Of a stretch of DNA of 64,000 bases, positions 1 to 64,000 are shown one piece after another; positions within the stretch are counted from its first letter, which is position 1; the number at the start of each line of letters is the position of its first letter. The notes under the pieces were generated by a model. That model ran no database searches, had not been told where the DNA came from, and saw only the letters and a list, made by a program, of their open reading frames with translations. This DNA is from Octopus sinensis. Lineage: Eukaryota. The stretch is taken from the NCBI RefSeq assembly GCF_006345805.1, contig NC_043003.1:95046001-95110000 (forward strand), given 5' to 3'. The translations under genes and the position numbers were made by a program.

Positions 1-927
1 CTATCTATCTATATATCCTGATCTACTGGGGGTCTTCATCTCAGAAATGTAAATCAAATCTTCTCTTCTGCCATTTGTTCTTATTAAGCTATGTCTTCTC
101 TTGGAGACGAAGACCAGCAAGAGTAGAGCATATTGACCACAGACTCAGTATTATACTTGTAACAAGATGTAAACATTTTGATACCATTATCAATTCAACC
201 ATCTTCAAGTTTTTCTGAAGAATATTGATTAGACTAAATTCAGTTTTATAATAAAAACTAGTCTTGCAAAAATTAGTTGTAAAAGAAAGAAAAAAATGAT
301 ACCTTTACTGTTATACTGGTTTTTCCATGGTTCGAAAAATTATTAACTTGGCAAACTTTTTTATTTTCTCACATTATTTCCTCTGCAAACATCAGCATGC
401 TCACATTATATTAAACACTAACTTGCAACAGAAAAATAAAGTTAGATCAGAGAAGAGTTTTACAGAAAAAAAAATGGACAAAATTAGATTCAAGGCAGAT
501 GATGTGTATGCATATGTACACACATACACACACACACACACAACACACACACATGCTATATTGACGAAATTGTTGAAAGAGAAGTGACAGACATTTATTT
601 TTTTCATCAAGCTGTAATGAGTTTTTTTTTGTTTTGTTTTGGGGGTTTTTTTTGGGTTTTTTTGTAGTATGAATCTGAAAAAATATTTAGTTATGAAATG
701 GAGATAAAAATATATTCAGCAGTGTAGATTTTGGTAGTATCTTTATGTAAGTATATTTCTTTACGACTGGGAGGAAAAAAAGGAATTTGAATAGAAAAAA
801 AAAGCAGTTGTTTAGTATGTACCAGAGAAAATATGAAGCATAAAAACATTTGGCTATAAATATGGTGATAAGGTTTATTTTAACATTTAGTGACTGTGTA
901 CCTCATCTTCCTAAAATATTTTATCTA

Positions 928-1152
928 GGTGCAGGCATGGCTGTGCGGTAAGAAGTTTGGTTCCCAGCCTCATGGTCCTTGGTTCATTTTCACTGTGTGG
1001 CATCTTGGACATGTGTTTTCTATATGTACATAGGCCGACCAAAGCATTGTGAGTGGATTTGGTAGACAGAAGCTGAAAGAAGCCTGTCATATATATATAT
1101 ATATATATATGTCATATATATATATATATATATATATGTCATATATATATAT

Positions 1153-1185
<33 letters not shown>

Positions 1186-1240
1186 GTCATATATATATAT
1201 ATAATTATATATATATATATTATATATATATATATAATTG
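928..1240 (+). mobile_element. SINE family A, 5' half, ending in an expanded gtc(at)n microsatellite
   Basis: tRNA-like head (tggctgtgcggt A-box, ggttcatt B-box-like), core with catcttgg...gtggatttggtagac, then (TA)n. Confidence 0.85.
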
Positions 1241-1354
1241 AATAAGGGTAGAAATTGATATTAATCAATTAAAACCTGTGGCCTAGCATATTAAAAAAAT
1301 CCGAAGATTAAAATATTTTTTACATACAAAATTTAAAGGACTGACCACTAAAAG

Positions 1355-1583
1355 TGACAAGGCCGGCCCTTTGAAATACAGGTACAACAGAAACAGGAAG
1401 TAAGAGTGAGAGAAAGTTGTGGTGAAAGAGTACAGCAGAGATCACCACCATCCCCTGCCGGAGCCTCGTGGAACTTTTAGGTGTTTTCGCTCAATAAACA
1501 CTCACAACACCCGGTCTGGGAATCAAAACCGTGATCCTATGACCGCGAGTCCGCTGCCCTAACCACTGGGCCATTGCGCCTCC
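1355..1583 (-). mobile_element. tRNA-derived SINE, family E (5' part)
   Basis: Minus strand begins ggaggcgcaatggcccagtggttagggcagcggactcgcggtcataggatcacggttttgattccc (A and B boxes), followed by a non-tRNA body. Confidence 0.75.
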
Positions 1584-2010
1584 ATAACAAGATAAATATC
1601 AGCACACGCGCAATGAATTAATGCAATTGGCTTTTTTCTCTCATCTAAATGTTTAACCTTTTAGTTCAGCAACAACTAGTGTTTTCTTATCCTCTCTCAT
1701 AACAATTTTCCACATATTGGATTGATTTGAACAAACTCAGAAATTTAGAGAAAGTGCTTGTTACAACATAATTTTTTCTTCCTTTTCTAGTTGTCTGAGT
1801 ATATCCCTTTGCAGTCCTGTCCTGCCCTTTCCCAACACCTGACAACTATTACTCAGATGTATGTGGATTTAGTTACTTGGATTATCAAAAGTTCAGACTT
1901 TCACTCCACATTGATTTTCACCCCCACAGAACCTACCACTTCTTCAGCTCCGTATGTTAGCTCACTATGAACCATGCACTAGCCAACTGCACTTATTTAA
2001 AAGCTTAGAT

Positions 2011-2237
2011 TCTCTCTCTCTCTCTGTCTTTTACTTGTTTCAGTCATTTGACTGCGGCCATGCTGGAGCACCGCCTTTAGTCGAGCAACTCGACCCCAGG
2101 ACTTATTTTTTGTAAGCCCATTACTTATTCTATCAGTCTCTTTTGCCGAACCACTAAGTGACGGGGACGTAAACACACCCGCATCAGTTGTCAAGCAATG
2201 CTAGGGGGACAAACACAGACACACAAACACACACGCA

Positions 2238-2275
<38 letters not shown>

Positions 2276-2441
2276 TACGACGGGCTTCTTTCAGTTTCCG
2301 TCTACCAAATCCACTCACAAGGCATTGGTCGGCCCAGGGCTATAGCAGAAGACACTTGCCCAAGATGCCACGCAGTGGGACTGAACCCGGAACCATGTGG
2401 TTGGTTAGCAAGCTACTTACCACACAGCCACTCTTGCGCCT
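2011..2441 (-). mobile_element. SINE family A, full length (CORE-like, resembles octopus OR-type SINEs)
   Basis: Head, core containing cttgggcaagtgtcttc, central (TA)n/(TG)n, 3' module ending ggcggtgctccagcatggccgcagtcaaatgactgaaacaagtaaaaga. Many copies in the window. Confidence 0.9.
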
Positions 2442-2945
2442 ATTTATTTATTTATAGCTGTTTCTCCATTACCATTCTTTATAGTCTTTGATTTGCATAA
2501 TTATGAAATAATGTCCTACTGACTGGAAAAACCTGACAGAAGGCCTCCGAGACAATGAATAATTGGAAAGAAGGAAAGATGACTTGATCAATACGTTTGG
2601 TCTAAATGAAAGAGAAGGTGCAATCAAAGAAAAAATGGCAAAAAGTTGTAACCGGCAATGTATAAGGACATCTGATAGTCTGGGCAGTAGAGAAATAGAG
2701 TAGCTATTTAGTGTTTGATTTCAGCCCCTTGAAATTCTCTCCAAATTATGAAATCTACTATGCTTCCACAGATTCGTTTATCTTACAGAATAGGGAAAAC
2801 TACTAACCAATTCATTACTATATTTGTGTTGAAATATTCTGCCTTTGTTTCAGTTAATTTCGAAAAGAATATCTTTGTCATTATTAAGCTCATGTTTGGA
2901 ACATAAATTAAAGTGACGTGATGGAAAGTTGTAATTGAGATTTGC

Positions 2946-3335
2946 TCTTTTACTTGTTTCAGTCTTGTGACTGTGGCCATGCTGGAGCACCACCTTCAGT
3001 CAAACAAATCAACTCAGGACTTATTCTTTCTAAGCCTAGTACTTATTCTATCAGTCTCTTTTGCTGAACCGCTAAGTTACGGGGACGTAAACACACCAGC
3101 ATCGGTTGTCAAGCGATGTTGGGGGGGGGGGACAGACACACATACATATATATATATATACACATATATATGATGGGCTTCTTTCAGTTTCCATCTGCCA
3201 AATCCACTCACAAGGCTTTGGTCAGCCCGAGGCTATAGTAGAAGACACTTGCACAAGGTACCACGCAGTGGGACTGAACCTGGAACCATGTGTTTCGTAA
3301 GCAAGCTACTTACCACACAGCCACTCCTACACCTA
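2946..3335 (-). mobile_element. SINE family A, full length
   Basis: Near-identical to 2011-2441. Confidence 0.9.
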
Positions 3336-4311
3336 TATGGTAATTTGTATCAAATAACTAGGTGAAATCTTTGGTGATTTGATATCAAAAGGGTTAACAT
3401 TTTTGATACCAAACTGCCAAGTTCACCTCTAGTTCCTTGACACAAATTCCCTATTCTAAAGTCTTGTCATTTATTCTCTTATGGCAGATATTCTATGTTC
3501 TATGGTTTTATTCCATCAAAACTCAGAGCAGTGAAGATGAAAAATTAGTTACTATGTTTGACTAATTACTATGTCTTCTGTGAGTTTAGCTTCTTCAAGC
3601 TAGTTTACTTCTACTTAATAAAAGAGTAACTATTAGTAAACAGTAGGATCTAAGGAACCTATTGGTGGTCGGTGTCAGCAGTTAATGTAAACAGCTCAAA
3701 AATGAAATAAATTAGTTTCCCATGAGGAAGAGAGAAGTCTAATGTTTCAGGTAGTGTCTACCCTTCGTTGGTGAGTGATGTTTTCTGATGGTAACAAATA
3801 TATTGGGAGTAGTGAGAAGGGAGAAGCATGTAATAGTGAAGAAAGGGGACAGTGAAAATAGTGCGTATGTTTTTATATATGTGTGTGTGTGTGTGTGCAT
3901 ATATATTTATATGTATGCATGTACATTTGAGCGACTGTGTGTGTGTGTGTATGATTGCTTCTGATATAACCTTATAGGAAAGTTGCCCGAGGACTCTACC
4001 CCCATAACCCTCCTAGGAACAGTGGGTGAAGATAACTGGATGGATATGTGTGAATATGTATATATATATATATATATGTGTGTATGTGTGTGTATATATA
4101 TATGTATGTATATACACACACATATATATATATATACATACATACATACATACATACATACATACACATATATATATATACACATATATATAATGCATTT
4201 ACATGTGTGTGTTTATGTATATGTATATAAAATTATAAATTAAAAGCAGTGCTAGTAATGTAAACATTATCAATGTCACATACATAGTGTACATGTTTTT
4301 TTTAAACAGTT

Positions 4312-4670
4312 ATTTGCTGCGGGATGCAAAGTCGACCTCGGCGAAATTTGAACTCAGAATGTAAAAAAGACGAAATACTGCTAAGCATTCCACCCGGTGT
4401 TTTAACATTTCTGCCAACTCACAGCCTTAGCAAAAATACATATTTATTTCTTTATTGCCCACAGGGGGCTAAACATAGAGGGGACACACAAAAACAAAGG
4501 GATTAAGTCGATTACATCAACCCAGTGCATAACTGGTACTTATTTAATCGACCCCAAAAGGATGAAAGCAAAGTCGACCTCGGCAGAATTTGAACTCAGA
4601 ACATAACGGCAGACAAAATACTGCTAAGCATTTCACCCGGCATGCTAACAATTCTGCCAGCTCACTGCAC
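4312..4670 (-). mobile_element. SINE family B, one partial and one full copy
   Basis: Head gagctggcagaa...gagttcaaattc and core gaggtcgactttgc(c)tttcatcc (Meta/MESC-like core, from memory). The full copy is flanked by gcaaaaata(c/a)atatt. Confidence 0.85.
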
Positions 4671-4867
4671 GCAAAAATAAATATTGAAAAAAAAAAAACA
4701 ATGCATTTGGCCAAATTTGGACATATGACAGTTTAAACATAATAGCAATGAAATATATTTACATAGAGTGTAAAATATACAGAATTGTAATACATAATTT
4801 CTCAACTTGACAGCTGTTTCAGGAAAGATACAGATAAACGCACCATTCCTACCTACCTCTCTCTCTG

Positions 4868-4924
<57 letters not shown>

Positions 4925-5544
4925 TAGATGTTGGTTTTGTAAGGTTTATGATCCAGTTCTGAAGGTAATGAATGGGTATCTTGATGGTGTTAATTATACC
5001 CTAGCATGACGATAACTTGGATGGAAAAGTAATACTGACAATACCAACCTGGTGACTGGAGACCCATCTTAACTTATAGGGAAGAATTTAGTCAGTTTAG
5101 TATTGCTAGAATACAGATATAGATAACATGGTATCAAGAGGTAGAAATAGATTTCTTGGATTAATATAAAATAAAAATAGCTAATCTTATTCATGTGCTG
5201 TAACAAAACCAAATTTCTAAGCCTATAAATTCTTTGTTTCAAATCTTATCCTGCAATAAATAAATCTACTGTAGCTGTTGTATTCGTATTAAACTATAAG
5301 ATGTAGGAACAACCATGCTTGAATGAATTCTATTTGTTTATTCATTGAAAAGCATGCACTCAAATTAAATAGAAATTTACCAACTATTGTCTTATCAATG
5401 CATAAGAACATGTAACTAATTACATTCTTTTACATGCAGTCAGAGCCTGGAAAAGTATTGGTACAGGGTTCAAGTCTTGTCTACAATTTTATAAAAATGT
5501 AGGTGGTTTCCCCATCTCATATTAGTGTTGACTAAGTATTCTTT

Positions 5545-5900
5545 TGTTCTTTTGTTACTTGTTTCTGTTTTAGGACTGTGGCCATGCTAGGGTCCTGCCT
5601 TAAAGGATTTTAGTCAAATAAATTGACTCCAATACTTGTTTGCTTTTTTAAGCCTGGTACTTATTCTATTGGTCTCATGCTGAACCACTAAGTTATAGGG
5701 ATGTAAACAGACTATCTTCAGTTTTTAGTGGTTGTGGGGTCAAACACAAAGACACACATATCATCATCACATATACATTTAAACAACAGGCTTCTTTAAG
5801 TTTTTGCTTACCAAATCCACACAGTTTCTGTCTACTCACAAGGCATTGGTCAGCTTGGGGCTATAGTAGAAGACACTTACCCAATGTACCATGCCTACAG
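5545..5900 (-). mobile_element. SINE family A, degenerate
   Basis: Colinear similarity to family A with many CpG-to-TpG changes. Confidence 0.75.
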
Positions 5901-5904
5901 CTGT

Positions 5905-6490
5905 ATCACTTAATCATCATCATTTAGTGTCCATTTTCCATGCTGGCATGGGTTGGATGGTTTGACCAAGGCTGGCATGCTAGAGAGCTGCACCAGACTC
6001 CAGACTGATTTGGCTCAGTGTCTACAGCTGGATGCCCTTACTAGCGCCAACCACTTTGCAGTGTGTGCTGGGTGCTTTTATGTGGCACCATACAAGCGCT
6101 CTTACATGGTGCCAGCATGAGTGCCTTTTACATGGCACCAGCACAGAACTCTTGCAGACCAATCTTCTTTGCCCAGGAGAGCAGCCTTAAAACTTCTGCT
6201 GTGGGGTATGGGTCTTCTTGAGTACAGCAAGGCATCAGGTATCTCAGTACTTCATCCCATGTCTTCCTCTTCTATATGTTCCATCTATTTTCAGAGATTG
6301 GCACTTCTTTATGGAACTGTCGACATCCGCATCACATAACCAAACTAGTGCAGTCTTCTCTCTTGCACACTGCATCTAATTCTTCTTCTGCCTAATTTCT
6401 CTCTCAATACACTAGAACTATGTCCAACATGTACACTTACATTACACACCCAGCAGATGCAGCCTTTCACACCTTCTCTCTGATAGAACC
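5905..6490 (-). mobile_element. RTE-clade LINE 3' fragment (end of ORF2 plus 3' UTR with GAT tail)
   Basis: Minus-strand translation LREKLGRRRIRCSVQERRLH*FGYVMRM...RKTWDEVLR matches the RTE ORF2 C-terminus. It is contiguous with the UTR ending catggaaaatggacactaaatgatgatgat. Confidence 0.75.
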
Positions 6491-6799
6491 TATGACGTAA
6501 TGCATGATAAATTCATAACATGAATAAATAAACATTACATCCAATAGTACTGTAATCTGAATGTTAAAGGGTTAACATCCCTGTCTGGCCCACTCATGTC
6601 TTCAGCAAAGCCAGTCTATTGCAAGGATTTAGAGGAGATCTGAGGATAACTTCCACCACCAATTTTGAATGTCCTGATTAAAAGACATGGGGTATTTGCT
6701 TTTCCTCTCCTGACTAAGCCATGAAAAAAAGTAATTAAATGCCTGAAGCAGATATGAACTCTCAACCTATGGGATAGTAGTTTATAGCCTTATCAATTC

Positions 6800-7032
6800 T
6801 TATTTCTTTATTGCCCTCAAGGGACTGAACATAGAGGGGACAAACAAGGTCAGACAAAAGTATTAAGTCAATTACATCGACCCCAGGGTGTAACTGGTAC
6901 TTATTTCATTGACCCCGAAAGGATGAAAGACAAAGTCGACCTCAGCAGAATTTGAACTCAGAACGTAACAGCAGATGAAATACTGCTAAGCATTTCGCCT
7001 GGTGTGCTAACGTTTCTGCCAGCTCGCCACCT
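6800..7032 (-). mobile_element. SINE family B (B1 tail)
   Basis: Full head, core and tail ttgtcccctctatgttcagtccc...aataaagaaata. Confidence 0.88.
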
Positions 7033-8371
7033 TTATCAATTCTACCATTTAACATATATTCTGGAAGTTATTAGTAAAATGATTGTCTTGGTAAAAGAGA
7101 TAAGCTCATGAGTAAAAATGTAGTTATGAGATCTAGATCTAGCAATGTTTTCCACTGCAGAAATAGGCTAATGTTATATCCAAGATGGGATTAGTATCTC
7201 TTCTGTTTATTCTAAGGATTAGGGAGTTATTGAAAGGAGGATTGAAGTACTTTGTGATATTACTCTTGACCACAACTCTACTTCTAAACATATTGGATCT
7301 AAGATGGACTTCAAACCACCAGAAATAAACAACTAAAATCTATGCAATACTTAATCCTTCGGATAGCGTTAAGTGCATGCATGGATGACCAATAGGAAAA
7401 GAGATTTATGTATTAACAGTTCATCAAATAATTAGCTAATGCTCTTGAAGAGGTAAATTCACTCACAAGTTACAACTGGTTGAATCCAGATTACTTTTGT
7501 TAAAACTAGTAAAAGCTCTCAAGAAATGTATGGTTGCCATATAATTTCATTCCTTTTCCCTTCTAAGTTTTGTATTCTTTTACTGAATTAAGATATTGAT
7601 ATTTATGCAACATAAAGGTCATGCACAGCTACTGTTTTTCTGTTTATTTTATTTTATACCAGTTTGCACCCTTGTTGATAAAATCATGGTTTCAATTTCT
7701 GGATTTGGCAATGCTTTGTGTTTTTGAGCCAAACACTTTTTTCACATTGCTCCTGTCCACTCAACTGGTAAAAATGAGTAATCTTGTGATTGAGTGGTGT
7801 CCTGTCCAGTGGCAAATATGTATACACCACAGAATCCAGGAAACTGGCCTTATAAGCCTATGGCTCGGGAAGGACCTTTGATCCTTTTAAGGCTTTTTAT
7901 TGCTTGTGTTATACTTATGTCATAAGGGTTGCCAAATTATATTTTACTATGTTGAGCATGTTGAGTCCAAATAGTTACTACTAATGCTATATTACATACC
8001 AAAATGTCAAAATAGAATCTAAGCCAGACTTGGATATCATTTTTTGAGAAATGAGCCTTGTGAGACTTCGCTCATCATTAGGTGAGCCACACTACTATAA
8101 AAATTCGAGATAATTTTTTTGTTAACATGCAGTTCAGAAAGTTCCACAGCTCATAGTTTGCCCATGATTGATCTTAGGAATCCAGTTTTGGTATTTGTCT
8201 CACTGTGTAGTTATACTAGTCATTAAGGCAGTGTAATCGACTTAGCCCCTTCCCTGAATTTGCTAGCCTTATACCAAAATTTGAAACCAATATTATACTA
8301 GTTATTACTATTGTTAAACTAGTAGTTGTTATTAGTCCTTTCTATTTCTGCATATGAGTACACACACACAT

Positions 8372-8605
8372 ATGTGTTTCTTTTCTACCCACAAGGGGCT
8401 ACACACAGAGGGGACAAACAAGGACAGACAAACGGATTAACTCGATTACATCGACCCCAGTGCGTATGGTACTTAATTTATCGACCCCGAAAGGATGAAA
8501 GGCAAAGTCGACCTCGGCGGAATTTGAACTCAGAACGTAACAGCTGACGAAATACAGCTACGCATTTCGTCCAGCGTGCTAACATTTCTGCCAGCTCGTC
8601 GCCTT
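8372..8605 (-). mobile_element. SINE family B (B1 tail), young copy
   Basis: Full length with CpGs retained. Confidence 0.88.
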
Positions 8606-9239
8606 CATGTGGTGTCATACAACCCATATTAAGAAAGTAAATTAAATTATACGCAAATGAAATTTAATACAACTTCCAAACAGATGCATGGTTTGCAAAG
8701 CACCATGACTCTTTAAAACAACATGAAACTTCATACAGTCAGTGCAATCATATCTATTTTTCTTAATGCTCACTCAGGGTTTTGTTACTGAGATACACAC
8801 CGAAATTATCTTTGTATTTTGGGGTTTAACATTGTGTATAAACACACCAAAATTGTATTTTGGGCGCTTACATAATATATAAACATTAAAATTATCTTTG
8901 TATTTGAGAGGTTATATTGTATACACACACACACACACAAATGAAAGAAAAAAACTATCTTTGTTTTTTTATGGGATATGTTATTTCACAAGAATGCAGC
9001 ACAGACATGTTTCAGGGGTTGTTTGTTTGTTTTTTTGTATTTTTCTCTCTGGAAATAATTTGCACATTACAACATTTTTACCTACAACAAAGTATTTAAA
9101 GAACTAAAAAAGAACATTGTTTATTAATTTCTCATACATAACATATTTTAGAAGTATGTAGTATTAAGAAAACAAACCAGGTTGAAAAGAACACATGTAT
9201 CAGCATATACATACATCTCACTCTCCCTTACCCTCACCC

Positions 9240-9260
9240 CACATATTTATATGTATATGC

Positions 9261-9299
<39 letters not shown>

Positions 9300-9324
9300 C
9301 ATATTTATATATATGTGTATATGC

Positions 9325-9359
<35 letters not shown>

Positions 9360-9370
9360 ATATATATTAC

Positions 9371-9423
<53 letters not shown>

Positions 9424-9508
9424 CATATTATATATATATATACACACATATATATATACACACATATATATATACACATATATATAATATATATATATAT
9501 ATACACAC

Positions 9509-9552
<44 letters not shown>

Positions 9553-9572
9553 GTATACACACATATATATAT

Positions 9573-9605
<33 letters not shown>

Positions 9606-9620
9606 CACACACACATATAA
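9240..9620. repeat. Compound (TA)n/(CA)n microsatellite
   Basis: Seen directly; it produces the YIYI/CVCV ORFs in the track. Confidence 0.97.
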
Positions 9621-10120
9621 ACCACATACACACATGTTAAATATCTTATTCACAGTGGTGCAGCTACAAGTCCCTTAAGAGAACCTCCAGCTGTTTTCTG
9701 AAGGGATCTGATTTCATGTATATGTATATATACATATATGTGTGTGTGTGTGTTTTGTTTATCAGCATGTGTGTGTTTTTCTGCTTAGATGGAGGACAGG
9801 GTTACAAACATTACACATTTGTTTGTTAGGGAAGTCATGAAGTTATGTAAGCTTGTGTGTATTTATACAGAAAGAATATAGAATTCTTTTTCTTTTATTT
9901 TTGGTTGTTCCTTTGAAATATTAATTTGTGCCTGTAATAGTTTATATATAAATTGTTATGTCCCAAGTCAACAATAACTGTGCTGACCTGTGATTAGAGG
10001 TGCTCCAAGTATGACCACCCCACCTTTTATTGAAACAGTGTATCTTGTTCTAGGTTATCCAATGTGTCTTATAGCTTATTTTTGGAAAGACAATTGATCA
10101 GTGAGATGCAGAGATGTGAT

Positions 10121-10340
10121 TTAACCTTTTAGCATTTAGACAGGCTGTCTCTGACCCAAGTATTCTTACCTGGTTTATGTTCTAACCAGCCAAATCTGGC
10201 CACTTACACATGCCCTACAATGTCATTCTAAAACTAATCACATTATCGAAATAATAACATCATCAATAATGCATATTTAATTTAAAACAATGAGAATAAA
10301 TATGCTTCATATTTGACAGAGTAATCTGAATGCTAAACTG
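10121..10340. mobile_element. TTAA-flanked MITE, family 2, partly degenerate
   Basis: Starts ttaaccttttagcatt. Body is shared with 15245-15410, 25805-26024 and 37915-38117. Confidence 0.6.
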
Positions 10341-10712
10341 TGAAGAATGATCTAGCTGCTATTTTTAGCAGTTTCAGTGACCCAGATAGAGGCTTCACCT
10401 TTGGGTCTTCTATAGATGCAAGTTTCTTTTTACAAAGTAGGGAGCCACTTTTAACAAAGCATGAAAGGGATACAGTATAGCAGACCGAAGTCGTATGTCA
10501 TCATTAGTTTTTGTTTTACCAACTTAAAGCCAAAATAATGAAAGACAGAACCAGGTGGGAGAAGGATTTGAACATAAAACAGTGAAATGTGAAACTAAAC
10601 TCAATAAAGCAGCCAGTCAGGTACATTAATCTCCCAGCTACTTCCGTGTGTGTGTGTGTTGGTTTCTAAACATGTAAACCTGCTCCCGAAATAAAATCAT
10701 CATCATCAAATA

Positions 10713-11070
10713 TGGCTGTTTGGTAAGAAGATTGCTTTCTGACCACATGGTTCCAGATTCAGTCCCACTGCATGGCACCTTGGGCAACTGTCTTCTACTA
10801 TAGCCTTGGGCTGACCAAAGCCTTGTAAGTGGATTTGGTAAACAGAAACTGAAAGAAGTCTTTGTGTCCGTGTTTGTCCCCCATCACCACTTGACAACCA
10901 TTGTTGGTGTGTTTACATCCCTGTAACTTTGCAGTTCAGCAAAAGAAACCAATAAAATAAGTAGAAGGCTTTAAAAAATGTCAATTTGTTCAACTAAAGC
11001 GAAAAACACTTGAAGAGGGTACTCCTGCATGGCCATAGTCAAATGACCGAAGCAAGTAAAAGGTAAAAGA
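10713..11070 (+). mobile_element. SINE family A
   Basis: Head, core and 3' module present. Confidence 0.85.
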
Positions 11071-11997
11071 CCTTGTAATGTTCCATGCTGGCATAGGTTG
11101 GATGGTTTGACAACCTGATGGATCTAGGAACTACACCATACACCAGTATCTGCTTTGGCATGCTTGCTACAGTTGGATGCCTTTCCTAATGCCATCCACT
11201 TTACAAAGTGTACAGGGAGCTTTTTTTGACGCACCAACACTAGTGTTGTCCTTATGCAGCTCAATTAAGTGGAGCTATGGCAGTGAGGAAGATGGCTTTA
11301 TGCTGGGAGATGAGAAGTTAAAGTATGAAAGAAGGGAACAGAACAGGTTTCTTGATGAAGAGGAGCCTCGTGGCTACTCACTTCTTAGAATGGTGGGTAG
11401 TAGTAACCAGGCTGGAGTGGTATTTTATCAGTATTGGTACTGAAATGTCAGTAGCAATGCTTTTGTCCATTTACAACAAGGTAGGCATCTAGATGTAAAG
11501 ACATGGTATTTCTCTCTCTCTCTCTGCTAGAATATGAATGCATTACAAATAAAACATGACACCTGTCTCAACTAACCAAACACTCATATATAAAGGACAC
11601 AGTTTTGTATCACATGCCTTAAGTCTCTCTCTTATGCTACCATAAATTAATATTGGATATGATGGGCAGAAAATGTCAACATTATCCACTGACTTACTGT
11701 CACTTGTCAGATGAACATGTTATCAGTTACACTACAAAACACCTGTCGCTTCTTGGCCTTTTAAATACTATAAGGAGTCTTTCTGTCATTTTTAATTTCA
11801 TTACACTTAAGTCTTTAAGCCAGTTTGTTCATTATATAGCTAAAGATAAATACATAACTGGTTTGAGTTTTGTTGGTGAACCACTTAGTGATTTTGGTCT
11901 CAAGTTGGCACTAAAAATGTTTTATTTTGAAAATTTTAGTAATTAATTCATAACATATAAACAATTCTTCACACACACACACACACATATATATATA

Positions 11998-12363
11998 TTC
12001 TTTTATTTGTTTCAGTCATTTGACTGCAGCCATGCTGGAGCACTGCCTTTAGTCGAGCAAATCGACCCCAGGACTTATTCTTTGTAAGCCTAGTACTTAT
12101 TCTATCGGTCTCTCTTGCCGGATTGCTAAGTTACAGGGATGTAAACATACCAGCATCGGTTGTCAAGGGATGTTGGGGGAACAAACATATACATACATAT
12201 ATATATACAACTGGCTTCTTTCAGTTTCTGTTTACCAGATCCACTCACAAGGCTTTGGTCGGCCTGAGGCTATAGTAGAATACACTTGCCCAAGGTGTCG
12301 CGCAGTGGGACCGAACCCGGAACCATGTGGTTGGTAAGCAAGCTACTTACCACACAGCCACTT
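11998..12363 (-). mobile_element. SINE family A
   Basis: Full length. Confidence 0.9.
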
Positions 12364-13314
12364 CTATAGATAGATAGACAGACAGACAGTGAAGACACAT
12401 AGCCTACTGGTTAGGGTTTTGCACATACAACTGGATGATGATGATTTTGAGTCTCATACCATTGGTGCATTGTATTCTTGAATAAAATCCTCTGCATGCC
12501 TATCCAGCAGAGTGGCTTCATCTGAAGGTTACAACAATACAAAGAAGTGCATTGTGATTAGTGGTGTATAACCACACCTCATAGTTTGGTTGATATATAG
12601 ATCATCATCATCTTTTAATGTCTGTTTTCTATGCTGGCATGGGTTGGACAGTTTGACCGGAGCTGGTAAGGCCAGGAGCCACACCAGGCTCCATTGTCTG
12701 TTCTGGCATGGATATCCTTCATAATATCACAGAGTGTACTGGGTGCTTTTTACATGACACCATATATCTTTATATATATATATATACACACACACGTTTA
12801 CATATTTACAGTAAAGAGATGAAAGCAAAATAAGTTTAGTATTGGTAACACAGTTGTGGTTTCATGGATGGGAACCTAAACTTCATTCACTTCGTTCAAG
12901 GCCAGCACTTCTGCATTGAAAGTTAACTATAAGAGCAATCCTTATTGACCTGTCACGGAGGTAGTAAGGTAAATAAATAGTGTTTGGTTTGAGACATATA
13001 TTTACATGGAACACAAAATACAAATTACAGAATAAAGAAAAAGATGGGAACAAAACAAAAATTATGTAAAGTCTTATCTCAACAGCTGTTTCAAGACTGC
13101 TTTAGCTATAACTTATGTAATAACCATATTCATACATATGTGCATACCATAGGTGTGTGTCTTGCAACAAGTTCAATGAGATTGTTAAATTAAATTAGGT
13201 GTCACTTCTCAGGAGCAAGATACATTTTTAAAATGTATATAATTTACTTGATTTGCTGTATTCTGTTACACATCTGCACTCTATCATTTATTTTTTGATC
13301 TTAACATCACATTG

Positions 13315-13504
13315 GAGGTTGTGTTAGGACACAAAATACTACGTTATTTACATTGAGAGGACCTCTCATATGGCCAACATTGGCCGTAGCAGGCAGTTCT
13401 TGTCTATCAAAAGTATAAATATGAGTGTTTTTATGCACCAAGAGTCTATATTAGAAGTCCTCTCAATGTAAATAATGCAGTATTCTCTGTTCTAACACAA
13501 CCTC
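13315..13504. mobile_element. MITE-like element with about 52-bp terminal inverted repeats
   Basis: 13315-13366 is an imperfect reverse complement of 13453-13504. Confidence 0.65.
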
Positions 13505-13643
13505 AACATTAAGTTGGATACAAAGATTGCTTTTTGGTATTAATATTGTTTCTGTCACTATCAGTTATTTACAATATCATACTTTATTTTCAGTCAACAA
13601 GGTTTATGAAAGCTACAAATGTATAAAGCCAAAATATTCTTAA

Positions 13644-13863
13644 CCCTTTCATTACCAACCCGGCTGAAACCGGCTCTGGCTCTCAGTACAAATGTCTTGT
13701 TTTCATAAGGTTTGAATTAAAATCTTCCACCAAACCTTAGTCACAATTTGTGTTCCTAAAACTAGCTCAATGATAACTAAGTTATTTTACTAAGTATTTT
13801 GTTATATTTAAAGTAATTAAAAGAAACACAGATCATCTCAAATGAAATACAGTAACGAAAGGG
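13644..13863. mobile_element. piggyBac-type MITE, family 1
   Basis: TTAA|CCCTTTCATTAC ... GTAACGAAAGGG|TTAA. Related copies at 53533-53755 and partial near 31345. Confidence 0.8.
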
Positions 13864-14336
13864 TTAAACTCCATATCATTCTATTAAACTAAACAATATT
13901 GCTATTTGTTAATATATGATGTTAGTTGCAGTAAAATAAGTGTATAAAATATACATTGACTCTTTGGTAAAAATCTTTCATTCTGTCCAGTCTAATTAAT
14001 TTTCATTAATATTTAAATATTTTAAGTTTCTTTACCATTTATTTCAAATGTTCTTTTCATACCTTACACTTTTAAATGTACTACTTCTAAAATTGTTTTA
14101 AATTTGGACATCAGTACATGTGTGTTACTAATTATCATCTGATATTGATATCTTTTATTATCATTCAATATTAAGAATACATACCTGGCAATTTTGATTA
14201 GCTATAGATAATGATATATGTAGAAAATGTTTGTTTTTTTTACCCCTAATTTTATAAATTGCTACTCAATACATTATTTCTATTAGTCTTAGCAGAAATG
14301 GAAATTACAAAAAGAAAGTAATAATGTTCAATTTAA

Positions 14337-14371
<35 letters not shown>

Positions 14372-15920
14372 AATAGTATTTAATATGGATTCAGAGAATC
14401 TCCTTTGTAGTATATAATGCATTGGATCAAATTCTCTCATTCCATTATTACACTAAACTACCCAATGATCTAAATATGTCTTTTAGCATACTACAGTCTC
14501 TCATAACCATTATATATATATATATATATCGTGTGTGTGTGTAAAGTTATATATTATTGCCTGTGGAAGCAGAATTCTACTCTAATTATTTTTCTTTCAT
14601 TTAATACTTAGTAATTTAGAATAATATTCTGATTAGTGAAACTCTTGATAAAATTTTATCAAATTTTGCACTCTTTCTATTTTTAAAGAAGAAAAAAAAA
14701 CGTTTCTGTAACTGACCTCTCCACTTCTGAAAAACTTGTCATAAAAATGATGGAACTATGGTTATTGTATTTTTATAAATTAACTGGAGGAGGAACAGGG
14801 CTCATTATCTTTTCAGTAGTCTCCACCTCCTTGATTCAGGAGGTTAGTGCCACTAATACTTAGCATGAATCTATGCAAGAAAAGCACATGTGACTGAGAA
14901 AATTTCAGAAGGTTATTGTGAGTGAAGTGTTTAGTATAGAGTCTTAAGGTGATAGATGGAGAGGATATGCAGTTAACTAGTTCAAAAGTAATCATAGTGA
15001 CAGAAACAGCAAAGAGAAGAGTAGTCTATGAGCCAGTTATTTCAATGTATCGGTGAGTGAATATTTGCCAGTTAGATCTACTGGTTCCCCCTAACAAAAT
15101 ACCAGGTGTTCTCATCAAATGTGACATATTTTGGCAAAGTCTAGACACTTTATTAATGAGATAACAAAATATTTTTTTTCTTTTTACATCACAGTGTTGA
15201 ACAAGTTTGAAAATAATGGAAGCCATCTAAATCTGAATAACACTTTAGCATTTAAACTAGCCATATCCGACCAAAATATTCTGTTTTATGTTCAAAATGG
15301 TTTCATTTGGCTTCTTACACCTACCCGACACTGTCATTCTAAAAATAAGCAATCACATCACCAAAATCTCAAAACTATGAAATAATGCATGATTAATTCA
15401 AAATGATCTGAAAGCTTGTCTACCACCTCCACCCTCAGTCCTTGCAGGTTGCTCTAAATTTTACAAAGTTATCTTCGTTGATGCTTTATATCATAGGTAT
15501 TCTGTAGGAATATTTAATATATATATATATAAAAGAATAATATCAATCTTATCTAGTGGCCATCATGGGAATAAATACCATACAAAGGTAATAATTATTT
15601 AAACTATAAATTAGGGTATCTGAGAGATACCACCATGCTGAAATAGCAGTCAAAATCCTGACCCTAAAACCACCTTAAATGTTCATATCGTGCCAGGAGA
15701 GAAGACGGAAAGGTAAAATAAACTAGCAAAAAAGATTTTACTGGATAATTCAAGATCCTGAATTTCTGACTTTGCTTCAGAGAAGCTCTGCCTTCTTCAG
15801 TTGAATATACCAGAAAGCAAATAAATACGGATACATATATATACAGAACATATGTTATACTTACATATACAAATGCTTATACATACATATATATGCACAT
15901 ATGTACAAGACCAGCCTAAA

Positions 15921-15932
15921 TTTCCCGCCAAA
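15921..15932. promoter_or_regulatory. E2F-type binding motif TTTCCCGCCAAA
   Basis: Exact match to the TTTSSCGC consensus inside a CpG-retaining segment. Function untested. Confidence 0.35.
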
Positions 15933-17042
15933 CATCTCCAAGCGTGATATGGTCAAAATAAACACCGCAAAATAAGCACCAAGAGAGAAGACAAAGAGAC
16001 AAAATAAACTAGCAAAAAAAATTACTGGATAATTCCAGATACCGGATAATTTTATTTATATATATATATAAATCAAACCTTGAGGTTTTTTTTTTTATGA
16101 GAATTTTATTGGTCTTTAATTCTTCCTCTTTATTCAGCAGGACACTTATATGCGAAAAAATGACTGCAAGTGATGTATTCATTAATATTTTATCAATGCA
16201 ATTTTTTATTGTTATTATCATCATTATTATTATTATTATTTGTGTTTTCCAACTTGTTGGCAATTTTATAAATACTCAAAATGAAGTCAGCAAAAAAATT
16301 TACAGTTTCAATATTGTTTAAATTGTACTATGCAGGAAAATATATATACACAAGTGAACTTTTCATATATGATACTATTCAATATTTCTTCTGTTTTTAC
16401 AGACTTTGTAAAAAAAAAAGTAGCCACTATGAATGCTTCAATTTTGAAAGCGTCTTAATGTTATAGTTACACATATTTGTTTATTTTGTATTCAAAATTA
16501 GGTTAACATTAAATTTTTTGTTTGTAGAAATTACCAGTACATAAATACAATTTGCATGCGATTTAATTTTGTTTTTTGTTTTTTTTTTTTGTTTTTTTAA
16601 AAAAAAAAGAAAACAAAAAATGGTTTTGAGCAATTTCTATAAAGAAACCACAACATAAAAATACTGGCAATTATCTTCAGAAGAAAAAAAATCAGATTCC
16701 TTACAAAGTCAACTATTTTGTACCTGCCTTTCAGTTTCCTGTAACGCAGTTGCTTCTTCCCAAACTAGCATGTTATATTACAAATATCATTGTTTTGTTT
16801 TTTTACAAAATTTACTCTTATCAATAAATATCACCACAAGCCTCCTCAAATTCTGGTGTTTATTTGTGATATAGTGAAGTTATAAGACTAGTATTGTATC
16901 TCTTTAATTTCTATCTACCCACCATTTAACCAAAATCTCTCATCTTCTGTCTTTGTTGGTGTCATCCTTTTGAGTCTCCGTATGGTATTGTTTTGTCATG
17001 TGATGTTGCTTGTTTGTTGTTGTTGCAGTGACATCTGTCTTC

Positions 17043-17189
17043 ATGATGCTATCGACGCTCGCAAACACAGCTAGCCCGATTCTGTTGCTGTTGAGTGCTA
17101 TTACCATCATCTCCCCTAGCTGTTACTTTTACTGGGCGGTCAGCAAAGAAGGCCGCACCAAGGAAGGACAGGGCTATCACCGATTCCAG
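17043..17189 (+). CDS. Candidate first coding exon, unknown protein with a hydrophobic N-terminus (MMLSTLANTASPILLLLSAITIISPSCYFYWAVSKEGRTKEGQGYHRFQ)
   Basis: ATG at 17043, 49 open codons, donor CAG|GTACAG at 17190, possible acceptor TTGCAG at 17028, CpGs retained, non-repetitive. No homolog recognised. Confidence 0.35.
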
Positions 17190-17892
17190 GTACAGTATAA
17201 GAACCCCTCATTAAGCCACCATCTTCTGCACTATAGCTCTTTCAGTTTGTTTGTTTTTCTTTTTTTTTCTTTTTTTACCCAGCATGCTGTATCTGCATTC
17301 CTTGCTCTTTCTCACCAAACTTACTTTGGAAGGTTTTTAGCATTTACGTACCTTATTATCATCTCAAGGTGTTCTCTTCAAATACCTTGTGACGTTTCTG
17401 AGTATAACATTAATTAAATGGTGAAATGTATCTTAATTAACAATGACAATTAAGCCATTCTGAAGTCAGCCAGTTCCTAGCTCAAGGCTCAACTAAACGT
17501 ACCCTTTAAAAGGCATTACATTATATCTTGCTAATCAGGTAGAAATCATATCGCTCATATCTAATCAATTAGACATATACTTTTGTATCTATGAAACTCT
17601 GAGTTATGGCCATATACATCATTGTCTTGATTAAATGATGAATTTGCACTATTATAAACACATAATTATAAACATTAAAACATTAATCAAACTTTATTGC
17701 CTTGTAGCTTCATACTTCTGTTTCTGTCACATAAATTAAGGTATGTTCTCATTAAAAATTATTGGAGATGTTTTTATTATCTCCATCTTTATATTAGTTT
17801 TATCAATCTTCATTAACAAGCTGATAGCCATTATTCTAAAACTAATCTAGATATTTAGGTTTCTTAGATCTTGAAAACACTTCTTTAAAATT

Positions 17893-18515
17893 TAGCGTAG
17901 GCGCAGAATTTTCTGTATGGTAATTAGCTTGCTTACCAACCACATGGTTCCAGCTTCAGTCCCACTGTGTGGCACCTTGGGCAACTGTCTTTTACTATAG
18001 CCTTGGGCCAACCAAACCCTTGTGGGTGGTGAGCTGGCAGAAACGTTAGCACGCCAGGTGAAATGCTTAGCGGTATTTCGTCTGCCGCTACATTCTGAGT
18101 TCAAATTCCGCCGAAGTCGACTTTGCTTTTCATCCTTTCGGGGTCAATGAAATAAATGCCAGTTACACACTGGGATCGATATAATCAACTTAATACCTTT
18201 GTCTGTCCTTGTTTGTCCCTTCTGTGTGTAGCCCCTTGTGGGCAGTAAAGAAATAAGAAACCCTTGTGAGTGGATCTGGTAGACGGAATCTGAAAGAAAC
18301 CCGTCATATATATACATGTATATGTTTGTGTGTTTGTGTTTGTCCCCCCACCTTCGCTTGACTACCGATGTTGGTGTGTTTACGACCCCGTAACTTAACA
18401 GTTTGGCAAAAGAAACTGTTAGAATAAGTACTTATTACAAAGAATAAGTCCTGGGGTTGATTTGTTTGGTTAAAGGTGGTACTCCAGCAAATGACTGAAA
18501 TAAATAAAAGAATCT
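17893..18515 (+). mobile_element. SINE family A interrupted by a family B copy
   Basis: The two halves of A flank the B insert. Confidence 0.88.
18025..18257 (+). mobile_element. SINE family B nested in SINE A
   Basis: 11-bp target-site duplication aaacccttgtg at 18014-18024 and 18258-18268. Confidence 0.9.
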
Positions 18516-18635
18516 AGGTTTTAACATCTTACAACACAATCTCAATGTGATAGGTAATAGTTGTAGTGATCTCAGTATTCTAAACAAGTTTACTTTTTCA
18601 TTCTTCTGAACTGATAGTATAAATACCAGCAACAT

Positions 18636-19115
18636 GAATCGAAATCAAATCCGATGACTGGCATCCATGCTACTGGAGCGCTACGAGTACCATATGAGCG
18701 TGATCGTTGCCAGAGCAACAAGCTGGCCTCCATGCCAGTGGCACGTAAAAATCACCATTCGAGCGTGATTGTTACCTGCATTGCCTTACTGGCATCTGTG
18801 CTGGTGGCACGTGAAAAAACATTCAAGCGAGGTCGTTGCCAGTGCCGCTGGACTGGCTCTTGTGCAGGTGGCATATAAAAAGCACCATTTGAGTGTTGCT
18901 GTTGCCAGTACCGCCCGACTGGCCCTTGTGCCGGTGGCATGTAAAAGCACCCACTACACTCTCGGAGTGGTTGGCATTAGGAAGGGCATCCAGCTATAGA
19001 AACTCTGCCAGATCAGATTGGAGTCTGGTGCAGCCATCTGGTTCGCCAGACCTCAGTCAAATCTTCCAAGCCATGTTAGCATGGAAAGCGGACGTTAAAC
19101 GATGATGATGATGAT
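18636..19115 (+). mobile_element. RTE-LINE 3' UTR copy with four tandem units of about 65 bp and a (GAT)n tail
   Basis: Units start at 18690, 18755, 18819 and 18885. The end catggaaagcggacgttaaacgatgatgat matches the tail attached to the RTE ORF at 5905-6490. Confidence 0.8.
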
Positions 19116-19137
19116 TACTTTTAAATCACTTATTTGC

Positions 19138-19335
19138 TCATCATCATCATCGTTGTCGTCAATATTTTAATGTCCACCCTCCATGCTTCCATAGGTTGGA
19201 TGGTTTCATAGCATCCAAGAGAGTCAAGGACTTGTACTCCAGGGTTTGCTTTGGTGTTGTTTCTTTGGCTAGATACCCTTCTTAATACCAACCACTTTAC
19301 CGAGCATACTGACAGCTTTTGTGTGTGTGGGGGTG
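19138..19335 (-). mobile_element. RTE 3' UTR fragment, tail-to-tail with the previous copy
   Basis: catcatcat...tttaatgtccaccctccatgct matches the reverse complement of the tail. Confidence 0.7.
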
Positions 19336-20727
19336 GGGTAGCACCCAATACGAGTGAGAGAGTACCATACAGCTCACTTAACTAAAATCCCTTTTGGCTA
19401 AGTGGGATTACAGCCAAGAGGGAGGCAATTTCATGCTCTTCTCTTATGATAATTAGCTCAAAAGGAAATCATTTTATTAAGCACATTATTTAATGTAGCA
19501 GCTGCTTATTCAGAAGTTTGAGAGTTTTTGACATCAATTCCTAATTGTTACTACTTCATTTTTTATTAATTAGTGCCCATTAAAATGCTATGAATATCAC
19601 ATCTTCCCAGTTTCATCTAATTCCTCTCCACTTCATACCTTAAGCAATGAAAATGACTCTGCAAAGGGAAAAACAAAGTGCTTTTGTTCTATTTTGTTTC
19701 ATGAGGCATTTCTGAGTTTCTGATTAGCCACTTTCATTACCCCAAAGTCAATAAAATTTTAGTCAATGTCATTATCCCAAGGTCAGTAAAATACCATTCA
19801 AGTACTTTAATTTAATATAATCCATTAAACCCTTTCCAGAATTTGTAGCCTTTACACTAAAGTACTAGTGGAATGGGTTAAAGTTTCAGACAAGATTCCT
19901 TGTGTTTTTTTTTTTTACCAGATTTTAAGTTCTGAGTTCAAATTGTTCCAAGAATAACTTAGCCATTCATCCTTTTGAAGTTGATAAAGTAAAGTACCAA
20001 TCTAGTGTTAGGTTGGTGTAATCAACCAGTTTATTCCTTACAAATTTAAGCCTTGTGCTTACATTATAAATAATTGTTATTATCATTATCATCATTATTG
20101 ATATTATCTGGGCAGTGAATTGGTAGAATTGTTAGAGCACGAAATAAAATGCTTTGCAGTATTTCTTTTAGCTTTTTATATTCTAGTTTCAAAACTCACT
20201 GAGGTCAACTTTGCCTTTCATCTTTTTGGGTTCGATAAAATAGAAGTACCAGTTAGATACTGCTGTTGATGATATTGACTAACCCACCACCCTAAAAACT
20301 TTGCTGGCTTTGTGCTTAAATCACAAACCATTATTATTATGTTGTTGTATTTAGGAATGGTCATGTTGCCAGTTTAGCAACATTATTATTATTATTATTA
20401 TTATTATCATCATCATTATCCAGGCAGTGAGCTGGGAGAATCATTAATATGCTAGGCAAAAGGCTTAGTGGCATTTCGTCCGACTGCACATTGAGTTCAA
20501 ATTCCTCCAAGGTCATCTTTGCATTTCATCCTTTCAGGGTTGATAAATTAAGTACCAATGAAACACTGGGGTCAATGTAATCAACTAATCATCTCCCCAA
20601 AATTTCATGTCTTGTGCCTTTAGTAGAAAGGATTATCATCATCGTCATTAAGGCAGCAAGCTGGCAGAATCATTATTGTGCCAGACAAAATGCTAAGCAG
20701 GATTTCTTCTGACTTTACAGTCTGAGT

Positions 20728-21498
20728 GAAGGTGCATAGCTCAGTGGTTAGAGTGTCGAGCTTACGGTTGTGAGCTCAAATCTCGGACTGGGCTTCGTGT
20801 TGTGTTAAATTAAGTTAAGTTAAGTTAATTTTTTGGCTCAAAAAGCAAAAAGCAAGGCCATGTAGGGGGACATGGAGTCATGTACAGGGTGGTGTTCATG
20901 CAAAGAGTTCAGGCCATTTGTGGTCAAGGGAGACTTTGAACCGAGTGGTCGTCGGCATCTTCACTATCTCGTCCAGCATCTTATTCCACGGAGAAAGCCC
21001 CTGTCCTTCGATTGAGATGAAATCGTCACAGATAGAGCTTTTCGGAGTGACCCCGCAGCCGACGTTCTGGAGCAGGAGTGAAGAACAGCTCTTTTGAGAG
21101 GTTACACTTTCCGCTTATGATGTTGTGAGCAAGAATGAGATCACCACGGCGGCGGCGTTTTTCTAGAGAATAAAGGTCGAGCGTCTTCAGCCTTTCTTCA
21201 CAAGACAAATGCTTGAGACCAAGAACCATGCAGGTAGCCATCTTGTTCTTGAGCAAGACGCTTTATTTCACATTGCTCCAGTTCACTCAGCTGTAGAAAT
21301 GAGTTGCGACGTCACTGGTGCCAAGCTGCATTGGCCTTTGCCTTTCCCTTGGATAACACTAGTGGTGTGGAGAGGGGACGCCGGTATGCATAGGCGACTG
21401 CTGGTCTTCTATAAACAACTTTGCCCAGACTTGTGCCTGGGAGGGTAACTTTCTAGATGCAATCCCAGGGTCAGTGTCATAACCGAAGGGGGTCTCAG
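20728..21498 (+). mobile_element. tRNA-derived SINE family D (V-domain-like) inserted in a B SINE and itself split by a LINE
   Basis: Head ggtgcatagctcagtggttagagtgtcg, core cttgagcaagacgctttatttcac. TSD acagtctgagt at 20717-20727 and 21499-21509. Uninterrupted copy at 55305-55640. Confidence 0.82.
20805..21241 (-). mobile_element. 5'-truncated CR1/L2-type LINE with (TTAAC)n tail
   Basis: GLKHLSCEERLKTLDLYSLEKRRRRGDLILAHNII...RGHSEKL is the typical CR1-group ORF2 C-terminus. CpG-rich, so probably young. Confidence 0.85.
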
Positions 21499-22462
21499 AC
21501 AGTCTGAGTTGAAATACTGCTGAGGTCAATTTTGCTTTTAATCCTTTCAGGATTGATAGAATAAAGTACAGGTCAGGTACTGGGGTCACTGTAACCCCAT
21601 AAAATTGCTGGCCTTCTACTAAAATTTGAAACACCATCTTTATTATTGTAATTATTATTAAGGCAGTGAGCTAGCAGGTCATTAACACACTGGACGAAAT
21701 TTTCATCCATCTCTACATTCTAGGTTCAAATTCCACTGAGATGATTTTTGCCTTTCATCCCTTCAGGGACGATAAAATAAGTACCAGTTGACCACTCCAT
21801 TTCCAATATTGCTGGCCTTGTACCATCATCATCATTATTATCGTTATATCTGACATACTCAGTTAGTTGGTAGAGCTATCATTAACGTAGTTGGTCTACT
21901 TCCCATTAAGTAAGGCTTTCACAGAGACTCCTTGCACTTCCAAATAATACTGTATTCTGGATGTGCTCTATTTTCTTTTCTTTTCTTTTTTTTTGTCTGT
22001 CTTTTCTGACCACTTTTCAATTTCTTTGCTCCACCATTATTTATTGACTCATTGTACACATTTTTGCTTTGTACATTGTATCTAGAGCACCAACAATTAT
22101 TGGCACATTATATACCATTTTCTTCCTTTGCTCACTATACCAAAGGCACCATTAGTTACTGGCACAATAAGCACCTTTTAGTTTCATTATTATTTATATT
22201 ATTATTAATTATTATTATTATTATTAAGGCAACCAGCTGGCAGAATTTTTGGCACACTGGACAAAATTCTTAATGCCTTTTTGTCTGTCTTCATGTTCTG
22301 AGTTCAAATTCTGCCGTGGTCAACTTTGTCCTTAGTTCTTTTGAGGGTTGATATGATAAATATGAGTCAAGTACTGGGGCCAAAGTAATCAAGTAGCACC
22401 TCTCACCCCAAATTTTCAGGCCTTGTACCTGTAGTAGAAAGGAGAATGATGATGATGATGAT

Positions 22463-22841
22463 TACTCTTTTACTTGTTTCAAGCCATATGACTGCGGCCA
22501 TGCTGGAGCACCACCTTTAGTCGAGCAAATCAACCTCGGGACTTATTCTTTGAAAGCCTAGTACTTATTCTGTCAGTCTCTTTTCCTGAACCACTAAGTT
22601 ACGGGGACGTAGACACACCACCATCGGTGGTCAAGCGATGTTGGAGGGACAAACATATGCACACGCATACATACATATATACGACGGGCTTCTTTCAGTT
22701 TCCATCTACCAAATCCACTCACAAGGCTTTGGTCGGCCCGAAGCTATAGTAGAAGACACTTGCCCAAGGTGCAATGCAGTGGGACTGAACCCGGAACCAT
22801 GTGGTTGGTAAACAAGCTACTTACCACACAGCCACTCCTGC

Positions 22842-22842
<1 letters not shown>
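22463..22842 (-). mobile_element. SINE family A
   Basis: Full length. Confidence 0.9.
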
Positions 22843-22876
<34 letters not shown>

Positions 22877-24958
22877 GCAAAAGCAGTGAGCTGCAGAATC
22901 GTTAGCATGGCAAGCTAAATGCTTAGGGGTATTTCGTTTGTTGCTACATTCTGAGTTCAACAAATACCACCGAGATCAACTTTGTCTTTCAACCTTTCGA
23001 GGTTGATAAATTAAGTACCAGTAAAACACTGGGGTCAATGTAATCAACTATACCTCTCCCCTAAATTTCAGGCCATGTGCCTATAGTAAAAAGGATCATT
23101 ATTATTATGTTCTGAGTTCAAATTCCGCCGAGGTCAACTTTGCCTTTCATCCTTTCGGGGTCGATAAATAAAGTACCAGTTTCCCACTGGGCTTGATGTA
23201 ATCGACTTAATCCTTTTGTCTGTTCTTGTTTGTCCCCTCTATGTTTAGCCCCTTGTGGACAGTAAAGAAATACATTATTATTATTATTATTAAGGTGGTA
23301 AGCAGGCAGAACTGTTAGTACACCAGACAAAATACTTAACAACATTTTGTTCTTCATGACATTCTGTGTTCAAACTCTGCGAAAGTTGACTTTGCCTTTC
23401 ATTCTTTTGGGGTCAATGAAATCAACTAGCTCCTTTTCCACAAGATTTCAAGCCTTGTGCATGTAGTAGAATGAATTTGGTTGATGGAAACTGAAAGAAG
23501 CCCATCATTTGATGTATATGTGCATGCACACACACATAAACATGTGTGTGTTTGTTTGCATTTGCGCTGTACAAAAGTTGCACTTTCCCTGTCAACAAAT
23601 TGTCCATTCACTTTATACCTTCAAAGACATGTGAAATATGATATCTCTTACTTGAAAAGCAAGCAGGTGTGGATTAATTACAGAAAGAGTATCCAACTTC
23701 AGAACGATGCCTCAGTGAGATATTTGTCTAACACATACTAGCATGGTAAAACAAACAAAAACAGACCAAGTTGTAGGCACACATGCTGGCTGGGTGGGGC
23801 TAATATTTTATATTTGATAATATGCTTTGTTATTTTAATCACTCAATAGTTAGGAAGGCACTTTTAGATGCTTCTTTCTATATCTAAATCCTTACTTTGC
23901 ACTTTGCATGGTATTAAGAAATTCTTAAAGCAAGGCAGTCAGCTGGCAGAATCGTTAGCATGCCAGACAAAATGTTTAGCAGCATTTTGTCCATCTTTAT
24001 TTTTCTGAGTTCAAATTCTTCCAAAGTCAACGTTGCCTTTCATTCTTTCGGGATAGATTAAATAAGTACCAGTTGAGCACTGGGGTCAGTGTAACCATCT
24101 AACCTTCCCCCAAAAAAGATTTCAGGGCTTATTCCTGTTGTAGAAAGGATTATGAGATTGTTAAATATACTTGAGATTAACAACTGAAAATTAAAAAACA
24201 AAAGCTAGAGAGGAAAAGGGAGAAAATTGTTGAAGTCTTTTATAACTATTTCATTAAACACACTTTCTACTATTCTTTGGTGCCTTCAACTACTGGATAT
24301 GGTTAAAAAGAGATGATGAGCAATGGCTAGAAGAATACTGATTGAAGCCTAATAGCCAATTGATCCAGCAAATAGGATATCATCTTAGTGTGCAATAATA
24401 ACTGTTGAGAGGAAGGCCCTGAGTTGGTGCACATTCTCTCCTGATGACCCCTATAAACCTGCTGGTATTTGATATGTGGAACTTTCAACTGATAGCACTT
24501 GTATCAGTAAGTTTGCAAATAAAGTCTACAGAAATAGTATGAATACCTCAGGTGTAATAGAATTTGTTATCATTTTAAAGCCAAGTATTATAATTCAGCT
24601 TATCCTGACCTGCTAAAAATGTTTTTTTACTCCCAGATTCACTATTGACTGTTTATTTGTTCCTTCTCTTTACTCCTACCATACCTCTGCCGTATACTGA
24701 TTAATACTGCTCAATCAGACAACCAAACATAGCTTCAATTAATGATGTTAATATCATTAGCATAATTGTTTTAAATTTGTTGTTAATAAGTTGAAAATCG
24801 AAACTTGATTCAGTGAAAGGTTAAAATGATTAAAATGGTGTTTCAGGGAGTTCATTACTGTCAGAAAATGTCTTCTCAAACTAGTGGTTATGTCACTGTA
24901 ATTAGCTACGTAGATTTTGTAATTAAATTGAATGAGTTTAAATCATTAACAACATCAT

Positions 24959-24995
<37 letters not shown>

Positions 24996-25804
24996 CATTT
25001 AATTAAGGCCATTGTCAAGATACATTAACCTTTTGTGTGATAAAACTTAACTGAGTTATCATTTTGCATTCCATTTTTTTAAATATTACCATTACAAAGA
25101 GCCAGGTTCTGAATAATCCAAAGCAAACATTTACAGTTTCAAATCCAAATTCCTCTTGTATATACTAGAGAAAATGTCATAAAATGTCTTTGATTCCACA
25201 GTCTTCTGTGTTGAAACCCTATCAGGCTTGATTTTTTCCTTTTACATATTTCAGATAAATATGAAACATATGTTAGGGTTCAGGCCAACCAATTATACTT
25301 CCCATTACATGTTTAGAACCCTTTATCAGTATAACTGTATTATTATTATCATTATAATTATTATTATTATTGTTATTGTTATTATTAGAATGGTTGGTGT
25401 AGGGGAATGCTCAGGGTTATCTGCTGCGTGAGAACTTAATAGCAATGTAGGTACTTGTATACTTCATGTAGTGAGCCTAGAAATTTTATTTAATTGAAAT
25501 TATACCCTTCGTGATGAGAATATTCATTATGATAATGATTATTATCATGTAATTTTAATGCACCACATCAAGTATGTTAGTATTGACCTTTACTGTTATT
25601 AATAACAATGTTTGTGTGGTTATGAAGTTCATTTTGTAATCATTTGGTTCCTGGTTTGATCTCGTATTAGCAACAATGCAGGATATGGTGTTATAAGGAA
25701 ATGACTATATTACCACAGAGATATAAGAAAATTTCTACAATTTGAATTTTGTCCGATAGAATTGCCAAAAAGATATCAAATAAAAAAAATTCTTAAATTT
25801 TTAA

Positions 25805-26024
25805 CCCTTTTGCATTTAAACAAGTCATATCTAGCCAAAATATTCTACCCATTTTATGTACAAAGTAGCCAGGTCTGGTCTCTCACACCAACCCTATAAT
25901 GTCATTCTAAAAATTAAGAGTTACCTCATTAAGATTACAAAGGTACAAGATAATGCATGATTAATTCAAATCAGTATGAATAAATTAGCATTCCTTTTTA
26001 AAGAATAATGTAAATGCTAAAGGC
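25805..26024. mobile_element. TTAA-flanked MITE, family 2
   Basis: TTAA|CCCTTTTGCATTTA ... TAAATGCTAAAGGC|TTAA. Confidence 0.72.
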
Positions 26025-27022
26025 TTAAATATCTGTGGTTAGTAGGAGAGGAGTCTTAATTATTATATATAGAATATGTTGATAGAAAAATATTTGCTTT
26101 TTCCATTTTGTTTCTTGATATTACTATGAATTATCTAAAACAAAGTAAGATCTACTTCAGTAGGTTCACTACTTGCTATCCACCTTCTTCAGGGAATGTC
26201 TTTTTCTTGTTTATTTCCACACTGCATGCAGCTAATGCTTTTTTGAGAAAATCATGTCACTCATCAAAACTCCTTCCAGGTTCCATATTATTTCAAGGTT
26301 CCATACCTACCACAGGAAACATTTAATATTAATGATTAATGCTGCATGTTTTCTAATGCTTTATTATGAGAAATGCATGAACATCATAACATCTCATTCT
26401 TCATTTGATTTAAATACAAGATCATATGACCTATGTATCAATTCAATATTACCATTGCCTGTTTTTTCACTGCTCTTAAAGAAAGCATGATTATCAAAAT
26501 ATTTCATTGGTTCTTTCCACAAAAGCAATTTTTTCCACTGCTTCACATCAATTTTTGTTCTAATACATATATCAAATGTCATAATAAGCTGGGGAACTTT
26601 TTGTTGTTGTTTTTTCATCACTTATACTTTTCTTCAGTTTGGAAAAGGTTCTAATATAGATTCATTAAAGAATTAGTAATTCCTCTGAGTTATAAAAAGA
26701 ATGCATTCTTAAAATCTTTTCCATAATATAAATTTTTAAGAATCCCAGCTTCCATTTTTCCCTATTGACATTACTTACATCTTTTCTTACCACACACACA
26801 CACATGCATATACATACATATTTATTTATAGTATTTACATATCTGAAGACAGATATTATATGTTAATGCATTTGTAAATGTGATTCAGTAAAGAGTAATT
26901 TTTCAAACAAATCAATAAGTAATTGTGTTCGCTATATTAAGTATTTAATCTGTAATGTTCTTGGTTATAGCATTCTACTACTCAGAGTTTTATATCTTTG
27001 TCCTTGAGCATTCATCAGCTGG

Positions 27023-27714
27023 CCGGCTGGTGGAATGTTTACCACACTTGGTCAGTGTTTATGAGCATGGATTTTCTGACATCTATGATTGTTTAGTCTG
27101 GTTTGATAGTGTTGTTGAGGTTTAAGTAAATGAACTTGTGTTTTATGTCAACACTTAATAAATTAGATCTGATTTTGCTTTCAATATGTCTGTTATTTTG
27201 GTTAGGCTGATGTTATTTCCCTTATGTCAGAGACTACAGAAATTTGAACAGGTGTGGATTTATTGCTGAAGTGTGAACCAGTTGTTAATAACAATGTCAT
27301 TGTTGTTTGTATCTTTTACATGCCATACATGGTTTGATAATGTGTGAAGGCAGCATCAAGAATGAACATTCAGACTGTACACCCACCTGGAGACATGGAT
27401 AAAAAAATAATTCTACATTTTTAAACATCCTTTGGTATTTGAAAGATCAATATTGATAATATTGGTTCATACTTCAGCAGCAAGTCCACATCCACAATGT
27501 ACAAATTTCTGTAGTATAATGCTGGAAAAACATCAACAGAAGATCAGAGTTAATTGTTAAGTGTTACCATGAAAACAATTTCATTCTTTAAAAACCTAGT
27601 GACAGAACTATCAGTCCAGATAAATATTCTAAAAACCATGAGTTCATAGGCCACCATGCCATCAAACCACACTGATAAGCTCTAACCAAAAGAGATGTAT
27701 ATTCCACCAGCTGG
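27023..27714. repeat. Diverged long inverted repeat (arms about 255 bp, spacer about 185 bp)
   Basis: The reverse complement of 27023-27279 aligns colinearly with 27464-27714 (shared blocks ggttca.acttcagca, caaatttctgtagt, ttaagtgtt, attccaccagc.gg). Confidence 0.75.
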
Positions 27715-28737
27715 TCCCAAATGTGTAATGTCCAAGTACAAGGAGGAAACTGTCTAATGGGATGCAATAGATAAATTTTGGTACTTCTGATTTCTGATTT
27801 ACAGAGTTACATGTTGTGCATTACACTCACACACAAACATACACATATGTATACACACTAGTATTTTTCTAGAAAATACTGTTAAGTAGATTCTACTAAA
27901 ATATAGCTATATTTTCTAGTTTTAGAATGCTATCTGCAGTCTAATTTCCCATTTCAGTATTTCTTTTGTTAATCAGTGTGTTTTTGTCTTTTTCCTTTGA
28001 ATCATTTCAAATTCCTCTGATGAAAAATTTCAATCAAAAATTCAATTGAAAATTTTTTTTTGTTTTTAGCTGTTTTGAAATTTATTAAAAATTTTCTTGT
28101 AACATACATGTGTTTACATATGTATGTGTACACATCTTTATACTATAGTCTTCTTGCTTACTTTTTTCCCTTTCCTTTTCTTTGTTGCTTTGTTGCAACA
28201 TAATCTACTAAAGCCTTTATTTTGATAATCCTTAGAGATTTTCTTAGATGGACTATAGATGTGTGTCCAAAATATTGTGTTTGAGAGTTTGTGTCTAGTT
28301 ATAGGAACTTTTGGTATTGATCCCATATTACATCAGTTAAACACATATACACTAGCACATGCATACACACACACACGCACATATCACCATTATCATCGGT
28401 CATTTTAAAATCCACTTTTCTGTGCTCACATGGTGAAGACAGAATTTGTTGAGGCTGATTTTCTATGGCTAAATCCCCATCCTGTTGCCATATATACACA
28501 TGAAACTGTTATTGATGTAGAATTTTTATTGTTTAAAATCACTAAGGTAGTAAGGTGGAAGAATTGTGAGAACAATGGTAAAAATGCTATGTGATATTTG
28601 TTTCAGTTTTTCACATTTTGTGCCTTTTGTTCTTCCAAAATCAAATCCCAAAAATAAAGTAGCAGTCAAATGCTAGGATTGATGCTGTCAACTAAATCCT
28701 CCCTTCAAAATAGCTGGCCTTGTGTCTTCAATAGAAA

Positions 28738-28960
28738 TCATCATCGTTTAACATGGGTTACAGGATTTGATAGGAGCTGACCAGGTAGAATACTACCGTG
28801 TCTGTTTTGGCATGGTTTTTATGGCTGGATGCCCATCCTAACCAACCACCCCACAAAATGGACAGTGCTTTTTACATGGCACCAGAACAGGTGAGGTCAG
28901 TTTTGGCATGGTTTTTACAGCTGGATATCCCTCCAAATATCAACCACTTCACTGAAATCA
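28738..28960 (-). mobile_element. RTE 3' UTR fragment, degenerate, with internal duplication
   Basis: Tail motif plus two ttttggcatggtttt(t)a.gctggat blocks. Confidence 0.6.
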
Positions 28961-29855
28961 TTTCAAGTAAAGCATGTACTTTCAATACACCAACAAATAT
29001 ATGATGGTCTTACCCTTGTTGTAAACAATATAATGAATAAACAGCTGGCAGAAAGGGATGTAACTGGAAATGATACACAACGTGCTATGTGTCAGACACA
29101 AAAGGGAGCAAGCTAAAAAAAAAAAAGGAAACCCTAAACTAATCAATGCTGATTTCCTTCACCATTGCAACATCTCATGTGAGATCTTTTTGTTTGTCTA
29201 ATAATACCAGCCATATGCTTAAGTGAATTATAGACACAAACCAATATATACAAATAACTAATATGGTTGAAATTTTAAAGGTTTCGTTATTCCAAAATAG
29301 CCTTAGACCTCAGTTTTTCAGTGTCCCAGGGATTTCTATATCTCCACAAAACTAATGATAAATAGTTGTTGATTCTATGTTGGATATGTCCATCCTTTCC
29401 ATCTAATGTTTTTAGCTATCCTGCTCACTAGTTTAAGCCTGATGGGGTATCAGCTTGGTGCTATACAGTTCAACCATGTAATACGTTGTTCTGGATTACA
29501 TGTTACCAACAGCAACTTTGAATAGCCTCATGCACACACACACAAACTTTTTCCTTCCAAAGACTTTTAGTCACATGACTATACTAGTATTTCTGGTAGG
29601 ATTACTGCTCTTTTTGTGTGTGTGTGACTGGACCCCTACCAATCATGGAATTGTTTTGAATATTATATTTTAGCTGTTATGTCAAACCCCCAATTCCAGC
29701 ATTTTCAATAAAACATCCATACTGATAACTGTAGCTTTGTTGCCAAGATTGATTTATCATGACAAGATTGCTGCCAATTATATGGAACTCTGGAATAGTT
29801 TCCTATTGTTGTCTTTGGTTCAGTTTAATGTTTGTTGTTGTTACTTAAATGCAAG

Positions 29856-29886
29856 GCATTCCAATTGGACAGATTTATGGTTAAAG
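29856..29886 (+). CDS. Candidate 31-nt micro-exon (AFQLDRFMVK)
   Basis: Acceptor ...ttaaatgcaAG and donor AAG|GTACTA only. Could easily be chance. Confidence 0.15.
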
Positions 29887-30098
29887 GTACTACATTATTA
29901 CTATCCTATTGTTTTCTATTTTAGGTTTCATGTGTTGTCTTAAATTATCCTTTATTAAGGCATAGTTTGGTGTAGATTTAGCTCAGTGGTTCTCAAACAG
30001 GGTTCACATGGCCCTTGGGTGTTCATGTAAGATTTTGTAATAAATTTATTATACTTTGATTATACACAAACTATTTTAACAATTTTTGTTATACAACT

Positions 30099-30209
30099 CC
30101 TTACGGCCATATCACGTTGAAAGCACTGGTTCTCGTCTGATCACCAAAGTTAAGCAACATCGAGCCAAGTTAGTACTTAGATGGGTGACCGCTTGGGTGC
30201 TGTAAGCAT
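30099..30209 (+). pseudogene. 5S rRNA pseudogene with a 9-nt internal deletion
   Basis: ttacggccatatcacgttgaaagcactggttctcgtctgatcaccaaagttaagcaacatcgagccaagttagtacttagatgggtgaccgcttgggtgctgtaagc matches invertebrate 5S as recalled, but lacks AATACCGGG. No T-run terminator; single copy. Confidence 0.9.
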
Positions 30210-30216
30210 CACACAA

Positions 30217-30605
30217 GGCACAGGAGTGGCTGTGTGGTAAGTAGCTTGCTTACCAACCACATGGTTCTGGGTTCAGTCCCACTGCGTGGCACCTTGGGCA
30301 AGTGTCTTCGACTATAGCCTCGGGACAAATAAAGCCTTGTGAGTGGATTTGGTAGATGGAAACTGAAAGAAGCCCATCATATATATGTGTGTGTGTAAAT
30401 GTTTATGTGCCTGTATTTGTCCCCCCCAACATCACTTGACAACTGATGCTGGTGTGTTTACATCCCCGTAACTTGGTGGTTTGGCAAAAGAGACCAATAG
30501 AATAAGTACTAGGCTTACAAAGAATAAGTCCTGGGGTCGATTTGCTCGACTAAAGGCAGTGCTCTAGCATGGCCACAGTCAAATGACTGAAACAAGTAAA
30601 GGAGT
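30217..30605 (+). mobile_element. SINE family A, full length, directly downstream of the 5S copy
   Basis: Head at 30217, tail gtaaaggagt. Confidence 0.9.
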
Positions 30606-32217
30606 AACTACTAATAATATTTAATTATAAAAATATAATGGGACTTTTTTAAAGCACCAAATGTCTATAGGGGTCTAGTCATGTAAAATAGGAATCAAAA
30701 GGGACCCATAGGCAAAAAATGGTTGAGAACCACTGATTTAGCTCCTGTTTGTAGCAGGTTTAGCAATCATACAGAGACTCCCACTTTGATTGTATAAGAT
30801 AGGTTATTGTATTATTTAGCTGTAGATCATCAATGATAAAGCAGACATATGATCAAAAGTAGTCCAGCTATGACCATTCCATAGTTTATTCAAATAATGT
30901 ATCTTAGGCTATATTATCCACTGAGTCTAATATTCTATAGACAGTACAATGTGATTTGGTGTAATTTAGTTGTTATTTATAGCATGTCAAATAATCGTGT
31001 AGAGTTGGTTCTGTGAGAAATAAGGAAATGGTAGATGTGATATGTATCAGGGAAAACATCATCAAACAGCAGTCATATCTGGTTCATAGTCTTAACTCAC
31101 AAATATCTTTTTATCATTCTAAATTATATTTGCTCAGTGACTATTGTAGGAAGTAATTGAACATTTACTTTTCATCTCTCACTCAAAAATGTTAACCATG
31201 AAGTATTCTGTATTCTTTAATTACCTTCAGAAATAATGAAGAATTTGAGGAGGTTTAGTCAAGTAATTAACACATTATTATTAATTTGGTATTTATAACA
31301 TAATTAAGGGCTTTGTATTAAATTCTAATGTAAAGTTTTAATTTAACCCTTTTTGTTACCATGTTCCTGTTGCGATGCACAGTCATTGTTTCATTTAATT
31401 AATGAGAAAGAATTCATTAAAATAACTTTGTCATTATTAAGATGGTATTTGGAACATAAATTAACATGAAATTTTGATGAAAGGTTTTAATTATACATCA
31501 CTTTAAACAAGGAGTTTGCATCATATAACCTTGGTTAGCCTCAGTGGGGTTGGTATCAAGAGATCTGTTCTTTCATCTTTTATTTGTTTCAACCATTAGA
31601 CTTGGCCATGCTGGGGCACCACCTTGGGAAATTTCTTTTAGTCAAATGAATCAACCCCAGTTCTTTTTTTTTCTTTTAAGCCTGGTACTTATTCTATTTG
31701 TCTCTTTTGCCAAACCACTAAGTCATGGGGTCATAAACACACCAGCACTGGTTGTCAAGTAGTGCCATTGTTTCAATATGTTCATCTGCCAAAATAGTTC
31801 ACATCTAACATTGCATCTCATGATTTCAATGTAAACCTGGCTCAGGTGGTTTGCGTGTTAATTAACCCATAGTTGGTTCCCTGACAAATGCTACTACACC
31901 AGCTCAGAGTAAACTTAAGAAAAATAGTGGCTAAAAGATGGTTCCACCCTCCTCAAAACCCTAGAATTTGGAATTTCCAGGATTTTAAAGAATGTGGGAT
32001 AACCTCTTAGCCAGTATTGTTCCTAGGTCTATGCTGACCCAGAGTGGTAGTAATATCATGGGTATGGCTTTAAAACTGCATCCAGTAGTTGGACCTTGGC
32101 TCAGGTCTTCCACCATACAGAAATGGTAATGTTTACCATTGAGTGGATGTACATACTGTACAAGAATAGCTGTGAAAATATGTTTTAGAGAATTCATGTA
32201 TAGTATAATTGATATAT

Positions 32218-32805
32218 AAGTGCAGGCATAGCTATGTGGTAAGAAGCTTGCTTCCCAACCACATGTGTGGCACCTTGGGCAAGTGTCTTCTACTATATCC
32301 TCTGGCTGACCAAAGCTTTGTGAGTGGATTTGGTAGACAGAAACTAAAAGAAGCCCTGTGTGTATATATTTATATGTGTGTGTGTGTGTGTGTATATCTT
32401 TGTGTCTGTGTTCTCTGCGCATGTGTTGCCACCTCCACCACCACCATCACATGGTTCTGGGTTCAGTCCCACTGCGTGGCACCTTGGGCAAGTGTCTTCT
32501 ACTATAGCCTCAGGCCAACTAAAGCCTTGTGAGTGGATTTGGTAGATGGAAACTGAAAGAAGCCCGTCATATATATGTGTGTGTGTGTATGTTTATGTGC
32601 CTGTGTTTGTCCCCCCAACATCGCTTGACAACTGATGTTGGTGTATTTACATCCTCATAATTTAGCGGTTCAGCAAAAGAGACCATTAGAGGAAGTACTA
32701 GGCTTACAAAGAATAAGTCCTGGAGTTGATTTCTTTGACTAAAAAAAAAAAACCTTTAAGGCAGTGCTACAGCATGGCCACAATCAAATGACTTGAAGTA
32801 AAAGA
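32218..32805 (+). mobile_element. SINE family A: 5' half followed by a second nearly full copy
   Basis: Core is repeated at about 32270 and 32480. Confidence 0.85.
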
Positions 32806-33180
32806 ATATTCTCATGCATTTATATTTTAACAAATACCATATCTCTAACTTTTTGTTGTAACTGAATTTTAGTCTTTCAATTCATGTGATGTCACTGTTT
32901 ACATTTGCCAGTATCAAATATTTACAGAAGTCTTAATTATTTTCATTTCTAATAATTGTAATTAATAAAATAAACTTTTTATTGCTTGTTTTGTTTTAAC
33001 TAATTAAAATTTGCTGTGAATGGGGAAAATCCTTAGTTGTTGTAGGTCATATCACTCATGACTAATTAATTAAGTTATCTTAATGAAATAGAAATATTTC
33101 ACTATAATGAAGCTTTAAATATGATCTTTTAAGAACATTTACGCAATAGCAAAGCTGATTTCCTATAACTATCTTTTCAG

Positions 33181-33268
33181 TTTTGCTTTCAGAGCTTAGT
33201 TATAGAAATACACGTGAAAATGATATGGAAAACATCCTATATAATATTTCAACAATGTATGCAAACAT
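33181..33268 (+). CDS. Candidate internal exon (LLSELSYRNTRENDMENILYNISTMYAN)
   Basis: Pyrimidine tract with two in-frame acceptors (33180 and 33192) and donor AT|GTTAGT. The frame stays open to a stop at 33354-33356, which overlaps AATAAA. No homolog recognised. Confidence 0.25.
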
Positions 33269-33525
33269 GTTAGTTTGTCAACCCACACAACCTACCACTG
33301 GCAATCAGAAAACAAAAGCTTTTGAGAATGAGCAAACATGTTTGAACATAGAATAAATAAACTAATATTTTTTTATCATATAAACTAAAGATTATTTTTC
33401 TCTTTCTTTTGCTGTTAAAAGTTTATAAACTCAAAGATTAATGTACAAAGCTGCAATTATACGTCAAAGATTCAAACTATGATCAGATGCTTTTTTATAT
33501 ATATATAATTACATTTAATTTTAAA

Positions 33526-33565
<40 letters not shown>

Positions 33566-34139
33566 ATTCTAAAAGAAAAATGTTTCATACGATTAAGTTA
33601 ATAGAGTACCAGAACTTCAGACTCCTCGCTAAGAGTGGACTGTCTCCAGGACATTTTATTCTCAACAAATCTGTCCACTTCATATGGATACTACTATAGG
33701 TGGTATATTTAATCATTGTAAGCATCAGTGACACAATAGAATTGGTGAGCATTTGTTGGTTTACAGAGCTAATTTCAGTTTCTCATAGGTAATTATCTGC
33801 AGTAAACCACCATCTTGTCAGAGATGATGTATTTCTCCACTTTTTTTTTTAAAAGAATAATCTATATTTAAAAACTGATCTATTCTTGTTGAAAACATTA
33901 ACTATCAACTGTAAGGATCGTAATAGGATTAGTGATGTCCAGCCATGAGGAAATATTACCTTGCTTGGAAACAGGTTAGGGTTGGCAACAAGAAAGACAT
34001 CCAACTGTAGTACATTAGTAATAGCCTAGAGTCAATTTAACCTTCTGTTCCCTTTAAATACTAAAACTGATCTTATAAACAACCAGAAGAAATCAACTTT
34101 GAAAGGTGACTATAGTTTAAAGTTTAAGGATATCCAGAC

Positions 34140-34430
34140 TCATCATCATTGTCATCATCTTTTAACATCTGCTTCCATGCTGGCATGGGTTGGATGGTTT
34201 GATTGAAAACTGGCAAGCCAGGAGGCTGCACCAAGGTGGTTCCAATCTGATCTGGCAAGGTTTCTGCAGATGGATGCCCTTCCTAACACCGACCACCCTG
34301 AGAGTGAAGTGGGTGCATTTTACATGCCACAAGCATGGGGGCTAGTCAGCAATACTGGCATCAACCAGATTCAATTGGTGCTTTTTATGTGCCACCGGCA
34401 TGGGTGCCAGTCTGGCAGCACTAGCATGAT
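34140..34430 (-). mobile_element. RTE 3' UTR fragment
   Basis: Same tail and body as 18636-19115. Confidence 0.75.
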
Positions 34431-34526
34431 TATAAGTGTGATTGTAAGTATTCTATAAGTTGCAATTAATATTCTATCAGTTACTGTTCCTAGGGTTAAA
34501 TAATGCTGGAAATTTTCTTCACAAAT

Positions 34527-35754
34527 ACAAGGTGGATCATGGTATGATATGCCACAAACTGTGTGATCTCAGCATAGCTGGAAAACTTGGGGTGTGATTA
34601 CATGACTTTCTGAAAGATAGAAGTCAGGCAGTAGTGGCTAATGGAGACACCTCTGTAATAAAAACACGAATAGTGAGTGGTGTTCCACAGGGCACTGTCT
34701 TGGGACCACTGCTTTTTATAGTGGTCCTCTCAGATATGCCTGCAAGTGCCCGGAGAGCCACCCTTGCAAGTTATGCAGACAATATGAAAGTCTCACAGAA
34801 AATACAGAACCCCAGCGATGTTGCACATCTGCAGCAGGGGTTGGACTCAGTTTACAGATGGGCTGAGGATAATAATATGCAGTTCAATGCGGAAAAATTC
34901 CAAGCCCTACGCTACCAGCGTCCAAAACTGAATATGAAACTTACAGGGTACACTGGTCTATAGGGAGTTTCAATCCCAGAGCCTAAATCAATGAGGGACC
35001 TGGGTATCGACATGAGTGATGATACCTCTTTCCAAGTGCACATTACCAGGATGGTGACAAAGTGCAGATGACTGGCTGGATGGATCCTAAGAACATTCAG
35101 AACCAGAGATAAAGAAACTATGATTGTCCTCTGGAGGACATTCGTCCTCAGCCACCTGGATTACTGCTCCCAGCTATGGTCACCCAACTGTGTGAAATTA
35201 ACAGTGGACCTTGAAGCAATCCAGAGAAGATTCACAAAAAAGATCGTCTCTTTGCAACTGCTCAGCTACTAGGAAAGGCTGAAACAGCTAAGACTCTACA
35301 CCCTGGAGAGAAGGCGGGAGAGGTATGCAGTAATATACGTCTGGAAGATCCTGGAAGGTATTGTGCCAAATTTTAGCATTGAAAGCTACACCAATGCCAG
35401 AACAGGACAACACTGTATAGTGCCAAAGATCCCAGCAACGTCATCGTGCTTCAGGACCAGTTACTGCAATAGCCTGGGTTTCAGGGGCCCACAGCTTTTT
35501 AATATTCTCCCAAAGAGCCCGAGGAACTTGCACAAAGTAGATTTAGGTGTTTTTAAATCAAAGCTGGACCTCTTCCTATCGAGAGTCCCAGATGAACCTA
35601 CCTCACAGCAAGAGGTACAAATGAGGGTAGCTACATCAAACTCCATTCTTCACCAAGTGCTACATATTGGAGGAGGCTGTCAGTAATAACAGTTTAGCAA
35701 AACGGCGGTGCATCAGCATGGCCACAGCTCTGAGCTGAAACTACAGAAAAAAAA
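34527..35754 (+). mobile_element. 5'-truncated CR1/L2-group LINE, RT C-terminal half with stops, and 3' end
   Basis: SGVPQGTVLGPLLF...SYADN...LQQGLDSVYRWAEDNNMQFN, later LERRRERY and FKSKLDLFL. A-rich tail; candidate TSD aaataca at 34523-34529 and 35752-35758. Confidence 0.9.
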
Positions 35755-35804
35755 TACATTTATATTTATATTTATATGTATTTAGATATTTATGTATTTA
35801 TATT

Positions 35805-35840
<36 letters not shown>

Positions 35841-36039
35841 ATATATATATATTCATATTTATATATTCAATAATATAATAATTCACTCCCTGATAGTAAA
35901 CTGCAGTTGCTGCGCAATTACTTGTAACACACGTGAGTGATTGGGGAAGAATAAGAGTTTTCACTTGTCTGTATAAATTCAGAAGTGCTGGTTTTGAGAT
36001 ATTAGTTATTTAACTTCGCTTGGTCGAATATGTATTTAA

Positions 36040-36410
36040 TTACTAGTAGCCGCAATTCCAGATGATGCCACAGCTAGGGCAATGCCTTGTGTTCGCCTAA
36101 TCTCAGCCAATATTAATTTGTTGACAAAAGTTTTCACAGTGCTCCCAGGAGTGTCCAGGAAAAAAATCCCCCCAGCTTTGGCCCGGACTGAATTAACAAC
36201 GGAGTTGTAAGCAAACTTCTGTTCTGGAAGGAGCTTTGGCTCATTGTCGGCTATGTACTCGGCAAGCTCGTCAACATTAAAACATGTCTCACGCAGCAAA
36301 TATCAAGACAGAGTGTTTGTGCCTTCCCGGTTTGTTGAAGGTAGGCCATAGACCGGCAAGGCACTACCACCCATATCAAGTACAGTATCTTCAAACGTAG
36401 TTTGTTACCA
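36040..36410 (-). mobile_element. Helitron RepHel fragment (PIF1-type helicase N-terminal motifs)
   Basis: GGIFFLDTPGSTVKTF (decayed Walker A, normally DAPGGTGKTF) and IALAVASSGIAAT, preceded by MGGSALPVYGLP. Confidence 0.85.
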
Positions 36411-37469
36411 CACACCCACACCTGCCCCTATGTATGTGTGTGTGTGTGTGCGTATGGGTAGATATTATGCATGTATATATGTGTACATATTACATGTACA
36501 TCTATATATATACATCTACACATAAAATACAAAATAGAAAGTTATATCTTGATATCGCTAGTGATAATAATACTCAAAATATATAACAGACTGGAATTGT
36601 AGGCCCATCTCTTGCAATTTCGATCAATTGGATCTTGTCCTCCCTCTTGTATAGAAGTGTACGGCTGCAGCGAAATTCATTTTTGGACTTTCTTCTATCA
36701 AAGGCATTTAAACAAAAATGCTTCCGTAAAGACGGTGAAAATATTGTCAATTTCCCCAAAAAGGGACACAATTCAATTTTTAAACAATAAGCAAAGCCCC
36801 TTCTCCGAAAGGGGGAGGGTTACGGTTTACAATTATTTAATAAATGCATCACAACAACGTTTCCCTGACGAGGAACCAACAAACGTGATTACAATAGTCA
36901 AACAGTAATAATTATAACAACAAACCTTTTTAATTTATCCCCATTTATGTGAAACCACTTATTCAAGTTGAAGTCTTTGATGCAATTTTATACGAATTGC
37001 TAATACACACACACACATAATAAGGGTGAAAAATTGAATATTAATTTGATTAATATGAATTGAAAACTAGTGGTGTGGCATATAAGACCATAGCGGATCT
37101 TCCTCTAGCAAAAAGGATGACCAGTATTAATGGCTCATCCCTGTTATATAAATACTTTCACTTTAATTGTTGCACACTTGCAAAGAGAAAGTGGGAGAAA
37201 GTGTGGTGGTAATGGAAGGAGTGAAGCACTTGAAATGAGAGAGGCAAATCGTAAAATATTGAGTTTTCTCAAATTTTTGCTTAGTTGGAAGCTTAGTTGA
37301 AAAAACTTTACGTGCCATGACCCAATCGAATCTACTTGGAAAAATCATAGGTAAATTCCAATTAAGAAATTCTATATTGTAGAATTGTATTAAAAAGAGA
37401 CATGGGAACAGGCAGAGAAAATCTGCCTTTTATCATAAGAATTATCATAAGAGATAAGAGATTATTTAT

Positions 37470-37594
37470 ATTTGTGTATATTTATATATATTTATATATG
37501 TGTATATTTATATATTTTTATATATCTATGTATATATAATATATATATATATATATACATATATATTTATATATATATACTTATATATATATAC

Positions 37595-37625
<31 letters not shown>

Positions 37626-37627
37626 CT

Positions 37628-37720
<93 letters not shown>

Positions 37721-37750
37721 CATATATATTTATATGTATATATATATAAG
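37470..37750. repeat. Imperfect (TA)n microsatellite
   Basis: Seen directly. Confidence 0.95.
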
Positions 37751-37914
37751 CTAATGAAACATTACATTATGTAGGCTGGATCTTACCCTGCATCTTACTT
37801 ACATTAAGGTGTTTAACAATGGATTGCAACTGTACTGCTTGTCTGATGTCTTAATGGTTCAACTAGCACCGAACTCACAGTATTTAGTTTTGACTCTTTA
37901 TCTTCTAAGTTTAA

Positions 37915-38117
37915 CCCTTTAGAATTCACATTATTCTGTCAAATGTACTGCGAATTTATTTACATTGTTTTCAATTAATCATGCATTATTCCATAGCTTC
38001 GAGTTTTCCTTCATATGATTATATATTTTTAAAATGACATTATAAGGTAGGTGTGATATTCCGGATCTGACCAGTAGGATATTTTGGCCGATTATGACCA
38101 GTTTAAATGCTAATGGG
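37915..38117. mobile_element. TTAA-flanked MITE, family 2, opposite orientation
   Basis: TTAA|CCCTTTAG ... GCTAATGGG|TTAA. Confidence 0.72.
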
Positions 38118-40329
38118 TTAAATCCTGTTAGGTCAACTTTAAGGTCAGTAATATGAGTACTTAAGCATCATGAGATCAATCCAGTTGAGTCAATACCTCC
38201 TTTACAGACATGTGACCTTGTGCTAGCATAAGACATTGTTATTATTTGTGATGAGTGTTAAAAACACAGTGGATAGCATTTCATAGAATAATTACATTAA
38301 AATTTGCCTTTGTTATAACACATTTATACAGTGTACAATCATATGTAATTCTCATTGGTATTGATTCAAAAATTGTTTAATTATTTCCTGTGAAAAGATT
38401 ACTTCACATATCTTTTGGAAATATATATTTCTTCATTATCCATAAATATGTATTCCAGTCATTCAGTTGGTTTTTTTTTGGGGGGGGGGGGGTTGTGCTC
38501 AAACTCTCTTGAGATATTAGTTAATTTGTTATATTTCATTAGCACAAAAGTTTTGAAGTTCTAGCTATATTTAGACAGATATAAGGAGGATTTCAAAATT
38601 ACCTTCCAAAAATATGTAATTAATTATGAAAACATGTTAAACTTCTTGCTCTATCCAATATTTACATTATATTTTCTCCTTGAATAAAGACTCTTATGTT
38701 GCCCCTATCTTTGAAGACAGAACTGCTCTGCTATTCTCACTGCCATCTTAAATCCGCACCATGATCATTAATATTTTCAGTGTTGTTGTTAGCACTTCCA
38801 CTTATGCTATCACTAATCCCAGCAATGCTATGACTACCACAACAAGCACCATCACCATATTAGTAATATCATCACCACATATATATATACACATATATAC
38901 ACACACACACATACATCAAGTATCATTTTAATTTGCAAGTGCACTTCAGTGAGACGTGGTTGTTAAAGATCCTTCCCACTTCTGTAACACATACACATGC
39001 AATTGAAGTTTGGTTTGTTTTTGTTTTTTTTCTCACTGTTCATTTCACAGTTTCCAACAATTATTGATCCGTCGTTTCTTGTCTTTGGTTTTGCACTTCA
39101 TTTTCTTCAGAACTCTCGCTCACTGTTTATCACAATCTTAACTTTTGCACATTTATTTTCCTTGTTCTTTCTATCACACTCTCTCTCTCTCTATCTCTCA
39201 CATTCACAACAGCTATCTGTTATCATTCAGTTGCTTTCTTCAACACACTCATGTTTCTCAGCTGCAGTGAAATTGTTTGAATAAATTATGTCTTTTTCCA
39301 TCTTATTTTCTCAGCAGCATTTTTTATTTTATAAACATGTATGCATTTTATTTATTTCCTTTCTTTAATCATACTTGCCCTAGCAATCAGGGCCCTCTAA
39401 CCATATTTTGATGTCTATTCAGTTTTTGCTTGTGATCTGATCTCATTAATCATATCAATTTGTTTATGTAGCCACTTGTTATAATGGATGGGTGTGTTTG
39501 TATATACATGTGTGTATGTATGTATATGTGCATATAATAATAATGTCATCATTTGATATCAATATTCCATCCTGATATAGGACAGATAGTTTGACAGGTT
39601 TCCATGTGTTCCAGGACTGCATTATGCTCCAATGTTTGCTTTGGTATGGTTTTTATAGCCACTAAATAGCATTGTACTGTTTGCACTGTTTAGATCACCA
39701 TGCAGTTTGGAGGACTATGAATCCTGGAAAGATTCGTACATGTACACATATATACGAGCATTTGAATTTAAAAGTGGGAGAAAAACTACTTAAATCTTGG
39801 AGTAGTATATTCCTTTATTTAAGACTTATGTTCTCCACATATCAGTGGAAAGAAAACACATCAAATGGATAATTCTCTATGTGTGTGTGTGTAAAATGTA
39901 ATCAACAGAATTTACAAAGTGACTGAAGTGCCAGGATTATATGTATATATATATGGGTAACAGTTTATCATTTAGATATTATATATTGAAAGTTCCAATT
40001 TAATCTCTTTTTTTTTTTTTCTTGAGGTTTTTCATATCTGCATATCAGTGCCTTACAATTTGTTCAGTTCAATGAAGTTCCTAAATAGATTAAATCAACA
40101 TTTCCAGATTATCTTAATGCGATTTTCAGGATATAGTGTGGTGTTGGTATCTGTACTCCTATTTGTGTAATGAATAGCATTCATTTATGCAGACTTAACT
40201 GCCAGAATTTTGTTTGCGCAGATTTTCTTCCTTGAATTTTCACCATTAGTGCATTAGCATTCCATGTGATCGAACTTATATTTTGCCCATTAGCGTTTCA
40301 TGTAACTGAATTTTTATTTTGCCCATTAG

Positions 40330-40920
40330 AATAACATATCGTCCTTGACATACTTATTTTGTTTGTGACATGTGTATGCTGTTTGTACATTAATTGTAGC
40401 CTTGTGCTGAGTTCTCAATATTGCTTTCATATTCATCTGTTACTGTGGAGAATTCTATAGAATATAGATGTATTATCATCTAATATTTTGTCCTTTGTAG
40501 CTTTATTTTTATAGTGTGTGATATAGTGAGTTTGCAATTGCTATTTCTTGGAAAGGCATATTCAGCATACGAAGGAGTGTTTTTCTTGTCTGGCCTGTGT
40601 AAAAAAATCCTGAAGATTGTGACTTCTGCATTTATAGTCACATTTATGCATTACTTTGATCATTTGTAGCCTGTTCTCAGGTTTACATGTGTGTGATGTT
40701 AATATAGAAGTTTTTGGTCTTATTCTTCTTGTAATGCAATATTAGTGGCAGTTTATGGTTTGCTTTGAACATGTAGGTTACGTTTTTTCAGAAACTTTTG
40801 TTTATGGGTTCATCTCTTCTGTACTTAGTATGCATTTGATCCATATAATGCACTTTGTGTATGATATGTGGATGCTAAGTAGGTGTACTGCATAATGTGT
40901 TGTATAACTGAATACTGGTT
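40330..40920 (-). mobile_element. Possible Penelope-like relic (GIY-YIG region)
   Basis: Minus strand gives YKC...(frameshift)YTGQTRKTL, resembling a GIY-YIG motif. Heavily decayed. Confidence 0.4.
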
Positions 40921-41084
40921 ATTTGGCTCAACATACTGAAATTTAATTTTAAAACAAGACCAAGCAAAAACAAATATTTCCCTTTTTCTGGAACCCATGA
41001 GATCAAGGGATGGTGGGAAGAGGCTTCATAAGTTTATCTTTTCTCTCTGAGCTAGAAGCAGATATCAGAGGTTTTTATTTATTA

Positions 41085-41478
41085 CTAGCAGTATAGCCCA
41101 GCGTTGCTCGAGCTTGTTTTCTTTTCGACCCTTTAGAATTAGAATTTTTGAAAGTAAAAATTTTGCATTTTGTAGCTTGTTATTCTCTTTAAGCGAACAT
41201 TTTTCTGGTTGAAATACACCGAAAAATGGCAACACAGCAGTCAAAAAATCGTAAGAAACAGGGATTTTCATAGAAAAAAAGCACGTTTTTGATGTAAATA
41301 ATTTTTGGTGTTAACATCCAATTTGAATTTTTTCTTCTACGGAAGGAAGAGCAAGCCTTCTTCTATCAAACTCTCAATTTTGGTCAACTTGTGCCTCAGG
41401 GTCTCGGAGGAAATAGTGTTAGTTGAAGGCTACCAAACCTACCATACACAGACAACTTCAGCTTTATATATAGAGAGA
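41085..41478 (-). mobile_element. Non-autonomous Helitron (394 bp)
   Basis: Minus strand A|TCTCTCTATATATAAAGCTGAAG ... gagcaacgctgggc hairpin, CTAG|T: canonical ends and AT target. Confidence 0.8.
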
Positions 41479-44400
41479 TTATTATTTTACTCCTTTACAC
41501 ATTCTACATGCTGTAGAGGAGGTGTGGAATAATGCATTCGTGCCTGAACAGAATAAGTCACACAAGTATCACCAATTATAGATAAATTGCATTTTCTAAC
41601 TCATGGCATTTAAAAAATTTGGCGGAACTGGCAGGTGGGAACTGCTTAACACAATTTTTTTTAAATTCTTGTTGGTGGTCTTGTCTGGTAGGAGTGTCAG
41701 GCAAGGTTTATGAAGAGACCTGCCATTTTCAGCATCTCAGTCATGCATTCATTCATGGGAATTCTGTCTTGAGTCAAGTTTCTTTTGGTAAAACACAAAG
41801 ATCCAGGTGGATCTAATTACAATACTTCAATAAATGCTCAAAAATATTAATTTATTAGATATTCTCCTTTATTTTTTTTTTACTCCATATATACAAGTTT
41901 GTAGTAAATTACTGTGAAATGTATCTTGAATTACAACACTGAAAACATTGAATAAAGCTCAGCTGTAAATAATTTATGAGTTGTTACAACATAAATATAC
42001 ATGCTTGTCTATGTGTGTTCATCAAATTAGCATGGGGTGGCAAAAAATATCTGTTTCACAGATATATCTCTTGGTTTTTAGTATCATATAAGTATTATCA
42101 TTTTATTACATGAGATTGTTAACTTGGGTTGATATAATTGATGGAAACATTTGGAGATGATACCCTAGCAATGTTCTAATGACTGGAACCATTGAAAGAC
42201 TATATTAGGTCTATATCTATTTGCTGTACACTTTCCTAATTAGAACTATTTATATTCATTATATTTACTAAATTTCACTCATGACTGTCTCACTTCACAA
42301 TGCATCTGTTTTCTTTATGCTGTTAAATGATTGCAAAGTTCAGTGTAGATTCTTTGCAGATGTTGACATTTCTCAAGGTTACTCCAGTCCTTCATTTTCT
42401 ATCCATATTACTGTGTATACTGTCTAATTAAGAGGCTTATATATTATTTAAACTATAAGGAGATTTTCTTCCTAATATCGTAGATATTTTCGTGGATTTT
42501 CTGAAGCTGCTATCATCAGCCCTAATTCAAAATCACCAAATCTACTTTTTAGCCAATAAAGGAGCCTGTATATGGTTGCCTAGTTTGCTGGAAGTACCAG
42601 CTAAATCTTTTAATTCACACTGTATTATCACATTGGATTATGTAGTCCTAGATATATGCTTAATATATCACATCTCAATAAAAGATGAGATTTCCCTGGT
42701 TTGAACATCTTTGATCCTAGGTCTGGTGGCAATAAAAGCCAACCTGGGGTTATACAACAACAGCAAAAACAACACATGCTTTGTCTCTGTGTAGTGTATC
42801 TAGGACAAGCTCTGTCTTTGCAAGCTGGTTATTCAATTCACTCTCGCTGGTAATCACTGAAATCAGATGAGTAAAGCAGCTCAATTGAAAAGTAAGTCTC
42901 TCTAGTAGATTCTGCTTGTTAGAAGTTTTCCACCACCACCACATTTAGGTGTTTATTAGAATATTTTACTTCTGAAGGAATACCAGTCAGTATTTTTATA
43001 GTCGAGATATTATCAGCTGTTAAAACTACTTTACAAACAGGGGTTCCATACACTTTAAGATCTTTCATATAATCTAGCTATTTTCTGTGGTTCTACTACT
43101 TCTATTATACACTGAAATATGTTGATGCATATTTCTTTGAGGATCTCTCTGGCAGCACATACTTTTATGTATGTGTGAATATCTGCCTTGATTGTATATG
43201 ATGTATATGTATTTATGGGTGTATGTACATGAGCACATATTTATCTAACAGTTTGTGTGTGCATATATATGCATATATTTATACATACCTCTGTGTGTGT
43301 GCATATATATTTAGATATATATATATATATATATACATACACACACAAACACATTTCCTTTCTCTCAAACAACTGTATTTAGAAATTATGCATGCAGACA
43401 ATTTAAGCCATGCAGTATATGTTTACAATATGGGTAAAAGTTGGGGGGACTCACTTATTTTCTCCTACGCCCTACTCTCTCTCTCTCTCTCTTTCTCTTC
43501 ACTGTTATCCAGTACATTTTGTACTTTATCACAATAGAACAAATTAGTGCTGTAGTTTTAGGTTTCTGTTTCATCATAAGCTTCCATGCTGTGCTTCTTT
43601 CTTTTATGAAATATATACATCTGTGTGTTCTGGTATTTTGGTATTCTTAAAATTTGTTGATCTTTTAAAACATTTGACTTTTTTATTTCTTTTTTTTTGG
43701 TTTTGTATTTTTGTTTTGCTCACTACTTCTTTTTGTTTTTTTTTTTGTTTCAAGCATCCTCTTGTTTGAATGTTGGCATAATCTGTGTAAACTAGTTTAG
43801 CTTTTTTTTTCCTGTTGAGATCTGTTGTGAAAGCTGTCAATAATATTACAGAAAAAATCCATGTGTGTTTGTGATTTTCTAAATAACAGTTCAAATGCAA
43901 AAATAAGCAGCTTATCAGAAGGAAATTCATGGTTCAGTTCCTTTCCATAAGGTTTATTGTTGTCCTTATTCATATGTTTACCAAATATTTGCTATCTAAC
44001 ATTATATTAATGGTACATATATATGTGTGTACAGACATATATGCATATATATATTTGCATATATATGTGTGTGCATAGTCATGGTCAATCTGGGAAGTAA
44101 CAGCGATTTGTTTTTTTGTAGGCATAAGAATACAAAATGAGTTACATTATACAGCAAGGATGATACAAACAAACATAATATGTGAAGTTAGGCAAGTGGA
44201 ACACTTGGCTGAAAAAAGTATATAAGTATAAAGCAAAATAACAGTGATGGAAGAAATGTAAAGAAGTGAAAATAAATATTTCAATGAAAGTAATATAAAA
44301 GAATCTAACTTTTCAGATTATACCTTTTGTCTGAAAGAAGGAAAAGCTATAAGATAAGCAAGAGGAAAAGAAAACAATTAATGATATTGAATTTATGATG

Positions 44401-45376
44401 CCTATTTACATGACTGGCTTAATATAGAAGTGTATTTGTGGGTGTAAATATGTAAATATAGAAAGACTGAGATAAATAGATATGATTAATTTAACAATAT
44501 TTTAGTATTTATACAACTGTCATTGGAAAATGAAGTTGTTTTTTTGTTTCGTTTTGTTTTGTACTGGTGGCTTATACATACTTAAACTTTGATTGTTTCT
44601 TTCTTGTGTGTATTTTTGTTAAAAGAAAGTATGTCTAAGCTTATGATTTTGAAGCCTGAGTTTGTTTTTGGTTGAATCACATTTATCATTATCTCAAATA
44701 GATATATTTTTCTGCATTGTTTTGTATAGTAAGAGTATCAAAATATTTTCTTCCACATTAATTTGCTCCTCATCTATATTCTTTTCCCATTGATTATGTT
44801 ATTTTCAATGATTCAATCAGTAATGTTCTCACAGAAGATTTCTTCATTTTTAATAAATATGGAGGATTTTTTTTTTTATGTTAAATGTGTAGTTAAGAAA
44901 TATGACTAACAAAACTCAATTGTCGTTTTAATTGTACTAACTATATTTATTACAATTGTGATTCAGTTTTGAGCTTGACTCTTATTAAATTTCCTTGTCC
45001 TGTCTTCTAAGTCAGAGATTATGAATATACAATACATTATTTAAAATTCTGAATCAGCAAAAATATACCATTAAAAAGATAAGTTCAGATAACTTCACAT
45101 CAATGTCTGGGAATCAAACCATTTGATATGTTAAACTATATATTACATCTATCTTGTCAAACAAATCTCTTAACTGCTTTGATAATTTATGTGATTTCAT
45201 ATAATTGGTTTTAATATGATTAAATTTATTAAATTCTGGCTCGAAATGATATTTTGTTATTTTGATATTTTATATTTTAATTTTTAAAAATTTATTTTGA
45301 TTAATAATGATATGAAAAATGTTGAATCTCATCTGGTCAATTTATGCTTTCTCTGTATATTTCTCATCGTTTTTTT

Positions 45377-45421
<45 letters not shown>

Positions 45422-45533
45422 TTTTTTATATCACTCTTTATCTAATGCTCATAAATTATTAGGCTTTTTGAAAATAAAAACATGCTCACAGTAATCAACA
45501 TAAGGAAAACATACATACATATATGTGTATATA

Positions 45534-45582
<49 letters not shown>

Positions 45583-46643
45583 AAAGAATCATACTGACTG
45601 TTAGCTAAATCAAAATGCTACCTAAGGTATTTTTAATCAAATTTTCACGTGTGTCATACAGGATATGAGGTTCAAAGGATCTTTTTCATTTCATTTATGT
45701 TTGTATTTTTTTTTCTGCTCATTGTCACATTTCATACACATTTGTACACATCCCACCAGTAAATTATCTCAAAATATTTATTTAACAATTTCTTATTAGA
45801 TGGATACCTATTGTTCACTTTACCCCTCATCACTCACTGCACATAGTCCCAAACTCTTTTCACACCCTCTTCCCAGATTGTCAATCCCATTGTATATATT
45901 ACACAGTTTTTGTGACACGGTTTCGTTCTTCAAGTTGCATAGTGTAGAAATCATTCTTTGAATTTTTCTACTTTTTTTACATATTATATATCATTTTATT
46001 TTGTCTTTATAGTATTCTATTGTTTTGTGAGTAGTCGAGATATTTAAGTTGATTTTTAAAAATTCCAGTGTAGTTACTTTTTGGTTCTATTTGATTATTT
46101 GTTGTGCATTAGTGTTTCACAAAACCTTGAAAGACATTTCATACTTATTCTGTGAGAATATATATCTTTATTAAACACACACACACACACATATAGGTGC
46201 AGTCCATGACTGTGTGGTTAAGAAGCTTGCTTCCCAACAACATGGTTTCAGATTTAGTGCCACTGAACAGCACCTTGAGCAAGTGTCTTCTACTGTAGCC
46301 CATAGCAGACCAATAGCTAGCTAATGAGTTTGTTAGATGAAAATGGTACAGAAGCCACATATATGTAGATATGTATATGTGTTTACATTCTGCATAATAT
46401 ATACATATTTGTCACTGTATGTGTGTGTGTGTGTGTGTGCGTGTATCTGTCTATATATATATGTAACTCCAAGAAAGTTAGGGGTTGTGAATCCAACCCA
46501 CTAAGGGATAATATCTATCCAATATACTGTTGGTAGAATACCCAATTATTAATACACAAGTGTTTTTTTATTGCATTGCAATTACATTACCTTATGTATT
46601 AAATGGGTGAAGGTAAAGAGATATTTTACCATTAATTTATATT

Positions 46644-46937
46644 GCAAATAAGAAAATGGAGAAGAACAATAGGTGGTTCATCAACTTTTGGACATTAAAA
46701 TGATAATTATAATAACATACATACATATAGCATATTATTCTTTGCATATAAGATATAAAATATAGTAATATATAAGAATACCAGTAATTATTATAAAAAA
46801 CATGAATATGAATTGGTAAGAGAATAATATGCTATATGTATGTATGTTGTTATAATTATCAGTTTAATAAATAAGTTAACATTTTAATGTCCAAAAGTTG
46901 ATGAACCACCTATTGTTCTCCTCCATTTTCTTATTTG

Positions 46938-46938
<1 letters not shown>
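46644..46938. repeat. Near-perfect inverted repeat (98/118-bp arms, 79-bp spacer), MITE or palindrome
   Basis: 46644-46741 versus the reverse complement of 46821-46938: 2 substitutions and one 20-bp indel. Confidence 0.85.
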
Positions 46939-46981
<43 letters not shown>

Positions 46982-47329
46982 CCTTGTTAGAGAACCTGGC
47001 AGATAGAAAGTTCAGAAGCCTGTTATTTGAGTGAGTGTGTATGTGTGCATGCATAAATATGAGTAAACATTGATAGTTTGTGCTTGTCACTGGTTGAGTG
47101 AAGCAGTAGTGGTGTTGACATTTCTTGTCAGTCTTTTGAAAACTTCTAAAATAGGAAAAATCCCTTGCTTGAAAACATAATGGTTGGCATCAGGAAGAGC
47201 ATTTGTTCATAAAATCATGACTCATTTTTTCACACCTTCCACTTGTTATCCTTTCCTTGCTCACTCTGTACTCTATTTTTCCTCACATCATCCACTTACT
47301 GACCATAGAAAGTGCAAGCCCTCTAACTG

Positions 47330-48600
47330 AAAAATTGTGGGTTTGTATAAAGGACATGCACACACACAAACAGACATTTTGCCGTTTATATATAGAGAGA
47401 TTCCTCTTAAAAAAAGCTTCCATGGTTTTCCTAACCACTGCACCACTCCTTTACCTAGGACCTCCACTCTTCTCCACCTGGTTGAACTTGTACTCAGGAT
47501 CAACTTTTTCTCCTTTGCAGTAGTTATGGAGGTGGCCATGGTCAAAGAATTGGCAATCCCCAACAATGCCAATCATTTCATTGGTGACATTATCCTAATT
47601 GTTTTCCCAGTTCACAGGTCCTATACCAAAGCTATAAAAATGCTATACTTATGATTCTACCAACCCTACTTCTCTCTCCCTCTCTCTTCCCATTTCCTTT
47701 TGAAGAGCTAATCTCTTTCATCCCCTTCAATAGCTTAATTCCCTCTATTTCACCTCCTCCATTCCAGAAAAACTCTCCAATTAATATCCTTGACATCCTT
47801 GTCAATGGAAACAGAGATGTCAAGGATCTCTGAACCTCTTTACTCCAACCCTCAACACACATCCATACACATATATATATACCACTCCCTTCTCTTACCA
47901 TTTCTGACCCACCTCACCCTTACTGCTGCTTTTTATTTATAAATACACCAATCCCCACGCCTGTCTTTAGTTATCCTCCTCCCACTCCACCCACGATATA
48001 CACTCTCCTACTCCCAATACATTGTCTCTGTAGCTGTAGCATTAGAGCTCAAACTTAATACATAGCTGGCCTATAGGCCTATATACTCAATGCTATTACC
48101 CTTTCATCTTTATTAATGTTTCTTTTTCATGTGATGGTGCAATTGACCACACCTCTACCTTTATACCCTGCAACTCTTATGCCAAATAACTTTCTCTGTT
48201 TTAGTGTATTTGCAAGTTTTGCTGCCCCTTTGTCCATTACTCCTTTCTCACCCACACTCCACCCACATGGAGCCATTTCCTGAATTTGTCCTCACTACTA
48301 TACTTGCGCTTTCCTGTCTGTCAGCACCATCACCCTCATTGAACCCAACCATTCTACCTTCCATACTAAGCACTCTTTCAGTTGCATATTCTCCAATTTT
48401 ACCTACTTCCTCAAGTGTTTCTTCTGAGATTCAGTTTACATTGGGCAAACTGATGGCTGAATGTGTGACAGGTTTGTGGAAAACTTTGGTACTTTGTTTG
48501 CCCTCCGAAACCAGATTTCTGCTTCTCTTTTCCAGAAGGAACAAGAAATCATCTTCTTTCTACATACTTTCACCCATTATGGTTTAAACTTCTACCCTCA
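47330..48600 (+). mobile_element. Degenerate Penelope-like element (RT plus GIY-YIG endonuclease)
   Basis: NFFSF..EVAM..ANHFIG (decayed Q..GVAMG..ANLF), NILDILV (PFLD motif), and HSFSCIFSNFTYFLKCFF*DSVYIGQT at 48371-48451. Confidence 0.7.
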
Positions 48601-49519
48601 ATTTACATAACCTGCACTTTCACACAACATATCTACTGTCTACTCCAAATGTACCTCATTGTTCCAACCTTCAGCACACATACCATACACACATGTATAC
48701 CACATCCTTCTCCAACAATTTCTGTCCTACCTTACATGAATTACTTAAGATGTGACTCAGTGTTTCAATATGATTCAGGCCAGGGAATGCAAGTTTCATT
48801 ATACTGTGAAATTCATTATATTGTAAATGTGAATGTATGTACTTATGTATGCAAGCATGCATATATGTATCCATGAATGTATATATGTATAGATATATAT
48901 AGTTGTATGTATATATGTACCTCTATGTATGTGCAGGTATACATATATAGGTATATGTGTGTGTGTACATATACATTTATGTGTGTGTGTATTTATAAGT
49001 ATGTGTGTCTGTATATTAGAGAACTATCTAATTTCTGGGGAAATGTGGTGTGAACGTGAGAATGACTAAAATATATAATCGCAACCCAACCTTGCTTAAA
49101 GGATGTGAAGTTAAAATTCTGTCCTTCTGATCTAATTAGTTATTAGTTTCAACGTTTCTACTATCATAAGGATGTGCTCATGGGCAAAACATAAATGCGC
49201 TTGACTAACTAAGTTTTGCTGGCTGACACAACAGATTCCACTCTTTGTAATAATTGGATTATTAGCGATAGGAAGGTCATTTTCGTGCAAAGTTATTTCT
49301 CAGGTAAGTGAGAACACTGTTACCTTTATAGATCTGAAGTGATATCTGTTGTATCAAAAAAAAAAAAAATAATAATAATAATATCTGCACATATGCATGG
49401 GAATGCTGTTTTGATGACTATAACTAACTGGTGGCATGAATCATATAAGAGGCTCTGATTGCTGTACCAACCCTAATTAATCTTGAAAGGTTTTCAAATC
49501 ATCTTTTGGTTTTCTGTAG

Positions 49520-49578
49520 GTGCTCTTCTATTGAGGAACTCCCTGATGCCGTTGTTGCCATGCAAACAGATTCAAGTG
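49520..49578 (+). CDS. Candidate exon (CSSIEELPDAVVAMQTDSS)
   Basis: Good acceptor cttttggttttctgtAG and donor G|GTAACT; 59 nt with an open frame. A strong upstream donor CAG|GTAAGT lies at 49304. No homolog recognised. Confidence 0.3.
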
Positions 49579-49794
49579 GTAACTCAACATACTTTCTCTT
49601 TCCATTTGTTTACTTCCTCAGACTCTACTTTTTAATGCTAGTTGTGTGTTTTTGGTTTCACTTTAAAACAAACAAAAAATAAAAGAAAAGAGAAAATGTT
49701 AGTTTTTTTTTTTTTTATTCGATTTATTTTAGGTGAAAATGTTTTATCATGCATACCCTTCATTTTTCCTCTTCTTCTTCACTCCATCTCTCTT

Positions 49795-49830
<36 letters not shown>

Positions 49831-50911
49831 TACACACATACATACATACCATCTTCATCATTTTAACATGCACTTTTTGATGCTTGCATGGGTTAGATAG
49901 AATTCATTGGTGTAGATTTTCTATGGTCAGATACACTTCATGTCACCAACTTCTACCTGTTTCCAAACAAGGTAATATTTCCCCATGGCTAGACATACTC
50001 ACAAAACACTAGAAACAAGGGTCAATGCTCATATGACAGTAATGCTCATTTGTAACTATAGTGCAGTGTCAAGGATAAGGCAGCAAAAACACCCATGCAC
50101 ACATTCACACAAACATACCTATATATCTATACACAGATATATGATGAACTTGAATTTTCTGTGTTCCAAATCTACTTGGGGGCTAAGGCTTTAGTAGGAC
50201 AGGGCCAACAGTAGAAGACACTTGCCCAAGGTTCCATATAGTGAATCTGAACAAGAAACCATATAACTGAGAAGCAAACATATTAACCACACAACTATGC
50301 CTGCATCCATATATTTACATACATCTAAATGTGTATGTGTGTATATATATATATATAGGCATGTGCCGTCAGTAATTACTTGGGGTAGGCAGTTGGTAAC
50401 CTTTATGTAGTAAACACATAGAAAATAAGCGAAACACAGGCGTGCAACTGAATTGAAGGCAGATTTACTTCTGCCTTTATAGCACATAAAGAAAACAGTG
50501 TTGTAGGAGTGTATGCAGCACATGTACTACAGCAGTACTATGCGTAGCTTAAATACTGAAATTGAAAAGCAGAGACGAATTATGCCTACCTAATCTACAA
50601 AAAAATAAAATATTTTGCATTTTATGCATAGTAATCAGAGTAACCTTTATAATTTTATTGAATTAGGTGCATATTTTGCCATAAAAGGAAAATGTTGCTT
50701 TCAATCTATTTTATTCAAGTAGGCACTGCCTACCTTGCCTACCTAGGCGGCATGACCCTGATATATATATGTATGTATATGTATGTGTATTTATATATAT
50801 ATATGTATGTATGTATATATATATATGTATGTATATATATATATGTATATATGCATGTATATATATGTATGTATATATATATATGTGTATGTGTGTGTGT
50901 GTCTATATATA

Positions 50912-51544
50912 CACGAAGGAAGTCAAAAATTATCCGCACTTTCGCCATAACATCTTTATTATTGTCTCACTGCCTTCTGTGCGTGCGTGCTTATAATTGG
51001 TAGTATTGTGGTCACATGATGAAAGTTTGAGCCTGATCACTCCATTTTTCTTGCTGGCTTTACAATATAAGCATGGCTGCCCCACTAACAATGTTCACCA
51101 AAGAAGAACAAAGAGCAATGATCCAAGAGATGGTAATAGTGAACCGGTTCACCAATACCATCTCTTGAGCTTGCTGAATTTTCTCCTCAGTGTTGGAGGT
51201 TGACGGGGCGTCCTTCTCCCTCTTTGTGTGTCACACTTGTCCAGCTACTTTTAAAGTTCTCAATCCACTAATGCACACTTCTACTCAGCAGTGCATTGTC
51301 CCCGTATTGTGATAAAAGCCACTGATGAATTTCAGTACTTAACACACCTTCCAATCAGAGAAATCAGATGACTACTCTTTGTTCTTCTTTGCTGCACATT
51401 GCTAGTGGAGCGATCAGGCTCAAATTTTGATTACGTGACCACAATAGTACCAACTATAAACACTCATGTGTAGAAGGCAGTGTGACAATAATAAAGGTAT
51501 GTTATGGTGAGAGTGCAGATAAATTTTGACTTCCCCCTCCTGTG
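50912..51544. mobile_element. Mariner-derived fold-back element with long inverted arms
   Basis: TA-flanked, arms of about 135 bp or more. Minus strand 51170-51390 translates MCSKEEQRVVI*FL*LEGV..EIHQWL..QYGDN (mariner HTH). Confidence 0.8.
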
Positions 51545-51582
51545 TATGTATGTATATCCCATTGCTGACAATCTTATAATGG

Positions 51583-51795
51583 CTGTGAGCTAGTAGGATC
51601 ATTAGCACATAGGACAAAATGCTTAGCAACATTTCTTCCGGCTCTTTATGCTCCGAGTTCAAAAACTGCCATGGTCAACTTGTTTTTCATCCCTTTAATG
51701 TCAACGACATACAGTATCAGTTGAGCATTGGGGGTGAATGGAATCAACTAACTTCTTCCAACTAAAGTTGCTGGCCTTGCTCCAAAATTTGAAAC
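51583..51795 (+). mobile_element. SINE family B (B2 tail), degenerate
   Basis: Head, core and tail recognisable. Confidence 0.7.
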
Positions 51796-52859
51796 AAGTA
51801 TTTTTAGGATTGGTCAAGTGACACTAATAAGAGCCAAAATTTGCATTAAGGCCATTTGACAATTTTCTTTTTTCCAATGCAGTACCCCACCATGGCTGCA
51901 GTCTAATGACTGACACAAGTAAAAGGAAAATGAAGTGTCTATTTAAAATCCATTCCACTATTTAACTGTGTTTCATGATATTAGTCTACAGACGACATTG
52001 TTTTAACCTCCAAATGTGATTAGAAAGATCATGGATTTTAAATAGTTATTTCTTTGACTTAAAGATTGTTCAAACATTTGAAATTAAAAGAATCATGATC
52101 TTTTCACCACAGTATAACTTCAAATAGATGTTGTTTAGCCATATCCCCCAAAAAAAAGTCTGAGCTTATCACTGCTGATCAGATTCTTACCAAAATTTTG
52201 TTAAATAAAAATAAATATTGTCAGCTACCACTTACATTAATTATGTGAACTCTAGCCTTTGAGACAGATTCATCATGAAACATATAACCACTGAAATAGA
52301 TCTTTCATCATCATCTTTGTGAGATTCAGCATTTTGAAATCTGATGTCACCACTACTTTCTTTTTTCCCCTTGGTCTTGTTCCCCCTTGCAGTTCATTTT
52401 AATTCATTGCTGATTATCTTATCCACATCATATGTCCATATCAGAGTAGTTGTCTCTTCTACACACATTTGACATGAGAAGAAAATGGAAATGGTTGGCA
52501 ACACAGTGTCGAGAAGATTTGCCCTCTTGAGCAAATATGAGAAAACCAGTATAATAAATGGTGGTAGTAATGGAAATTGGATAGCAAAATAGATGTATAT
52601 GTGTGTGAAATACAGTATATATATATATATATATATATAGATGGTGTCCAATATGGCTGCAGTCAGATAACTGAAACAAGTAATATATATATATGTATTT
52701 GTACACATTTGGTTTTCATCCTAAATGCCTTTGTCTAGTATTACATCTCCTATTCCTTGCTAATAACAATCATCCCTGCCTCCATCACTCGTCCCTCAAA
52801 GTGCGTGTGTATTGGTTCACGCGTATCCATACACTTAGCAGCAACACTCAAAGGGAGAG

Positions 52860-53030
52860 GAATCCTTTAGACAACACTATGAATTAGCTCCTACTTCTCA
52901 AACTTTGTCCATCGTGAAACATGTTCCAGCTACTTTCACTCTGCTCAAGAAGGTTGTAAGTTATTTAATACACCTGAAGAGGGAGTTACACAAAATGATT
53001 CATAGAGTATCCTGGAGATTATATTATATC
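52860..53030 (-). mobile_element. Possible Tc1/mariner transposase C-terminal relic
   Basis: tctccaggatactctatgaatcattttgtg resembles a decayed SPDxNPMDYFVW motif. Confidence 0.3.
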
Positions 53031-53039
53031 ATTGTACCA

Positions 53040-53121
53040 AATGTATATATATATGTATATATATATATATATGTGTATATATATATATATGTGTATATAT
53101 ATATATATGTGTATATATATG

Positions 53122-53154
<33 letters not shown>

Positions 53155-53165
53155 GTATATATATG

Positions 53166-53197
<32 letters not shown>

Positions 53198-53215
53198 TAT
53201 ATGTATAATGTGTGT
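53040..53215. repeat. (TA)n/TATG microsatellite
   Basis: Seen directly. Confidence 0.95.
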
Positions 53216-53532
53216 ATAATACATTAATTTTGTGCTTTATAGATCAAATGCTGAGACCTTAAATAACAGCCAATAAAGAACTTTATTTCCAATTGTAATT
53301 TCCAATATCAGCTACTGTAATTGATTATTTGTTATCTCTAAAAGTTCTCATATTTCAATTGAAAAATAAAAATCAATAAATAGCACATAATAGGTGTTAC
53401 GTTTGGCATAAATCTTTTCAGTCACTTCTTCAAGCTAGGAATTTCATTTTCAGTGCAAGATTTCTCCTCAAAAGGTTAGATATTTCTCTTCATTACTATC
53501 TGGCATTACAGAAAAATCCCCACCCGACTTAA

Positions 53533-53755
53533 CCCTTTTGATAGCAAGTTGCCTAAGACCATCACCACTGGTTATAAAATACCAAGTTTCTGTTTTAACG
53601 TGATCTAAATTCAAAACTTCCATTGAAATTTCACGTCAATCTGTGTTCTAAATACCAGTTTGATAAAGACAAAATTATTTTAGTAAATTATTCCTACTTT
53701 TTAGGATTGATTAAAACAGGCACTGTATTTCAACAGAAATATGGGAATGAAAGGG
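53533..53755. mobile_element. piggyBac-type MITE, family 1
   Basis: TTAA|CCCTTT ... AATGAAAGGG|TTAA. Confidence 0.75.
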
Positions 53756-53799
53756 TTAATTCTTCTTTTCCCTCTTTTTTTTTTTTTTTTTTTTTACTA

Positions 53800-54200
53800 T
53801 AGGTGCAAGTGTGGTAAGAAGCTTGCCACACTTGGGTCCAAGTTTGGCCCCACTGCATGGCACCTTGGGCAAGTGTCTTTTATAGTACCAGGTTGACCAG
53901 AGCCTTGTGGGTGGATTTGGTAGAGGGGAGACTAAAGAAGCCCATTATATATATATATATATATATGCATGTATATATCTGTGTGTGTGTCTTTGTGTTT
54001 GTACCCTTCCCACCACTTGACAACCAGTGTTAGTATGTTTACATCCCTGTAACTTAGTGGTTTGGCAAATGAGATCAATAGCTTATGTACCAGGCTTTAA
54101 AAGAAATACTGGAATCTATTCATTTGACCAAAATTCTTCCAAGTGGTGCCTCAACATGGCTACAGTCTTAATGACTGAAATAAATAAAAGGTATAAGAAA
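53800..54200 (+). mobile_element. SINE family A, degenerate
   Basis: Head, core and 3' module present. Confidence 0.8.
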
Positions 54201-54499
54201 AAATAAAGGATCTGTATTGCTCTTACCGAATTGCTTCTTGTGGACGAAACCGATCATCACAAGTCTTCATAGTGTGTGTATTATCATAAATATTGGTATA
54301 GTAGAATAACAGAAACTAGGCTAAATGCCAAACTATATGTAGTTTCCACCTTGTATATTCCAGATAATCCTACAGAGCTTAACTTAGTAGTTTAACTTTG
54401 AAGGCCCAATAAAATATGTAGGAGTAATATACTAGGTTCAAATAAGGTGGCGAGCTGTCAGAACCGTTAGCACGCGGGCGAAATGCGTAGCCGTATTTC

Positions 54500-54900
54500 T
54501 CATTAGGATTACAAAAATGGATCCTCTTTTCATCTCCAGTTACAATTCAACACCAAAAACAGGCATCTTGAGGATTTATAAATGTTCACATGTTGCTGAT
54601 CCTGGTCATTGGTTAGTTTGTGCAGAACTCCTCAACACCATTTGTTCAAAAGGTTGAGCTTATGAAGGTGTTGACTGATGGAACTTTGTGAAGGACCAAG
54701 TTCTGCTGACAATGTTTGAGTGCTTGTGCTTGGTAGTTGTTCAACCATTTCAAGCAAAACCTCATTTTCCACAGCCAAAGGTCCTCTTGCTTTGTCTTTA
54801 AGGCTGGTGCCACATTCTTTGATATGTCTGAACCCGTTTTGGCTACATATTCATTAATATTTACTGGGCCTTCCACTCAATCCTTTTTTCCACATGTTGC
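54500..54900 (-). mobile_element. Mariner transposase pseudogene fragment
   Basis: LLEMVEQLPSTSTQTLSAELG...HLHKL...VLHKLTNDQ (WVPHxL-like), then IVTGDEKRIHF (first catalytic D). Confidence 0.82.
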
Positions 54901-55304
54901 ATAAGATGGATCTAGTTGCAGTTATTTCACCATTTAATATCAAAACTATAAAATAAAGAATAAATAATTCAGAAACAATCAAACATGATGATACAAGTTG
55001 CCAAAAATCACAAGTGAAAATCCGAAACACTTTTCACTGAACCTGGTACGTGTTTGAGTGAGTGTGCATGTATGTATACATATACTAGAGTAAACACATA
55101 AATGTGGAACAAGGTGGAAAAAAGAATACTCAAATACCAGTGGTAGAGTAATATACATATATGTATATACTCATATGTGTATACACATACATATGTATTT
55201 ACAAATAACATCCCATTTTCCATGCTGGCATGGGTTGTCTGCTTCAACATGAGCTGTGCCAAGCTCCATTGTCAGTATCAATGTGTGCATATATGTATAT
55301 ATGA

Positions 55305-55640
55305 AGGCGCATGGCTCAGTGGTAAGAGTGTCGGGCTCACAATCATGAAGTAGTGAGTTTGATTCCTGGACTGGCTGTGTGTTGTGCTCTTGAACAAGAC
55401 ACTTTATTTCATGTTTCTCCAGTTGATTCAGCTGTAGAAATGAGTTACAGCATCACTGGTGCAAAGCTGTATCGGCCCCTTTGCCTTTCCCTTGGGTAAC
55501 ATCAATGGCATGGAGAGGGGAGGCTGGTTTGTATGGGCGACTGCTGGTCTTCCATAAACAACCTTGCCTGGACTTGTACCTCGGAGGGTAACTTTCCAGG
55601 TGCAATTCCTTGCTCATTCATGTCCAAAGAGTGTCTTCTA
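55305..55640 (+). mobile_element. SINE family D, uninterrupted
   Basis: Same head and body as 20728-21498, without the LINE. Confidence 0.82.
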
Positions 55641-55658
55641 CTCTATATGTATATGATA

Positions 55659-55966
55659 CTAGCAGTATTGCCCGGCGTTGCTCAGGTTTGTAAGGGAAAT
55701 AACTATATAAGCATTTTTAGAGAGTTACTTCCCTTATATAAACCGAGCAAAAAATGCATTAAAAAAAACGAAAAAATGATGGTAAATTTTTTTTTAAATC
55801 ATAGACTCATCGTAGACACGCGCTAATACCCAGAAGGGCTCGATATGAATCATGACTATAAGATACCCGCTTTTGGTTAAACTGCACCGCAAAATGTAGG
55901 AGTAGTTAGGAATCTAAATCGGAGGAGACAGACTCACACACACAACTTCAGTTTTATATATAAAGA
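55659..55966 (-). mobile_element. Non-autonomous Helitron (308 bp)
   Basis: Minus strand A|TCTTTATATATAAAACTGAAG ... gagcaacgccgggc hairpin, CTAG|T. Confidence 0.82.
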
Positions 55967-57180
55967 TATGGTGAGCTAGCAAAGTTGTGAAAATGTCAGA
56001 TAGTTTGTTTTGTTGTATTCTTTGTGACATTTTGTACTCAGATCAGTGTTGACAGTACCAGTCTTGTACTGGGATCTGTTCTTCTGTTTCACTCAATCTT
56101 ACTATCTGTGTGTTACACAGTAGTTTGAAATGGGCTTCACTATCATATAAGCGTAGTTATCCATTTTCAATCAAAAGCTTATCTGGTGATGGAGAAAAAT
56201 TTTTTTCACTTAGAAATAGGAAGGGCAACTGGCTGAGAAAATTTACTGTTACAAACTCCATTTGAACCATGCCATCTGAAGACATTAGAATGATGATGTC
56301 TAAGGAGAAAGTGAAATGAAAATTTAAGGCATTGACTAACTTTGTCAGGAATTGTGCCAATGGAAGTAAAACTTTTCTGGCTGGAAATTGAAGCAATTTG
56401 CAGTTGCGAACTTATTACAAGAATGGGTTTGCTTCAAAAAATGCAAGCTGCAGTGGTGGTGGCAGCAGCAGCAGTAGTAGTAGTAGTTGTAGTAGTAGTG
56501 GTGGTGGTACAATTTGATCTTCTTGCCCTATACTATAATTAATTCAGATGTTGGCAAATTCATAACTAAATATTACACAGTAAACTTAATACCCATGCTA
56601 AAAGATGACAAAACCTTTGATGATTGATAATGTTGCCAATAAAAGACTCTGGAATCCTGCTTGTTTGCTGGTTTCAAATTGACTCTTTTACCAAGCTATT
56701 GAATTACCTTTTCAACAAATTTTCTGAAAGCTGAATCCTTCTTATTTAGAAGTAGCTAAAAACACTTCCATTGGACATTGGAGAAAAGTTACTTTATGCC
56801 GAAATAAGTATTGTAAATCTATTATCGTCTTTTTGTTTTGTTCTTTAATAAAAGAAAGGGGTGTTTTTCGTTTTTGCTTCATTTTTTACATACATTCAGT
56901 CATTGGTTTGTTTTTATGTTCATTTTCCCATGTCAGCATAGGTTAGATCAGTATTTCTCAACCATTTTTTACCTAGGGACCGTTTTGATTCCTATTTTAC
57001 TTGGATGGATCTTCCTAGCCATTTGATGTTTTAAGAAAATCATATTGTATTTTTATAATTAAATATCAAATTAAAATATTTTATGTATTGTAGAAATATA
57101 AGCAATTTATTGCAGATAAATTTTAACAGCAAAATCTTATATGGATCCCAACTAAGAACCAATTAAATGAACATATTATT

Positions 57181-57637
57181 CATTATCATCATCATCATCA
57201 TCATTTAACGTCCGTTTTCCATGCTAGCATGGGTTGGATGATTTGACTGAGGACTGGCAAACCAGATGGCTGCACCAGGCTCCAATCTGATCTGCCAGAG
57301 TTTCTACAGCTGGATGCCCTTCCTAATGCCAACCACTCTGAGAGTGTAGTGGGTGCTTTTACATGCCACCGGCACAAGGGCCAGTCAAGTAGTGTTTTTA
57401 TATGTCACCTGCACAGGAGCCAGTCCAATGGCACTGATAACGACCTCACTCAAATGTTTTTCACATGCCAGTAAGGCGACACTGATAACACTCACATTTG
57501 AATGGTGCTTTTTATGTGCCACCAGCATGGAAGCCAGTCAGCTGCTCTGGCAGCAATCATGCTCGGATGGTGCTCTTAGCACTCCGCTGGCACTGGTGTC
57601 ATCGAATCTGCAAATTTGATTTGATTTTGATTTCATT
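57181..57637 (-). mobile_element. RTE 3' UTR copy with internal tandem units
   Basis: Colinear with the reverse complement of 18636-19115, including the (AAATC)n-like upstream end. Confidence 0.82.
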
Positions 57638-58000
57638 GAGGAGGCATTTTCCAGCCAGCTACCCTTCCTGTTGCTAAACCCATACCAGTTTTTGAAGTAA
57701 GATAGGGATTTCTTAGTCTATATGCCTGTGAAGGAGCAAAGGCAGCAGAGAATTTGTTGGCAGGGGAACTATCACGAACATCCCTGCTTGTTGCTCAATG
57801 GTTTTTGAAGAAATTTAAGTGGAAACAAATAGACAGGCACAAACATGCACTCACAGATACATACATGCATTATAATATTTTGTGTGTAAAGTGTGTAAGG
57901 CAGAACTCTTAGTATGCTGGGAAAAAGGTTTAGCTGTATTTTTTCCATTTTTATTTACTGAGGTTGACTTTACCTTTCATCCTTTTAGGGTAAATATATA

Positions 58001-58200
58001 TTTCTTTATTGCCCAGAAGGGGCTAAACATAGAGGGGACAAACAAGGACAGGCAAAGGGATTAAGTCGATTACATCGACCCCAGTGCGAAACTGGTACTT
58101 TATTTATCGACCACGAAAGGATGAAAGGCAAAGTTGACCTCGGCGGAATTTGAACTCAGAACATAATGACAGACGAAATACCGCTAAGCATTTTGCCGCC
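58001..58200 (-). mobile_element. SINE B1 nested inside an older plus-strand B copy
   Basis: Flanked by the duplicated ccttttagggta(gggta)aatata. Confidence 0.8.
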
Positions 58201-58671
58201 TTTTAGGGTAGGGTAAATATAAGTGCCAGTTAAACAATAGGTTTGATGTAATCAACTTACTCCATCGCTAATGCTGGTCCTGTTCCAAAATTTGAAACTT
58301 TATATTCTGTTTGTATGTTCAGTGAGCTTCTTTCAGTTTCTGTTTACCAAATTCTCTTACATGGCTTTTGATGACCCAGAGTTATAGTAGATGACACTTT
58401 CCCTAAAATGACACAAAGTGGGACTGAATCCAAAACCTAGTCTTTGATACTCTCTTTTACTGAATCTCAGTGAAGTGTCAGTGTGGCAAGTTACCAAAGT
58501 TATTAGAGGTTAAGACAAAATAAATGTCTTGCAGTATTTGTTCTAACTCTGCTCTATGGGTTCAAATCCCGCTAGGGTCAGTTTTGTCTTCCGTCTTTTT
58601 GGGGTTGATAAAACAAAGTATAGGTGCACCACCAATGTTCTGGTGTCCTTTGTTCCAAAACCTTGATGGAT

Positions 58672-58962
58672 TAATTATTTTACCTGACCATCTGTAGTCA
58701 CATAGCAATAATTTATCAACACACCTTTGCTTTTTAATATTCATCATCATCATCGTTTAATGTCCGCTTTCCATGCTAGCATGGGTTGGACGATTTTGAT
58801 TGAGGGCTGGCGAACCAGATGGCTGCACCAGGCTCCAATCTTGATTTGGCATCCAGCTGTAGAAACTCTGCCAAATCAAGATGATGATGATGAATATTAA
58901 AAAGCAAAGGTGTGTTGATAAATTATTGTTATGTGACCACAGATGGTCAGGTAAAATAATTA
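58672..58962. repeat. Inverted duplication (83-bp arms) around a rearranged RTE tail
   Basis: 58672-58754 versus the reverse complement of 58880-58962: 2 mismatches. Confidence 0.9.
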
Positions 58963-59639
58963 TAAACAGTAAATGAATCAATGCCATCCGTATCACAGTT
59001 TATGTTCTGAAATATCATGACTCATTGTTCTACAATTGTCCGATTTTATCTCGAGTCAGTATGGCTTGGTATTTACACTTGACTCTACCACTGATTCTTT
59101 CAGTTCCATTACTTGTAGTAGCTAAACCAAGGATATACAGGTGATTACTCAAACTTTTGTTATCACCTCTAACAATTGCAGTGTAAATAATGCACGTAAA
59201 CACAGAACATACAATGCCACTTGTGGTTTTGCAGTGAACTAGACTGTGATAACTTCAAGAATTTCAAGTTGCTGCTTGCAATTTATCTGGATCAAAAGAG
59301 GTGCCAAACCATCAGTTGCCAGAAAATCAGTGGAAAATAAGGATTAGCCTTATTATTACAATCTTTTTGTTGTGTCTGTTCCAGTTCTTTACATTCTGTG
59401 TTCTTAAGTGGTAGACTTAATCCAGTGCTTCTCAAACTTCTTTTAATTATTGCCCTTTCTTTTACTAACACTTCTTCAATGCCTCCTTGTTATGATTCAT
59501 CAAAATTTTAAATACACCACATGTACACAGGCGTATTTATGCACATACATCAGGACATTATTCTATGCTACAGGTGCAGTGGCTGCCTTTATTGTATGTG
59601 TGGAAATACAAGTTTTGAGAATTAGATCTTTTAAATTAT

Positions 59640-61190
59640 ACCTTAGTTTATTGTTTATAGTGTACATGTTTAGGTAATCTATATTTGGTTTTCTTTATTT
59701 ACTTATTCACATTTCTAATTTCATAATTATTGTTGTAATTAATTATTGTTGTCACAAGCAGTTTATTATAGTACTACATTTGTTTTAAAGCTAATATCTG
59801 AATAGAAGATAAAGATTTAAAAAAAAAAAATATACAGGTACATCATTGACTCCACTATTATCACCCATTATATCCCCTAAATTCATAGTTTTCCATTGAT
59901 CATCAGTGAGAATTACTCACTTTCAGCAGCTCTTAACTTAATCTATCACCCAGTTTAACACCACCAACCTACTTCTTGGGTGCCTTTTATCAGAGTTCAG
60001 TGTTGCAAATATTTAAGCCCAGTTCTCCTGTTTGGTAGTAACATCCTTACTTCCTCCCACCATCATCAGAGATATTGATAAGAGGAAAATAATTCGGAAG
60101 GAAGCCCTATATGCTACACCCCTCTCTCTCTCTTTCTCTCTAACGAAAAGGTACAAATTGTTTTTAAACTCAGTGTCCAGATTCTAGATATAATTCTTTC
60201 TAATTTTGGTAGTAGGTCACCGATGATTTTGAGAGGACAGGATAAATCAATTACATTGACTCCAGTGCTCGACTCATACTTATCAAACCTGAAAGGATGG
60301 AAAGGTACAGTCAACCTCAGAAGAATTTGAACTCAGGTCATCATCATCATTTAGCATCTGTCTTCCATGCTGACATGGGTTGAATGGTTCAACTGGATCT
60401 TGCAAGCCAAACAGCTACACTAGACTCCATTAATCTGCTTTGGCATGGTTTCTACAGCTGGATGCTCTTCCTGATACCAACCATTTTACAGAGTGTACCA
60501 GGTGCTATTTATGTGACACCAGCATAGGTGCTTTTTACACAGCTTCACTAATTAGCTTGCAAGACAAAGACTCCTCAGCTAAGAAAGTGGTTGAAACTAA
60601 GTGGTTGTAAGCCAGATATGAGGTTAGAGTATAATAGAGGTACAGAGATAATTGTCTTACTGTAGAAGGGGTATCCTTGGCTAACCCTGAAGCGGAAAGA
60701 GAAATAGATGGTGTTGGTAATAAAGAGCCAAAAGAAATGCTGTTAAGTATTTTGCCTGATACAGAAATGATTCTACTAGCTTGCTGCTCTAGTTCTAAAT
60801 CTATAATGGAAGAATTAAATAAATGGATGGCTAGCAGATATTCAATGGGGCAAATCTCTTAATGCAGTAGCTTATTGGACTTACTAAATAAACACATAGT
60901 TTTATTGATATTCTACTTCATGGAAACTCAAAACAATAGAGTATCAGGCTGCAGAGATGCATAGGTTGTCTGTATCTGGTTTTCTTTATTTCCTTGTTCA
61001 CATTTCTAAGTTCAAAATTACATTGTTATTGTGACTAACAAGCAGTTTATTATAGAGTTACATTCAATTGTTACAAGGCAAAAATTTTTTTAAAAAACTA
61101 TACAAGTGCAGCATCAACCCCAACTATTATTTATTTTATCCCCTAAATCCATATTTTTCTGTTGCCCATCAGTGAGAAGTACTGCTCCCT
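59640..61190 (+). repeat. Two diverged direct copies of an element of about 260 bp (59640-59900 and 60930-61190), probably a hAT-MITE half
   Basis: Shared ggttttctttattt.ctt.ttcacatttctaa, acaagcagtttattatag, atcccctaaat and catcagtgagaa.tact. Confidence 0.6.
60200..60700 (-). mobile_element. SINE B fragment followed by an RTE 3' UTR fragment
   Basis: B core at about 60280-60340; catcatcat tail at about 60341. Confidence 0.65.
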
Positions 61191-61314
61191 TTCAGAAGTA
61201 GAGATAACCACAACAGATTTTGATTTATCATAACACAAATTAATGTTAAGAAATGAATATAACAGTCTATGCTGTTATTTAAATCTCATTGAGCCAATCT
61301 TGATAACTTGTCTC

Positions 61315-61414
<100 letters not shown>

Positions 61415-62141
61415 TGTGATATTTAGAACTACATTAATCAACATGTCCTTCCTCCCTGCCGCCACGATGGTAGGGTTTGATTTGAGAATTTGGCTGCTAT
61501 ATCTAGCATAGCAGCATGGAACAACTGTATAGAAAACCTTCAAGCATTTAATGGTTAAAATCACTGTACTACACTTACACTGCAACTGCTTTATTCCCAA
61601 TACATAGTCTCGTGTCAAATCAAATCACTTGCTGAGCAAAGTCAAGAACATATATATTTATATAGATTACATACAGACATACACATGTGTTACACTTGGG
61701 ACAATGTCAGCTGAAAATATATAAAACAAAAATGTGCAACTGGTTCAAAAGCCTGTAATTTTAATAAAACACTTCAGATATTTTTTTTCATTTATTCTTG
61801 ATGTCAATATATATTAATAATATCTTTGTATATGTAAGATATACACACATCCATACATAGAGCTTTGTTTCTTTGTTAGATGCCAACCAACCCCATCTTC
61901 ACAAGAATTCTCAGAATTAAAATAAACAATGCTATCCTCTCTCTCTCGCTCCTTTCATACTATTGTTGTCTTTCTCAGTAATTACTGTGTTAAATTCTCG
62001 AATGTAATCAGTTATATTTGTGTGTCCCTAATGATATGTAAATGCATATATTCACTTGATATTGTCATCAGACAAGATAAAAATAGTCAATGTTTTTAGA
62101 CTTATTTTTATTTATTTATTTCCAAAATTATCTTTCCTTCA

Positions 62142-62204
<63 letters not shown>

Positions 62205-62929
62205 CTTCTCTCATCTGAGCATTTAAACAGATTTCAAGTAATGTCACTGTGACATTTTTTTTTTAAATGTAGATTTTTTTTCTGCAAATGTATTTAACTG
62301 AAATAAATGACTGATTGTAAACAGATTTTACTAAAATAAGCCATATAACTTATTAAGAAAATAATAACAAAGCAAGCTAAGATAAACAAAACGTCTGTCA
62401 AAGGCTGACATTAATGTGTAGCTTCAGTTAAAGATGTTTTATCATAGCATTAATTCTTGTTTCAATAAACACTTCTGCTATCTTCTTTCATTGACCTCTC
62501 ATCATTATAAACAGCACTCTTGTATTGTTTGATAATATTCTTACTTTCTTTAATATTACTCTCACCCTTTTTAATACTTCTCTCATTCTGTTTTCTGGTA
62601 TTTGTACTTTTATATAATAATACCGTTGTGGATTTTTCTTAGTAATTTGTATTTTTTAAGCAATTTCCAAATGCTGGTATTCATGTTTTTTTTTTCTGTT
62701 GTTTTTTAGCTGTTTTCTTTTCCCTTTCTATTGTTTGTCATTCTTTTGAGACTGTTTTCATATATTATTTTATGGAATTCTTCTACTTAAAGATAATTCA
62801 TGTTTTTGATAATGCTATCATATCAGTTGATTATATCCTAATTTTATTTAGATATCACTCTCTCGCACCTTATTCAGTATACTAACAGAATTAAGAACTA
62901 AATAGCCCTAAATTCTTGGAGTTCTTTTA

Positions 62930-63812
62930 TGAGGTCTGATCAATAAGTATCCAGACTGTTGCTAAAGTAACACTAACAAAGTAACATAGTAATGAAGCTA
63001 AAGCATACAGAGTGAAACCGCTTGGCACAGCTTGACTTTGAACCCTGTTGTGCATGCACTCTAAGTTTTAATATTCTAGCTCACTTCTGCTGTTTACAGC
63101 AGTGCTTAGAAGGAAGGTGTGTAGTGTCTGATCGCATTGACCCTAAAAGAGTAAGTTGAGCAGAGAATCTGCATCAAATTTTGCCAAAAGCTTGGCAATA
63201 CCTGTCCAGAGGCCTATGCAAAGTTTTCAAAATATTTTCATCGTTCTCAACACAATCAACGAGATCTTGTACAACTGAAACCCGAGTGTCTTTATGATCA
63301 GCTGAAAGCAGTTTTGGCACAAACTTGGCAGACATGTGTCTCATACTCAAATCTTCATTGATAATGGACTGAACTGAACCATAACTAATCTGTACATCAT
63401 CTGATAACTCACAGTTAGTGATTCGACAATTTCCCCCCACACAGCTGCATGCACATCTGCGATGTTTTTCTCAATTCTGCTGGTTGTCAGTCTCCCAGAA
63501 CATTCATCAATATTGACACTTTTTAGTCCATCTTGGAAATGTCTGAACTACTCATACACTTTCCACAACTTTGCACAGGCCTCTGAGCAGGTATTGCCAT
63601 GACAACTTTCTCTGTCATGGTCAATGTGATGATCACATGCTACATACCTTCCTCCCAAGCACTGCTGTAAACAACAGAAGTGAACTACAATATTAAAACT
63701 TAGTGCACATGCACAGCAGAGTTTAAGGTCAATCTTTGCTAAGCGGCTTCACTCTGCATGCTTTAGCTTCATTACTATGGCAACAGTCCGGATACTTATT
63801 GATCAGACCTCA
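62930..63812. mobile_element. Mariner fold-back element (883 bp) made of two head-to-head 5' ends
   Basis: TA|TGAGGTCTGATCAATAAGTATCC...GGATACTTATTGATCAGACCTCA|TA. Plus strand gives VEQRICIKFCQKLG; minus strand gives LSMRHMSAKFVPKLLS (WVP-like motif). Confidence 0.9.
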
Positions 63813-64000
63813 TATTTGGTTGATAGTAGTTGATTATGTATATTTTATCATGGAAGTGTATTTGTTATTTTTTAATGTCATCTATCTCTATCCTTAAAAT
63901 TTGGTCATGCAAATTTTGAAACCTATCAGATTTTATGATACTAATTATTTCGATTAATTTATAGATGAAAATAATTTCCAATATGTACTTTTACTCTACT

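What the first reader, a model, noticed from the sequence alone, without database searches (positions are those of the whole stretch)
30095..30612. 5S rRNA-SINE chimera apparently inserted as one unit into a hAT MITE
Seen: an almost complete 5S copy (box A and box C largely intact, AATACCGGG deleted between GGG microhomologies, no oligo-T terminator) is joined through a 7-nt linker (cacacaa) to a full tRNA-SINE A in the same orientation. The whole unit is flanked by aactcct (30095-30101) and aactact (30606-30612) and sits in a MITE with a perfect 8-bp TSD. Known: LINE RT template switching makes small-RNA/retroposon chimeras (for example U6-L1), and 5S-headed SINE3 families exist. Inference: either a one-off template-switch chimera or a member of an unrecognised composite 5S+tRNA SINE with two Pol III promoter types.
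Basis: partly seen in the sequence, partly recalled or inferred. Interest (0 to 1): 0.7.

Follow-up and report, generated by a model that had tools for sequence, protein, structure and literature searches.

The report
5S rRNA copy fused to SINE
A decayed copy of 5S ribosomal RNA sits head-to-tail against a full-length octopus SINE inside a small DNA transposon; it most likely arose when the SINE's partner LINE reverse transcriptase jumped from the SINE RNA onto a 5S RNA, a known kind of event, so it is a tidy example and not a new kind of element.

Summary
The sequence features are real. Rfam finds a 5S rRNA copy at 30099-30208 (74.7 bits), about 10 nt short near its 3' end and with no T-run. 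Eight bases (tcacacaa) follow, then a full-length copy of an abundant octopus SINE (30217-30607), same strand. All of this lies inside a ~240-bp MITE with 16-nt terminal inverted repeats and a perfect 8-bp duplication (ATTTAGCT).

The claimed 7-nt duplication around the unit is not good evidence. Its left copy includes the first 5S bases and its right copy overlaps the SINE tail. Only AACT remains, and a repeat that good arises by chance in 15-29% of trials.

Co-insertion is still the best reading:
- Both RNAs have precise ends and the same orientation.
- Neither part has flank repeats of its own.
- 5S RNA lacks the 3' tail that the SINE shares with its partner LINE (34540-35789).
- A chance SINE 5' end within 10 nt has odds of about 0.1%.

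I could not decide between a one-off chimera and a composite family, because no searchable DNA collection held octopus sequence. None of 21 other SINE 5' ends in 125 kb carries 5S.

Both readings have precedents (5S/L1 chimeras; 5S+tRNA Deu-SINEs). Interest is modest.

The parts
29976..29983 (.). Left copy of the MITE target-site duplication, ATTTAGCT
   Evidence: Perfect direct repeat with 30736-30743 (family D12).
29984..30098 (.). Left arm of the hAT-like MITE. The terminal inverted repeat is 29984-29999 (CAGTGGTTCTCAAACA). The last 4 nt (30095-30098, AACT) are the candidate left duplication of the inserted unit.
   Evidence: Inverted repeat I2. Bases 30082-30092 pair with 30624-30634 (I23), so MITE sequence reaches at least 30092. 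AACT is the only flank repeat found and is not significant.
30099..30208 (+). 5S rRNA retro-copy (pseudogene), about 110 nt. The box A, intermediate-element and box C region is present but decayed at CpGs. About 9-10 nt are missing after box C. There is no terminator T-run.
   Evidence: Rfam RF00001, 74.7 bits, E 6e-14, full model span. It is the only 5S-like sequence in the window.
30209..30216 (+). Junction filler tcacacaa. The first t may be the last U of the 5S RNA and the last a may be the first base of the SINE, so the true filler is 6-8 nt.
   Evidence: Read directly. It is not part of the SINE consensus or of the 5S model.
30217..30607 (+). Full-length SINE.
- tRNA-like head: about 30217-30290, with an A-box-like motif at 30227-37 and a B-box-like motif at 30270-80.
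- CORE-like segment: begins at CCTTGGGCAAGT, 30292-30303.
- Internal TA/TG microsatellite: about 30380-30400.
- LINE-derived 3' end: 30552-30607, with tail GTAAAGGA + GTAA.
   Evidence: BLAST to about 20 copies in the window and more in O. vulgaris loci. Alignments. The copy is 5.5% diverged from the 9-copy consensus, and 10 of its 19 mismatches are CpG decay. The tail is shared with the LINE.
30608..30735 (.). Right arm of the MITE. The terminal inverted repeat is 30720-30735. A T6 run at 30645-30650 is the first Pol III terminator-like run downstream of the 5S start.
   Evidence: I2; alignment to the second MITE copy from about 30615 on; no run of four or more T between 30099 and 30644.
30736..30743 (.). 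Right copy of the MITE target-site duplication, ATTTAGCT
34540..35789 (+). 5'-truncated copy of the SINE's partner LINE: the C-terminal half of the reverse transcriptase with 3 in-frame stops, plus the 3' UTR. It supplies the enzyme family inferred to have made the chimera.
   Evidence: Pfam RVT_1, E 8e-12. Its last ~55 nt align with the SINE 3' end. A 71%-identical LINE with an open ORF (L004) ends ...GGCGGTGCCCCAGCATGGCCACAG...CTGAAACAGAGTAAAAGAGTA, matching the SINE end and tail unit.
56944..57170 (-). Second, diverged copy of the same MITE family (about 80% identity), without 5S or SINE. It serves as an approximate empty site.
   Evidence: It lacks about 30 nt around the insertion point, so it cannot fix the exact boundaries.
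32448..32793 (+). 5'-truncated SINE copy of the same subfamily as the focal copy. The two share the diagnostic TGTTTATGTGCCTGT.
   Evidence: The motif occurs exactly only in these two copies within 125 kb.

Best explanation
This is a LINE-mediated chimeric retrocopy made in one integration event.

Proposed steps:
1. The reverse transcriptase of the SINE's partner LINE (a family with the same 3' end and GTAAAAGA tail) started target-primed reverse transcription on a SINE RNA at a nick in the MITE.
2. It copied the SINE to its 5' end.
3. It added or picked up 6-8 extra bases.
4. It jumped onto the 3' end of a mature 5S rRNA and copied it to its 5' end.
5. The resulting 5S-filler-SINE cDNA was joined into the MITE.

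The copy has since decayed, mostly at CpGs, and lost about 9 nt of the 5S either during reverse transcription or later. On this reading the locus is an inactive by-product, one of possibly many independent 5S-SINE chimeras.

Shown: the anatomy, the shared LINE/SINE tail, the absence of separate flank repeats, and the absence of both parts from the other MITE copy.
Inferred: the template switch itself, the order of events, and the lack of activity.
For: - The 5S has complete RNA-type ends, with no upstream gene flank beyond 6 unaccounted bases and no T-run.
- The SINE is complete to the consensus 5' end.
- Both lie on the same strand, 8 nt apart.
- There is no exact flank repeat of 4 nt or more, and no 6-of-7 match, around the SINE alone or the 5S alone.
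- The 5S is followed by neither poly(A) nor the LINE-type tail, whereas the SINE carries the tail of a LINE present 4 kb away.
- The window holds 12 SINE 5' ends, so the chance of one lying within 10 nt downstream on the same strand is about 0.1% (my estimate).
- The other MITE copy lacks both parts.
- Only 1 of 22 SINE 5' ends in 125 kb of octopus DNA is preceded by 5S, as expected for a rare side product.
- CpG decay is of similar degree in both parts: 10 events over 15 consensus CpGs in the SINE, and about 5 of 10 in the 5S against a consensus recalled from memory.
- Precedent: LINE-1 forms chimeras with 5S rRNA (10.5% of 253 human chimeras), and each is a unique event that does not propagate (bioRxiv 10.1101/2025.02.02.635956).
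Against: - The unit-level duplication (AACT) is no better than chance, so one-event integration is not directly demonstrated.
- A 6-8 nt filler is longer than I recall for described chimera junctions (not checked here).
- Human 5S/L1 chimeras are mostly antisense and truncated, unlike this sense, near-complete 5S.
- Uniqueness was not tested, because no octopus genome could be searched by DNA.
- Finding such a locus in a single 64-kb window suggests that 5S-derived loci are common in this genome, and a family would also explain that.
Confidence: 0.45

Rival explanations
1. The locus is a copy of an amplifying composite SINE family. A founder chimera of the same origin kept a working 5S internal promoter ahead of the tRNA-type promoter. 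It was transcribed by Pol III as one RNA and was copied repeatedly by the partner LINE through the shared 3' tail.
For: - There is no run of four or more T from the 5S start to 30644, so one Pol III transcript could span the unit.
- The box A, intermediate-element and box C region is retained, and the deletion lies just 3' of box C (plus recalled consensus).
- The LINE-recognised tail is present.
- One such locus in a single 64-kb window suggests a high genomic count.
- The giant squid genome is reported to hold about 24,000 5S-derived loci, 'likely SINEs' (PMC6962438).
- SINE pairs that share body and tail but differ in having a tRNA or a 5S head are known: CoeSINE4/5 and HaSE1/HaSE3 (PMC5786205).
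- 5S+tRNA composite heads are known in Deu-SINEs (PMC4824008, PMC4758252).
Against: - None of the 21 other SINE 5' ends in 125 kb has any 5S remnant or the filler.
- There is no second 5S-like sequence in the window, in 61 kb of O. vulgaris or in 21 kb of Argonauta.
- No junction-spanning ORF is present among 5.8 billion predicted proteins, although this is a weak test.
- The SINE part differs from ordinary copies only by one subfamily motif, shared with a truncated neighbour.
Confidence: 0.3
2. Two independent events: a 5S pseudogene was inserted in the MITE first, and a SINE later landed by chance 8 nt downstream of it (or in the reverse order).
For: - SINEs are very dense here (12 5' ends in 64 kb), and nested insertions are common in the window.
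- There is a weak 5-of-7 similarity between TATACAA upstream of the 5S and CACACAA after it.
- The unit-level duplication is not significant.
Against: - No flank repeat exists for the SINE alone.
- The 5S has no poly(A) or LINE tail that would explain retroposition on its own.
- Chance adjacency within 10 nt on the same strand is about 0.1%.
- Both elements have complete ends exactly at the junction.
Confidence: 0.1
3. Read-through or 5' transduction: at a source locus a 5S gene or pseudogene that had lost its terminator lay just upstream of a SINE. A transcript from the 5S promoter ran through the SINE and was retroposed once.
For: It would give the same architecture, and the filler would then be source-locus DNA. 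The missing T-run fits.
Against: It requires an earlier chance adjacency of the same kind, so it only moves the problem back. The 5S 3' end looks like that of a mature RNA (...GCA+T) and not like a mutated T4-5 terminator.
Confidence: 0.05

Closest known systems
Chimeric retrocopies made by LINE template switching (U6/L1, 5S/L1 and similar; Buzdin et al. 2003, and the catalogue in bioRxiv 10.1101/2025.02.02.635956)
   Same: A small Pol III RNA copy is fused 5' of a retroelement's 3' part in one insertion. The small RNA lacks its own tail. The small RNA and the retroelement share one integration.
   Different: - The 3' partner here is a full-length SINE and not a 5'-truncated L1.
- The enzyme is a tail-specific LINE with a GTAAAAGA repeat tail (CR1/L2-like by my reading), not L1.
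- There is no clear flanking duplication.
- Human 5S/L1 chimeras are mostly antisense and truncated, whereas this 5S is sense and nearly complete.
5S+tRNA composite SINE heads of the Deu-SINE group (AmnSINE1 and relatives; Nishihara et al. 2006, as described in PMC4824008 and PMC4758252)
   Same: [quoted passage not shown]
   Different: [quoted passage not shown] They are proven multi-copy families with a Deu domain.
- Here the tRNA-like head is complete, the body is CORE-like, and only one copy is known.
SINE3, the 5S-headed SINEs (Kapitonov & Jurka 2003), including pairs that share body and tail with a tRNA-headed sister: HaSE1/HaSE3 and CoeSINE4/CoeSINE5 (PMC5786205)
   Same: A 5S-derived 5' module sits ahead of a LINE-derived tail, and the head was exchanged on an existing SINE body.
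   Different: In those families the 5S replaces the tRNA head. Here it is added in front of it. Family status is unproven here.
Octopus CORE-SINEs (OR1/OR2 of Ohshima & Okada 1994, as cited in PMC4824008 and PMC4758252)
   Same: The SINE moiety has a tRNA-like head followed by ...ACCTTGGGCAAGT..., which contains the CCTTGGG motif quoted for CORE and Ceph domains (PMC5786205).
   Different: I could not obtain the OR1/OR2 sequences, so identity with either was not tested.

Membership tests
LINE template-switch chimeric retrocopy | A small-RNA copy lies 5' of, and in the same orientation as, the 3' part of a LINE-mobilised element | tested here: met
   5S at 30099-30208 (+) and SINE at 30217-30607 (+).
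LINE template-switch chimeric retrocopy | The small-RNA part has RNA-type termini: it starts at +1, ends at the mature 3' end, and has no terminator or gene flank | tested here: met
   Rfam model 1-120 is covered. Only 6 nt separate the MITE arm (to 30092) from the 5S start. No T-run follows the 3' end.
LINE template-switch chimeric retrocopy | One target-site duplication brackets the whole chimera, with none at the internal junction | tested here: inconclusive
   There are no internal repeats. The outer repeat is only AACT, with a chance frequency of 15-29%. Other copies of this SINE also show short duplications (such as 6-nt AGGCCT) or none.
LINE template-switch chimeric retrocopy | An empty site lacks both parts | tested here: inconclusive
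   The second MITE copy lacks both parts but also lacks about 30 nt at the site and is only 80% identical. No orthologous locus could be reached.
LINE template-switch chimeric retrocopy | The junction is unique in the genome | not testable with these tools
   No octopus DNA is present in metagenome, prokaryote-genome or viral collections.
Composite 5S-headed SINE family (SINE3 / AmnSINE1-like) | 5S-derived head retaining box A, the intermediate element and box C | tested here: met
   The Rfam alignment covers that region. Box positions are judged against the Xenopus/metazoan consensus recalled from memory. Present-day motifs carry CpG-decay changes.
Composite 5S-headed SINE family (SINE3 / AmnSINE1-like) | 3' tail shared with a partner LINE | tested here: met
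   The SINE end matches the LINE 3' ends at window 35715-35765 and L004 1720-1772, including the GTAAAAGA unit.
Composite 5S-headed SINE family (SINE3 / AmnSINE1-like) | Many dispersed copies with the same head-body junction and different flanks | tested here: inconclusive
   0 of 21 other SINE 5' ends in 125 kb and no junction ORFs in protein databases. This sample can only exclude a family that makes up more than a few percent of the SINE copies.
Composite 5S-headed SINE family (SINE3 / AmnSINE1-like) | AmnSINE1 type specifically: a partial tRNA remnant and a Deu domain | tested here: not met
   The tRNA-like head is complete (consensus positions 3-76). The body carries the CORE-like CCTTGGGCAAGT motif. 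No Deu-domain comparison was possible.
CORE-SINE (the SINE moiety) | tRNA-derived head with A and B boxes | tested here: inconclusive
   ARAGORN finds a cloverleaf only at a 70% threshold on the consensus. Rfam gives no tRNA hit. The boxes match 10 of 11 positions by eye.
CORE-SINE (the SINE moiety) | Central CORE domain | tested here: inconclusive
   ACCTTGGGCAAGT at 30291-30303 contains the CCTTGGG motif quoted in PMC5786205. The wider match to MIR is from memory only.
hAT-type MITE (host element) | 8-bp target-site duplication, short terminal inverted repeats, no coding capacity, more than one copy | tested here: met
   ATTTAGCT occurs twice, the inverted repeats are 16 nt, the element is about 240 bp without the insert, and a second copy lies at 56944-57170. 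The repeat start CAGTG fits the hAT YARNG rule as I recall it. No transposase was examined.

The most novel reading that the evidence does not exclude
The locus is one member of a so far undescribed, multi-copy octopus SINE family. In it a near-complete 5S rRNA module (type 1 Pol III promoter) sits in front of an intact tRNA-type CORE-SINE (type 2 promoter). That would be the 'intermediate stage' of head replacement that was inferred, but not seen, for AmnSINE1-type elements. It might also be related to the roughly 24,000 5S-derived loci reported in the giant squid.
Probability: 0.3. Interest if true: 0.5.

Novelty: new member of a known kind. Interest (0 to 1): 0.3.

Why it matters
If it is a one-off, it is a clean invertebrate example of template switching by a tail-specific LINE, which I take to be CR1/L2-like and not L1. 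The switch would run from the very 5' end of a SINE RNA onto 5S rRNA. This is the step that has been proposed to create new SINE heads, so it is useful as an illustration but not surprising.

If it is a family, it would show a SINE carrying two complete Pol III promoter types in tandem. It would allow a test of which promoter drives transcription during head replacement, and it could help explain the very high counts of 5S-derived loci reported in cephalopod genomes.

Either way the locus has no evident effect on a host gene.

Tried and rejected
1. DNA search for the junction. The pattern (5S 3' end, 0-20 nt, SINE head) in JGI metagenome contigs gave no hits. The SINE head alone also gave none. 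A conserved SINE core gave none in prokaryote genomes or viral contigs. The collections hold no octopus DNA, so these negatives say nothing.

2. 'ORF trick'. Peptides translated across the junction were searched against 5.8 billion predicted proteins.
- The sense frame gave nothing.
- The antisense 88-aa query gave only four SINE-only hits, three of them O. vulgaris 'hypothetical predicted proteins'.
- The three O. vulgaris loci (61 kb) held many SINE copies but no 5S and no MITE copy.

3. Placing the window or reaching an orthologue. Exact look-up of four long window ORFs found none on record.

4. Harvesting more octopus DNA. The LINE reverse-transcriptase query returned mostly distant hits at about 45% identity. 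The only close ones were a 2-kb ENA scaffold and Argonauta hians. These helped with the LINE tail but not with copy number.

5. The CR1-like LINE end at 20.8-21.3 kb was rejected as the partner, because its tail is (TTAAC)n.

6. Literature.
- No paper in the library describes a 5S-headed SINE in octopus.
- The Octopus 5S rRNA paper (Walker & Doolittle 1983) and the O. bimaculoides genome paper are not held.
- The 5S comparison therefore rests on the Rfam consensus and on memory.

7. Assembly artefact was rejected. The unit sits between matching arms of one MITE with an intact 8-bp duplication.
Full report
**What is in the sequence**

Rfam finds exactly one family above threshold in the 64-kb window. 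It is a 5S rRNA at 30099-30208 on the + strand, scoring 74.7 bits with E 6e-14, and the whole model (1-120) is covered by 110 nt. Helix I and the 5' two-thirds align with high posterior probability. The shortfall of about 10 nt lies in the 3' third. Against the metazoan 5S consensus as I recall it (a lead, not a test), it corresponds to loss of AAUACCGGG between two GGG runs, immediately after box C.

The copy ends ...GCTGTAAGCA and is followed by T CACACAA and then GGCACAGGAGTGG. There is no oligo-T.

From 30217 to 30607 runs a full-length copy of a very abundant SINE.
- About 20 related segments occur in the window, and the best five are 82-87% identical over about 390 nt.
- More copies occur in three O. 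vulgaris loci fetched later.
- Alignment of nine near-complete copies gives a consensus starting (T)AGGCGCAGGAGTGGCTGTGTGG and ending ...ACTGAAACAAGTAAAAGA. The end is followed by one or more further GTAAAAGA units.
- The focal copy reaches the consensus 5' end, and its tail is GTAAAGGA plus a partial GTAA.

The whole unit lies inside a small element with these features:
- Terminal inverted repeats at 29984-29999 and 30720-30735.
- A perfect 8-bp duplication, ATTTAGCT.
- A length of about 240 bp without the insert.
- A second, 80%-identical copy at 56944-57170 (-) that carries neither 5S nor SINE.

**What needed correcting**

The proposed 7-nt duplication (aactcct at 30095-30101, aactact at 30606-30612) is not sound evidence.
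- Bases 30099-30101 belong to the 5S as Rfam aligns it.
- Bases 30604-30607 (GTAA) are the start of a second tail unit of the SINE.
- What remains is AACT. An exact repeat of 4 nt or more within the same offsets turns up in 15% of random position pairs and 29% of shuffled flanks.
- Other copies of this SINE show only short duplications (for example 6-nt AGGCCT at L001:14220) or none that I could see. A clear duplication is therefore not expected for this family in any case.

The second MITE copy lacks about 30 nt around the site, so it cannot fix the boundaries. Partial arm-to-arm complementarity places MITE sequence up to 30092 on the left and from about 30615-30624 on the right.

The tRNA origin of the SINE head is plausible but weakly supported by direct tests.
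- Rfam gives no tRNA hit, and ARAGORN finds nothing at default settings.
- ARAGORN finds a cloverleaf at consensus positions 3-76 only at a 70% threshold.
- The body contains ACCTTGGGCAAGT. This includes the CCTTGGG motif quoted for CORE and Ceph domains (PMC5786205). The element is probably one of the octopus CORE-SINEs of Ohshima and Okada (1994), but I could not obtain those sequences.

**The enzyme**

A 5'-truncated LINE lies 4 kb downstream, at 34540-35789 (+). It has a reverse-transcriptase domain (Pfam RVT_1, E 8e-12) and only three in-frame stops in 391 codons.

Its last ~55 nt (GGCGGTGCATCAGCATGGCCACAGCTCTGAGCTGAAACTACAG...) align with the SINE 3' end (GGCGGTGCTCCAGCATGGCCACAGTCAAATGACTGAAACAAG...).

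A 71%-identical LINE with an open 443-aa ORF sits on an ENA metagenome scaffold (L004). It ends ...GGCGGTGCCCCAGCATGGCCACAGCCTGCGGGCTGAAACAGAGTAAAAGAGTA, which reproduces the SINE end and its tail unit.

This is the SINE's partner LINE family. From the C-terminal ...LERRRERY... motif and the 8-nt repeat tail I take it to be CR1/L2-like. That assignment is inference, since database names say only 'jockey'-like.

**How the unit most likely arose**

Five points favour a single origin for the 5S and the SINE.
1. Both have complete RNA-type ends that meet at an 8-nt junction on the same strand.
2. Neither part has a flank repeat of its own. There is no exact match of 4 nt or more, and no 6-of-7 match, for the SINE alone or the 5S alone.
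3. The 5S carries neither poly(A) nor the LINE-type tail, so it has no evident way to be retroposed alone by a tail-specific LINE. The SINE supplies that tail.
4. With 12 SINE 5' ends in the window, the chance that one lies within 10 nt downstream on the same strand is about 0.1% (my estimate).
5. The other MITE copy lacks both parts.

The simplest mechanism is the one proposed for chimeric retrocopies and for new SINE heads. Target-primed reverse transcription starts on the SINE tail and runs to the 5' end of the SINE RNA. A few extra bases are added, and the enzyme then jumps to the 3' end of 5S rRNA (PMC4824008; PMC4758252; bioRxiv 10.1101/2025.02.02.635956). These steps are inferred and were not shown here.

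The degree of decay is compatible with one age. The SINE part is 5.5% from the consensus, and 10 of its 19 mismatches are CpG transitions. The 5S part shows about half of its expected CpGs decayed, but this rests on a remembered consensus.

**One-off or family?**

No DNA collection available here contains octopus sequence. The control searches for the SINE itself were empty in metagenome, prokaryote and viral contigs, so the empty junction search means nothing.

Searching peptides translated across the junction against 5.8 billion predicted proteins found only SINE-only ORFs from the O. vulgaris annotation.

In the 125 kb of octopus DNA I could assemble (the window plus L001-L003), 22 SINE copies keep their 5' end and only the focal one is preceded by 5S. 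No other 5S-like sequence is present. That excludes a composite form making up more than a few percent of this SINE, but it does not exclude a family of thousands of copies.

For a family:
- The unit has no internal run of four or more T. The first is the T6 run at 30645-30650.
- It keeps both promoter regions and the LINE tail.
- The giant squid genome is reported to contain about 24,000 5S-derived loci, 'likely SINEs' (PMC6962438).

For a one-off:
- The negative sample above.
- In the best-studied system, each chimera is a unique, non-propagating event.
- This SINE is so abundant that even rare template switching would scatter many independent 5S-SINE chimeras through the genome. That would equally explain meeting one in a single window.

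I put a one-off or recurrent chimera at 0.45, a family copy at 0.30, independent insertions at 0.10 and read-through from a source locus at 0.05. The remainder is unassigned.

**Comparison with what is known**

Both readings fall within described kinds.
- 5S/LINE-1 chimeras are catalogued in primates, although they are mostly antisense and truncated.
- 5S sequence fused 5' of a tRNA-derived SINE head is the accepted structure of AmnSINE1-type Deu-SINEs.
- SINE pairs with the same body and tail but a tRNA or a 5S head are known: CoeSINE4/5 and HaSE1/HaSE3.

What is slightly unusual here is that the tRNA-type head is still complete behind a near-complete 5S, and that the enzyme is a tail-specific non-L1 LINE in a mollusc.

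I rate it a new member of a known kind, with interest 0.3. If it proves to be a family, it would be a living intermediate of head replacement and would be worth about 0.5.

**Limits**

- The source species was not identified. SINE identities to O. vulgaris copies (83-87%) equal those within the window, which fits the genus Octopus.
- The hAT assignment of the MITE rests on the 8-bp duplication and the CAGTG terminus only.

Noticed in passing
window 34540-35789 (+); L004 560-1805: A 5'-truncated LINE copy has only 3 stops in 391 codons, and its 3' end and GTAAAAGA tail match the SINE, so it is the SINE's partner family. A 71%-identical copy with an open 443-aa ORF sits on an ENA environmental metagenome scaffold (ERZ23491053), which suggests cephalopod-like DNA in that sample.
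   Followed up: partly
window ~20820-21260 (-): The 3' end of a different CR1-like LINE (C-terminal ...LYSLEKRRRRGDLI... ORF) ends in a (TTAAC)n tail. It is not the partner of the focal SINE.
   Followed up: partly
L002 18201-18328 (-) (O. vulgaris OX597836.1): A U4 snRNA-like sequence (Rfam 69.8 bits) directly abuts the (AAT)n tail of another abundant octopus SINE. It is a second case of a small-RNA pseudogene touching a SINE, but in the opposite relative orientation.
   Followed up: partly
window 32448-32793 (+): A 5'-truncated SINE copy lies 1.8 kb downstream on the same strand. It is the only other copy in 125 kb sharing the focal copy's diagnostic TGTTTATGTGCCTGT. Because it is truncated, it cannot show whether that subfamily carries a 5S head.
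   Followed up: partly
window 20492-20650, 22938-23108, 6864-6973 and many others: A second high-copy SINE-like family (...GGCACAAGGCCTGAAATTTTGGGG...GGTACTTAATTTATCGACCC...) has an (ATT)n/(AAT)n tail and is as dense as the focal family.
   Followed up: no
window 36036-36299 (-): An ORF fragment matches the PIF1-like helicase family (Pfam PF05970, E 6e-14). It is probably a Helitron remnant.
   Followed up: no
window 63174-63440 (-) and 54646-54876 (-): These ORF fragments look like mariner/Tc1-type transposase N-terminal HTH regions, by eye. The one fragment scanned against Pfam (63174-63440) gave no hit at E 0.01; 54646-54876 was not scanned.
   Followed up: no
L001 10001-10378, L002 10001-10387, L003 10001-10366: The O. 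vulgaris GCA_951406725.2 annotation contains 'hypothetical predicted proteins' (P0001, P0002, P0004) that are simply antisense translations of this SINE.
   Followed up: yes
window 9180-9680, 37470-37775, 50690-51000, 52900-53220: Long TA/TG/CA microsatellite tracts give spurious ORFs of 100-140 aa rich in I, Y, C and H. No convincing host-gene exon was seen among the window's ORFs of 75 aa or more (by eye).
   Followed up: no
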